A stretch of 64,000 bases of DNA, taken from the NCBI GenBank assembly GCA_964188305.1, contig OZ076888.1; one strand, written 5' to 3'. Positions 1 to 64,000 of the stretch are shown here, one piece after another; position 1 is the first letter of the stretch, and every line of letters begins with the position of its first letter. A model generated the notes under the pieces. The model made no database searches. It was not told the origin of the DNA and saw only the letters and a program-made list of their open reading frames with translations. Position numbers and translations under genes: made by a program. Origin of the DNA: Podarcis bocagei. Its lineage: Eukaryota.

Positions 1-363
1 CCGCGCTCCCAAGGCTTCCCCCTCCGTCTACGCGCAAAGGGAGCGTTGACTCCGTGGAGAGGGCAGGGGGCCTGTGGAGCCGCTCTTGACCCTTCCCGGG
101 GGCCCGAAAGGCTGCCTGCTCCTCGGGGTCCCTTGAAATCTCAGCCCTCCAGTTCGGCCTGCCTGTTGCGTGACCCCAGGTGCCTGGCAAAACTTGGCTC
201 AGGTAGGTTAAAGTTGGCGCCAGGGTCTATGGGTCCAGCTCTCCTCCGAGGCCCCTCCGCCGCCTGGGCCGTTGCCCCTGATGCTGCTTCGTGCTCCGGC
301 TGCTGTTTGAGGATAGAGGAGCCTTGAGGTGGACGGGCCCCTGGATCCGCAGAGGAAGGGACT
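1..363 (+). promoter_or_regulatory. GC/CpG-rich 5' region (promoter-proximal/5'UTR) of GOLIM4
   Basis: High GC and CpG density relative to introns; strong Kozak context actATGG at 364. Confidence 0.6.
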
Positions 364-550
364 ATGGGCAACGGGATGTGTTCCCGAAAGCAGAAGCGGA
401 TTCTGCAGTCCCTCTTGCTTCTCATCGTGATCTTCGGCTTCATCTACGGGGCAATGCTCTACTACGAGTTGCAGAGCCAGCTGAGGAAGGCGGAGGCTGT
501 GGCCCTCAAATACCAGCAGCACCAGGAGTCTCTATCAGCTCAGTTACAAG
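364..550 (+). CDS. GOLIM4: GOLIM4 exon 1 (cytoplasmic tail, TM anchor, start of coiled coil)
   Basis: MGNGMCSRKQKRILQSLLLLIVIFGFIYGAMLYYELQSQLRKAEAVALKYQQHQESLSAQLQ; donor AG|gtaaaa at 551; 187 nt. Confidence 0.97.
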
Positions 551-3500
551 GTAAAAGCTGCTTGGCTGCTCCCCCTCCGAAAGCTCTGCCTCCCCTTCCA
601 CTTTGGGGGCGGGGGGACGCTCCCAAAAGCTATTTTTATTTTTGTGTCCCAGCAAAGCGAGCCGTCCTAGTTCTGCAGCTGGTTACGCTGGGCTGTAGCT
701 CTGGTGTGCAGTTGTGTGTGCACATGCGCTATTGAAATTCATGGGAGTTGTGCGCATGCAGCGATCTGTGGAATTTCAGGCATGATGCAGCATCCATACT
801 GCCTTGTTGGGTTGAATCCTGGTCCATCCATTTCTTATCTGTCACCAGCAAGGAATGAAGGTGATGGATATCCTCTTGTTTATGACCAGCACCTGCTAAT
901 CACAGGTGTACTGCTATGGAAGATGGAGGTTCCATTGAGTTATTTAAAGCCAAACACTGCCGTGTCTTGCAATTGAGAATTCCATAATTTAACTACAGTG
1001 GTACCTCGGGTTACATACGCTTCAGGTTACAGACTCCGCTAACCCAGAAATAGTACCTCGGGTTAAGAACTTTGCTTCAGGATGAGAACAGAAATGGTAC
1101 TCTGGCGGCGCAGCAGCAGCGGGAGGCCCCATTAGCTAAAGTGGTGCTTCGGGTTAAGAACAGTTTCAGGTTAAGAACGGACCTCCGGAACGAATTAAGT
1201 ACATAACCAGAGGTACCACTGTATGCATTTTGTGAGGACCTTCCCTTCATCGTCATTAACCTCCTGCTGGTCAATGAAGTAGGTGGTGCTGACATCTAGT
1301 AGTATGAGAAAAGGAGGAAAGAAATAAAAAGTCCATCTATTCACTCTTTGTGCCATTCATAAGTTTATGAACCTCTGCCATGCTTCCCCTCCTTAGTTGT
1401 CTTTTCCCCAAAGAAGCAGCAACAGAAGGCTTGACCTGCAATCCTATAGCCTTAATTGGGACCAAGCCCTATGGAAACATGATGGGAGTCACTTCTGAGT
1501 AGTTGTTTATTATGCTCATGTATCACTTTTCCTCCAAGGAGCTCAAGGGAGCATAAATGGATTCCCCACCCTGCCATACTAGTGGCTCACCCAGTGAGCT
1601 CCATGGCTGAGTTGCCCCAGTTTTAATCCAGCACTCTGACCACTGCACCACACAACATAAGATTGTGCTGTGAATTGGCTGTGGAACGTTTCTTGGATCA
1701 TTTCCGTTGATCCGTTACTTGTGTTTTCACATTACCAGAATTGTGCTCAAATGTGAAAAACCTTTCGATTGTGAACTTAGCTTGCACCCTGGTGAATCTG
1801 CTTTTTCATCTTCAGGGCTGCCAGTTCTGGGCAGACAGCCCGTGCTTATGCAAAATATTTGGTTCAGCTGTGCAGGTATTAAGGACAAAAGTTTCCCTTC
1901 CCTTAAAGTACACATGGCACTGGGATGGGCAGAGTCCAGCGCCCTGATGGGGATAGAAAATGACCTGTATCCTGATCGTCTGGTCAAACATTTGATAAGC
2001 GGAGACAGGGTCATTAACCCACTTCTGCGCATATCAACTGAGTAGGGGGTGGCATCTGTTGGTCTGTGTGTCTATGCAGGATTTGTGAGAGGAAGATTGT
2101 GTGATGACCACACCCACTGCTGACTTGTGGCCCCCAGAGGATTGGTGAATGCCAAAAATTGTTAACAACCCCTTCTTTTCGCCGTTGCCTTTTCTAATTC
2201 GTCTTCACATTGAACTTTTTTGTGGAGCCACCTGTAAGATTCATTGCCTTTTTATATTATTATTTTTTCATTAGAAACTTACACCTATTTTTTTAAAAAA
2301 AAATAAACATTAAATTCACTCGTAGGCAGTTTACATGCTTAATGAGCAAAGTGCTCTTGGACAAGAACAGGTAACTGCTAGCCCGAGGGTTAGGTGCTGA
2401 GAATTTATCTGGCACTCCTATCAAAAGTTTCGTCAGGAGCTAGTAAACGATTTGCCACTGTTTCACGTTATCAAGCTGTAATCAGGACAGGCAGGAAAAC
2501 AGGAGATTACACTACTGTAAAGTGACAGAATCCTCAAATAAGATGCGTGGAACATGTCCGTCCACATAGTTCTATGCAATGTTAGTCTCAGCCCATGTGC
2601 TCTATAACTTGGGAATCTGTGTTTGCCAGATGTCTTCAAACGTTATCATAAAGCTTTATCAGTTGGGAAGGGGCCTATTTTGTGATGAAATAGACTTCTA
2701 CCCTTCTCTACCTCTGAGCTGCTGTCTGGAGTTTAGAGCAGCTCTCAGGAAGAAAGTTGTTCATCCCAGCTTTTTGTTGTAATAAAAAGTTCCAGAAAGC
2801 GACAAATTGATGAACTAAAATGTCTCTGTGCCAAGGTGATGCTTTACCATACAGGTTCTTACTTGAGGAAAGTCGACAGCCGATATGCAAGCTAAAGTTC
2901 TGTCTGTATTGTTGCCCTGCAGATTACTTAAAGTGGACGCTCTTTCAATTATTATTGAAAAAGGCAATGAAAACAGCATTATTATTATTATTTTTAAAAT
3001 CAGGTTTGCAGTTTGCTTGAGAAGCTCTCGTATCCGAGCTATGAGCCTGCTTCTTCATTTTTATTTCATAAAATTTATGCACTGCTTTATTGTAAAAACA
3101 AACCTCAAAGTGGTTTACAAAAAGACAAAACAATAAAATTATCAATGAGAAAAATGAATAAAAGCAATTTAAGACTTTTGAAAAGTTAAAATAAAAATAG
3201 ACTGAAAAGAGAATGAAATTCACACCAACTTTCTAAATGTCTGGGTAGGCTTGTCTAAACAAAAAATGTTTTTAGCAGGCGCCCAAAAAAGTACAGTGAA
3301 GGCGCCTGCTTGATATCAAAAGCCTGAGATATGTCAGTGAACTGTCTTGGCAATAAATAACTTTGACATCTAGTGGTGCTTCATAAACACCCTTTCATCT
3401 TCCCCTGCTCTGTTTTTGCAATACTGGGCAGGCAACAAAACATGAGAATTTATCAAGTAGTTGGTAGACAGGCTTTCCTAGCTGGTGGGCTGTGTATGGC

Positions 3501-6500
3501 TTGGTAAGCCACAAGTTGTACATCCTTGGTTTTTAAATTCCTTTTCTTCGGGGGCAATCGAATGCACTTCGCCTCCTACTGAATTCAGTCAGACTTATAG
3601 GGAGACATGCACAGGGGTATAGTATCACTTTGCTTTCTATTTAAATGACTTGGAATTATCCGCTTTGCGTCTTCAGAATGGATGGGGTTATAAATTTAAA
3701 TTATTGAAATGGGATCAATGTGTTGTTGGCAGTTTTTTAAACAACAACAACAACGTTGCTGTGTCTTTTAGATGATTAGCTGCAAAAAGTAATGTTTGAA
3801 ACAGGGATTGACCCAAAAGTTTCTAAGCCATATTAGCATAAGCCTACCAACTGGAAAATACCGACCGACATCATTCATATGCTGTTGATGTGATGATGGA
3901 AGGTAAGAATGCTCCCCTGTGGTGTATTTGTGAGAATTAAAGTTCCATGAAGCAATACCAGGAAGAGAAATACAGCTCATAATAAAATGTCCTATTTAAT
4001 ATTGGAATATCCATTTGGTTACAACATAACACATGGAAACTTTCTCAATCACATCTTCTGAAAATGATTGTGTTGCAGATGAATATTGGAAACATATTTT
4101 TGAGTGCTAGTAATTCTGCTAAGGCTAATCAAGTCAGAGCATTAAATCGATGGACCAGTATAAGTAATAATTATAGTAATCTGTAGCATTTTATGTAGCA
4201 CAGAGCCAAAAACTCATTTTGCGCATATATATATATGTAAAATCTCAGTCAACCTGCAATAGCCAATGATAGCTGCCCCTGTTGCAGCCCTATCAAACTT
4301 TTAAGTTGTTTAAAGGCTGCCTTTGTTTTCACTTGTAAAGTAGAGACAGTGTTTTATCTAAAGATAATAAGAAACAGATTATACCCTCTTGGGATTTTGA
4401 GAGTAATACACAAGAGACATGCATTCTTCATAGTTATGAAGTCTTCTCATTAGGTCTTGACTACTTAATTGTAGAAATGGCTACCTGTGAAAAAAAGTTT
4501 GGGTGGAAAAATATATTTCTGACCTCCATATCAGTAGAAGTATCTGAAATATAGAGAATACATGTAGTGAATGTCCTGAAGGAACATCTCCATCCTCATT
4601 GTTCTGCCCGGACACTGAGGTCCAGCACTGAGAACCTTCTGGCGGTTCCCTCACTGCGAGAAGCCAAGTTACAGGGAACCAGGCAGAGGGCCTTCTCGGT
4701 AGTGGCACCCACCCTGTGGAACGCCCTCCCACCAGATGTCAAAGAGAAGAACATCTACCAGACTTTTAGAAGACATCTGAAGGCAGCCATGTTTAGGGAA
4801 GTTTTTAATGTTTGATGTTTTATTGTGTTTTTGATATTCTGTTGGGAGCTGCCCAGAGTGGCTGGGGAAATGTTATATCACACTCACTATGTGCAGGTGT
4901 GTGCTTGTGACATCGCATGTCCACGTTGCAGCGGCAGCAGCAGCGGTTCCTCTTCCTCCTTCTGTCTGCAGCCAGCGAGGCACCATTTCCTTGGGGAGGG
5001 GCTCAGACTCAGAGGCAGAGAGACTTTGCCTCCATGTCTGAGCCCTGCCCTGCCCGAAAAGGGTGCCTGGCTGTGGAGGTTGGAGGTGAACTTCTCTCTC
5101 AAAGGCAGTGCTGTTGCTGCCTGCCACCTGTGCTCATTTACTTTATGTGTGCCCAGCCCCCACAGTTATATTATTGTGGGTGCCCAAGCACCCATGGCCC
5201 TTGGAGATAGCCCCTATGTGCTAAATACTGTCTTCTTTATGCTGGAACATGAAGCATGTCCACCTTTTTCAGAAACTATTTCCAAGCTGCAATACTGTGT
5301 TGGTCATTTACCCTCGCTAGATTCAACGTGCTGCCATCTGCCTTATTGCAGGGCGGATTCGAGGGTAAACCATACGTGGAATGACTCTGCCCCTGCGGCT
5401 TGGTGGAGGTAGAAACTGTCTCTCATGTCTTGTTACGCTGCCGTTTCTACGGGGATATAAGCTCGGTACTTATCACTCCTGTTATACAAAAATCTCCAAA
5501 TGGGTCCAAACTTCAATGTCTAAAACACCTGCTAGAGGACAAGGATCACGCTAAGGGTGGCCAAATTCTGTGCGACTGCCATAAAACGTAGGGAACAAAC
5601 TGTACTACCAGAAGGATTAAGGTTTTAAATGACAATTTTAGGTTTTATTTTAGTGCTCAAGATTTAATACATATTTTTAACTGCTGCTACATCTGTATTG
5701 TCTCTGTTATACCCAATTGCAATTCAATGTATTCTTGCTGTGTTTTATGATTTTCCTGATATTGTAAGTGAGCTGGAACTGTTCTGTGACTGTAATAATA
5801 AAATTCATGCAATACTGTGGACTAGAATGTTTGACCAATTACATTGTAACTGTTGCATAGATATAGTTACTCTCTTTTTGGACTCAGAATTGCATTCAGG
5901 CAACAGTCAAAAGCAACTGTTTCCGAGTTCCTAGGGAGTCATCAAATTCTGAACATTTACTGTAATGGGGTTCTTAAAACCTAGATTGCATGGGTGACTA
6001 AGGCTGCTTCTCTGGGAGTAAGTCCAGCTGAACTCTGTGAGACTTACTTTTGAGTAGACATGCCTAGCTTTGAACTGCAGTGAAGTTGAGGTGTTGTATC
6101 CATTCAGTTTCAGAGATGCAGTCATTGGGACAAACCTGTGTTCGCCAAACCTCTGTATACTGAAAAGGTACATAAAGCATTTTGGCCTAGTGTTTACTGT
6201 GTGGCAGATGGACCAAGTTGGCAGCTTGGTGCGTTTGACAAACATATTTGAAGAGCTGTTTCTGGAAATGAACATCATGTCCCTTTGTGAAGTTAAAATC
6301 CAGCAACTCTGTGTCACCCTTCTTTCCTGCGTGTCTGCCCCCCGGCCAGTTTGCTTTTGCCAAACTAGAAAATAACATAGCCTTGCTCCTGAAATGTACC
6401 GGTACAGGAAACTTTGGCACATTGCTGTCTTAATGTGGAGCAAATGCCGGGTGAGTATTTGTCTTATTAAAATAAGCAAATGCACAAAAGGCCGTTGCAC

Positions 6501-9500
6501 AGAAGCAGTCAGTCAGAAGAGGAACAGATCATGGATCACAGAGCAATTTATCTGAGAAGGCGTTCCCAAGATAATTTAATACACATTAATTAAACTCTCA
6601 TCATGCTCTGTCAAGCCTTTTGTTCGCTCGAAGAGATGGCTGAAACGCAGCAAAGGGGGACTTTTTCTGACAGTTTGTGTAAAGTGTGGAGATACAATCC
6701 TCATCTGCATTTAACCATTTTTTAAAAAAATATTACTCATATAATGAATGGTACACACATGAGAATGCAGCACTGGAGATTAGCTGATGACCCTCAGCTG
6801 AACGTTGGGACATATTCCATTGAAAAGCACTCTGTGGGTCAGTGCGAAAATTTTGCTTTTGGTGTTCAGTGTGTGATGGCTCACTCATCTGTGCGTTGAT
6901 GTGCACATTGTGGTCTAGTGGTTAGAGTCAGACCAGGGTTCTAGACCCACTCCCCTTCCCCAGCCATGAAGCTCACTGGTGACCTAACACTGCCTCACAG
7001 GGTTGTTGTGGGGATAAAATGGGGGAAGGAAGAATGATATACATCACCTTAAGTTCCTTGCAGGAAATAGGGGATAAAAAATGTAATACATATAAATAAT
7101 AAATTATCACACGATGTTGCAACCATCAAGTGATGAACTGGCATGTGTGAACCAGTTCCCATTCTGTTCCAGCCAATCTGCATTAAGTGGTTCTTTGCTT
7201 TTTGCAAAGTGATACCTTGGTTCTCAAACATAATCCATTCCAGAAGTCCGTTCTAAAAGCAAAGCGTTCCAAAACCAAGGCGCGCTTTCCCATCGAAAGT
7301 AATGCAAAATGGATTAATCACTTCCAGACTTTTAAAAATAATAACCCCTAAAACAGCAATTTAACGTGAATTTTACTATCTAATGAGACCATTGATCCAT
7401 AAAATGAAAGCAATAAATAATGTACTTTAGTCACACAGTCAATCAGTCAGTAGCTGAACTGGGTTCCACACAGTCACAAAAACAAAAAAGAGCCACAAAA
7501 ACACAAAATAAATAGCAAAAACAGACAGACCTCAGTGTAACACTCAAAACAGAAGTGTGGCACCCAAGTCAGAAGCATAACACTCAAAACAGAGCACATT
7601 CGGCTTCCAAAAAAAGTTTGCAAACTGGAACACTTACTTCCGAGTTTGCAGTGTTTGGGTTCCAGGTTGTTTGAGTACAAAGGCGTTTGAGAACCAAGGC
7701 ACCACTGTATTTCCATGCAGAAGTGTATATAGCCTTTAGGAGCTTCTCTTTTCCCCGTACCACTGATCTGTAATCTGTGTCCCTCAAGATCACATCGGCA
7801 AGCAAGGGATAATGAAGACCATGGTGGAGAATGGTAACAGGAATGCTGTAAGCACAAATGTCTGTTCTGGCTGACTGAACAAATACCATGGGGTTATTCT
7901 TCTGCTCTACCTGTGTCAAAGCTCCATGGGAGACGGATATCAACCACTGAAAAAAGTCTGTTGTAGTGAGTTTTGCCCCCCCCCCCCCAGCACTAATTTA
8001 GGACTAAGTTCATGAAGCATGGCAACATTTGCATTGGTACCATTCTGATCAGAGGACTGGGCTCCTTAGCTGCAGAGTGCAAAAAAACTCAAATAGATGC
8101 AAAAAAGAGAGGCTGTTTATTTATTTTTTAAAGAATGTAATAAAAGGTTCTGGACTCATGTTATCCAAATGCCCCTTGGGTAAAAGCTGAATTGCACAAG
8201 CTGCTTAAGTTATACAAAAGCAAGGTTTCGTATTTTACTGTTTGAATAATTTGTTCTGCTGCCCACAACTGCAGAAAGAGCAGATGACCAAGATGGACTG
8301 TTGTCCCTCACCCGGTTTCTGAGATTTCATCTGGCATTGCCTGTGGCTTCCCAGTACCTTCTCACACATAAGGTGTAGGCAAATCTGTCTGTTTCAGTTT
8401 CTCTCATTCCCCCCTCCCCCCCCCCGTCTTAAGTTCAGGACAGTTCCACATTAGTTTGCATTTTTTTTTAAGCCATGAAAATTCACCAACCTTTTAGTGT
8501 GAATGTATTCAAACCTATACAAGTTTGTATAGTGGTACCTCGGTTTACGAACAGTCCTGTTTACGAACTATTTGGTTTACGAACTCTGCAAAACTGGAAG
8601 TAGTGTTCTGGTTTGTGAACTTTACCTTGGTCTAAGAATGGAAGCCGAACGGTGGAAGGGCACCGGCAGAGGTAGGCCTCATTAGGGAAAGTGTGCCTTA
8701 GTTTAAGAACGGATTTGGTTTAAGAATGAACTCAAGGAATGGATTAAGTTCATAAACCGAGGTACCACTGTATGCAGTTTTGGCCTTTGCAAAGCAGCTT
8801 CTCCTAATATAAAGCATTTTTATATTTTATATGCATATATATATATACTTTACCACAATATATGCATTCTTACACACATGACTTGGCTGGAAAACTACAT
8901 TGCAAAATTGGGAGAAATGTGAATTTCAAAGGGTGGCTGTTCTTGCTCACATTTTGTTCTGGAAAGTCCAAATTTGCATTTTAAATACAAACCGAATATA
9001 ATTTCTCTCCCTCCCCCACCCCTGCCCTTATTAAATGAGAAAAAAACATAGAATTTATTCCTATATATTAAAACATGGATTTGTTGCCGGGGGGGGGGGT
9101 TAGGAATGGCATTTTATACATGTCTACTCCTAAGTAAATCTCATTGGTAGTGATGGACCTTTCTCCCAGTTAAATGGGTATAGGATTGCAGCCTGAAATG
9201 GTATAATACTGTGTGCGGTTTATGTAGTGTTCAGTGGGATGAAGACAATGCCATCTAAGCATGTTTTGCTGCCTGCACGATTCAGGCAAAAATCTATAAA
9301 TAGTTACTTTCTCCATTTACCAGCGTGGCTTTAACCAGTTGCTCTTTTGTGAAATGGATACTGATGTAATTTTGGAAGAGCAGGAATGTTAGCTCAGCCT
9401 GCCCAAGTGCTTAAAATAGGAATTACTCCGCGGTCTTCGGTAAGAATTAAAAACCCTGCATGCCCAAACGAGCTTCAGGAAATGTGATAGCATGGGAGGT

Positions 9501-12500
9501 CTAGACAGTTACCACATCGTTGTCCAAATAAAAGCGAGTGAACGGCTCATGGGGCAGGAGCAAGAGAGCATCTGAAAAGAAGAACAAATGAAAAGACAAA
9601 CCTCTGTATCAAAAAGTGTCGTGTCATTTCACCTCCGGCCTGAAATAATCTTGCAATTTCCCTTTGGTCTTTGTTCTTAGATCTGGGCTTTCAATCCTGC
9701 CTACCAGTTTCCTGTGTTTGAAGGGCCAAAGCTTTGTCTTAGATTGTAAGCCTATGGGAGGTTTCCTCAGCCTGGTGCAATCCTGGTACGCTGAGCTGCA
9801 TTGTCCCAAATGCTATTTAACAACAAAAATGCAATTGGGAGCAGTGATCAGGAGGTTTGGGGCTCTCACTGCCTCCAGTACTCAGTAAGGGCAACATGAC
9901 CAGCAATTTGACTCTCTTTAGTTTTGCCGTGGCCTGGTGATTATATCAAGCTGGTGGCACAACAGAGGTGGGCATTTTTGCTGATGGCACCATATGCTTT
10001 CCCTGCCGAAATCTGGGATCCATTCTGACAGTTCTCATAGCCTCACCTGTTTAGACAAGCATTTCCCTGCTCTGACCTGAATCTCCTGTTTTGATTGATG
10101 TCTTAATGGTTATGCTGTGTTAATGGGCTTGAGTTATTTTATATTTCAATCATGGATTAATGTAGTTGCATTATAGATAGATAGATAGATAGATTCTTTA
10201 TTGTCATTACACTAGTGCAACATTGCACAAGTGCAACGAAATTGGATGCCATCCCTTAAAAACAGTAAAAGCAAAACAACAACAACAACCAAACAAACCA
10301 CCTTCCAACCACACCCACCCCCACCCCCAAAAACTCCCAGATCTCACTATCGAGTTACAGCATTCAAAAAGGCCACAGCTCTTGGATAGAAACTGTTTTT
10401 CAGTCTATTTGTCCTTGACTTGATGTTTCTATACCTCCTGCCAGAAGGCAGTAGTGCAAACAGACTGTATCCCGGGTGAGATGGATCCTGCAGGATGTTG
10501 TTTGCTTTCCTAAGGCAACGGGAACCGTACAGTTCTTCCAAAGGTGGGAGAGGGTGACCAATAATCCTTTGGGCTGTGGTTATGACCTTCTGGAGCACCT
10601 TCCTCTCTCTAGCTGTACAACTGGAGAACCAAGCACAAATACAGTATGTGAGTATGCTCTCTATGGAGCCTCGGTAGAAGGACACCAGTAGTCTCTCACT
10701 CAGATTGTTCTTTTTTAAAAGTCTGAGGAAATAAATTCTCTGCTGGGCCTTCTTCACCAGAGCAGTGATATTTGCGCTCCAAGTCATGCCCTGATCCATA
10801 GTCACTCCCAAAAACCTGAATTCCGCCACCCTCTCCACCCGTTCCCCGTTGATATACAAGGGCTGAATGTCCGCCTTTTTTCCCCTGTAATCCACCACCA
10901 ATTCCTTGGTCTTAGCCGTATTAAGAGCCAGATTGTTCTCTCCACACCAAACACAGAGCCGCTCCACCTCGTCCCGATAGGCGGACTCATCCCCTCCTGA
11001 GATGAGCCCCACCACCGTAGTATCATCAGCAAACTTGATGATTTTGTTGCTGGAGTAGATGGCTGTACAGTCATACGTATAGAGAGCATAGAGCAGGGGA
11101 CTCAACACACAACCCTGTGGTGAGCCGGTGTTAAGGCTAAGGGCTGTGGACACATGTGACCCTACTCTAACCCTCTGAGAACGTTCTGACAAAAAATCCA
11201 AAACCCAGAGACAGGTGGAGTTGGGGAGTCCAATCGTCTCTAGCTTGGACACCAGTCTATGGGGGAGGATAGTGTTAAAAGCAGAGCTAAAATCCACAAA
11301 CAGCAGCCTCACATAATTCCCCGGCTGCTCCAGATGGGACAGAGCAGCATGGAGAGTGGTGGTGATAGCGTCTTCTGTGGATCTATTTGCCCTGTAAGCA
11401 AACTGGTAGTTGTCAAAAGTTAATGGAAGACAAGAAATAATATGACGGCGCACCAGTTTCTCAAAACACTTCATGATGATTGGAGTCAGTGCAACTGGTC
11501 TGTAGTCATTCAAACTACTGATTGTGGATTTTTTAGGCAGAGGGACAATAGTTGACGACTTCAGGCAGGGTGGGACAATAGACTGGTGTAAGGACTTGTT
11601 GAAGATCGTAGTAAAGACCCTCGCCAGCTGATCCGCACAGCCCTTCAACACCTTTCCAGTGATGCCATCAGGTCCAGCCGCCTTCCTCGGATTCACCATC
11701 CTCAATACTTGTCTCACCTCGTGCTCCTCTACAGTGAATGAGGGGCCCCTATGGGCTGGTGGCTGTAATACCGGCGTCTCAGGTGGCTCCTTCTCGAAGC
11801 GAGCAAAGAAGAGGTTAAGCTCCTCCGCCAGCAAAGGGTCGCCGTCGACAGCGCCAAGGTTAGGTTTGTAGTTGGTAATATGCTGAATCCCCTGCCACAT
11901 CTGTCTTATGTTGTTGCTCCTTAAATTATCCTCAATCCTCTGCCTATAATCCAGTTTTGCCCGTCGAATGCCCCTCTTCAAGTTTGCTCTTGCCACACTG
12001 TAACGCTGCACCTCGCCCGACCTGAAAGCCCTGTTCCTTTCCCGCAGCAGGGGAGTTGCATTTTTAAAAAATAATAATTTGGTTTCTTCTTGTTATTTTG
12101 CTTTTGGCTCTTAATTGTTTGAATGGCCTCTTTCATGAAAGGAAAGGTAGTATATAAATTCTATTATTATTAATAATAGTAATAAAAATAAGTCCCATCG
12201 TCCCAAATCAATGGCTCTGCTGACTCAGGCTGATATCTGGAGCAGGGGTGGAGGAAGTGGGGGCGGTTTGCCCTGGGTGTTACCATTGAGGGGGGTGACA
12301 AAATGCCATGCGTCTCTCATGGGAGTGATATGGTGGCTTGGGCACCCACAGGCTCCATGCTTCCCCAGACGGTCCACCCGCCACCTCTCCCTCAGCTGTA
12401 GGGCAGCTGAGTGGGAAGAGGCAGGTAGACTCCTCGGAGGCCCCACGGAGCGTCCTGCCCTGGCTTGCCCTGCCCCTGCGGGCGGCTGTCCCTGTCCCTG

Positions 12501-15500
12501 GGCACAGGGCATGTGCGCCACCCCAGGCACCCGATTGACTTGCTCCGCTGCTGATCTGGAGGCATGGTTTATTAACTTTGCAATTGTAGGACATCTAATG
12601 TTTGGGCAGCTTGATGATGATGATGATGATGGCCGTGTTATGTAGAAAAGCTTTAGCATTTGAAAATATCACCAGTGCATCATTTTCTGCATGGAAATAA
12701 CACCGAAGAAAAGCCCTGTTGCTTCAGATCAAAGAGCTACCTGATGCAGCGTCCAATTTCTGTTCGGCTTCTTAAAACCATTGTGGTCAGTCTTAAGACA
12801 TGTTTATTTTACTTACTTATACAATTTAAATAGTGATGATTTCTAAGTGGCTTAACAAGAAAAATTTGCAGTCATAAAATCACATCTAAACTATAAGTGA
12901 TCCATGGTATCAAAATACAGTACAGTACTAATTCACAACACTGATGTTTGGCAGGGGCGGACTTTGCTCTTTCAAATTTCAGCGGAGCCCTGTGCAAGGC
13001 CAAAGTTTGTCACCCTCTCACCTTCTGTTCTGCTCAATTCACTACGTCATAGTTGCAATGCCCTGCAACACCCCTTAGGCTTGGTGCCCAGTGTGGCAGA
13101 ACCGGTCATGCTGCCCTAAGTCCGCCTCTGTGTTTGGTATTAATCAGGAAAAGGAACACTGATGGTAGATTAGGGACACCTTTCTAATTTCATTTTTGCA
13201 TTTGTACATATATGGCTGCATTTGCACATACCACTAAGCCAAATTGCGACTTAGCGCAAATATGCGCCCGTCACACTCCTCCCCAGTCCTTTCAGCTCAG
13301 TGTGGTGCAGCAGGTAAGCCAAAGCATCATCTGAGCCTGAGATCATGCCTAAGTGCTCTCTCCTTCTTAACCATGGGCCAAGGTGTTTGCCTTCCCGTGA
13401 CATACGAACCAGGCCCATGGCTTGTTGCAGTAAGATGTCTCATAGAGGCAGCAACTGGGCTATCTTTAACAGGGCAGGCTCACAGGTCGAAGGAAACCAT
13501 CAGGTTGCCTTTTGAAAAAATGGAAATCTTTCTCCATATTAGCACTGCTTATCTGCTGATTAGATAAGGAAAATACTTGAAGGGCCAGATAATTCTGTAT
13601 TGCCACATCTTTGACAAGCCAATCTTCTCCGTCTGACCGTTAAAGAACCACAAGAGCTTGTCTATCTAGCTCCTGTGTCTGGGAAGCTTATTACCACCTT
13701 TGTCCCAGTCACCTGTTTCAGGTTAAAATTGCCTTCGGGTAAATAGGCAAGGAAGTGTCATAAACTCATGTGGTTTTTTGTCTATTGATTACAAAGTTCC
13801 CAGTGTGATATGACCAGGGCTTTTTTTTCCAGCTGGAACTCTCTGGAACTCAGTTCCGGCACCTCTCAGGAGGGCGTCATTGCCATTATAAGAGAATAAG
13901 GGAGGTATTTGTGGTGAGTTCCAGCACCTCTTTTTCTAGAAAAACAGCACTGCATATGGCAAATCCTGTCCTGAAATATGCAAATCTAGCCTCTGTATCA
14001 AATGATGCATTAATGGCTTTTATTTCAGGGTATCAAGTCTATGGCTTTTATTTCAGGGTATCAAGTCTGTGGGTGCCATAGATACCACAGGCAATGAGTG
14101 TTTGTAGAGCTGCTGGAATATGGCATGAGGACTTATGGGCCTGGCTATGGCAGCTTTCCTAGAAGAAAGCTTCAGTAAGATTGCAATCTAACAGAGCAAT
14201 ACAAACACCCGGTCCACCTTGGCACAGGTTTTCGCTCTGCCAGTGAGAATGCCAGAGTGTGCTTCCCCAAACAGCAGGCTGGCTGTGCTGTTCCATCAAG
14301 CCTTTTGCTGCCACTCTGGCCAGGGTTAAGGATTGTGCCCTATGTTGATTAAAATCAACACTCTGGATGTGCTAGATTCCTCTGTTGCCTCCTGGGTGTT
14401 ACAGAGGATGTTTTATTGTACTTGTAACTTCAAAAACCAAGGGTGCCAACAGGGTATTCTCTATGTGATTTGGACCCTCTGACCCCCACACAAAAGACGA
14501 CACACATTTGCATGTGCTTTGTGTCACTTGCAAATGTATGCCCTCTTTTCAGATAATAAATAAGAGATTCAGATGAACCTTTTCTAGCTGCTGTGCAGGT
14601 TTTTCAGGTTCCTTGGAAGGAGAAACTTCTAAATATTTATACAGGAGGACAAATGTGGGGTTTTGTCGCATTTGTTCTATCCCCGGCACCCCTTCCTTTT
14701 ATTAATATTTCTGATTAAATGCCAAAGGGATTGGTTTCAAATTTCCAGCAGCTTAGTTTCATCCCTGGATGGAGCCAATTAACAAACTAATTATTGAATA
14801 GCTCTTGTAGTCCAGCACCCTGTACAGACAGTAATCAAAGCTTTACTAATTACATGCATTAGGCATCTTAATTTATTGACATACCCATGAAAAATTATCT
14901 GTGTGGTAGCCTAGTTGGTCCTCCTTTCTTAATTACTGGATATTGTGGATAAAAAAAAATGTTTTATGGAGTGCTTCCTTATTATGCAAGTTTTTAAAAT
15001 GGGCCTTTTTTCGAGTGTGGGCAGGGGTAGGCTATCTTAACAGAAAAAGCAGCCTATTTCCAAGTGACTAGCAAGGCCCCATCTGCAGTATAATACCACT
15101 TTAAACTGTCATAGCTTCCCCAAGGAATTCTGGGAACTGTAGTCTGTTCAGGGTTGTTAAGAGGCCATTCTTCCCCTCACAGTTCCTAGAATTCCCTGGG
15201 AAGAGGGTTTGATTGTTAAATCTCTGGTAATTGTAGTTATGTGTGTGGAATAGGGGTCTGTTAACAGCTTTCAGCTCCCTTAAACTACAGTTCCCAGGAT
15301 TCTTTGGGGGAAGCCATAACTGTTTAAAGTGGTATGAAACACTACTCCCTTGGTAGGTTTGTTTAAACACTACTCCTCTGCTAAATGTGCTTAGTATTGC
15401 AGCAACAGTCCCATTGAACTCAAGTGAAGTCAACTTCTATGGGATCGCAGTGTCATTTGCTTAAATGTCAGGACTGTAAATGGAAAAAATAGCTTTACAG

Positions 15501-18500
15501 TGAAGGGTAAGTCCCCACAGTCTACATTTATCTATAAAACTCCCTAGCCAAAAATATTTCTTTTCCTGAAATAGACACAGTCAGACCGGTTAATTGACCA
15601 TGCCATCTCTATAGATAGCACCATGGAACTTTTAGCAGCAGCAATAGATGCAGTTGGTGTTGAAACCAGCAAATCTTCCATTCTTCGCATGATTATTCAG
15701 CTCCTCAGAACCATCCTTCCATTAGCAGCTTGAAAGTAGTAATCATATTTGACACTTGTATAGTGCTTTTAAGTATTCAGAGTGCTTTCACATACATTAC
15801 CCTCTTGTAATCCTTACAATAACATTGTACTGTAAAGTTAGTGTATATTATTAGTCCCCCATATTACAGGTGGGCTGACTGAGCCTGAGAGAGAAAGAGA
15901 CTGGCTTGCCTAAGGCCCCCTTGCGAGTTTGTGGCAGAAGCAAGATCCAAACTTGTGACTTCCTGATCTCTGGCATTGTCTGTTAGCCTCTGCAGTACAT
16001 CAGCTTTGTTCTGTGACGGTCATTCTGATTCTCTGTAAAACAAAAGGCTCTGTAGTGGATATTACTTGGACTCTTAATACCTGCTGACATAACATGCCCA
16101 AAGTGCTAATTGATATCTAAGATCTTGAATGGGATGCTATTTCAATTCTATTGCTTAGGGGCAACCCTAGCAATAATGACAAATAATAAACAACAATGCA
16201 TGGATGGAGATTCAGAATTGGTGAGGCCGTTTCCCCTGGGTTGGGAAGTGGAAACTGACTAATAAACGTTTCTTCTTTTCATTCTGGAAATAAAATACTC
16301 CTCCTGAATTGTTGGAAGTGGTGAAGTGAAGTTTTATGGCTTCTACGCTTGTTTGGACTTGTTGGGCGAGAAGGAAAAGGACTCCTATTGAATCACGTTG
16401 CGAAGCACCTTGCTAATGTATGCTCTAGTAATGCACAGTTAAATAATTCACAGACTAGAAGGTCTTGTCTAAATTCAGTGCTTTGGATTAATGGGAAACT
16501 GGTGCATTCCAGTGGGGAATCCTTAATGGCACCTTAGCTGATGAATCCGTTTTGTGCCTTGGACTCCTGTCACGTGACTTTCTCCCATCCATCCCTTCCT
16601 TCTTGCAGCAGATAATAGTGTGCATCCTTAAGTTGCTCACGTCTTGGGGCTTGCTGTGCATTTCAGAATTTTAAGCCAGGGGATTGGGAACCTCCAGCCC
16701 ACGGGCCTCATCAGACCCACCAGGCCTCCCCCGCTTGATGCCCGGTGTGGGGCAGATAAACACATGACTGGGCTGCGGTTTCCAGACACCCCATGTCAGC
16801 TGATTGTTGGCACCTGCAATGTCCCCTGCACAACCCTTTGCAAGCCCTGTCAATCAGGGGACTGGCGAGGCTTGCAAATAGTGCTCTGCAGGTGCCGACA
16901 ATCAGCTGATCATCGGTGCTTGAAAGGCACAGTGCCTTCATCTGCACCCTTTGATTTTAAGCATTATGGGCAAAAATGGGCCACCTGCTGTCATTGTAAC
17001 ATTGGGTGATACTTGTCAAATTTGGCCTGTAGGGGTTGGGGAAATAAGGATCTGGTCTGTTGGCTGGATCTAAATCTCCACCTCTTTTTTACACTCCACA
17101 CACACCTCGATCTCTAAGGGAATGTCCTAATTCTCGGGAGTAAGAGTATTTTCTACTTGGCTTGAAAGCTTTTGCTATTGAATGCCCCCTTCCATGTTCA
17201 TCTGGTTCCAGGCTGATGCAGTTGGCACAGCTGCTCCTACCAGGTTCCCACCCTCTGATCTGCTGGGCACCTCTATTTATCTCATAGCCCCCACTCTCTT
17301 TAAGTCTTGAGCCTCAAAATACCTGGAAACCCTATGCTTTGCACTTCTACATAACTCTAAATGTGTTGAACGGTGGGAAGCACATACAGGTCATTAAATT
17401 TGTGCTTGTGTGTTTATGTTGTGGTTAATGTGCATAACAAAAATGTGTGACACCGAAGGTGTGAGTCTTCATAACGTATATAAATTCAAGGGCCTTGACT
17501 GTTCTGCTTTTCCACATAAGATTTGTTGCTTGAGTATATCTGTCTTAATCCTTGTGTAACAAAACTGCTTTGAGGAAGTGGCTTTAACAGTTTTGAGATA
17601 TTGGTAACCACATCTCCCTCCTGGGTTTCTTCTCTCTGGCCAGAAATTGTTGGAGATGAGGGCTGAGCCAAGAAAAATACTAGAATCCCATAATGTTTGT
17701 TTATAGTATTCTAAAACGTTAGGATCAGATAAGCTCCATAACATCTTAGAAAACCAATTCTGCTGTTGCGTCAAGGATGGAGTAACTTTTGAAACAGAGT
17801 CCTAGCCAAAAAGTTGTCTTTAAAGTTATTTATGTTAAAAGCAACAACAACAACACTGCTAAGGCAAAATTGTGTCCTTAGTTGTTATAGATCTGCACCA
17901 TGGTTCTTGCTTTTGCCAGAGTAAAATATATTTTCATATCTGTGCACTCGCTGCCATTTTAAGTTTAAGGCAGGAGAAAGCAATGCTTGGTCTGCAGCCC
18001 CAGACACACTTTTAATTGGTAAGTCCCATTGGACTCAGTGGGGCTCACCTCTGAGACTTCCCCAGACTGGTTCCCTCCGATGTTGGCCAGGGATGATGGG
18101 CATTTACATTCCAAAAGACATTAAGAGTATCAGCTTGGAGAGTCTCTAGTGCAGGGGTAGGCAACCTGAGGCCCGGGGGCTGGATGTGGCCCAATTGCCT
18201 TCTCAATCCAGTCTGTGGACAGTCTGGGAATCAGCGTGTTTTTACAGGAATAGAATGTGTCCTTTTATTTAAAATGCATCTATGGGTTATTTGTGGGGCA
18301 TAGGAATTTGTTCACCCCCCCAAAAAAAGATATAGTCTGGCCCACCACATGGTCTGAGGGATGGTGGACTGGCCCACAGCTGAAAAAGGTTGCTGACCCC
18401 TGCTCTAGTGGATTGGGGTTTTTTGTCTCTACCAGATGTGATCCTCTTAACCATAAAGTTTAAAAGCAAAGAGATGTCAGCCTCTTACCCATAAAGCCTC

Positions 18501-21500
18501 TTATTCATCTTTGTCCCCAGGATCTGGCAATCAGAGGTGTCTACCCCCTGCAAATGTCCTTCCTAGCTAATAGGCTTTAGTAGACCTATCCTTTCTGAAC
18601 ATTTCTCATCCTTTCGATTGTCATTTTATAATAATGAAGTGGAAGAATAAATGTCCGCCCACTCCAGTTAAGGCTTCCAATATACCAATGACATTAATTA
18701 TATGAATTTGCAACATTCAAGTTTCTAATAGTGCCCTCTGTACTGAGGTACTTGCTTTATTGAAAGGAAATGAGAGAATGCAGAAGGAATGAATAAGCTC
18801 TTGGTTTTCAGAAGCTTCTTATGCCAAGTGGAAAATTTTGGGAGGACAGACATTCTGCTTTTATACAGTGGGCCTATTTTTTTTTAAGTGTACATACAAA
18901 CAGCCAGAAAAAAATCCACTATGCACTTCTAACCTGAAACTTGGAAGAATTCATTCTTAATTAAAACAACAACCGTGCTTAATTAGAGTTCCCTCTCTCT
19001 TTCTCTTCTAATTTTAAAAATAAGAGTAATAAAAAGATGATTTCATCGTTGAGTTTAGAAGTTCACAGTTTTGTAACACCCTGAAACTATGGCTGTGGTG
19101 ATGAATTGGACCACAGATGTCAGAAGGTCAATGTTTTGCTGGTATTTAAACCAGATTATTTAAACCAGATGTTTCAATATATGCACAGCATTATTTGCTA
19201 ATTATTAATATTTTTCATTATTGTTCAGCTCTATGCAGACCATTAAACACTTACAAAGCACCTGAAATTATCTAAGCATTTTATACGTATCAGAAGATAA
19301 GAGAGTACCTGCCTGCAGGCCCACAATCTAATAGCCACGATACAAAAGGAAAAAGGAATAGGGAGGGAAGAGGAAAGCAAGCGTTAGGGCAGCTTCTTCT
19401 GCACTTGCCAATGGATGGGACCAGGTTTTACTCCCCATTGGCATGATATTCTTTATAAGAGACAAGGTACAGCCTCCCAGTGCCCTTAATGTCCTGGCTG
19501 GTGGGAGAGGTCAGAGAGTATGCCTCCCTTTGATTCCACAGTCCTGTGGCAATTGAGAGTAACTAGCCTTATTAGGAGTAACTAGCCTTATTAAGTAACT
19601 AGCCTTATTAAGAGGAGACTCTTGGGAGTCCCATGAACTGCAAGAAGATCAAACCTCTCCATTCTGAAGGAAATCAGCCCTGAGTGCTCACTGGAAGGAC
19701 AGATCATGAAGCTGAGGCTCCAATACTTTGGCCAACTCATGAGAAGAGAAGACTCCCTGGAAAAGACCCTGATGTTGGGAAAGATGGAGGGCACAAGGAG
19801 AAGGGGACGACAGAGGACGAGATGGTTGGACAGTGTTCTTGAAGCTACCAGCATGAGTTTGACCAAACTGCAGGAGGCAGTTGAAGACAGGAGTGCCTGG
19901 TGTGCTCTGGTCTATGGGGTCACAAAGAATCGGACACAACTAAATGACTAAACAACAACAGCCTTATTATTACATATCATTATTAGTTGTTACTGCTTTG
20001 GGTTTCAGAGGGCAGGACCAGTCCCTGGCATCTCCAAAAAGTGTATTAAAACTTTGGGGAATTTTCCATGATCCTATTATAATCAAGCTAAAACATAAGA
20101 TAGTAGTTTCATTTTTTAAAACTAACTTTTCATTATTTACACATAGGGAATAATTGCTTTTGTGATCTTCAGGGTAAAATTCCCGCTAAAATCAATCAAT
20201 AATTTTAAAGTGAGGAGTATTGTCACCATAGTCTGTTTGCACATTTCCACAGGACACTGAGGGAAGTACAGTTGGGAGGCAGAATGCTGAAATGGCAAAA
20301 TTGTTTCGTTCCAGAAACAGCACCATCTTAACACTGCGCAAAGTGTGCCGATTCTTGCCGAACCGAGTATAGAGACTTGGAAACACAGCTGTTCAGGTCA
20401 TTCCTAGCAGCGTTTCTTTAATTTAAGTTTGTAAGGATGAAACAGGTTGATGGGTTTAGGACAAGCTGAGCAGCTGTCCTAAGTTAAGGTAGGGCTGTTG
20501 TGTAAGTGAAATGAATACAAACCACCCTCTGAGATGGAATTTAATAAATTGGAGGCTGCTGTCCGGCACATTTAAGCTTGCTTAAATTCCGCTGAAGTCA
20601 ATGGGGAGAACCAAGGAAGGATGAGGATGCGACCTCTGGGTTATTATTGGGGGATATGGTTCAGAACACCACATCTCATTTTCTTTGCAACATCAGGTCA
20701 TAAGAACAATAGGAGAGCTTTGCTGGATCAGACCAAAGGCCTGTCAAATCCAGCACATTGGTCAGCCAGGGAAACCCACAAGCAGGGCATGTCTATCTCC
20801 CGTTTTTGTTCCCCAGGGAACTTGTACGCAGAGTCATGCTTCCTCTGATCCTGAAGGTAGCATTCAGCTGTCTTGACTAGTAAAGGTAAAGGGACCCCCG
20901 ACCGTTAGGTCCAGTCGCGGACAACTCTGGGTTGCAGCGCTCATCTCACTTTACTGGCCGAGGGAGCTGGCGTACAGCTTCTGGGTCATGTGGCCAGCAT
21001 AACTAAGCCACTTCTGGCGAACCAGAGCAGCGCATGGAAACACCGTTTACCTTCCCGCTGGAGTGGTACCTATTTATCTACTACACTTTGACGTGCTTTC
21101 GAACTGCTAGGTTGGCAGGAGCAGGGACCGAGCAACAGGAGCTCACCCCGTTGCTGGGATTCGAATTGCCGACATTCTGATTGGCAAGGCCTACGCTCAG
21201 TGGTTTAGACCACAGTGCCACCCATGTCCCGTCATAACTAGTACCCTTCGCTTTATCCCCTAGTAATTTGTAAGTAAAGGTAAAGGACCCCTGGACGGTT
21301 AAGTCCAGTTGATGGTGACTATGGGTTGCAGCACCCATCTTGCTTTTCAGGCTGAGAGAGCCGGCGTTTGTCCACAGATAGCTTTCCATGTCATGTGCCC
21401 AGCATGACAAAACTGCTTCTGCCGCAACAGAACACCATGACAGAACCAGAGCGCACGGAAACATTGTTTGCCTTCCTGCCACAGTGGTACCTATTTCTCT

Positions 21501-24500
21501 ACTTGCACTGGCATGCTTTTGAACTGCTAGGTTGGCAGGAGCTGGGACAGAGCAACGGGAGCTCACCCCGTCACAGGGATTCGAACCGCCAACCTCCCGA
21601 TCGGCAAGCCCAAGAGACTCAGACCACAGCACCACCTGTGTCCCCTGTACCTTTTTATAAGATTTCTTAGCTGTCCTTCACCACAGGGCAAGTTACAACA
21701 ATGAAAGATGCAGTGATAAAAACAAATAAGGCGGTAAAGCCATCGCAGCTCAAGCCAGAACAATATAGATTCGACAAAAGTTGGGGGTCCTGTAAAACCA
21801 AATGCCTTAGGGTTGTATCCAAAGCAGTGACTCATTATGTTAGTGCAAGGATTTACAGTTTCACAGCTGAGCACCCCCTCTCTCCTCCCCCTATGCACCC
21901 CCTAAACTTGTTCTTGTGGTTTCCCGCACTTTAGAACAGATTGGGGAAAGCTGCAGGGGGAGAACATAAGAAGAGCTTCCTGGATCAGGCCAATGACTCA
22001 TCTAGTCCAGCATTCTGTTCTTACAGAGGACACAAGGAAACTTGCAGACAGGACCTGAGCACAAGAAGAAAAAAACCCCACCATAGTCTCCAGCTACTGG
22101 GACTCAGAAACATTACTGTCTTTGACTGGAGACAGAGAACAGCCATCACAGGGAGTGGGGAAGTTCTTTTGCATTGGATACCACCCTTAACTGTCAAAAG
22201 GCCAGAGTGAAGAGGTGCATCCACAACATACGATGGAAGCTATGTAAGGAAAATACTAGGTGCCTCTCAGCAGGGCCTTCTTTGCTTTCCTTAACCCCGG
22301 TAGGAAAGGAGGTGGCCTTTCAGATAGTTGGGTCGTATGCTGTTGAAGGAACACAGCGTCTACTGAATCAGACCATTGGTCCATCTACCTTGGTATTGTC
22401 TAAATGAACGGGGAATTTTGGAATTTCAGACAGAGGGCAGTCCCTCTGAAGATTTCAAGGATTGAACCTGCTCATACCACAGAGTTACCCTACATCAAGC
22501 AGATAAGAGCCAGTGTGGTGTAGTGGTTAAGAGCGGTACACTCATAATCTGGGGAACCGGGTTTGCATCTCCGCTCCTCCACATGCAGCTGCTGGGTGAC
22601 CTTGGGCTAGTCACACTTCTCTGAAGTCTCTCAGCCCCACTCACCTCACAGAGTGTTTGTTGTGGGGGAGGAAGGGAAAGGAGATTGTTAGCCGCTTTGG
22701 GTAGTGATAAAGCAGGATATCAAATCCAAACTATTAGGAAGCTGCCTAGTACTGCATCAGACCAGTGTTCCAACCACCTCAGTATTGTCCACACGGACTG
22801 GCAGCAGTGACTCTCCAGGGTTTCGTACACCTGTCTAACTTGGAGGCAATCAGCACATCTTGGGGTGTTCTGTGACCCCCCACCCCCCTTACTTAAGAAT
22901 CACTGAGTGAATTATTCACATAATATGATAATTTGCAATCAAGTCACATCTACTGGGGGGGGGGTTGTGGCAGAGAGGTGGGAGAAGAAAAAGGCTTTTA
23001 ATTTTCAATTCCATTGTGTTCTTTTCCTCCCCTCGCCCATGCTCCAATTAAAGGGTGGAAAGAATGCATAATCAGATTGAAGATAATTCTGACTTTTCTT
23101 GATTTATTGCTAGTTCACTTGGCATGTATTGACTGTGTGTTGATGTGTGATTAGGTTTATCATCCCTTTGGGCCGCCATTGACTGCTGCCAACTGATTTT
23201 TCCCTGTGTATAATGCCAGACCTTCGTATCCCTTTTCCCTCCCGCATTGCACTATGTACATAAGCAGAAGGGGAGGAAAAACTGCTTCCATTATATGCGT
23301 TTTTAAAACACACACATCTGGAATCTTTAAATGATTGCAGCATCTTTCAGTTTAGACAGTTAAAAAAAGCTACGTCTTTTGAAACCAGGCAGCAATTATG
23401 TGAGGATTGCGAAAAGGTTTTAGCACCCTAATGGCCTCATCCTGTCTTCTGAAAAGAGGAAGTTGCCTTATACCATATCATTTGTCCATTGAACTCCAGT
23501 GTGGTGTAATGGTTAGGGTGTCCAACAAGGATCTGGGAGACCAGGGTCCAAATCTAATCTCTGTCATGAAGCTCCTTGGGTGACCATGAGTCAATTCACT
23601 GCCTCTTAGCCTCCCAGGCTTGCTGTGAGGATAGAATGAGGAGGGGAAAAGTCATTCATGCTGTGACCTTGAGCTTCTTGGTGGAAAGAAGGGAAAGAAA
23701 TCTAATGAAGAAACAAACGGACAGACTTGGTATTGTCTACACTGACTGGCAGCAGTTGGGTCTTTCTCAGTGCTACCTGGAGATGATCTAGGGACCTTCT
23801 GTATGCAAGGCAGATGTTTTGCCACTCAGCTTTGGCCCTTCTAGGGTCTAGAAGCCAAGCCTTATGAGGAACGGTCGAAGGAGCTTGGGTATGTTTAGCC
23901 TGGGAAAGAGGAGACTGAGGGGAGATATGATAGCCATTGTCAAATATCTGAAGGGCTGTCACATGGAGGATGGAGCCAGCTTGTTTTTTCCTGCTCTGGA
24001 AGGTAGGACTCGAATCAATGGCTTCAAGTTGCGGGAAAGCAGATTCCGAATAGACATACGAAAAAACTTTCTGGTGGTATGAGCTGTTCTGACAGTGGAA
24101 CAGTCTCCCTCGGGAGGTTGTGGACTTTCCTTCCTTGGAGGCTTTTAAACAGAGGTTGGGTGGCCATCTGTCATGGATGCTTTAGCTGAGATTCCCCGCA
24201 TTGCAGGGGGTTGGACTAGATGACCCTTGGGCCCAATTATGTGAGTTCAGAGTGCACCAGAAAGCTAAAGAAAGGAAGTTCATTCAAATGGTTAACACAG
24301 ATGGTTTGTTCTTGTAATGCTATCAGGTTGTAAAGGTGGGAAGCTTTTGGCTACATGGATGCATGCAACCTGTAATTTCCCAAAGGCCACATTGTCGATG
24401 CACAAATTGCATGGTTTGTGCAACTTCACTGATAGTTCCTGAGAACTTTCTTTTGCTGATTTTGTTAAGGATTCCTTCCCTCCTATTCCTTGTACATTCG

Positions 24501-27500
24501 TTTATTATTATTATTTTTCAAAATGGATACACACACATATTTTGTTACCTGTTGAACTACTCCTCATTTACATCCAGTTTATTTATTTTTTCCTTTTTCA
24601 GTTGTATATGAGCACCGGTCAAGATTAGAGAAATCTTTGCAGAAAGAAAGGCTTGAACATAAGAAAGCAAAAGAAGGTAAAAGATTTTACTTTTCACAAA
24701 AAGAAAAAGGATAGGAAACAGGAGAAATGTTGTTCCTACTTGTATTCTTATTACAGGAACACTGTGTTGCATTCAGGGCCATCACGGTTTTCAAGACTCC
24801 TTTAAAATAGGTTATGCTTTGCCAAACATTTTTGAAAATAAGAATTGGCTATTTTGCTTCGGAGCGATCAGATCTCTGGAGTTTCTTAATGAGTTTTTAC
24901 TGCCATCTAGTGGATAAGGACAACAGCAACAAAACTCCATCTGACTATATGAGTGTTTTCCCAAAATAAAGTTTTGATTCTTGCACTCAAAAACACATTT
25001 ATATTTCTACAGTTAATACCTATGGATATATTTCCTGGCCAGTACTCAGAACAATAGGCAAACACTCTTTGCAGATTATGGCATAATTCAGGTAACAGTG
25101 TCTCCTGGCATCCCATTATAACCATTGCTCATTCGGCTAGGGCTGTGCTTTCTGGGTCATGTTGGCACTTCTGAGATACCACAGCATCTCTGAGTTGTAG
25201 CACAGGCTTAATAAGTCAGTCCTGGTATATCCTTATTCCAGTGGTGGGTTTCAGGCCCCCCAGGTTTCTGGATTTGGCCTGTGAGGCTGTTTTGGATAAG
25301 TCCATGCCCACCTTCCCAAGCCTGATTTGCCCTCCCAGTTCTTCCTTTGCAGCTGTGGCTTTAATATTTCTGTGTGTGATGGGAAATCCCTGATGTCACG
25401 GCACATGCCTGGCATCCCATGCTGTCGGGGCAAATGACAGGTGATTGGCTCCGCCCACTTGGGTCTGTGGTTGATCGGGGTTCCTATCTCCATATTGGAA
25501 ACCCTAAGGACAAGTAAACCTTCCCACTAACATGGATTATGTGTTGCTTGTGTCCATGCATGTAGCATAATTGTGGAGACTTGGTTTGTCCCAGGTGCTC
25601 TCACTTGCCTCTTTACGTGTGCACAACAAATGCCTGAAGAAGACTCTCCTAGTAGCTGAATGTGTAAACCAACAGCCTCAGCAGAGTCCGTAGCAAAAGG
25701 TTGTATTCAGCTCACGAGAAGACCCATTGACATTAATGGCCCTAAGTTAGCAATGTCTGTTAATTTTAGTGGGGCTACTCTGAATAGGACTTAGTTACAC
25801 TGACTTAAAATAATGCAATGCTATGATTAATGAACAACGCTTTCATTGGACTGAGATACCCAGAGGGACTCTTGAACTTGTCTTTCTTGATCACGGATGA
25901 CCTAAATGGAGATGAACAATGAATTCACCTTTCTGTATTGTTGAAGAGATTTTCTGCATTTCTTTTGTCTGGGGGAGAGATGCAGAAGGTTTCTTCCTCA
26001 AAACAGCAAGATGGTTTCATTGTTCAGCCTGTTTAGGCCATCTTTCCAATTAGCAACTCATCTTCCTAATTAGGGATATAGCAGATTAGACTGATACCAC
26101 CTGTATGCAGAGATGTTTTGACTTTGTCTCTTGGATGTGTTTTATTGTTTTTGCAGTTGATTTATTGTATGCCTTTTAAATGTTTAAACACATTGCATGC
26201 CGCCCTGATAGCTGTATAGATGGAGATTATAAATATAAATAGACTTTAGCCTTTTAACATCATTTTCTCTTCCTTTTTGTTTTTTAGACTTTCTTGTTTA
26301 TAAATTAGAAGCACAAGAAACACTAAATAAAGGAAGGGTAAGTGAAGTAATGAACAAGATGTTTCTGCTTATTGCATAAGCTGAACTGATAATAGAGTTA
26401 TGAATGCTCTTAACATTTAACCTGTTCCAAGGTATGAAGAAAAAGGAAAACATACATAATTATAATTCACAAGAAATAAGATTACTTGGAGGTTGACTTG
26501 TCCTACGAGGCTTAAGGAGTCTTATTAAACAAATTCACAAAGGATAAGGCTATCCAATGGTTACTGAGGTTTCCCCCTGGTAGATTTGCTGGGTCTGTTT
26601 CTTGCTTCAGAAAAAGTGTTTTTTCCCCCAGACCAATTTAATTTGGAGGGGGCGATTTTTGGACGCTTGAAGTTAAACAGCGGGAGCTTTTGATTCCCTT
26701 CCTACAGACATGGAGACAAAGGGGAAGTGCAGCTTGCATGTTCTGAAGGTGGAGAGTGATGTCGGGATGTCTAAGAAAATTGCTGAGGCTTTGCTACTGC
26801 TTCCACTCCAGAGTTTGACACCTTTGTAGCTCAATGGCGGAGGATCTGCTTTGCTTGCAGGAAGTCTTGGGTTCAACCCCTGGGATCACTAAGTTGGGCT
26901 GGGCATGAAACTCGGAAGAGCTACTATCAGTCAATACAGACCGTTGTGAACTAAAAGGACCTATAAACTTTCTCTATTCTTCTGTGTTCTGCCTCCATCT
27001 TGGGGGGTTAAAGTTGGCCTGTTGTTTGTGGGAAATCTGCAACTTGAAGATGTCCTGTGCCCTGCGAGCCTGATACATGGGCAGCCCTATAAGTAGATCC
27101 ATGGGCAAGTTCAGAGTTTCCTAGTATTATAATTTACAGAGAGGTACTGTAGCTATGCAGGAAGCCGCTGAGTATGTCAGCTAACTATATATGACTCTTT
27201 TTGTTTTGCAGCAAGATTCCAATAGCAGATATGGAGCACTGAATGTGCAACACCAGATGTTGAAGGTAGATACATGGATCTTCTTAAGCATCCTGTCTTA
27301 ACAGGGAAGTTAGAAAAAGATGACAACTTTTTGCTTCCAGTCCTAGTTGGCATTTTGGGGAAATGGATGTCTCCAACACCAATAGACCTTCTGGGTGTCA
27401 AGAGAAGGCCTTGGTTGCAAAATGTTTGCTTCCCGGTGATTGTGTGCAAAATTTTAAACTGTTCTGGAACATGTGTACCCCAGCAGCTGCCTTAATCTTC

Positions 27501-30364
27501 TGTTGTTCTACACACCGAGAAGTGTTTGACTTGGGGAACACTCTGAAGCAGCGATCTGCCTCACCTACAATCTGAGGTGGTAACAGACCCATCAGAGGAC
27601 TTTACAACATTAGCAAGATTCAAATTGAATCACTGATCTGGTTTGCACGTAATGCAGAAATAATAATTTAGTGCTATGCCAGTTACGCTACTCCTTCCCC
27701 TCTACTTCATGGTATGGTTGCAAGGAGGACATTGGAAAAATCCACTTCCTGTTTGAAACTAACCATGGTTTACTGTGGAACTTGAAAAGGATGAACCAGT
27801 GGAGAGGGAAAGGTAAACCATGGTTCAGCGTTATGTCCAAATCAAGGCATTGTTAACACTCCCACCAACACTAACCCAAGGTTAATGCTACTCATGGTTT
27901 TCATCTTAACTAGACTGACTCCATGGAAGTATTGAAATTCTACAGGCCTATGTTAAAACATGCTCTCATCCTGGGATGGGGTTGCCCTGAACGTCCAAAT
28001 ACATAAGTTGTCAGCTGGTCAGATAAATAATTCCTTGTGATGTGTCTTGTTTTTCCCCCTCTCTCCTTTTTGCAGAGCCAGCATGAAGAACTGAGGAAGC
28101 AGCACGCAGACCTGGAAGAGGAGCACAGGAGGCAGGGAGATGACTTCAACAGAGTGGTCAATGATCATAAGGAAAAATATATGGAGTTACAGCAAGAGAA
28201 GGAGCAGGAGCTCTCCAAGCTGAAAGGTACAGCATTGTGTTACTTGATTTAAATTTTGGGGAGGGGGAAGAGGGGCTGGGCCATTCCCTGGAATTGCTAC
28301 CCGTGTTGGCATTAACGCAGCTTCCATTAGGACTTGACTGCAAATATTTAAATTCGTGAATAATTAGGATGCTCTGTGTCTCTCTCTGCTATGTATAAAT
28401 CTGTCGGATCAATTTTTGTTTGCGCTGAATTTTTAATAGAATCCATGTATAATCTGCGAGAAGAGAACAGGCAGCTGAGGAAAGCCCACCAAGATATTCA
28501 TACTCAGCTACAAGATGTGAAGGTAAGAACTTGGACCCCCCAAGGCAAGAGTCGGGGGCAGGGAGAGAGAAAAAGCTCCTTGTTTGCAACTGGGAAAATA
28601 AGATGATGGTTGCAAATAGATCTTTTCTTGTTTAATGGAAGGAAAGATGCGATGGGTATGTTTTTCTTAAATGTGCGCACAATCGTGCTGATATTACTTT
28701 TTAATTATTTACTAGCAGCCTCGAACCCGGTATTGCCCGGGAATTCTAAGAAACCCAAGAATCAGTGCAATTTTGAAACCAGTGGTTGAAATTACTACAG
28801 TTTTGAAAGATTCAGCCTACTAAATTGATCCAAAACGCTGTCCATTTTGAATCCAAGCACCCACAAAACCTTGCTCCTTGATTTCCGAAACCACCACGTA
28901 AAATTTGTTTGTGGTAGCTTAAGTGGTGTTGAAATGCACAGCAAACCAGCAAACAACTTTCCAAAATAGGTAGCAGACCAGGGAAGAAGTACCCAGTGTT
29001 GCTCGGGAATTCTAAGAAACCCCCCAAAAAACTGAGGTTTATAAATGGGTAATGAATTTGCTGGTTTCCTGCCATGTTTGGTTAAAACCAAGGCAGTTCA
29101 GAAGGGCTCAGTCCGCCATCTTGATTCAAAATGGTTTCCAAACACTAACAAACACCTCTTTCTCTGTCTTGGGAACAGTAATGGCAGATTTACATAGTGT
29201 CCTGCTTTAGATGAAACCAAATTCAGCAGTCCCAAATCCATTCACAGGGGCTATAAAAGGGGGGGGGGCGGGTCGCAGTCCAAAGCCAAAACACAGGGGC
29301 AGCACAAGAGGCAAAAACCATAGTTATTTCTGCACAAAAAGGCAACTTTACTGAAGTGTTGGTAAGATGTAAACACACACAAAAAATAATTATATGAAAG
29401 GCAGGGGCTGAATCAATTAAACTGCTGGCAATCCTAAGATTATTTCTTGGTGTCTGATGAAGTGCATTTGGGATCAACCTTGATGGTGGCGTTTTCTTTT
29501 GTGTAGCTGCAGCATAAGAGTTTAATCTCTCAACATGACCAGCTTGTAGTGACGCTGGAAGAACACAAGAGTGCGCTAGAAGCTGCGCAGGTCAGCCAAG
29601 AAAATGGCTTTGCATCCACTCTGCTCTTAATGAATGGTGTTTTTGTTTTCGTCTATTTAAAAAAACCTTCCTAACATTTCTTCCCTCTTTTTTTTTTTCT
29701 GCTGACCACAACTTTTATGCATGCACGCCTTTGGTGGGGGTGGGGGTGGGGATCTCCGGTTAACAACCAGCTGCCCTCTCGGGGTAAGAAATGCATGCTT
29801 CGAAGGATTTCTGCTCTGCCAAAATTATAGCGTAGTAAATTGTTTTTGTTTCTTGACAGCTCCATTATGGGCTCGAGTGAATGCATGCATATATGGATAA
29901 AAACCACATCTTTCTTTCCTGTCCAGGAGGCTACAAGCTACGGCTTCCATACAGCGGGGCCGTGAGGGTGTGCCTTGGGGGGCCTGAGCCCCTGGAGCTT
30001 TTGCACTGGTCCCCCCCCCCAGATCATATACACCTTCCCACCCCCCTTTTTAAAAAGTGACTTCGTTTGCAGGGCTGCTGAATATTCTGCAGAGTACAGT
30101 TCTGGCAAGACCCCAGCCACCTTCCATCTCAGTTTGCTCAGGGACCTAAGCCAGCACCTGTGCATATAAATTAGCTCATGCAAATTTGTGCTAAGGACTT
30201 GCAACATAGGAAGTGGAGTCAGACCACCGGTCTCTCTGGCACGGTATTGTGTCTACAGTGACCCGCAGTGGCTCTCCAGGATTTCAGAGACGTGGTGTTC
30301 CCACTGCTTCTTAGATTTGCTGGGGATTGAACCTGAGATCTTCCACATGCAAAGGAGATGATGA

Positions 30365-30412
<48 letters not shown>

Positions 30413-33190
30413 TACTATTATTACTATTATTATTATATTCAATTTGTATACCACCCTTCATCTGAAGGTCTCAAGGCGGGTCAAAGCATAAAAATACAAA
30501 ATGAATGCACAAAATACATATTAAGAACAAAGCAAACCCATAAGCCACACATGCAACAAAATCATCCAATACAGCAGGACTAGGCAACGCTCTGGACACT
30601 CCATCACATTCCTCTGCTATAAGAGGAATTATAGTCCCTGTGGGACGCAGGTGGTGCTGTGGTCTAAACCACTGAGCCTCTTGGGGTTGCCGATCAGAAT
30701 GTTGGTGGTTTGAATCCCAATGACAGGGTGAGCTCCCGTTGCTCTGTCCCAGCTCCTGCCAACCTAGCAGTTTGAAAGCACACCAGTGCAAGTAGATAAA
30801 TAGGTACCGTTGTGGCAGGGAGGTAAACAGTGTTTCTGTGCACTCTGGTTTCCGTCACAGTGTTCCGTTGTGCCAGAAGTGGCTTAGTCCTGCTGGTCAC
30901 ATGACCTGGAAAGCTGTCTGCAGACAAACACCGGCTCCCTTGACCTGAAAGCGAGATGAGCGCCACAACCCCATAGTTGCCTTTGACTGGACTTAACCGT
31001 CCAGGGGTCTTCTACCTTTCCCTTAATAGGAGCAGAGTAAAGGTCCTCGCAGATGCATGCAATTTTATCCTCAAAATGCTTTGCAAGCAAGTCACAGCGA
31101 GCTACTGTCGGTTCTGACACCTCCTGTGGGCTAGACTGTAAAAGGCCCCGCGCTACCCGGAAAAGCTCTGCCAGATGGCACAATGAGGGTGCAATGGAGG
31201 CAGCAAAGGAAACCTTCTTTTCCGCTCTGCCTTCACTGCCACTAGGCAGGCTCGATGATGAGCCCTCACCAGGGTTCGAGTGCACTCAGCTACAGCCCTT
31301 TTCTCTGCAGACAGAGTCTTGTAAGCACCTAGCAAAGCTTCTATGGGAGACCTGTGGCACAACGAAGGGGAAGGGCTGTAGCTCAGTGCTGGGACACATG
31401 CTTGGCATGCAGAAGGTCCCATTCCCTGGGAACTCCAGGTAAGGCTGGGAAGAACCCCTGCCTGAAACCCTGGAGGTGATTTGCTAGGTGATTTGTCGTG
31501 GTTCCACATGGTATTCCAAGTGCTGGGCTATACTTGCCTGTTTTTAATTTTCTCGTGATTTTCTCCTTCACCCTCCAAGGAGCTTCAGGGTTATCTCATT
31601 TTATCCTTGAGCAGCCCTGCGAGAGAAGTGAAGTCAAGAGATTGCAACTTGGCCCGCACCACCTGGTGAGGCTAGTGGCTTGGCTAGGGCTCTGCATCAT
31701 TTAATATCCCCCTTCAGCATCGAGGTGTGTTTCCCAGAGAGGCTAGCAAAAGTAGCAACTGCGGGGAGAGTACAATTTCATGGTGGTGATAATAATAATA
31801 ATAATAAAACAAAGTGTACAAACCAATACAGCATGTTTAAAATAAACTCAGGTACTCAGGTACCTCCTATAGACAGGAACATCAGTCTGTTTTAATTTTT
31901 TTTATTTTAAAAGTGCTTGCGTTAATAGTAAAGGAACGTCCTTTTTTGCCTGACACCTACGCTTTAGCAGCCTAGGCACAGGGCTCTAAACTAGCTGCAG
32001 TTTCCAGAGTGTCTTCAAAGGCAGCCCCACGCAAAGTGTATTGAAGCAATACAACTTTAAGAGTTACCCAGGGGATGTGGATGATGAGCTTTGAGTTGCA
32101 TAGGATAAAGCGGGGGGCGGGGGGGGGGGAGGATTGGCAGGATGCTTAAGCAGGGGAAGAAAACCTTACTGTTTTTTAGGAGCTCAAAGAACTTGAGACA
32201 GTTGTTTGCCAAGGGGCTTCTTGCAGTGCGAACTTACTCCAAGGCAGCACCAGATCTATAGCTCAGTGGTAGACTGCAGACTTTACATGCAAAGTCCCAG
32301 GTTCCATCCCATTTGTCTCCAGTTTTTAAAAGGAGAAGGTGATGCAAAGGGTGGGAGAGAGACCTCTGCCCAAGATCCCGGAAAAGCACTGGATTGATAG
32401 TCCAGTGGTCTGACCTTGGTGAAAGGTGGTTTTTTCTGATTCTGCGTCGAGTGGGGGAAACTCTGTTTCGTCATAAGGCAGAGCAGATATTAAAGTGGTC
32501 CTTCAAGTGAGCACAAGTATACCTTTTGAAGAGCACCCTCAGCCTTGTTGTTTGGCATTGTAGGCGCAACCCTGCTGGGAAATGCTCCAGGTTATTGGTT
32601 TGAGTTGCACCGTGATGAGTTTACAAACCTCTCTTCATCTAAATTGGGTCTTGCAAGGGGACACATACACTTTTTCGCATAACTTGGCAAGAACCAACTT
32701 TGAGATGTTTACATGTGTAAAAGAAGAGACCACGCAGACTCCTAGCACTACACAGCTTATGAAGGGGGGTTGTGTGTGCTGGATGTACGCACCGAGGGAG
32801 AGGGAGAGCTTCCAGTGTGTTTCAAACTTCTTGTTGACAGGGATGGAGTTGCTCTGCTGCAAAATGAACAACACTTTGGATGTGTATGGTGTCCTTTTTC
32901 GGAGATGAAGCCAGCAGTGTGATGGAGACTGTGCTCTCTATGGCATAACCCCCTACCCCAAATTCCTTTAGGTTCATAGGCTTTTTTGTGTAGGTTCCGT
33001 TTTTCTAAAGGCAGCCATGAGACCAAAGAAAAGAACTTGCATTCTCGCCTAGAAACTAACCTGCTGAACTCTTCTGAAATTGTTGACTGTCTCCAGCCTC
33101 CAACTTGAAACCCCCTGGCCCCCGTTTTCTGTTTTCCTGTCCCTACAGTTGGTTGGCTTTCTGTGAACATGAGTGTGCTCAGGTCTTGTT

Positions 33191-33230
<40 letters not shown>

Positions 33231-35740
33231 ATGCTCCTTTTGCAAACTGCGGTTCCTCCAAGCCTGTTGTGCGTTGCATCCAGTTGGCCACTGAGAGAAT
33301 AGGATGCTGGACTAGACAGGCCATTGGTTTCATCCGGCAGGCTCTACTTGTGTTCTTGTGCTATTTTGGCTACGTTAGGAACAGCGCTCACTGCCTGAGC
33401 ATTGCATATAGGGGAAATGATGGTGTAGGCATGCCATACAAAGGTCGTAGGCAGAGCTGGCCCATCTGCATGGTGCCGCTCTCCTTTCTTGATGGGGAAG
33501 AAAATTATGAATGGGGCAGCTATGTGTGGCAAGCTTCAGCAGCGAACACCCAAAATCACTTTTAGGCTGGAAAGGGTAGGATCACATCTCTTGCCTTTCA
33601 GCCATGTGATGCTGCCTTGATGTGGAAAGTGTGTTGGTCCACCGCGTATTTTGTTTTAGTGAACCACCCATGAAATAACACTACACCTTTGTTCCAGATA
33701 AATTCATTTCCATCATATGTTGGACAATTCCATTAAGAACGGGAAGCCAGTTTCCTTGCAAGCGTTTGAAGAGATGCTTGTGATTGTTCATCACACACAC
33801 TCATTCGGTCGTCCTCTTTTGGTTGTATCTTTTCAGTTCATGGGACTTTCCCCCTGTTTGCGATTTCCCGCCCCAGCCCCCTCAAAAACGGGTTGAAAGG
33901 AAATGTAATAATTCACTTCTGACAGTTCTGTTCCTCTTCTGCGTGGCATGAAAAACTAATCCCCGTTTCTGGGCTGTGGGGATTTTACGCTAGACTTTGC
34001 ATGCCTGCTGTAATGTATTAAATTGGCGCACCCTGGCGCATAGAAAAGATCTCGCTTTAGCACATGGGCGTTTTTGATCGGATGTGCATGTTTAGCTAAA
34101 ATACCCAACTTGCCTCGGAGCCTCCAGCTTCCCTGCAGTTTTTAATAAGAAGCGGTTCATCTGACAGTGATATCTAATGGTTGCATTTGAATTCTAGTCC
34201 CAGGTGGAGGAATACAGACAGCTGAAGGAGACGCTCAAAAAGATGCCTAGCTTCCAGAAGCCAGAAAATTTTGAGCAGCAACATGTCCTGCCGGTGACAT
34301 CAGCTCCTTCCCCTCTAGGGGACGCCAAAGCACATGGCCCTGACATGGTTGAAGAGCAAAAGGAGGTAATATTGGCTGACTGGCCAAGTCACCTTCCTTG
34401 ATGGCGGTGATTAACATTTATATAGTATGCTTTTCAGTGTTCAGAAAGGGTTCTATATATAGTGGTACCTCAAGTTAAGAACTTAATTTGTTCTGGAGGT
34501 CCGTTCTTAACCTGAAACTGTTCTTAACCTGAGATACCACTTTACCTAATGGGGCCTCCTACTGCCGCTGCGCCGCTGCCGCACGATTTCTGTTCTCATC
34601 CTGAAGCAAAGTTCTTAACCCGAGGTACTATTTCTGGGTTAGCGGAGTCTGTAAGCTGAAGCGTCTGTAACCTGAGGTACCACTGTATTATCTCAGCAAT
34701 TATTACAATAACCTATCAAGGAAGGTCAGTATTACACATTACAAGCAGGAGGGGAGAAATTGAGAAGGACAGACAATAACTCAATTCAGGCATCACACTA
34801 AACCACAGTTAAGGATGCTTTAGTTGAGAAACCATGGTTTGCTGTGGCTATTCAAAGTGATGGGCCGCAGATATGGCCTTTTGTTGGCTTCCGGAGATTC
34901 CTACACCAAAATGGGAATGTCAAGCAATTGGAAGAATTGAATGAAGAAGAGAAATGGAATAGATTATTGGGGAGAAGACATGGCTGGTTGGCTAGAACTC
35001 TGGAGCAGCTCCCACATTGCCGTTTTTGCTATTTCCATTTTTAGTAATGGTGGCGGTGGATCTAATTTAGCCTGTGTGGTACCATTGGCTGTTGCTGAGC
35101 AAAGTTTGTGTCTAACGTTGCAAAAGCATCTTATTGGTTAGATAGATGGCATTTGCAAACAAGAGGGGAGGGTGAGATTTGTTAGTTTCATATGTTTAAA
35201 CTGTTCATAGCAGACTCACAGAAGCTGACTTTCTGGGATTTGAATGCTTAATTTATTTATGGTCTCTGTATCCTGAACTTTTGATCTCAAGGGATCCCCG
35301 AAAGACTCAAGGTGACTTGCACAGAATACTTCAAAAACAGAAATCGATACTGAGCAATATAAAAACAGCATAAAAATCGTGAGCCCCTCACGGGCCTGGC
35401 CTTGATGCTCAGCATGTTGCAGCAAATAAGTTCTGGAGAGTCCACCGTGGCTGACGCCAGCCTCCCTTTTTGAAAACAATTTTTCAGGTCCCAATGCTCT
35501 GTAGACAGAGAATCACTGCAGCTACAGCTGCTGCAGTCTTCATGATGTTCAATGCTGCTGGGCCCAGTGGCATTCTGGGAAAATGAAGATGGTTTCGGCT
35601 GCTACAACCCCTTCACCCAGCACTGTTTGGCTTCCCTTGACTGGGAAACTAGACCTCTGTTGATGCACCCTAGAGCAGCATTAACTGTTGACTCGTGTTA
35701 AGCTTGTGATATAATAATAATAATGATGATGATGATGATG

Positions 35741-35787
<47 letters not shown>

Positions 35788-38700
35788 TTATTATTTGTAC
35801 CCCAGCCACATTTATTATTTCTACCCCAGCCACAGAGACCAAAAATACACTAAAATGTCACACATTAAAAACTTCCCTGAACAGGGCTGCCTTAAGATGT
35901 CTTCTGAATGTCAGGTAGTTGTTTATCGCTTTGACATCTGGTGGGAGGGCGTTCCACAGGGCGGGCGCCACTACCGAGAAGGCCCTGTGCCTGGTTCCCT
36001 GTAGCTTTGCTTCTCGCAATGAGGGAACCGCCAGAAGGCCCTCGGCGCTGGACCTCAGCGTCTGGGCAGAACGATAGGGGGCGGAGATGCTCCTTCAGGT
36101 ATACCGGGCCGAGGCCGTTTAGGGCTTTAAAGGTCAATACCAACACTTTGAATTGTGCTCAGAAATGTACTGGGAGCCAATGTAGGTCTTTCAAGACCGG
36201 TGTTATGTGGTCTCAGCGGCCGCCCCCAGTCACCAGTCTAGCTGCCGCATTCTGGATTAGTTGTAGTTTCCGGGTCACCTTCAAAGGTAGCCCCACATAG
36301 AGCGCATTGCAGTAGTCCAAGCGGGAGATAACTAGAGCATGCACCACTCTGACGAGACAGTCCGCGGGCAGGTAGGGTCTCAGCCTGCGTACCAGGTGGA
36401 GTTGGTAGACAGCTGCCCTGGATACAGAATTGACCTGCACCTCCATGGACAGCTGTGAGTCCAAAATGACTCCCAGACTGCACACCTGGTCCTTCAGGGG
36501 CACAGTTACCCTATTCAGGACCAGGGAGTCCTCCACACCTGCCCGCCCCCTGTCCCCACAAAACAGTACTTCTGTCTTGTCAGGATTCAACCTCAATCCA
36601 TTAGCCGCCATCCATCCATACTAAGACCCCTAGATCTCTTTTCACGTGCACTACTGGCGTCCCCCGCCTTATATTTGTGCAGCTGGCTCTTCCTATGCAT
36701 AGAACCTTACATTTGTCCCTATTGAAAGGCATTTTGTTAGCTTTGGCCCAGTTCTCCATTCTGTTAAGGTCAACTTGAATCCTGATTCTGTTTTCAGTGG
36801 CATTAGCTCCCCCTCCCAGGTTGGTGTCATCTGCAGATTTGATGAGCGCCCCCTCATCAAATTTGCTTACTGGGAGGGGCAAGGCAGCAGGGTTTGCACC
36901 ACACTAACCTCCCACCAACTCTCCCTTCTTCTGGTAAGCAACAATGACCCACCTGCTGGGAAGGTAGTGTAGCAGATCTGCTTCACCTGGCAATTCACGT
37001 CTGTGCTGTGTTCATTGTAGGCAAAGGCTTGTCTCCCTTAAGATTAGGCTGCAAGCAAACGTTTGCGTCCTTTGCTGGCTTCGCATACGGCTGGCCACAT
37101 ATGTGTGTTGAGCAATGGCTCCTTAGTGAATCCTTGCGCTTAATAAAGCATGGAAGATCTTTGCTCTTTCCAAATGTCACATCATTATAGTTTGAGCAAA
37201 AGAAAGCAGCTTAAACCCCCTGGTGTCATCTTGTTTGTATGCGGCACTTTTTTATGTAAAAAGGGCAAATCCGGTTATTATTCTCATTAAAAAATAATGA
37301 AACAAAGAAAGAGTCAAGTACAGTGATGGGCCGTCTCTGATCTGTTTATATAAAAACAACACACAAAGCATCAACCCGAGCTCTTGGCGATACATGTTGG
37401 GAGACACGGGTTCCATAAACGCTGCCATTGCAGGGTGACTTGATATGAAGAGAAACCGCAGGCAGTTCAAACGTGAAGGATTTGTGCAGGCAACTGAACT
37501 CTAATTGGAGCATTTCCGAAATAAAAATAAGATCCTTTTTTCTTAGGGCTGATTTCACACCTGGGTGCCTGCCAACTGATGTCCCATCCCCTTGAAGACT
37601 CTCGGCTCCGATTCACAACTGAATGTGTGAGCTGCCTCTGCTGGAATATGTTGTGCTCATGGGCGATGGTGGGGTGATAGGAAAGCTTTGACTTCTCTGA
37701 GCGTTTGGCAGCCGACAGGCTGGCCTGTTGTGTGAACTCTTCGCTTGGATATATGCCCACACTTCTAAGGAGAGGAGAACTGCTTTACTGAACATTTAGG
37801 TCTGTGCAGTCTGGCATTTATACCACCAGTGATCAGCCACATGCTTTGGGGAAGCAAACTAGGCAGGCAAGAAGCCATGGCCCATGCCACAAATCCCCCA
37901 TTCTTAGCCTATCACATTTAAGAAATAAAGGTGCTTTAGTTGAGATTCCTGTATTGCAGGGGGTTGGGCTGGATGACCCTCAGGGTCCCTTCCAACTCTA
38001 TGATTCTGTGATTTTATTCTACACCAGTGTGGTGTAGTGGTTAAGAGCGGTAGTCTCGTAATCTGGGGAACCGGGTTCGGGTCTCTGCTCCGCCACATGC
38101 AGCTGCTGGGTGACCTTGGGCCAGTCACACTTCTCTGAAGTCTCTCAGTCGTACTCGCCTCACAGAGTGTTTGTTGTGGGGGAGGAAGGGAAAGGAGATT
38201 GTTAGCCGCTTTGAGATAAAGCGGGATATCAAATCCAAACTCTTCTTCTTCTACACTGCTAAGTATCCGCTTTAAAGCTCATGTTTCCTCTGTGCTCCTT
38301 GCCTTTGTTGTACGTTTTCATATCTTGCATTATTGTGTGTTGAATGTATTTTAGTTGTGTTTCATGACGTTGCGTTTTCTTTTTAATTGTTGCAAGCTGC
38401 CCTGAGTGGTTCATAAGCACTTAGAAGGATGGGCTAGAAGTCTCTCTATATTAAAAAATAAAATAAAATAAATCAGCAGCAGAGTCTTTGAAACGGGCCA
38501 TTTGAAGTTTAATATTCTGCACTGTTGCAGATTACGCTAAATGGTGATCAGCCACTGGGGGGAGAAGAAGCCAACAGAGGAATCCACTTGGAAGGAAGAG
38601 AAGGCAGAGCCGAGCCGTTTCATCCTGAAAGAAAAGCCAATGAAGGTCACCCGCCGCGGGAACTCAATATTCAGCAGAAGCAAGAGGCGGGAGAAGACGA

Positions 38701-39768
38701 GGAGCAACGTGTGGAACAGGTTGCAGAGGAGCACAAGAAGGAACTCGAGGAGGAAGAGATGGAGCAAGCTGGGCAGCCTGAACGCTTGACAGAGGATCTT
38801 GACCAAGGCAACTTGGAGCATGAATGGAAGGAGAAAGGGCAGGCTGACGAGGAAGAAGCCAACACCCTGGGCGAACACCATCATTCGGAGGTGAGCTGTT
38901 GGTGAAATAGACACATAAATAAGAGCACTGTCATGCTTTGCATAGTAATAGCACCCCTCTGTGTTCAGCGGGGTTGCACTGTTCAACACACCAGCTAGGA
39001 AATAAGCCCCATTAAATCTATCGGGACTCATTGCCCAGTAAGTCAGTTTGGAATTGCAATTTAAGCAGCAGGGAGAGAGAGGGGGGCTTGAAACAATTTA
39101 TAGCTAGTTTTGCTTTGCCAGTCACAAACAAGCCCTTTCAGAATGGAGGCTGGGGCACTGCACATACCATGACCGGAGGGGTGTGCTGCAATTTGCAGAG
39201 GGCAAGGGATGGAGCCTGCCAGTGCAATGCTGTCACTGTCACCCTGTTGATTAATTGGATGTGCGCAGACCCGGCCACACTTTGGAAGGGGAATCGTGCC
39301 ACTTTGAAATGCAGCGCATGCTATATCTTACAGAATGTGCTGTGTGACGGATGCAGTTGGCAACACTAGTTGTCTTCCCATTTCTAAAATTTGCAAGCGA
39401 GGAGGGGTGGGGGTGGGGGAGCAACTTGTTGCACGATCTCTCTATTAACCTTTCGAAAAAGAAATCACATTCATCACCCCAGGACACTGGAAGCCAGAGC
39501 GAATTTCTAGATTCCTTTTCCGAAACACATTTTTGTGTGCTTAAATAGCAGGCACCCCACCCTGTTTGTTCTCTAAATCCTCCGCCTTGTTTAGACTGTC
39601 ACCTTAGCTGGTGCTCAATTTGAAATCCAGCTGCATTACTGGAAGAGGCAGCAGCCGGAACATTTATTCAGCTTTAATTCGTGGCCAAGCAGCCTTTTCT
39701 TTCCAGAATTGTGTTGCTTCCTGGCCCAGGAATCATATGAGAACCAGTATGTAGTGGTTATGAGAACC

Positions 39769-39825
<57 letters not shown>

Positions 39826-42800
39826 TATTATTATTATTTATACCCCGCCCATCTGGCTGGGCCTCCCCAGCCACTCTGGGCGGCTTCCATAAAACCAAAA
39901 ATACAGTAAAATCACACGTTAAAAACTTCCCTGAACAGGGCTGCCTATGTAGTGGTTAAGAGCGGTGGACTCGTAATCTGGGGAACCGGGTTCGCTTCCC
40001 CACTCCTCCACATGCAGCTGCTGGGTGACCTTCTCTGAAGTCTCTCAGCCCCACTCACCTCACAGAGTGTTTGTTATGGGGGAGGAAGGGAAAGGAGAAT
40101 GTTAGCCGCTTTGAGACTCCTTTGGGTAGTGATAAAGCGGGATATCAAATCCAAACTCTTATTCTATATGAGTGTGTGCATCCATGCATACACGTACATA
40201 CATTTGCACTGTAGGGCGCACTACAGTGACTCTCTCACTGGGAGGGGGGCCATAGCTCAGTGGTAGAGAACATGTTTTGCATGCAGAAACTCCCAGGTTC
40301 AATTCCTGGCATCACCAGAGGGGTGACCATTGTCAGAAACCTTGGAGATCTGCTGCCAGGTATCTTCAAACATTTCAGACCCAGGACGTACTTTTAACCC
40401 AAACATGCATTTAGGGGACCCATTTCTCAGCCTTTTACAATATGTTTGCATGGTGGCAGTGCTCCTGTTGTGACCCACCTTGGATCAGGTCATGATCCAC
40501 TAGCAGGTCCTTAACCCACAAGCTGAAGACAGTAACGTAGACAGTACTGAACTAGGTGGACCACTGGTCTGGCTCTCTATAGGGCAACTTCCTCTCAATT
40601 AAATTTGTTAAGGCTTTTAGCCCAGCTGGAAACATCATTAAAAATAAAAGCGGCAATATAATAAAAGAGCCCCTTATAAGTTGTATGTAATCTGCAGGCA
40701 GTATAGTTGCGTTTGATGGCAGAATCTGTTCTTGCCATTTACCTTTGTGAGTCCAGAGCACTCTTCCTTGCATCCAGATGTGCCCTAATATTTTGACAGG
40801 CCATTTTAATTCTGCAAGCAGCCTGCCTCAAGGAACCGAGCATCTCAAGGGTACAGTGCATGCAGGTCATGTTTTGTGTAGAGCTGTAAATAGAATCTCG
40901 GAGAGATGGCTCTGCCTTCTGGGTCATGTCTCAGGGGTGCAAAAATCTGCTTGTTCCTTTGGTTTCAGCCCAGGACCTTGTTGGTGTTTATCTGACTAAC
41001 AAAGTCATCCTGTATTTCAAGCTTCATTAGAACTCATGAGTGTCCCTCAGCCCAGAGTCTTGGCTGATGCTCAAATCGTTACGTGAAATGTATTTCCCCT
41101 GGGGCTCCTGCCCAACTTTAGAGGGTTTCCTGNNNNNNNNNNNNNNNNNNNNNNNNNNNNNNNNNNNNNNNNNNNNNNNNNNNNNNNNNNNNNNNNNNNN
41201 NNNNNNNNNNNNNNNNNNNNNNNNNNNNNNNNNNNNNNNNNNNNNNNNNNNNNNNNNNNNNNNNNNNNNNNAGCCCTCTTTCTGACTGGGCATCCACCTG
41301 TCATTTCCCTCCATTATTTTTGGTCCTATCATCTATGGAAGGAAGAGATTCTGGGATTTGGGGGAGAAGTTGTGGTGGAACACTTGAAATGCTTTGATCT
41401 CATTGATAAAGGAGGGTCCTGGCCAAAACAGTGGCCCAAAGGCTACTGTTTTAATCTATTTCCAATATTTCATTCTCCCTTTCTCCCCCTCAGGGAGGGG
41501 TTAATCCTCTTTCCCTTTTTTTTTAATCCTCACGACGACCCAGAAAGTGATGGGCTCTCCTTCCTTGGAGGTTTTTAAGCAGAGGTTGGATGGCCATCTG
41601 TCATGGATGCCTTAGTTGAGATTCCTGCATCGCAGGGGGTTGGATGAGATGGCCGTAGGGGTCCCTTCCGTCTGTATAGCCCAGCAGCGACTAGCAGTGG
41701 CTTCCAGGCTCTTGCAACAAGTTTTTTCTGCCCCCTGTGCTACATGTTTCTTTTAAGTGGAGGTGATGGGGATTGAACCCTGGGCCTTCTGCATTCAAAG
41801 CCTATGCTTTTCCACTGAGCTACTGTTCTTGCAGTTCGTTCTGCCTTTATTTACTTAAGCCTTTTCTTACTTAGGTCTTTACTTTAAGCTATTTGTCTTG
41901 GCCCAGGAACCACCGAAGGTGAAGACGATAACCCGATACAAATCTGCCTACGAGGAGCAGCTGGAACAACAGCGGCTGGCCGTCCAGCGAGCGGAGGAGG
42001 CCAATCGCCTCAGAGAACACCAGGAGTCTCTGCACCAGGGGAGACTACAAGAGCAGTTGCTACGGCAGCAGCAGCTTCAGGAGCGAGAGCTGACACTGCG
42101 CAGGCAGGCAGAGCAGGGCGAAGAGCAATTTAAACACCGCCTAAGGTTATCTTTCTAAAATGCACTTTTGGCTCCTGTCGGCCTCTGAGAAAGGAGGTTA
42201 GCTCAGGTTGCCTCAGACTTTGACAGTGACTAGAATTGCCAGAACCTTCTGGAACCTTCTGGTACTTTCTTCAAACCCCTGCTGGGAGGTCAGGGCCTTT
42301 GTGGGGGGGTCAGGCTGCTAATATGCTACCCATGAGGAGGTGCAGGCCAATCCACTTCTCCACTGCTGCCAGTGGAGCAGGATAAAGATGCGGGCCATTC
42401 CTTGATCTGTACCATGTCCTGTCAGCAAGCATTTAGAAAATGGCGTTCGCCATGGGCACCTACAAACTGGCTTTTCAAGTGTCTGCTGTCTGGAATCCTT
42501 TTTGCATTCTATTGCCTTAAAGCAGGGGATCTTTTTCCTGACTCAGGGCCACATTCCCTCTAGGGAAGTCTTGCAGGGGCCACATGCCAGTGGTGGGCAA
42601 GCCTAGTAGGTGGAATAGTGGGTGCTGACCTTTAAAGCCCTAAACGGCCTCGGTCCTGTATAACTGAAGGAGCGTCTCCACCCCCATGGTTCAGGCCGGA
42701 CACTGAGATCCAGTGCCGAGGGCCTTCTGGTAGTTCCCTCATTGTGAGAAGTGAGGTTACAGGGAACCAGACAGGGGCCTTCTCGGTAGTGGCGCCTGCC

Positions 42801-42956
42801 CTGTGGAAGGAAATAAGCAGCTATTCTATCTTTAAAAGACATCTGAAGGCAGCCCTGTTTAGGGACGTTTTTAATATTTAATGCGGTATTGTTTTTAACA
42901 CTGGGAGTCGCCCAGAGTGGCTGGGAAACTCAGCCAGATGGGCGGGGTATAAATAA

Positions 42957-42998
<42 letters not shown>

Positions 42999-45165
42999 TA
43001 GCATTTTTATAGTGAACAACATTCCAGCCATTCAAAGTGAGAGGTTTTGCATACATGCGTCTCTCCAGTCTGCATTCATTATCACAGTTCCCCTCATGGA
43101 AACCCTGCACGTTGCAGAGGATTCTGGAAAAAGGTGTGTGTGTTCTGGGGGGGGGGCACTCACTTGGTGTCCTGGGTTGGGTTATTCTTCCCACTCATGA
43201 AAGAGCACCCTCTCTTGCCATCTCACACTCACAGTGCAGCTAGCAATGGCCCTGTACTTCCGCATGGGTGCATTGTGTTGCTGTGGCAAAACATGTAAAG
43301 TGGGAGGTGCAACCCACAATGGCGGAAGGCTACCTTTCCCACCAACACACTCTGTAATACAAAGAGGTGCCTAGCTGGCCCAGACCCCAGCAAAGGAGCA
43401 AATGGCAAGCATTGGTCTTCCATCTTTTCTCACAAGGATGTGTGCCCCTGAGTTGTTGCTGGACCCCCATTGCCCATCATCAGTATACCTGAAGGAGCAT
43501 CTCCACCTCCATCGTTCTGCCCGGACACTAAGGTCCAGTGCTGAAGGTCTTCTGGCGGTTCCCTCACTGCGAGAAGTGAGGTTACAGGGGACTAGGCAGA
43601 GGGCCTTCTCGGTAGTGGCACCCGCCCTGTGGAACACCCTCCCACCAGATGTCAAAGAAAAAATAACTACCAAACTTTTAGAAGACATCTGAAGGCAGCC
43701 CTGTTTAGGGAAGCTTTTAATGTTCCAGATGGGCGGGGTATAAATAATAAATTATTACTATTACTATTATCAGCATCATCATCATCATCCCTGGCCATGC
43801 TGGCAGGGGCTGATGGGAGTTGTAGTCCAGCAACCTCTGGAGGGCAATAGGTTCTCCACCCCTGTTTTAACAACAATAAAAATCCCCTTGTGAATCCGAA
43901 TTAACCCGTTTGTATAATGTTTCTCCAGCCACCAATCCCATTACGACAACCTGGATCAGGATATTGTGCAAGGAGAAGAACAAGGTGCCCAGGAAGAAGA
44001 AGAAAGTAAGTGACCTTCTCTCCAACCCTTGTCTTTAATGCTGTCTTTGAAATATGCTGTGTGTAATTGAAAATGCAATCAATGGGTTGGCCATATTTAA
44101 AGCAGGTAAAGCCTAGCTTGGCTTATTTCTGGATTTCATGGCCAGTGGAGAAGGGGTGGGGCTCATTCATCTCTATCTTGTCCCGAAATTTTCCCTGTCT
44201 ACATAATCCAACTTTCATACGTCTTGAATTGCACATGGAAGCTTTTTCTTTCGTGGCTTACAAATATGGTGTTCCACTTACAATGCTCCTTTCTGAATGG
44301 AAGGAGGGCTGAATGAATGATCTGAATTGCCTTTGATCAGATTACGATCGGCAGAACCAGCACCCAGATGAAGCGGAGGAAGAAGACCACAATAATGCAA
44401 ATGGACAACAGGATCATGAACTGGACCACCGAGCAGAGAGCGAGCAGAATGAAGAACCAGTGAGTGGGAATAGCATACATTGATATTTTAAAATTGCAAT
44501 TTTATAACAGACATCAATAGACATGAATCTAGCTAAATCAGTAATTGTGTGTCAAGCACCATGCTGAAGGTGCCTTTTCTTGTAACAAAGGCAGAAGCAA
44601 GGCTTGTTTGGCCTAGAGGTACCGCCTGGGATTGTCGGTGACACTGACTGGGGCCACCATCTTAAGTTTTCCCAGGTATTTTGTGGCAGCCATTTTTTTT
44701 TAAAAGAAAAACAACAGTTCCACAGAATGTTTGGAGCATTGCATTTTGGGAAAACTACGATGGTGGCCAGGGGCCCATTCAGCAGTACATTGCTGAGCCC
44801 TCCTCATCAGCTGGCTCTGAGGTTGGTGGTCCTGTCTTAAAAGCAATAAAACAAACAAATAAATGGGGTGTGGTAACATCAGAGAACAAAAATGTAGGCC
44901 AAGAATCTTGCCATATCTTGAAATAGTAAATCAGGTTCTTCAGAATTCAAGGAAGGAAGGGTTAGGAAGGAAGTCCGAATAATAACAGCTAGCATTTATA
45001 TAACACTTCCATGTCTTCAAAGTGTTCCATGTTTTGTTTTACATATATATGCTTTTATCTTAGGTTTTATATCCTGCCTTTCTAAGCAAATGCTACTTCA
45101 ATGTGATTTGCAATGAATTTAAAACAAAAGCCATTTAATAGCTCAATTTAGACTGCAGTCAAGCA

Positions 45166-45249
<84 letters not shown>

Positions 45250-48200
45250 CAATAAAGCCAGCTGATCTTGGCAAGACAGGCAATTATTCTCTCCACATAG
45301 CGAAGGTTGAGGTGAGAGAGGGTGGCTTGTTTATAAGGCAGTTTCTTAAGTTCATGGCAGGGGTGAGATTGTCTCCAAGGGGTTCCTGGTTTGCAGCTGA
45401 ACATTGAAATTGAAATATTGAAATACTTTATTGTCACTTGTACAACTTGTATACAGTGAGATTACACGAGCACCCCCCACTCAGCTCTCTTTGTCTTAAT
45501 TACCCTCGTTTACTGACGCACACCCACCAAACCCGAAAGTCAGTTTCCCTATTGTTATCTTTTCATTCAGCAGCCTAGCAGCCCACGGATAGAAGTTGTT
45601 CTTGACCCTGTTGGTGCAACTAATTATGCTTCTATATCTTCTGCCTGAGGGCAGGAGATCAAGAAAGTGCCGGCCAGGGTGTGAATCATCCCTGAGAATT
45701 TTCCTCACTCTCCTGAGACAACGTTCTTCCGCTATTTCATCCAGTGAATTCATGGGACAGCCCATAATATCTTGTGCTGTATTCACCACCCTATAGGCAC
45801 TTCCTATCAGTTGATGTCAAACCAGTGTACCACACCGTTATGCAGTATGAAAGGACACTTTCTATTGTGGACCAGTAGAAGGAGATCCTTAAATGCTGAT
45901 TGACATCGTTCTTTCGCAATACTCTGAGGAGATGGAGTCTCTGTTGGGCTTTCTTAGCTGCTATGCTACACAGGCTTGATGGATCAAGCTTGGAAGTAGG
46001 AAGAGATGTGCTCAGATCAGTATGGCCCTGTCAGTTTTAACACAGTGAGCACCTGCCTACTTGCTCCTCTTATAGTGGTGCCCCTTGACTGGGAGTGGAT
46101 GCTGTAAAGAATTACCCTGGGTGTACTAACTTGTAAGTCTTTATTAAACCTACTAGGCAAGTCACTTTCTCTCCTGGTTTGACCTACTTCACAGGGCTAT
46201 TGTAAGGATCAAGAAGTCTGGCCCTGATCCTGCGGCCTTTGGGTGAAGGCCTCTAAGCTGCCATCCCATACACTCAGTTCAACAGCTGAGAGTTGGCTGG
46301 GTGCCCATCAGACTTTTTAATTTGCAGCCGCTGGAGATTTGCATCTGGGTATGTCTCCTTGTGGTGAATGGCTCTGAGACCCCCGTGTATAGGGCGGTAT
46401 ATAAATTCAATAAATAAATGAAAAATGAAAAATCAGAAATGTAAGGTAGTATCTAGTACCAATGCTACTCAGAGTAGACCCGTTGACGTTAATGGGAATG
46501 ACTAAATTTCAGTGAGTCTACTCTGAATAGGGCTTCATTGAGTACAACCCATAGATTGTAACTTTGCCTGCTCTTGAAAATCTAAATCAGATCTGAGTGA
46601 TGTGTTGGATATGGACCTAAGGCGACGTTGTCGTGAAATGCACTTTATTCTTTACTGAAATTCTCTTGAAATGCAGAAGACAGCCGGGGATGATGTCAAC
46701 CCAGCTGATGATCCCAACAATCAAGGGGAAGATGAGTTTGAGGAAGCAGAGCAGGAGAGGGAAGAGAACCTGCCTGATGAGAATAAGCAACTGAAGCCGA
46801 ATAACCCAAAACAAGGGAACCCTGAAATGGAAGAACATTTAGTGGTCAGTATGCAAAAGGCCATAGCTATCAAGTGGAGGCCCTGTTTCAAACAAAGGCT
46901 GCAGCTTCAAGGGATGACCTGCATGTATGAAATAGCCATTTCAAATAGGCATTTCACCTCACACACAATGCATTACAACACCTGACCTGTTTGCTGGTCA
47001 TTGAGGGTTTTTTCTAGACAAAAGTGAGTTTCCCATGACATTAGGCTTCCATGGGGTTGCTCTGCTTTGCATTCTGCCACACCTTCCTTCCAATTGCAAC
47101 AAGGATAATTTCCTAAAATGACCACATGTGAAGTTTGCCGCAGCTGATTTGTTTCATTTATTTACACCTTTCTTTCATGATCCTGGTCTAAACCACAGAG
47201 CCTAGGGCTTGCCAATCAGAAGGTTGGCGGTTCGAATCCCCGTGACGGGGTAAGCTCCCGTTGTTCGATCCCAGCTCCTGCCCATCTAGCAGTTCGAAAG
47301 CACATCAAGTGCAAGTAGATAAATAGGTACCACTCCGGCGGGAAGGCAAATGGTGTTTCCGTGCGCTGCTCTGGTTCGCCAGAAGCGGCTTAGTCATTCT
47401 GGCCACATGACCCAGAAGCTGTGTGCGGTCAAACGCCGGCTCCCTCGGCCTATAGAGCGAGATGAGCACCCAAACCCCAGAGTCGTCCGTGACTGGACCT
47501 AATGGTCAGGGGTACCTTTACCTTTACCTTTCATGATCCTATTCAGGGCAGCATATGTCAGGTTTCTGGGTAGTGTCCTATTAAGCTTAAATGTTAAAGA
47601 ATGAGCTCTGGAATTGCTCCCTCTTCCCGTTAACCACAGTGAATGTTGCATTGACACGAGTCTTTATTGTGGTCAGTGGCGTAGCGTGGGGGGTGCAGGG
47701 GGGGCTGGCCGCACCGGGCGCAACATCTGGGGGGGGTGCTCGCACTCGCAGCTCTCTGCCCCTACCTGGCTCGAGTGCTAAAATCCACGGGTTAGGGGGC
47801 GCAAATTACTTGCCTTGCCCCGGGTGCTGACAACCCACGCTACGCCACTGATTGTGGCAATGGGCTCCCTTGTAACCAGGATTTTTGTGTGTGCTTTAAA
47901 TGCTTTACCTTTCATTGACCATTTTCAAAAGAATGCTAAAAGCATAGTTTAGAATAAGCCCCATTGAACACGGCCGATTTTACTTCTCACATATAGGGTT
48001 ATGCTGCAAGCATGTCTTTCCTTACTACTGCTTTTAAATGGTAATTTCTGCCTCTTCTAGGCCCCCTTTTAATGTAGTCACTTTTTTGCATTGTATATAT
48101 AGAATTTTATTAAGTTTTCTGTTTTACAACTTAAAATACTAATTTTACATCCTTAAGATATCATTCTTCTCTTTCCATGGTTCATTTTACATGTCATAAA

Positions 48201-50625
48201 TCCCTGCATATTTTACAAAAACTATGCCTTTCAGTATTCCATTATTGCATCCATTATCTGTCACTTTTGCTCACTGATTGCAAAATGCATAAGCTCCTTT
48301 GAGTGCATGCTAATGTAGAAATATTGGGTTTATGTTACACAAATCTATTTTAATTTGTTAGATTTATACCATGCTCTTCCTCCCCAAAGGGAGTCCAGGG
48401 TGACTAAGCCCTGGTTGTAATAAAACTGTGGCTAGCTTTAACTATGGTTGGTTTCTTAACTATAAACTCCGGTAGAGGAACATTAATTGCTGCTAAAAGA
48501 CGAAACAAAACTATACCTGCACAGACCTCCTGGTGAAAGGTGAGCATTGGAAATCAAATCCTTGCCATGTTGCATCCTTCCTCTTTTTTTGTAGCTATGC
48601 CTCTCCTGGATGCCCTGGAATTGATTTTCAATAAGTAAGCCAGTGCATGGTTTTGAGTGATATTGGAGATATTAGCTATGGAATGTGTTTGTCTGCAGAT
48701 GGTGGGTAACCCTGATCAGCAAGAAGACAATGTGGATGAGCAGTACCAGGAAGAGGGAGAAGAAGAGGTAAGGAACCTGAGGACACACACTTCTCTGGTT
48801 GTGAGGATTATAGCTGGGCGGGGGAGCAGAATGTATGCATCACAAGTGCTTTGGAGGAAGAATGTGCTAAAAATGTGATAAGTACCATACTTTTCCGTCT
48901 ATAAGTCTATGTTTTTTTCAGTATGATGTGGTGGTTAAGAGTGGTAGACTCGTAATCTGGTGAACCAGGTTCGCTTCCCCGCTCCTCCACATGCAACTGC
49001 TGGGTGACCTTGGGCTAGTCACACTTCTTTGAAGTCTCTTAGCCCCACTCACCTCACAGAGTGTTTGTTGTGGGGGAGGAAGGGAAAGGAGATTGTTAAC
49101 CGCTTTGAGACTCCTTCGGATAGTGATAAAGCGGGATATCAAATCCAAACAACAACAACAACAACTCTTCTTCTTCTTCTTCTTCATCTTCTTCTTTAAA
49201 AATCATGCTAAAAAGTGGGGGTCATCTTATACATGGGTAATGCATAGGGTGGACGTTTGATTGGTTGTTGCCATGGCTGTCAGCGGCTATTGTGTGTGTT
49301 ATTGGTTGCTGCGTCAATGGGTGGTGTTGATTGGCTGACGCTCTGGCTGTTGGTTGGGCGATTGGCAGTTTCTGCTGGTGATGGGACAGACGGGAGGCGA
49401 TTTTTGGCAATCCCCCCCTTAAAAAAGCCCAACAACCCTGGGTAACCCCCCACCAAAAGCTGAACAACTCTGTGCCATCTCCCCCCATTTTCTTAAATTT
49501 GAGTCCCCGATGTCTTATACACGGAGGCATGTTATACACGGAAAAGTATGGTAACACCGACAAGAGCCAAAGCAACAGCTCTCTTAATTGCCAGCATATA
49601 TCTGTATTATTACTATTTAAGTTCCTTACCCATTCTTTACCATACGGTCTCAAGGCTGGTTACTGCATTTTTTAAAATAAAAAAACACCACATTAAAAAC
49701 AGTTTAAAAGAAAGAGATTTGCTGTACATTCAACTGCAGCCCTTCCCTGTAGGATATGGGAGAAAGAAAATGGAATATATTGAGTACAATTGAGTTCTTG
49801 CAGCTGGGAAATGAACCAAAGCATATTCTAGGAGATAGGAGGAGAAAATCCCCCTTTTTCTGCAGGTCAAGGCACTTTGGGCCCTCCTATATGCATATGT
49901 ATTTAATGAATGTTTTCTTCCTCTATTATGCATTGCAAAGGTGTGGCATAGTGGTTAGAGTGCCGAACTGGGACCTGGGAGATGAGAGTTCAAATCCCCA
50001 CACAACCATGAAACTCATTGGGTGACTTTGGGCCTGTCGCTGCCTCTCAGCAGCCTAACCTACCTTACAGGGCTGTTGTTGTTGTGGGGATTAAATGAGG
50101 AGGATAATTAAACTAATTATCCAAAGAGGTTGTGCAGTCATGTTGGACTGGATTGTTTGTGTATAAAAACCACCTGCTCTCAATACCTTGAGTTCCAGAG
50201 AGAGAGAAAAGCAGGATATAAATGCAACGAATAAATGGCCACAAAACCTTAGGTGGCTTCAAATGGGTTCTTACTTCCCTTCCAACTGGGCATATGTGTC
50301 TCTTTTCAGGCCCAGGGAGATCTGACCGAGGAGAAGAAGAGGGAGCTGGATCACAACGGCGAGGAGCCATACGGCGAAAATGATGAAAATGTAGGCACAC
50401 TGCGTAGATGGGGGACGCTTGATAAAATGGGTGGTTAAGGGAGGCTTTGTGTGCTTCCTGCACCTTGAATATCGAGGTTAGAGATGTCTGCATAACACTA
50501 CTGGTCTACGTATAAAATGAGAAAAAGGACAAACTGGTTTCATTCCAGAAAGGAAAGCTCATCACGGGTTAATTACGCATTACCCCACAGTGTGTTCATT
50601 TGAAAACAGATATAGGCACTCCCAG

Positions 50626-50668
<43 letters not shown>

Positions 50669-51641
50669 CATTCACCTGCCCAGTGGCAGTGTGAGTAAGC
50701 ATATGCCAAGATTGTAATTGCCCCTTCCTTCGCCAATTCACCTGGGGCATGTGCAGGGTGGAGAAGGCATGGGTCACCTAGTCAAGAGAAGAGGAGGCTT
50801 TTCAAAAGTCATATCAAGTAATTACACCCAACTTTGTGGACAGCAGGATCTGGAATCAATCTAGCAGCATTTTGAGGGTGAGCACGATTGATTCTGGATT
50901 GAGGAAACACAACATGTTTTGTGCTGCAAGCAGGTTGTTTGAACGCGGCCCTAGACCCCGACTACTCCAGGCTGAGGAGCAAGCAGCTTGCGCTCTTGCA
51001 GTTGCTATTGAACAGCCTCCATGATGCAATGGAAAAAACACCAGGGCATTCTTGTTTCCCTGGACTATTTGACCTTTGTCAAACAATATGTGATCAGTTG
51101 ACAATGTTGGACAGGTTAATTGGCCCAAACCTCAAGTGTAATTATTGGTATTCTTTTTAGAAGAATTTATAGCAATAGGGTTGAATGGAGTCTTAAAAGA
51201 GCACAATATGTTGCTCCAGCTGTTTGTCACAACTTGATCTCCCCCAGCAGAGGATAGTTCGGTTCAAGGCTTTAGTAATCATAGAATTTCAACAGCCTGC
51301 AGTAGCACAATAATCCTGTTTTGTTCTGTGCTGTGACTGGTGTGTGTGTGTGAAGAAATATTTCGCCATAGCAAATGCTGCAGAGTTTTATCATCAAATA
51401 CATGTTTTCCAAAAAGCTGAATAGTTTTCTCTTTTGTTATCTTTGTTCTGGGGTTATTATTTTCTCATGCTGCCAGGCTGAAGAAAAAATGAGTGAAGGT
51501 GCAGAGCAAGAGCAAGAAGTCAAAGAGGAAAATAATCGTAAAGAAGGCCGTGATGAGAACTACGAGGAGGAAGAGGAGGAAGAGGAAGAAGAGGAAGGTG
51601 GCGCTGTGGCAGCAAAGGCTCATAGACGAGGGGAAATGTGA
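364..51641 (+). CDS. GOLIM4: GOLIM4 (Golgi integral membrane protein 4, GPP130) gene span, 16 coding exons, 2130 nt CDS, 709 aa
   Basis: Spliced translation matches GOLIM4 as recalled, from MGNGMCSRKQKR plus a TM anchor, through a coiled coil and acidic Glu/Gln-rich lumenal domain, to C-terminal HRRGEM. All introns are GT-AG with consistent phases; exon lengths sum to 710 codons. Confidence 0.97.
996..1221 (+). mobile_element. Tc1/mariner (Tigger-like) MITE, 226 bp
   Basis: TA|CAGTGGTACCTC...GAGGTACCACTG|TA; an inverted copy of the same family lies at 34460-34685. Confidence 0.9.
4568..4870 (+). mobile_element. L2 LINE 3' fragment
   Basis: Translates as RTLRSS...RAFSVVAPTLWNALP...FRRHLK, typical of the L2 ORF2 C-terminus; related copies elsewhere in the window. 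Confidence 0.85.
5290..5806 (+). mobile_element. Degenerate LINE 3' end (RTE-X-like, C-terminal Cys/His motif)
   Basis: LCPCGLVEVETVSHVLLRCRFY motif followed by an AT-rich 3'UTR ending in aataataaaattc. Confidence 0.55.
6908..7085 (+). mobile_element. Old tRNA-derived SINE
   Basis: tgtggtctagtggttagag head and cctcacagggttgttgtgggg core; similar to 23496 and 49940. Confidence 0.55.
7207..7707. mobile_element. Tc1/mariner non-autonomous element (~500 bp)
   Basis: TIRs aagtgataccttggttctcaaac / gtttgagaaccaaggcaccactg|TA. Confidence 0.8.
8530..8770. mobile_element. Tc1/mariner MITE
   Basis: TA|tagtggtacctcggttta...taaaccgaggtaccactg|TA. Confidence 0.85.
10173..12053 (-). mobile_element. Rex1/Babar-clade LINE, 5'-truncated, with intact RT reading frame
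   Basis: ORF 10347-12011 stays open to the 5' edge and carries AAGPDG, DYRPVALT, QFAYR, DFSSAFNTI, PQGCVLSP, FADD and DPSHP...LLPSGRRYR. It has a (TCTA)n tail and a 9-bp TSD AGTTGCATT at 10164-10172 and 12054-12062. Confidence 0.92.
10347..12011 (-). CDS. Reverse transcriptase (TE-derived ORF2 fragment, no endonuclease domain)
   Basis: 554 aa with canonical non-LTR RT motifs and no stops. Confidence 0.85.
   Translation of the reverse strand: MQRYSVARANLKRGIRRAKLDYRQRIEDNLRSNNIRQMWQGIQHITNYKPNLGAVDGDPLLAEELNLFFARFEKEPPETPVLQPPAHRGPSFTVEEHEVRQVLRMVNPRKAAGPDGITGKVLKGCADQLARVFTTIFNKSLHQSIVPPCLKSSTIVPLPKKSTISSLNDYRPVALTPIIMKCFEKLVRRHIISCLPLTFDNYQFAYRANRSTEDAITTTLHAALSHLEQPGNYVRLLFVDFSSAFNTILPHRLVSKLETIGLPNSTCLWVLDFLSERSQRVRVGSHVSTALSLNTGSPQGCVLSPLLYALYTYDCTAIYSSNKIIKFADDTTVVGLISGGDESAYRDEVERLCVWCGENNLALNTAKTKELVVDYRGKKADIQPLYINGERVERVAEFRFLGVTMDQGMTWSANITALVKKAQQRIYFLRLLKKNNLSERLLVSFYRGSIESILTYCICAWFSSCTARERKVLQKVITTAQRIIGHPLPPLEELYGSRCLRKANNILQDPSHPGYSLFALLPSGRRYRNIKSRTNRLKNSFYPRAVAFLNAVTR
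12243..12553. mobile_element. hAT-type MITE
   Basis: Perfect 8-bp TSD ATCTGGAG (12235-12242 / 12554-12561); imperfect CAG...CTG TIRs. Confidence 0.8.
12952..13130. mobile_element. hAT-like MITE
   Basis: TIRs caggggcggactt / aagtccgcctctg flanked by duplicated tgtttgg. Confidence 0.7.
13815..13952. mobile_element. hAT-like MITE
   Basis: cagggctttttt...aaaaacagcactg ends; degenerate 8-bp TSD gatatgac/catatggc. Confidence 0.6.
14013..14068. repeat. Perfect 28-bp tandem duplication
   Basis: atggcttttatttcagggtatcaagtct x2. Confidence 0.95.
15093..15335. mobile_element. Palindromic MITE with long TIRs
   Basis: ataccactttaaactgtcatagcttcccc...tctgggaactgtagt mirrored by actacagttcccagga...gggaagccataactgtttaaagtggtat. 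Confidence 0.75.
15737..15990 (-). mobile_element. MIR/CORE-like ancient SINE
   Basis: gtgctttcacatacatta...atccttacaataac...attattagtccccatattacagg...actgag...cttgcctaagg pattern. Confidence 0.6.
18152..18402. mobile_element. hAT MITE
   Basis: caggggtaggcaacct...aggttgctgacccctg with perfect 8-bp TSD CTCTAGTG. Confidence 0.85.
19611..19960 (+). mobile_element. RTE/BovB-like LINE 3' fragment
   Basis: KLRLQYFGQLMRREDSLEKTLMLGKMEGTRRRGRQRTRWLD...GVTKNRTQLND followed by an (AAC)n tail; TSD agccttatta. Confidence 0.9.
20882..21230 (-). mobile_element. Sauria SINE
   Basis: Minus strand reads gggac...gtggcactgtggtctaaacc head through to an (ACCTTT)n tail. Confidence 0.88.
21275..21644 (-). mobile_element. 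Sauria SINE (second copy, tandem with the previous one)
   Basis: Same head and (ACCTTT)n tail; different subfamily body. Confidence 0.88.
22507..22732 (+). mobile_element. tRNA-derived SINE (Squam3-like)
   Basis: gagccagtgtggtgtagtggttaagagc...gatatcaaatccaaact; five highly similar copies in the window. Confidence 0.8.
23857..24232 (+). mobile_element. CR1 LINE 3' fragment
   Basis: LGMFSLGKRRLRGDMIAIVKYLKG...RTRINGFKL...FRIDIRKNF plus CR1 3'UTR (ttggactagatgacc). Confidence 0.9.
24602..24676 (+). CDS. GOLIM4: GOLIM4 exon 2
   Basis: ttttcag| VVYEHRSRLEKSLQKERLEHKKAKE |gtaaaa; 75 nt. Confidence 0.95.
26288..26337 (+). CDS. GOLIM4: GOLIM4 exon 3
   Basis: tttttag| DFLVYKLEAQETLNKGR |gtaagt; 50 nt. 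Confidence 0.95.
27212..27265 (+). CDS. GOLIM4: GOLIM4 exon 4
   Basis: ttgcag| QDSNSRYGALNVQHQMLK |gtagat; 54 nt. Confidence 0.95.
28076..28226 (+). CDS. GOLIM4: GOLIM4 exon 5
   Basis: tttgcag| SQHEELRKQHADLEEEH...EKEQELSKLK |gtacag; 151 nt. Confidence 0.95.
28440..28522 (+). CDS. GOLIM4: GOLIM4 exon 6
   Basis: taatag| ESMYNLREENRQLRKAHQDIHTQLQDVK |gtaaga; 83 nt. Confidence 0.95.
28712..29200 (-). mobile_element. Probable non-autonomous Helitron (3' end at 28712; 5' limit uncertain)
   Basis: Minus strand: hairpin cccgggcaataccggg, 10 nt, then CTAG|T. A degenerate duplicate of the hairpin unit lies at ~28992-29020. Confidence 0.6.
29507..29590 (+). CDS. GOLIM4: GOLIM4 exon 7 (84 nt, symmetric phase 0-0, candidate cassette exon)
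   Basis: gtgtag| LQHKSLISQHDQLVVTLEEHKSALEAAQ |gtcagc. Confidence 0.93.
29718..29887 (+). promoter_or_regulatory. Cluster of three TGCATG (RBFOX) intronic splicing elements downstream of exon 7
   Basis: TGCATG at 29718, 29792 and 29882, i.e. 128-297 nt after the exon 7 donor. Confidence 0.65.
30366..30436. repeat. (ATT/ACT)n microsatellite
   Basis: Direct observation. Confidence 0.95.
30641..31021 (+). mobile_element. Sauria SINE
   Basis: gggacgcaggtggtgctgtggtctaaacc head through to tacctttccct tail. Confidence 0.88.
31022..31250 (-). mobile_element. Internal L2 ORF2 fragment
   Basis: AELFRVARGLL...CDLLAKHFEDKIACI resembles the L2 pre-RT region. Confidence 0.6.
33194..33226. repeat. (TG)n microsatellite
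   Basis: Direct observation. Confidence 0.95.
34198..34365 (+). CDS. GOLIM4: GOLIM4 exon 8
   Basis: attctag| SQVEEYRQLKETLKKMPSFQKPE...EEQKE |gtaata; 168 nt. Confidence 0.9.
34460..34685 (-). mobile_element. Tc1/mariner MITE (same family as 996-1221, opposite orientation)
   Basis: TA-flanked TIRs; the reverse complement aligns with 996-1221. Confidence 0.9.
35600..36875 (-). mobile_element. CR1 RT fragment split by an L2 insertion
   Basis: 36875-36618 encodes ADD...NWAKANKMPFNRDKCKVL...RDLGVLV; the frame resumes at ~35710 with HKLNTSQQ...NAALGCINRGLVS. Confidence 0.75.
35711..36617 (-). mobile_element. L2 LINE 3' ~0.9 kb with (ATT)n(ATC)n tail
   Basis: WMAANGLRLNPDKTEVL...LGVILDSQLS...LVISRLDYCNALY.GLP...LQLIQNAAARL. 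Confidence 0.9.
37935..38012 (+). mobile_element. CR1 3' terminus
   Basis: gattcctgtattgcagggggttgg...gtcccttccaactctatgattctgtgatt. Confidence 0.8.
38023..38251 (+). mobile_element. tRNA-derived SINE (Squam3-like)
   Basis: Same family as 22507; (CTT)n tail. Confidence 0.8.
38531..38890 (+). CDS. GOLIM4: GOLIM4 exon 9
   Basis: ttgcag| ITLNGDQ...EEHKKELEEEEMEQAGQPERL...HHHSE |gtgagc; 360 nt. Confidence 0.9.
39770..39945 (-). mobile_element. Short L2 3' end with (ATT)n tail
   Basis: Matches the terminal sequence of the L2 at 35790-35890. Confidence 0.8.
39946..40163 (+). mobile_element. tRNA-derived SINE (Squam3-like)
   Basis: Same family as 22507. Confidence 0.8.
40246..40340 (+). mobile_element. 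tRNA-derived SINE head (older family)
   Basis: ggggccatagctcagtggtagag...ggttcaattcc A/B boxes; related degenerate copies at ~31372, ~32258 and ~41765 (-). Confidence 0.6.
41133..41271. other. Assembly gap (139 N) in intron 9
   Basis: Run of N. Confidence 0.99.
41548..41672 (+). mobile_element. CR1 3' fragment
   Basis: tctccttccttggaggtttttaagcagaggttggatggccatctgtc... Confidence 0.8.
41907..42145 (+). CDS. GOLIM4: GOLIM4 exon 10
   Basis: gcccag| EPPKVKTITRYKSAYEEQLEQQRLAVQRAEEANRLREHQESLH...HRL |gttatc; 239 nt. Confidence 0.9.
42619..42996 (+). mobile_element. L2 3' fragment with (ATT)n tail
   Basis: Homologous to the 4568, 35711 and 43481 copies. Confidence 0.85.
43481..43770 (+). mobile_element. 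L2 3' fragment
   Basis: YLKEHL...RTLRSSAEGLLAVP...RAFSVVAPALWNTLP. Confidence 0.85.
43929..44005 (+). CDS. GOLIM4: GOLIM4 exon 11
   Basis: ttctccag| HQSHYDNLDQDIVQGEEQGAQEEEE |gtaagt; 77 nt. Confidence 0.92.
44341..44459 (+). CDS. GOLIM4: GOLIM4 exon 12
   Basis: tgatcag| NYDRQNQHPDEAEEED...QNEEP |gtgagt; 119 nt; phases fit both neighbours. Confidence 0.88.
45168..45246. repeat. (CT)n(CA)n compound microsatellite
   Basis: Direct observation. Confidence 0.95.
45403..45962 (-). mobile_element. Second Rex1/Babar LINE 3' fragment (different family)
   Basis: TAQDIMGCP...RCLRRVRKILRDDSHPG...LLPSGRRYRSI...NFYPWAARLLN; ends tgacaataaa plus a (TTTCAA)-type tail. Confidence 0.85.
46677..46844 (+). 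CDS. GOLIM4: GOLIM4 exon 13
   Basis: atgcag| KTAGDDVNPADDPNNQGEDEFEEAEQEREENLPDEN...EEHLV |gtcagt; 168 nt. Confidence 0.93.
47185..47527 (+). mobile_element. Sauria SINE with 13-bp TSD
   Basis: CTTTCATGATCCT at 47172-47184 and 47528-47540; (ACCTTT)n tail. Confidence 0.9.
47674..47850. mobile_element. hAT MITE
   Basis: cagtggcgtagcgtggg / cccacgctacgccactg TIRs; TSD attgtggt/attgtggc. Confidence 0.88.
48699..48767 (+). CDS. GOLIM4: GOLIM4 exon 14
   Basis: ctgcag| MVGNPDQQEDNVDEQYQEEGEEE |gtaagg; 69 nt. Confidence 0.95.
48885..49551. mobile_element. Tc1/mariner non-autonomous element containing a nested SINE
   Basis: TA|ccatacttttccgt...acggaaaagtatgg|TA. Confidence 0.8.
48919..49196 (+). 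mobile_element. tRNA-derived SINE (Squam3-like), nested
   Basis: Same family as 22507; (AAC)n(CTT)n tail. Confidence 0.8.
50310..50390 (+). CDS. GOLIM4: GOLIM4 exon 15
   Basis: ttttcag| AQGDLTEEKKRELDHNGEEPYGENDEN |gtaggc; 81 nt. Confidence 0.94.
50628..50667. repeat. (TG)n microsatellite
   Basis: Direct observation. Confidence 0.95.
51477..51641 (+). CDS. GOLIM4: GOLIM4 exon 16 (coding part, to TGA)
   Basis: tgccag| AEEKMSEG...YEEEEEEEEEEEGGAVAAKAHRRGEM*. Confidence 0.94.
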   Translation, partial: AEEKMSEGAEQEQEVKEENNRKEGRDENYEEEEEEEEEEEGGAVAAKAHRRGEM

Positions 51642-51724
51642 TTCTTGCTTGAGCTGCAAAATGGCATCTGCTTGGAAAAAAAGAAGAAAATGTTTAGTTG
51701 CTAGAGAAGGCCTTTTTATATGTA

Positions 51725-52052
51725 CAGTGGTGCCTCGCAAGACGAAATTAATCTGTTCCGCGAGCCTCTTCGTCTAGCGGTTTTTTCGTCTTGCGAAGCA
51801 ACCCTATTAGCAGATTAGCGCTATTAGCGGTTTAGCGGCTATTAAAGGCTTAGCGGCTAAAAGGCTATTAGCGGCTTAGCGGCTTAGAAAAAGGGGGGGA
51901 GCGGAAAAAAATCGGAACACTCGCAAGACGTTTTCGTCTTGCAAAGCAAGCCCATAGGGAAAATCGTCTTGCGAAGCAGCTCAAAAACAGAAAACCCTTT
52001 CGTCTAGCGGGTTTTCCGTCTTGCGAGGCATTCGTCTTGCGGGGCACCACTG
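51725..52052. mobile_element. Tc1/mariner MITE 84 nt downstream of the GOLIM4 stop codon
   Basis: TA|cagtggtgcctcgcaagacgaa...ttcgtcttgcggggcaccactg|TA; internal ttagcgg repeats. Confidence 0.9.
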
Positions 52053-52398
52053 TATACATAATTTAAATTTTTTCTCTTAGAAGTCTTTGTGGTTTTATAC
52101 AAATGCAATATTTTAAGTTAGCATTCCTTTTGTACAAGATTTTAAGTGACAAAAACAAATAGGTGAGGTGGCAACCCCCTTATTTTTCCTCCTTATTTTT
52201 ATACTGTTTCTTTTCTAGAAGTTTGAGGATCAGTTTCAACTTAAATCTGTTTGGCATTGTCCAAACCGTGACCAGACTTTAGCTTTCAGGTGTATTTCTG
52301 GGGGTCAGGGGGGACCGATCATTAGTGCCTAATCTCTTGGACAAAATAAAAAAATTTCCTTCCAGTAGCACCTTAAAGACCAACTAAGTTAGTTCTTG

Positions 52399-52436
52399 GT
52401 ATGAGCTTTCGTGTGCATGCACACTTCTTCAGATAC
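52399..52436 (-). ncRNA. Mirror-copy minimal hammerhead ribozyme motif
   Basis: Exact reverse complement of 52532-52569. Confidence 0.78.
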
Positions 52437-52531
52437 ACTGAAACAGAAGTTGCCAGACCCTTCTATATACTGAGTAATACCCCTCCCCACCTTCTCACTA
52501 TATAGAAGGGTCTGGCAACTTCTGTTTCAGT

Positions 52532-52569
52532 GTATCTGAAGAAGTGTGCATGCACACGAAAGCTCATAC
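52532..52569 (+). ncRNA. Minimal type-I hammerhead ribozyme motif (Penelope-associated)
   Basis: GUAU-CUGAAGA-A-GUGUG(CAUG)CACAC-GAAA-GC-UC^AUAC: helix I GUAU/AUAC, helix II, palindromic AGCU helix III, predicted cleavage after C52565. Confidence 0.8.
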
Positions 52570-53747
52570 CAAGAACTAACTTAGTTGGTCTTTAAGGTGC
52601 TACTGGAAGGAATTTTTTTATTTTGACTATGGCAGACCAACACGGCTACCTATCTAATCTCTTGGAGTTTGAGAAACGGCAGGCTGCAGAGTTGCACCCA
52701 TATCTCTGTGAGATGCTGGATTTTACATCCAGCTCTCTACGGGACAGCACATTCAAGCACCTCTGTGTATTCATTTTGATCTGAATGAATTTGGCCAGCA
52801 CAGTATCTGCAGCATCTAAGTGAATATCACTTGGCAGTTGTGAGTGTGCCAAAAATGGCAGTGTTTGAATCCCTTTGCATGTGACACTCATGCACACACT
52901 GGGTGGGACTCATGTTGCAGGTCTTTCACACCCTCTTGTTGCTCTTCTTCCTATAGAGGTGTAATTGATTAGATTAGCTCAATGCAGACATTTGGTCTTA
53001 CCCATATATATGCAGTACCTAACTCACACAAGTGTGTTACCGCAGGCCATAAAGTATAGATGGATCAAAGGGTTTCTTCTTACCACTTCAAATATTATGC
53101 GCATGTAGACTTGGCCATTGTACATCTGACCCCAACATTGTTCTCATGTGCTGGTGGAGATAGATCTGTCCTTAGCCTTATTGCCCTATCTCAGGCTGCA
53201 ATCTTGGAATAAGCCCCAAGGAAAACAAAGAAACTTACTTCTGAGTAAACATATTTGGGGTATGACTCTACCACCACTCAAATCCCTTCTAGATCAAAAG
53301 AAGATAGATATAGACCCCCCCCCATTTGGTTTATATACCATATGATACACACATTTTGAAGTCACAGTCACAATTTCTTTTTCTTCAGCATTGTGCACCT
53401 CTCAAAAAGTTGTGTGGGATTTGTTTTTGTTTGTAGACCGTAAAGTGCCTATCTTAAGGGCTAAAGGAGTATTTCACATATATTATCTCAGTAATCCTTA
53501 CCACAACCCTTGTAAGGTAAACCAGCAATACTGTCCTCTTATTTCCAAATGGATGTAGCCTAATGTTTAAAGAAGACAGCTGGCTGGAGGTTACCCAGGG
53601 GGTCATTGAAGCCATTCTCCTCTTGTGCATAAAAGCTCCCCTTCTCTGGGCTTCCACTGTTGGCCTGAATCTTAGTCATGATGTCAGTAAGGAAGGCAGG
53701 AGGCCAAATAAATGCATAAGAAGGCTGGAGACTGGTGGCTTGCCAGA

Positions 53748-54010
53748 GAGCCAGCGTGGTGTAGTGGTTAAGAGCGGTGGACTCGTAATCTGGCGAACCA
53801 GGTTCGCTTCCCTGCTCCTCCACATGCAGCTGCTGGGTGACCTTGGGCTAGACACACTTCACTGAAGTCTCTCAGCCCCACTCACCTCACAGAGTGTTTG
53901 TTGTGGGAGAGGAAGGGAAAGGAGATTGTTAGCCCCTTTGAGACTCCTTAAGGGGAGTGAAAGGTGGGATATCAAGTCCAAACTCCTCCTTTTCTTCTTC
54001 TTCTTCTTCT
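53748..54010 (+). mobile_element. tRNA-derived SINE (Squam3-like) in the putative 3'UTR
   Basis: Same family as 22507; (CTT)n tail. Confidence 0.8.
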
Positions 54011-55648
54011 TGCCCTCTGGTCGCTTAGCCAGTGTAAAAGACCGGATAGTATTAAGGCATATACTGAATACATGGCTAACATGAGATTTGAAACCAGACC
54101 TTTCCTATCATAAGTGGGTGGAGATGATGGTCTCCTCTAAACTCAAATAAAATTTAGTATTATGTTTGACAGAAGAATGAAAAGAATGTGAAAAAAGAGT
54201 ATGTTAATCTGTTGATACTCGGATCAGTAGCTCTATTTTATGTTAGAAAAGTGTGTGGTACAAAATGTGGTACACTGGACTGCTTACAAGGTCCATATTC
54301 CTCACCTCCCTAATGATGTGCTGCTTTCCAGGCAAGCGGAAAGGCTTCACCTGGCAGAAATAAAATGGGTGGTTCTTTCCTGGCATGGTGGAGGATACAC
54401 ATCTTTAGCCACACAAGTCCTATACTGCATAATCCCTCTAAGGGTTCAAACTGGGGACCGCAATCAGATCATATATGCTTCATACCCCCATTACGTATTT
54501 TATTTGTATTTTTTAATGTGATGGTACGTTGGCTTCAAAAGGGTTAAAAATCAAGTCGTCATTGTTAAATGTCAGACACTGGGAATTGATAGCAGTGATA
54601 GACTAGCCCCACCGTACCTGAATCACTGGACCACCAACTTTGTTGCTTCTTATTCTCCCACTAATATTATTGTTTCTCCTGCAATTTTAACAGTGACCAC
54701 ATGGGCCAAGAGAATGACTCACCTGTTTCCTTCTGCCTACCCACCTGCAATCTTGTACGGTTAGCATCACGGGCGTGGGCCAGGTTAACGGGCAACAGTT
54801 CACAATGGCTTAGCCAGAAATTAGGACCTCGGCGATGCTGGTGTAGTGCTTAGCTGTGATTTCTGCAGGCGACACAATGTGTGACTGTTGCTTTGTCTGA
54901 GGACAGGTGGCAAGTTCTGTGCTCGTGGGCTTGTAAGATCGTAGCTGAGTTGCAGAGCTTATATCCATGAATATGCTGCACCACCCATCCTTCATGCGCT
55001 TCTGTTCCTAGGGATACTAGTGAGCAGGGAATAGGATAAGGTATTGGAGGACAGAATTTTGTGTGCCACATGACCAGCTCTTTGGCTGCTGAGCTAACCT
55101 GCCACCCACAGATGTGGCAGAAGATGATGTCTGCGGCCAATGTTGGAAGTAAGATTAATCTGTCAGGCCAGTTAGCTTCTACACATGGACTGGGATAGAG
55201 GCACCATCTTACGCTTCACATTTTGGAAGCAAAAGGTCTTGGGCGGGCTCCAACACTTCCTCCATCTTTTAAGAAATTGCATATATATGACCCATAGGCT
55301 ACTATTTTAACTTTTTTATATGAATGTAATATAATTCATTTTTGTACTAACCTAATTATTAATTTTGCTTTTGTAGATGCTTTGAACTATTTCCTTTATA
55401 TATATATATTTAAGAGTAGGGGTACTCTTAACATTTCATAGGACTGTGTGTGTGCGGATTTGAGGTTTTCTAAATGTTACAAAAAAAGATTTATCACACG
55501 GAGAAAAGAGATTCCTGTTTACATAAATGACTGTAAAGTGTATGATATGTACATAATCTTCGGAATACAAATATTTTGATACATTTGTGTGTATTTTTAA
55601 TGCCATGGGGCAGTATTTAATTATTCTGAGGCATATTTTAGGGTCATC

Positions 55649-55654
55649 AATAAA
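55649..55654 (+). terminator. Candidate distal poly(A) signal of GOLIM4
   Basis: AATAAA ending a ~400-nt AT-rich, TE-free block that includes TGTACATA (55548), followed by GT/T-rich sequence (tgttagtctggtgctctttttg). Confidence 0.5.
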
Positions 55655-56612
55655 AGCTAGAATCAAAACTGACCACTATGTTAGTCTGGTGCTCTTTTTG
55701 CTATTGCTCTGGTGGCAGTTTCACAGCTGTTCTGAGAATGAATGGATAAAACTGCAGGTAAGGAATGCTTGCAAATATTAAGTATTTCCTGTTTCATCTT
55801 TAGTTGGAAATGTTCACACATGGATCATCTTGACTGCATCTGCTCTGACACAAGAGCAAAGTATTTTATTTGTTGGGAAGAGAAAAAACATAATGTTGTG
55901 CTGATGGTCGAGAAAATTATATTTTATTAAACCGACTTCAGTTGGTGCCGACTATTTACATTTTAATTATAGGAAACCCTTCGTCAAAGAAGGTAAAAAA
56001 AACAGCTCAGTCTTCTAGAACAAATTTCACAGAACCTCGGAGGAAGCTTCAGTCTGTTCCTGCCTTGGGAAAGGATGATGGACCATATCCAGTGATGTGT
56101 ATGTGTTTCTCTCTTGCGTGTTGGATATCTCCAAGTGGGTTTAGGCTCCTATCATTTAAAGGCCAAAAACTGAAGCGTCAGAGAAAGTTGTTTGTGTTCC
56201 TGTTGCTGCCTCAGCTCTGAATAGGCCTCTGAAGTAAGATAGGAGAAAGGAAGAGAATCTAGCTCAGAGTTGGAGAATCTTCCCTTTGCTCAAGGGTGCA
56301 TTGGAGTTGCCTGGCTTGTGCCTGAGTGATATGTGGTGGCCTTGGAGACATCCTTACACTCAAGTAGAAATACATCTTATGGTAAAATTAATGGGACATA
56401 CTACAGTCAGGATAGACAAGAGTCCTTGCGTTTTGAAGTCTTACAGATTTCCATCTTTTCTACTTCAAGCTAATCAAACCCAACCCAACCCTATCAGTCT
56501 TGACTCATATGCCATGTTTTACTGACCTTATAATCATAGTACATTGACTTCCTTCATGTCTTTAGGTTCTTCCAAGCTTTTCTAAGACAAATGATGTCAC
56601 CAGAATGCTTAC

Positions 56613-56778
56613 TAGGGGTGTCCAAACTTTTTTAAAGAGGGCCAGATTTGATGAAGTGAACATGCGTGAGGGCCAACCAAAGTGGTTGACCTTTTTTAAG
56701 TTGAGCTTTTTTTAGGATTGAAGTTGTTGAGCTTTTTGTAGAATTTTAACCCCCAGGCTGGACTTTGGACATGCCTGC
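56613..56778. mobile_element. hAT-like MITE
   Basis: taggggtgtccaaact...actttggacatgcctg TIRs. Confidence 0.6.
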
Positions 56779-58394
56779 CTTAGGCATATCTAAATTGATA
56801 AGGAGCAAGGTGCTGGTAATAATAATAAAAAAGTATTAAAATATGTGCAGTTGCTATTAGTGGAAAAGCAAGTACATTTGTGTGGGAAGAGGACATAGGT
56901 ATAAGAGTGGGGCTGAGGGGGTGCAGGGCCCCCAAAATGTTGAGGTACAGTGAGGGAAAACCCTTTCACGCTTCACTGACAGTACAAGATAAGTGTTGAG
57001 AAACGGCACTGGATGATGAAGTTTCATGGGTCAGTTGGCACATTCATGCTCTTGAAATAGTGCAATGGGTGGCAGTGACAAGATGGCTGCTGTGAAGGCC
57101 TGGCACAACACCACATTTGCTTGCAGAGAAGCTTTCAGCTGCACCCAGTGAAAAATTAGCAAGTTTAAAGGGGTGGTTCAGTGTGGGTGAGGCCAAGCCA
57201 ATGCCGACAGGAACTGAGCAGGAAGCACAGGTTCCTAGCTTTGTGGGCTTGTTGAGGGCATTTTCTGCTGAGAACTTTTATGGGTGCCACAGAAGTTACT
57301 GGTGCTCCCTGGCCTACACTTTTTTGAAGGAAGCTTGGTAGCTGAGGAGAAGGGTGTCAAAGTATGTAGGGGGGAAGAGAGAGCAGGGAAAGCCCAGGAA
57401 CTTCTGAGATGAAGAGTTGTGTACTGCAGAGGGATGGGGAATTTAGAGTTTGAGGGATGGAGACCTATAATTGGGAGACAAATGGGAACAGAATGCCATG
57501 ACAGGAAAGGATTTGTTTGTGGGGAGGTGAAGGCGGTCAAAAAGACTATGAAGTCTTCTCCCCACCTCCTACCCCATATATACTGACTCAAGATAACCAA
57601 TAACATATTTGAGCAGAAGACAGTATGTTTTAAATTTTAATGCTGCTTCACAGCACTCTATTGATTTTCTTAAGTGACCTTCATGAGGGTTTTCAAATTC
57701 TGAAAGTGCACATTTGTTTGCTATTTATAAGCAGGTGCATTTGTAGTTTAACAATGGAAATACTTACAGAATGTCAAGACCCATTCACCCAAAGCTGCTG
57801 AACTTCAGCAAGATAAAACATTTCCCTTAATATGCATGACATAATAATATTACTTCTGATAGTTTTCCTGGAAGAAATTCAATATTTTGGGTTGGCTCAA
57901 TTTTTCACTTATTCATTAATTTCTCAGTCATCACCAGCCATTTTTTTATACATATAAACAAAATAAGAAATAAATGTGCCTGCCACATCAAGCCAAAACA
58001 CATGCTTACATTTTTATTGGAATTTAAATGTCAGCGTTGAACTTTAGTTGAATCCTGGAATATAAAGGAGGCACTAGTTTGCTTCATATTAAATATAAAT
58101 ATTTCCAGCTGCTGAGAATGGAAAGCACAGCAGATAGGCATCTTAACAGCTGTTATGCAGGGTCCAACTGAAACATGTGCATCGCTCTACTTCAGGGGTG
58201 GGGACCCTCTTAGTCATGGGCCAGTCCTGGCCTGATCGGGGGTCAAATGTGGCCTGCAAGGACATTTTCAAAAATCCATGTCCACCTGCCAATCAGCTGA
58301 TGCCATTCCAATGTCAGCTGGTGAGTGGCAGGTCAGGTTTGATTCTGCTTTGACTGGACATGCTAGTTCCCCCGCTGGGAACTGGCAAGCACAG

Positions 58395-58684
58395 GTCAGC
58401 GGTTCGAATCCCTGTGATGGGATGAGCTCCCGTTGCTCGGTCCCTGCTGCCAACCTAGCAGTTCGAAAGCATGTCAAAGTGCAAGTAGATAAATAGGTAT
58501 CGCTCTGGTGGGAAGGTAAACGGCGTTCCCGTGCGCTGCTCTGATTCTCCAGAAGCAGCTTAGTCATGCTGGCCACATGACCCGGAAGCTGTACGCCAGC
58601 TCCCTCGGCCAGTAAAGCGAGATGAGCGCAACAACCCCAGAGTCTGTGATGGGACCTAACAGTCAAGGGTCCCTTTACCTTTAC
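58395..58684 (+). mobile_element. Sauria SINE, 5'-truncated
   Basis: ggttcgaatccc B-box through to a ctttacctttacc tail. Confidence 0.85.
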
Positions 58685-58883
58685 CATCAGTGACTGACCG
58701 TTTGAATCTTGCTCACTTGGGAACAGGTGTGCACAGCCGAAGCTGTACAGGGCTATTTGAAAGCCCTTTTGCAAACAACCTCACACTGTCCTATGAACCT
58801 GTGGTTTTTGGAGGTCTAAAGAACTGTAGGGCTGCCTGCACATGGCTTTCAAGCAGCCCGTGCTGTGCTTTGAAGCTGTAGGA

Positions 58884-59019
58884 CGGGCACCCCCAAACTC
58901 AGCCCTCCAGATGTTTTGGGACTACAACTCCCATCATCCCTGACCACTGGTCCTGATAGCTAGGGAAGATGGGAGTTGTAGTCCCAAAACACCTGGAGGG
59001 CCGAGTTTGGGGGTGCCTG
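58884..59019. mobile_element. Palindromic hAT MITE
   Basis: cgggcacccccaaactc...gagtttgggggtgcctg; TSD ctgtagga/ctatagga. Confidence 0.85.
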
Positions 59020-61139
59020 CTATAGGATGTAGCAAGGGCTTCAAAGTGCAGCCTCACCTGCATTATGTCAGGTAGTTGACAGGTGATCAGGCCCTCCCAC
59101 CTGTCAAATAGGGCCCAGCAGAGGGATGGGAAAATGAAGAACAGGCACATTGTCCAGATAAAGTTTCCCATCCCAATCTACTCATACATTGCCTTTCATG
59201 CAGTGAGCTATGCTCACTTCAGCTGGAGACAGACAAGAACTGGAGGAGCTATATGAACTTCCATTTGCTTGTGGTGCCTGCTAGGGTTGAGTAACCAGTG
59301 GTCCTTCACATGTTAGACTCGCAACTCCCATCAGACCCAGCCAACATGGCCAATGAACAAGGAACAACTGAAAGGCCATCCTTGTGGGTGCCAGTGACTA
59401 TCGCTATCTTTAGGTGATTTCTGAAGACACCCCTTTACCCTGGCTTTTGACACTTGAGGTGTATCTCTTTAGGCTCCACCTTATTTCCGGAATTGTAAGT
59501 TGTTTTAAACATTGTGTTTTAGTTGTTCTAACCTGCCCTGGGACCTTAGGGTGATTAAGAATAGCGAAAACACAACAGGACATGCACATTTCTGGTTGTA
59601 GGGCTGGTGAGTCTACTTCCCCTGCAAAGGTTAGAAACCTACTCTACCTCCCATTATGGGATCTCTGTTGGGGGAAAAAACAACAGTGGAGAATCTATTC
59701 CTTTCTGAGAAATATACACACCGGAATAACCCCAGGTAATGAGTAATCCCAGAAACTGTAGAAGTGTATCTCTGGCCTTGACAAGAGATGAATGGAGCAG
59801 CAGTTGGACTTCACGAGTGGTGTGAAAATCCAGGGGTTCCTGGCGCTTATCCAGGATTGTGTCTTTAAGAAATGTGGTTTATCAACACTTATTTACACCT
59901 GGAAGTCTTCAATGGAGGGGGCACAGCACATTATATCCCAAGTGTGTCTCTCATTGCCGCTCTCTTGGCTTCAGCAAGCTTGGTTCCAAAGCAGCAGTCC
60001 TGGTCTCTTACCACAGCCTCTTCAAGCCAGAGCCAAGATGGTCTGACCTCCAGTTCATGGGTGACTGGCCTTTTTCTCCTCCTTTCCAGAACACCCTTAG
60101 ATTTCCAAGCGGGACAGATTTCCCTCTTGACATCACTCCCCACTCCCTGTCTCTATTCACACCTCAGAGGGGGAAGAGGAAAGTTATTTGGCATTGCCAA
60201 TGGCCCTTAACGGCACTCCATTAATGGCTCTGGCTGGTTTGCATAGGCTAACCCAGGAATTCCTCTACAGCTTGTATTTTCCCTTCAACATCCCGAATAT
60301 TATCTAGCTTCTGGCATTCGTTAATTTCTTAGGTTTAGTGGAGGGGAGTGTGTCTCCCTTCCCCTCCACATTCATAACACTCTTTCCGGTCCAGGAATTC
60401 CACTTGTAGCAATAGTGTTGATTTCCCCACTCTTTCATTATATGTGAATAACAAGAGTCCTTTGGCTGTGAGCCAGAGAAAAGTTGTTAATAAATAGGTG
60501 ACTAATTTCACTGAGGGTAATATGGGGTAAAGTACAACTGCCTATAACTAGAAATGGTTTCAGGAGGGAGCCTCAAGACTTGAAACATTCTTCCTTATTT
60601 GAATAGCAAGCACAGTCATCGTCCAGTCCCCCCCCCCCCCCCCAATCCTGCTGCTGAAGTTGTTTTAGTGGAATGATTTAGTTTTGGATGGAAGCCAGCG
60701 CCAATTTCCACAAGATCCCATCTAGCTCTCTGCACACGTCTCTGTTTGCTGATCATTCAGTCACCAATTAACACTCCATCTGCACAGACATTTAATACTG
60801 TTGCGCTTTGTGCTGTGTAGCTCACAGAAGACTTCACAGCACGAATGGGTTTGTATTTTAATGGTCAGATACCGTGAACTACTCTAATGATGTGGGGGGG
60901 GGTCTCCTGGATAGGGTTGCCACCTCCAGTTCTGTGGGATCTCACCAGATGAGTTAACCGCTGACATGCTTCCTTGATCCTACTGCAGTGGCAGTAGACC
61001 AGGACCCTTGTGACCAATCCTGTTCCAATTCTTTGTTAATGCAAGAAGTCCTAGATTTGGGCCACAGGTGCCTTCTGTGTACATGCAAATATATGAGACT
61101 TTGATCCTAAGGAAAATGGACTGGAAATGAATCCCGGTC

Positions 61140-61850
61140 AGGGAAACAAAAGACGAGCTTGTCAAAGCCTCTATGACACATTGGGCAATAGATGTAGGAC
61201 ATAATATAGATTTTAATCTCTGGGAAAACTTTGGAGAAGCGATTTGAAGTTTACAGCATGTTATTCTTTGAAGGAGAACTACTTGAAAATGATTTAAAGA
61301 TGGTATTTAACTCTGAGTAGGCTTGCTAAGATGTGTAAGACTGAATCAGATAAGTGCTGGAGATGCAATGAGGTTGAGGGAACGCTCTTTCATATATGGT
61401 GGACCTATAAAAGGGTAAAAGATTATTGGGAAATAATCCATAATGAATTTTTAAAAATGTTTAAAAGTACTTTCCCCCAAAAACCAGTGTCTTTTTTGTT
61501 GGGGATAATTCAGATGGAAATTCCCAGGTGTCAAAAAAGGTTATTTATGTATGCCACTACTGCGGCCTGTGTTTTGTTAGCCCGAAAATGGAAAACAAGC
61601 GAGGTCCCAACTAAAGAAGAATGGCAATTTAAGCTGATGGAATATGCACAGCTTGCGGACCTAACATATAGAATAAGAGAACAAGAAGAACATACGTTTA
61701 AAGACGATTGGAAAATGTTTACTGAATATATGGGGGAAATTGTGTACATTTGAAAACGTTGGAAGCATTAAGATAAATTTGACAGTGTAAATAAGTTCTG
61801 ATTGATGTAATAATGGAATACTGAATGGTTTAGTTTATGTAAAATGTGGC
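61140..61850 (+). mobile_element. L1/Tx1-clade LINE 3' fragment
   Basis: KCWRCNEVEGTLFHIWW...YW...FLLG...LARKWK...PTKEEW, the C-terminal signature of non-mammalian L1. Confidence 0.8.
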
Positions 61851-63638
61851 TTACTTCTGAGTAGACATGCATTGGATAGCACTGTGAATAACCAGTAAAT
61901 GTTCATGGGTAATGCTTTTAGGATGCTTTTAGGAAACTAGAAGCTGCAACACTCTCCGAAATAATGGGCCTCCAAGCCCTATTTCAGGCTTGCACAAAAA
62001 TGAGAATCCCATTTTACAAGCCCAGCTGCCCACAAAAACCAATGCAAGTGGTGCAGAGAGACTGTTTACATCATTGCCATCCCCATCTCACCAGTCTCTT
62101 CATTGGTAGTTTTTTTTTTTTTAATTTAAAAAGGGAGAAGAATATCCTCTTTTTTATGCTGTTGATGTGTTGCAAATAACTTGTTCTATTCTACTTGAAA
62201 TGCTTTATTTGCTAACCTTGCTTGATAACAGGTCAGTAAAGAAGTTAACAAAGAATGAAAGTAAAGAAATAAACATAAAATAGAATCACAATACATACTA
62301 GTGCTTCTCCTCTCCTGCTAACCATTCTCTGTGAGTTCATGAGAAAGGAAATTGGATACAAAAATTATCAAATGGGAGGAAAATATTCAGTGAAATTCTT
62401 ATGTGTGCAGCGCAGCATTTTTTTTGTGGGGAAGCAGGTACCTCTTTCAGGTTGAAATCCACTGAATTTATGTGACTTCCCTATTGAAAGAATAACACCT
62501 TAATTCTCTCTTCTTCTTTTTTTACAACTATTATGGATGTGCAGCCGGGCAAATCTGTTTAAAAAGCAGAACTCGAAACATAAGAGTAGGCTTAAGTAGG
62601 AAAAGGCTTCTGTGACAGGATTTTAATATTGTATTAGTAACAGCAGATTTCCTTTCCAGCCCATTCTAGCTACTGTTTGAGATCCTATGTCCAGGGTTGT
62701 AAGGAAATCCTAGTGACATTTGAGAGAAGCCATTAAATCCTTCAAGCATTGCCCCTTGGCTTCCCCCTGGGGTGGCAGCCAATCGGCAACACAGTCATGC
62801 CCCAGCTTTTGCCAAACTCAGCGGGAGCCGGGAGACTCCTCAAAGCGTTGTTGCTCAGCTTCTCCACCCACGGGTGCAGAAGATGAGCAGCAATGTTGCG
62901 TGCCAGAATGCCAGCAAAAGAAGTTGGAGGGTAGGCAGAGTGCTGCCTCTCGCACTTCCATCGCCTGAGGCAGGTACTCCACATCACCTCATGCATGGGC
63001 TGGCCAGAGAGCCTACATGTGTATTGCTTGTGGGATATGAAACTTATAGCAGTCAAGCACAACATTCCTCCAGTGGACATGTTAGGGGATGTTTTGTACC
63101 ACTCAGGAGAAAACTTCCTGTTTCCTCCTGAGCTGGGACAGACTTCCATTGCATGTGACTTGAAGAGGGTGTGGCCTGTTCTGGCCAGAGGAGCAGATGT
63201 TCCTCCATGTTGTACTGTTCTTCTTCTCCATTTTGTGTTCCTGTGTGTTAGGAGAAGTGACAGCTCAGTTGCAGTCACTTGGGACTAATTCCCTTATGAG
63301 ACAGTTCATGTAGATATATAGTTATGTAATCTAAGCCTGCCTTCAGGGATCTATCTGTGAACCTGAATGAATCTGTGAGTAAACGACTTTTATATTAAGT
63401 TTAATCAGATTCTTGTGTCTATTCTTTTTAAGAGGGATTAGAAGGGATCTTTTTTAAAATATTTTTAAAATGATATTTATTGAGAATTTAAAATTACAGA
63501 GAAAAAAGGAAAAGGAAAAAAGATAGACAAAAAAAAAGGAATTAAACAATTCAAGTCAATAAAAACAAAAAAAAAGAAAAAACAAAACACACAATACATC
63601 AAAACCAAAACCAAACAAAAAAATTAAAAACAAATATT

Positions 63639-63796
63639 AGCCTGGATAGCTCAGTGGGTTAGACCATGGTGCTGATAACACTCAAGGTTGCAGGTTCAAT
63701 CCCTGTATGGGCCGGCTGCATATTCCTGCATTGCAGGGGGTTGGACTAGATGATCCCGAGGGTCCCTTCCAACTCTACAGTTCTGTGATTCTGTGA
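63639..63796 (+). mobile_element. tRNA-head SINE with CR1-derived tail
   Basis: tagctcagtgggttag A-box and ggttcaatccc B-box, then attcctgcattgcagggggttggactagatg...ttctgtgattctgtga, same type as the CR1 ends at 24190 and 37940. Confidence 0.8.
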
Positions 63797-64000
63797 AATC
63801 CAGTATTCCCAAATCTTTATCTTTCGTTAACTTGTTTCATCGACCTCCTCACACCTCCCTTTTTTGTATTCTAGTTATTAATTATCTCAGCAAATCCTTT
63901 CCATCTTTCACTATATTCTGTCATTAAATTACCTTAATTTATTTTAACCTTATCTTACCATAAAAAGCCCTAAAGCTTAAAACTTAAAACTTATTTATAC

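Follow-up and report, generated by a model that had tools for sequence, protein, structure and literature searches.

The window, by which we mean the whole 64-kb stretch of DNA analysed here, contains GOLIM4, in agreement with the preliminary description of this DNA. Exon 1 (364-549) matches NCBI 'golgi integral membrane protein 4' (P0028) over its full length with 87% identity (E = 4e-26), and we take other ORF pieces in the window to resemble the human GOLIM4 protein. The last coding exon (54 aa) was compared with 1.84 billion representatives and matched only four unnamed Logan fragments. A run of N lies near 41.1-41.2 kb.

We aligned four runs (DNA and RNA) from a related lizard, hereafter organism A, to positions 51300-57200. 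One RNA contig starts matching exactly at the acceptor 51477, just after CAG, and carries 1269 nt of upstream exons before that point, which identifies it as a spliced mRNA. Contigs at a depth of 55-90 and reads from one strand continue to ~55672, 18 nt past the AATAAA at 55649, and beyond this position the depth is zero. The coordinates of the features discussed below are collected in Table 1.

Table 1. Features of the GOLIM4 3' end and of the element inserted into it (positions are those of the window).
Feature	Position	Strand	Evidence
Last GOLIM4 coding exon, acidic C-terminus	51477-51641	+	ORF; organism A mRNA contig starts matching exactly at acceptor 51477
GOLIM4 stop codon	51639-51641	+	ORF
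GOLIM4 3'UTR	51642-55672	+	organism A RNA: contigs at depth 55-90, stranded reads
Left TSD copy, CTAATCTCTTGGA	52329-52341	.	exact direct repeat; single copy in organism A DNA and mRNA contigs
Left arm, inverted PLE pseudo-LTR fragment, sense on - strand	52342-52474	-	alignment to right arm; blastn 98.5%
Left-arm terminus without tail (3' end)	52342	-	arm comparison
AATAAA on GOLIM4 sense strand, from outer end of left arm	52345-52350	+	hexamer search; use is a candidate
Minimal type-I hammerhead, mirror copy	52399-52436	-	exact copy of + motif
Predicted cleavage site of - hammerhead	between 52403 and 52402	-	from motif copy
Unpaired central spacer	52475-52493	.	repeat search, fold, arm alignment
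Right arm, PLE pseudo-LTR fragment, sense orientation	52494-52625	+	gapped alignment, blastn
TATATA in right arm, upstream of hammerhead	52499-52504	+	sequence
Minimal type-I hammerhead	52532-52569	+	descriptor match; fold is MFE of isolated 48-nt core
Helix I of + hammerhead, GUAU/AUAC, 4 bp	52532-35 with 52566-69	+	descriptor
Catalytic box CUGAAGA	52536-42	+	descriptor
Unpaired extra A between A9 and G10.1	52543	+	descriptor
Helix II, 5 bp, loop CAUG	52544-48 with 52553-57	+	descriptor
G10.1-C11.1 pair closing enlarged helix II	G52544-C52557	+	descriptor
Catalytic box GAAA	52558-61	+	descriptor
Helix III palindrome AGCU, without loop 3	52561-64	+	descriptor
Cleavage-site residues U16.1 and C17	U52564, C52565	+	descriptor
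28-nt PLE 'tail', ACTATGGCAGACCAACACGGCTACCTAT, right end only	52626-52653	+	asymmetry between arms
Right TSD copy, CTAATCTCTTGGA	52654-52666	.	exact direct repeat; organism A contigs
AATAAA near GOLIM4 3'UTR end	55649-55654	+	hexamer search

Downstream of the GOLIM4 stop codon, a 312-bp element (52342-52653) lies between exact 13-bp direct repeats, which a repeat search recovered as first described; this target-site duplication (TSD) is not clearly AT-rich. In a gapped alignment, the reverse complement of 52342-52474 shares 131 of 132 positions with 52494-52625, with 1 mismatch and one 1-nt indel in an A/T run, and the repeat search delimits nearly the same inverted arms (52344-52474 and 52494-52624). 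The narrower arms given in the preliminary description, 52342-52469 and 52499-52625 with one indel, are borne out by the alignment as a perfect core, for which the spacer becomes 29 nt (52470-52498). The two ends of the element differ: the left arm has no counterpart of the right arm's 28-nt tail, a tail that contains CAACAC and opens with ATG GCA GAC. When folded as a whole (312 nt), the element is predicted to form one hairpin with a minimum free energy (MFE) of -238.4 kcal/mol (z = -31 versus shuffles). One RNA contig of organism A matches the element from 52470 rightwards, a weak hint that the spacer may be part of the longer, sense unit.

Each arm carries a hammerhead motif. The complete sense-strand core reported earlier, GUAU CUGAAGA A GUGUG CAUG CACAC GAAA GC UC/AUAC, was found exactly at 52532-52569 (+), as was its mirror, the identical string at 52399-52436 (-). 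The 34 nt from CUGAAGA to AUAC occur exactly twice in the 64-kb window, once per strand, where chance predicts no occurrence. We scripted a descriptor of the minimal hammerhead from Cervera & De la Pena 2014 (PMC4209133); within the window it matches these two sites only, so the two identical arms hold the only copies, and it also accepts the tandem-unit junction of Poseidon_Ac from Anolis carolinensis (File S1 of Frangieh et al. 2024, PMC11167929). In 200 Markov-random windows the descriptor found 0 matches, and we rejected the reading as a chance hammerhead-like string. At 52532-52569 the catalytic boxes CUGANGA and GAAA stand in type-I order with U16.1 and H17, and the 14 nt of helix II and its loop form a perfect palindrome. 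Judged by this architecture, we have a genuine minimal hammerhead of the PLE type, its self-cleavage being a prediction.

The check with hammerhead covariance models that had been suggested came back negative. The Rfam models (Hammerhead_1, Hammerhead_3, Hammerhead_II, HH9 and HH10) found no match at the gathering score in the whole window, and a relaxed cutoff of E<=10, applied to 501 nt and to 76 nt of the right arm, brought up no hammerhead either; a motif that lacks a helix III stem-loop is expected to escape these models. Other Rfam matches, which would read the element as a miRNA gene, were discarded: they reach 147 bits against a gathering score of 245, belong to plant families and are driven by the long stem. 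A scan of metagenome contigs with an exact 23-nt piece of the motif gave 0 matches.

The site is vacant in organism A, where both a DNA contig (X19, record 7) and an RNA contig (X1, record 1) join 52328 to 52654. At this joint 325 nt are skipped, 12-13 letters are shared and the TSD is present once. The occurrence of the empty site in DNA and in spliced GOLIM4 mRNA, as asked for in the preliminary description, shows that the insertion is real and young, and the flanks of organism A are ~2% diverged from the window (21/1030 letters, record 7). The insertion thus postdates the split from this relative, and the single substitution and single indel that separate the arms fit an event younger than a 2% split. 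The same transcripts support a location within the GOLIM4 3'UTR, a possibility raised earlier: the mRNA contig and stranded reads of organism A cross the empty site and reach ~55672, so transcripts there do not end before 52342. The element had been placed 'just downstream' of the stop codon; the distance is in fact 700 nt.

The anatomy of the element points to an origin from a Penelope-like element (PLE), the assignment made in the preliminary description. In published PLE insertions, an inverted, 5'-truncated copy abuts the pseudo-LTR (pLTR) head-to-head and a tail of 30-40 bp is found at one end only (Craig et al. 2021, PMC8557442). In rotifer PLEs, one of the inverted pLTRs bears a 31-bp tail, the pLTR contains a TATA box, TSDs are short and empty sites prove the insertions (Arkhipova et al. 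2013, PMC3846280). We found the corresponding parts here, namely head-to-head pLTR fragments, a tail at one end (at 28 nt slightly below the published range) and a TSD with an empty site. Together with the minimal hammerhead, these features support a PLE origin as judged from sequence anatomy. Other copies of the family in the reads and contigs of organism A end at 52625 or at 52654/5, which indicates two discrete, family-wide termini, and the joints of other palindromic copies are present in the same data. Outside the hammerhead core, the element does not align by eye to Poseidon_Ac, the sole PLE compared; family membership is argued from architecture, not from nucleotide alignment. No RT/GIY-YIG ORF was found beside the element or anywhere in the 64-kb window.

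Comparison with known systems places the element more closely. In metazoan PLEs, dual minimal hammerheads lie 100-700 bp apart on opposite strands, and similar motifs occur in reptiles, namely a turtle and snakes (PMC4209133). Beyond the descriptor, such motifs share a conserved G10.1-C11.1 pair, a palindromic 15.2-16.2, an enlarged helix II and a helix I of 4-5 bp (PMC4209133); our locus shows every feature of the descriptor and all four 'emergent' ones. The element differs from that published set in that helix II and its loop form a perfect 14-nt palindrome and in that a lacertid family is not listed there; a literature search for descriptions of lacertid PLEs likewise returned nothing specific. 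Pen2a-type insertions of Adineta vaga (PMC3846280) share with it the inverted head-to-head pLTRs, the one-sided tail, the TATA box, the short TSD and the empty site, but they hold an ORF between the pLTRs and have TSDs of 8-10 bp, whereas the element consists of two pLTR stubs only and has a 13-bp TSD.

A close parallel is Poseidon_Ac (Penelope/Poseidon clade), like the element a squamate PLE. Both have CUGANGA, one extra nucleotide, G10.1-C11.1, GAAA, a 4-nt palindromic helix III and C17, and both have two 3' termini split by a tail of ~30 nt that includes CAACAC. These termini lie 55 and 89 nt past the cleavage site in PAc versus 60 and 88 nt here, the left arm ending at the nearer and the right arm at the farther position. 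The two differ in helix II (stem of 5 bp and loop of 4 nt here, 6 bp and 7 nt in PAc), in helix III (AGCU here, ACGU in PAc) and in the A9-N-G10.1 triplet, which is AAG here and ATG in Poseidon_Ac, whose ORF starts inside the hammerhead. The open frame that follows the hammerhead in Poseidon_Ac is absent here, and the copy lacks any ORF. PAc prefers AT-rich targets, a preference that the 13-bp TSD does not clearly share. The PAc protein cuts and extends both DNA strands and begins reverse transcription within the RNA at either of two sites, consensus nt 85 and nt 119 (~34 nt apart), with the hammerhead site at nt 30; cleavage by the PAc hammerhead is protein-assisted and depends on C3 and G8 (Frangieh et al. 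2024, PMC11167929).

We consider it very likely that the element is a dead-on-arrival insertion made by the PLE RT/GIY-YIG machinery, comprising two very short, head-to-head copies of the 3' end of a pLTR RNA and no ORF. By analogy with the Poseidon_Ac enzyme, the PLE endonuclease would have cut the two target strands 13 bp apart, and each 3' end of the staggered break would have primed reverse transcription at one of two internal start sites on PLE RNA. A start ~60 nt past the hammerhead cleavage site would give the left arm, without a tail, and a start ~88 nt past it the right arm, with its 28-nt tail. Both cDNAs would have stopped after ~130-185 nt and been joined in the middle. The arms would be inverted because priming occurs on both DNA strands, as it does with the PAc protein, and the hammerheads would be nothing more than the motif carried by every such pseudo-LTR. 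We infer twin target-primed reverse transcription in preference to snap-back self-priming, since the tail is found on the right arm only and snap-back of one cDNA would be expected to leave it on both arms.

This scheme can be set beside the twin priming of L1, which Ostertag and Kazazian reportedly described in 2001: both 3' ends of a staggered break are said to prime cDNA on the same RNA, giving an inverted structure and a TSD, and the second priming is said to be internal and driven by homology, so that one copy is inverted. An inverted structure flanked by a TSD is common to both, but here both primings would take place at 3'-proximal sites set by the protein and would yield two copies of the same 3' end. 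The locus offers a clean natural example of arms with different ends: the empty site proves the insertion, the left arm stops at the terminus without a tail and the right arm runs to the end of the tail. Such asymmetric arms match the 2024 in vitro model for PAc, in which both strands are primed and two internal RT starts are used.

The source of the copied RNA may have been an autonomous PLE that was 5'-truncated upon insertion or, as a tentative second possibility to which we give real but lesser weight, a non-autonomous, pLTR-derived short element (a retrozyme relative or SINE-like) mobilised in trans by a PLE. Stops occur in all three sense frames between hammerhead and tail and, together with AAG at the position where Poseidon_Ac has ATG, suggest that the source may belong to a non-autonomous pLTR-derived family. 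In the genome of a relative, words from the element reach a very high depth, rotifer pLTRs alone suffice for mobilisation in trans (PMC3846280), and it has been proposed in print that retrozymes derive from pLTRs. Against this, the ORF of rotifer PLEs starts within the last few dozen nucleotides of the pLTR, and the tail here opens with ATG at a like position, which keeps an autonomous parent in play. Non-LTR retrozymes (Cervera & de la Pena 2020, PMC7229834; Li et al. 2026 preprint) share the type-I hammerhead, the minimal helix III, the kinship to pLTRs and the lack of an ORF, but their defining trait is an arrangement in tandem direct repeats, which yield circRNAs. Here the copies form one inverted pair and the window holds no direct copy; we therefore rejected the element's classification as a non-LTR retrozyme proper.

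Whatever its source, the PLE insertion has placed a new AATAAA and the sequence for a stem of ~130 bp in the 3'UTR of a conserved Golgi gene. Should the UTR still be read through in the carrier lineage, its mRNA should contain the predicted ~130-bp dsRNA stem. The insertion might then alter processing of GOLIM4 mRNA without any ribozyme activity, either through premature polyadenylation at AATAAA 52345, which would shorten the UTR from ~4.0 kb to ~0.7 kb, or through action of ADAR, Staufen or Dicer on the dsRNA. Such an outcome would be compatible with the PLE-insertion explanation, to which it adds a consequence. The hexamer lies on the sense strand at the very edge of the element, the stem is near-perfect (-238 kcal/mol) and the RNA of organism A places the site within an expressed UTR; in addition, according to a preprint, retrozyme copies that overlap exons are found preferentially in 3'UTRs. 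Many transposon insertions in UTRs are nevertheless neutral, and we regard a processing effect as possible but rather unlikely.

One could also read the long inverted repeats as those of a foldback element or DNA-transposon MITE, or as a palindrome created in assembly, where PLE palindromes are known to cause difficulty (PMC8557442), with a hammerhead-like string present by accident. We judge this very improbable, given the asymmetrical termini with their one-sided 28-nt tail, the 13-bp TSD, a hammerhead motif far beyond chance, the recurrence of both discrete 3' ends in other copies, and the clean TSD and empty site in a relative, which mark a real insertion event.

The preliminary description had gone further, reading the GOLIM4 3'UTR hammerhead as a usable self-cleavage site that is held off by the antisense arm and freed by unwinding, editing or truncation. 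Some of its premises hold. The core motif is intact, the site lies within the UTR as judged from organism A RNA, and the hammerhead fold is the predicted MFE structure of the isolated 48-nt core (-7.8 kcal/mol) and lies only 3 kcal/mol higher than the best fold of the right arm by itself. The hairpin also masks the motif thermodynamically: forcing helices I and II inside the full element costs ~69 kcal/mol in the model. Two motifs are indeed present, as the phrase 'twin hammerheads' implied, but they lie on opposite strands, so any transcript would carry one ribozyme strand and its antisense, never two ribozymes. As the mRNA holds a single sense hammerhead, it cannot pair AGCU with a second copy in cis to build the dimeric helix III. 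A cofold of two core segments gave a 14-bp duplex of the palindromic helix II in place of a helix III dimer; being dominated by that palindrome, it lends no support to dimer formation. In published experiments, cleavage of a single minimal hammerhead in vitro was undetectable and that of dimers weak (PMC4209133), and the PAc hammerhead depends on the PLE protein and gives no ends in RNA-seq (PMC11167929). The read starts listed for the many PLE-derived reads of organism A do not accumulate at 52566. Within the predicted mRNA stem, the sense hammerhead should be inert.

The sequestration of the motif therefore stands, whereas a conformational lock as a working device is unsupported and, in our estimate, extremely improbable: besides the single sense copy, the PAc precedent and the negative Rfam models, the inverted arrangement is a routine leftover of PLE integration that is seen in other palindromic copies, and a young, lineage-specific insertion offers no conservation that would argue for function. 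It is just as hard to credit that carrier GOLIM4 mRNA reads through the hairpin and, once the stem is opened or edited or a PLE protein or RNA acts in trans, is cleaved after C52565; were that so, a retroelement-derived ribozyme would have become a lineage-specific switch of GOLIM4 mRNA stability. Any effect on GOLIM4 is likelier to arise via the dsRNA stem or AATAAA 52345 than via self-cleavage.

The element is of a known kind with textbook PLE anatomy, an ordinary by-product of PLE insertion and not a demonstrated ribozyme switch. Its presence in the window and absence from organism A provide a young presence/absence marker between closely related lizards. The same UTR contains a second young insertion, a true MITE with a TA TSD, 290 bp upstream of the element.

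Many joints in the genome contigs of a close relative (approximately 2% diverged) connect 52436-52437 to 52528-52553 of the PLE hairpin, the Penelope-like insertion with two inverted arms in the GOLIM4 3'UTR. These joints are further palindromic copies, whose arms go no further than the hammerhead's 5' boundary (52532). Because this boundary lies about 30 nt downstream of a TATATA, it may mark the transcription start of the element's pseudo-LTR, used for short template RNAs. Within the hammerhead, helix II and its loop form a perfect palindrome, GTGTGCATGCACAC. The predicted energy for pairing of two RNA copies through this palindrome was -32.6 kcal/mol, compared with -15.6 kcal/mol for two monomers, and such pairing would compete with the hammerhead fold. 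A 554-aa ORF in a GOLIM4 intron has LINE-type reverse-transcriptase motifs and is not a Penelope-like element.

The outer end of the hairpin's left arm gives rise to an AATAAA on the GOLIM4 sense strand. This candidate premature poly(A) signal could act approximately 3.3 kb ahead of the normal one at 55649. In a single-cell RNA run from the relative, 32 of 37 molecules start at 55099, roughly 570 nt short of the UTR end, which may reflect either internal priming or an alternative GOLIM4 3' end in the relative.

The same UTR also carries a MITE, with the hairpin lying 290 bp downstream of it. The MITE's terminal inverted repeats read CAGTGGTGCC(T/C)CGCAAGACG, and its TA duplication is in the style of Tc1/mariner. 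Both DNA and mRNA contigs from the relative lack it (joint 51720->52051), as they lack the hairpin, and thus two young insertions set the GOLIM4 3'UTRs of the window and the relative apart.

Word depth exceeds 1000 times that of single-copy sequence at two further repeats, the first lying within the UTR and the second past it. At 53949, the relative's reads run on into other, highly consistent sequence (agreement 0.95-0.97), suggesting that the window's genome has undergone a deletion or carries a truncated repeat here. A borderline Rfam tRNA match with several non-canonical pairs, in a GOLIM4 intron, probably represents a SINE head of tRNA origin.

Features in and around GOLIM4
Feature	Coordinates	Strand	Details
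LINE-type reverse-transcriptase ORF	10347-12011	-	554 aa; FADDTTVVG; within GOLIM4 intron
tRNA match	40246-40317		29.1 bits; gathering score 29
MITE	51725-52052		328 bp
AATAAA	52345-52350	+	
TATATA	52499-52504		
Helix II palindrome	52544-52557		14 nt
High-copy repeat	53664-54057		inside GOLIM4 UTR
High-copy repeat	56619-56815		past UTR
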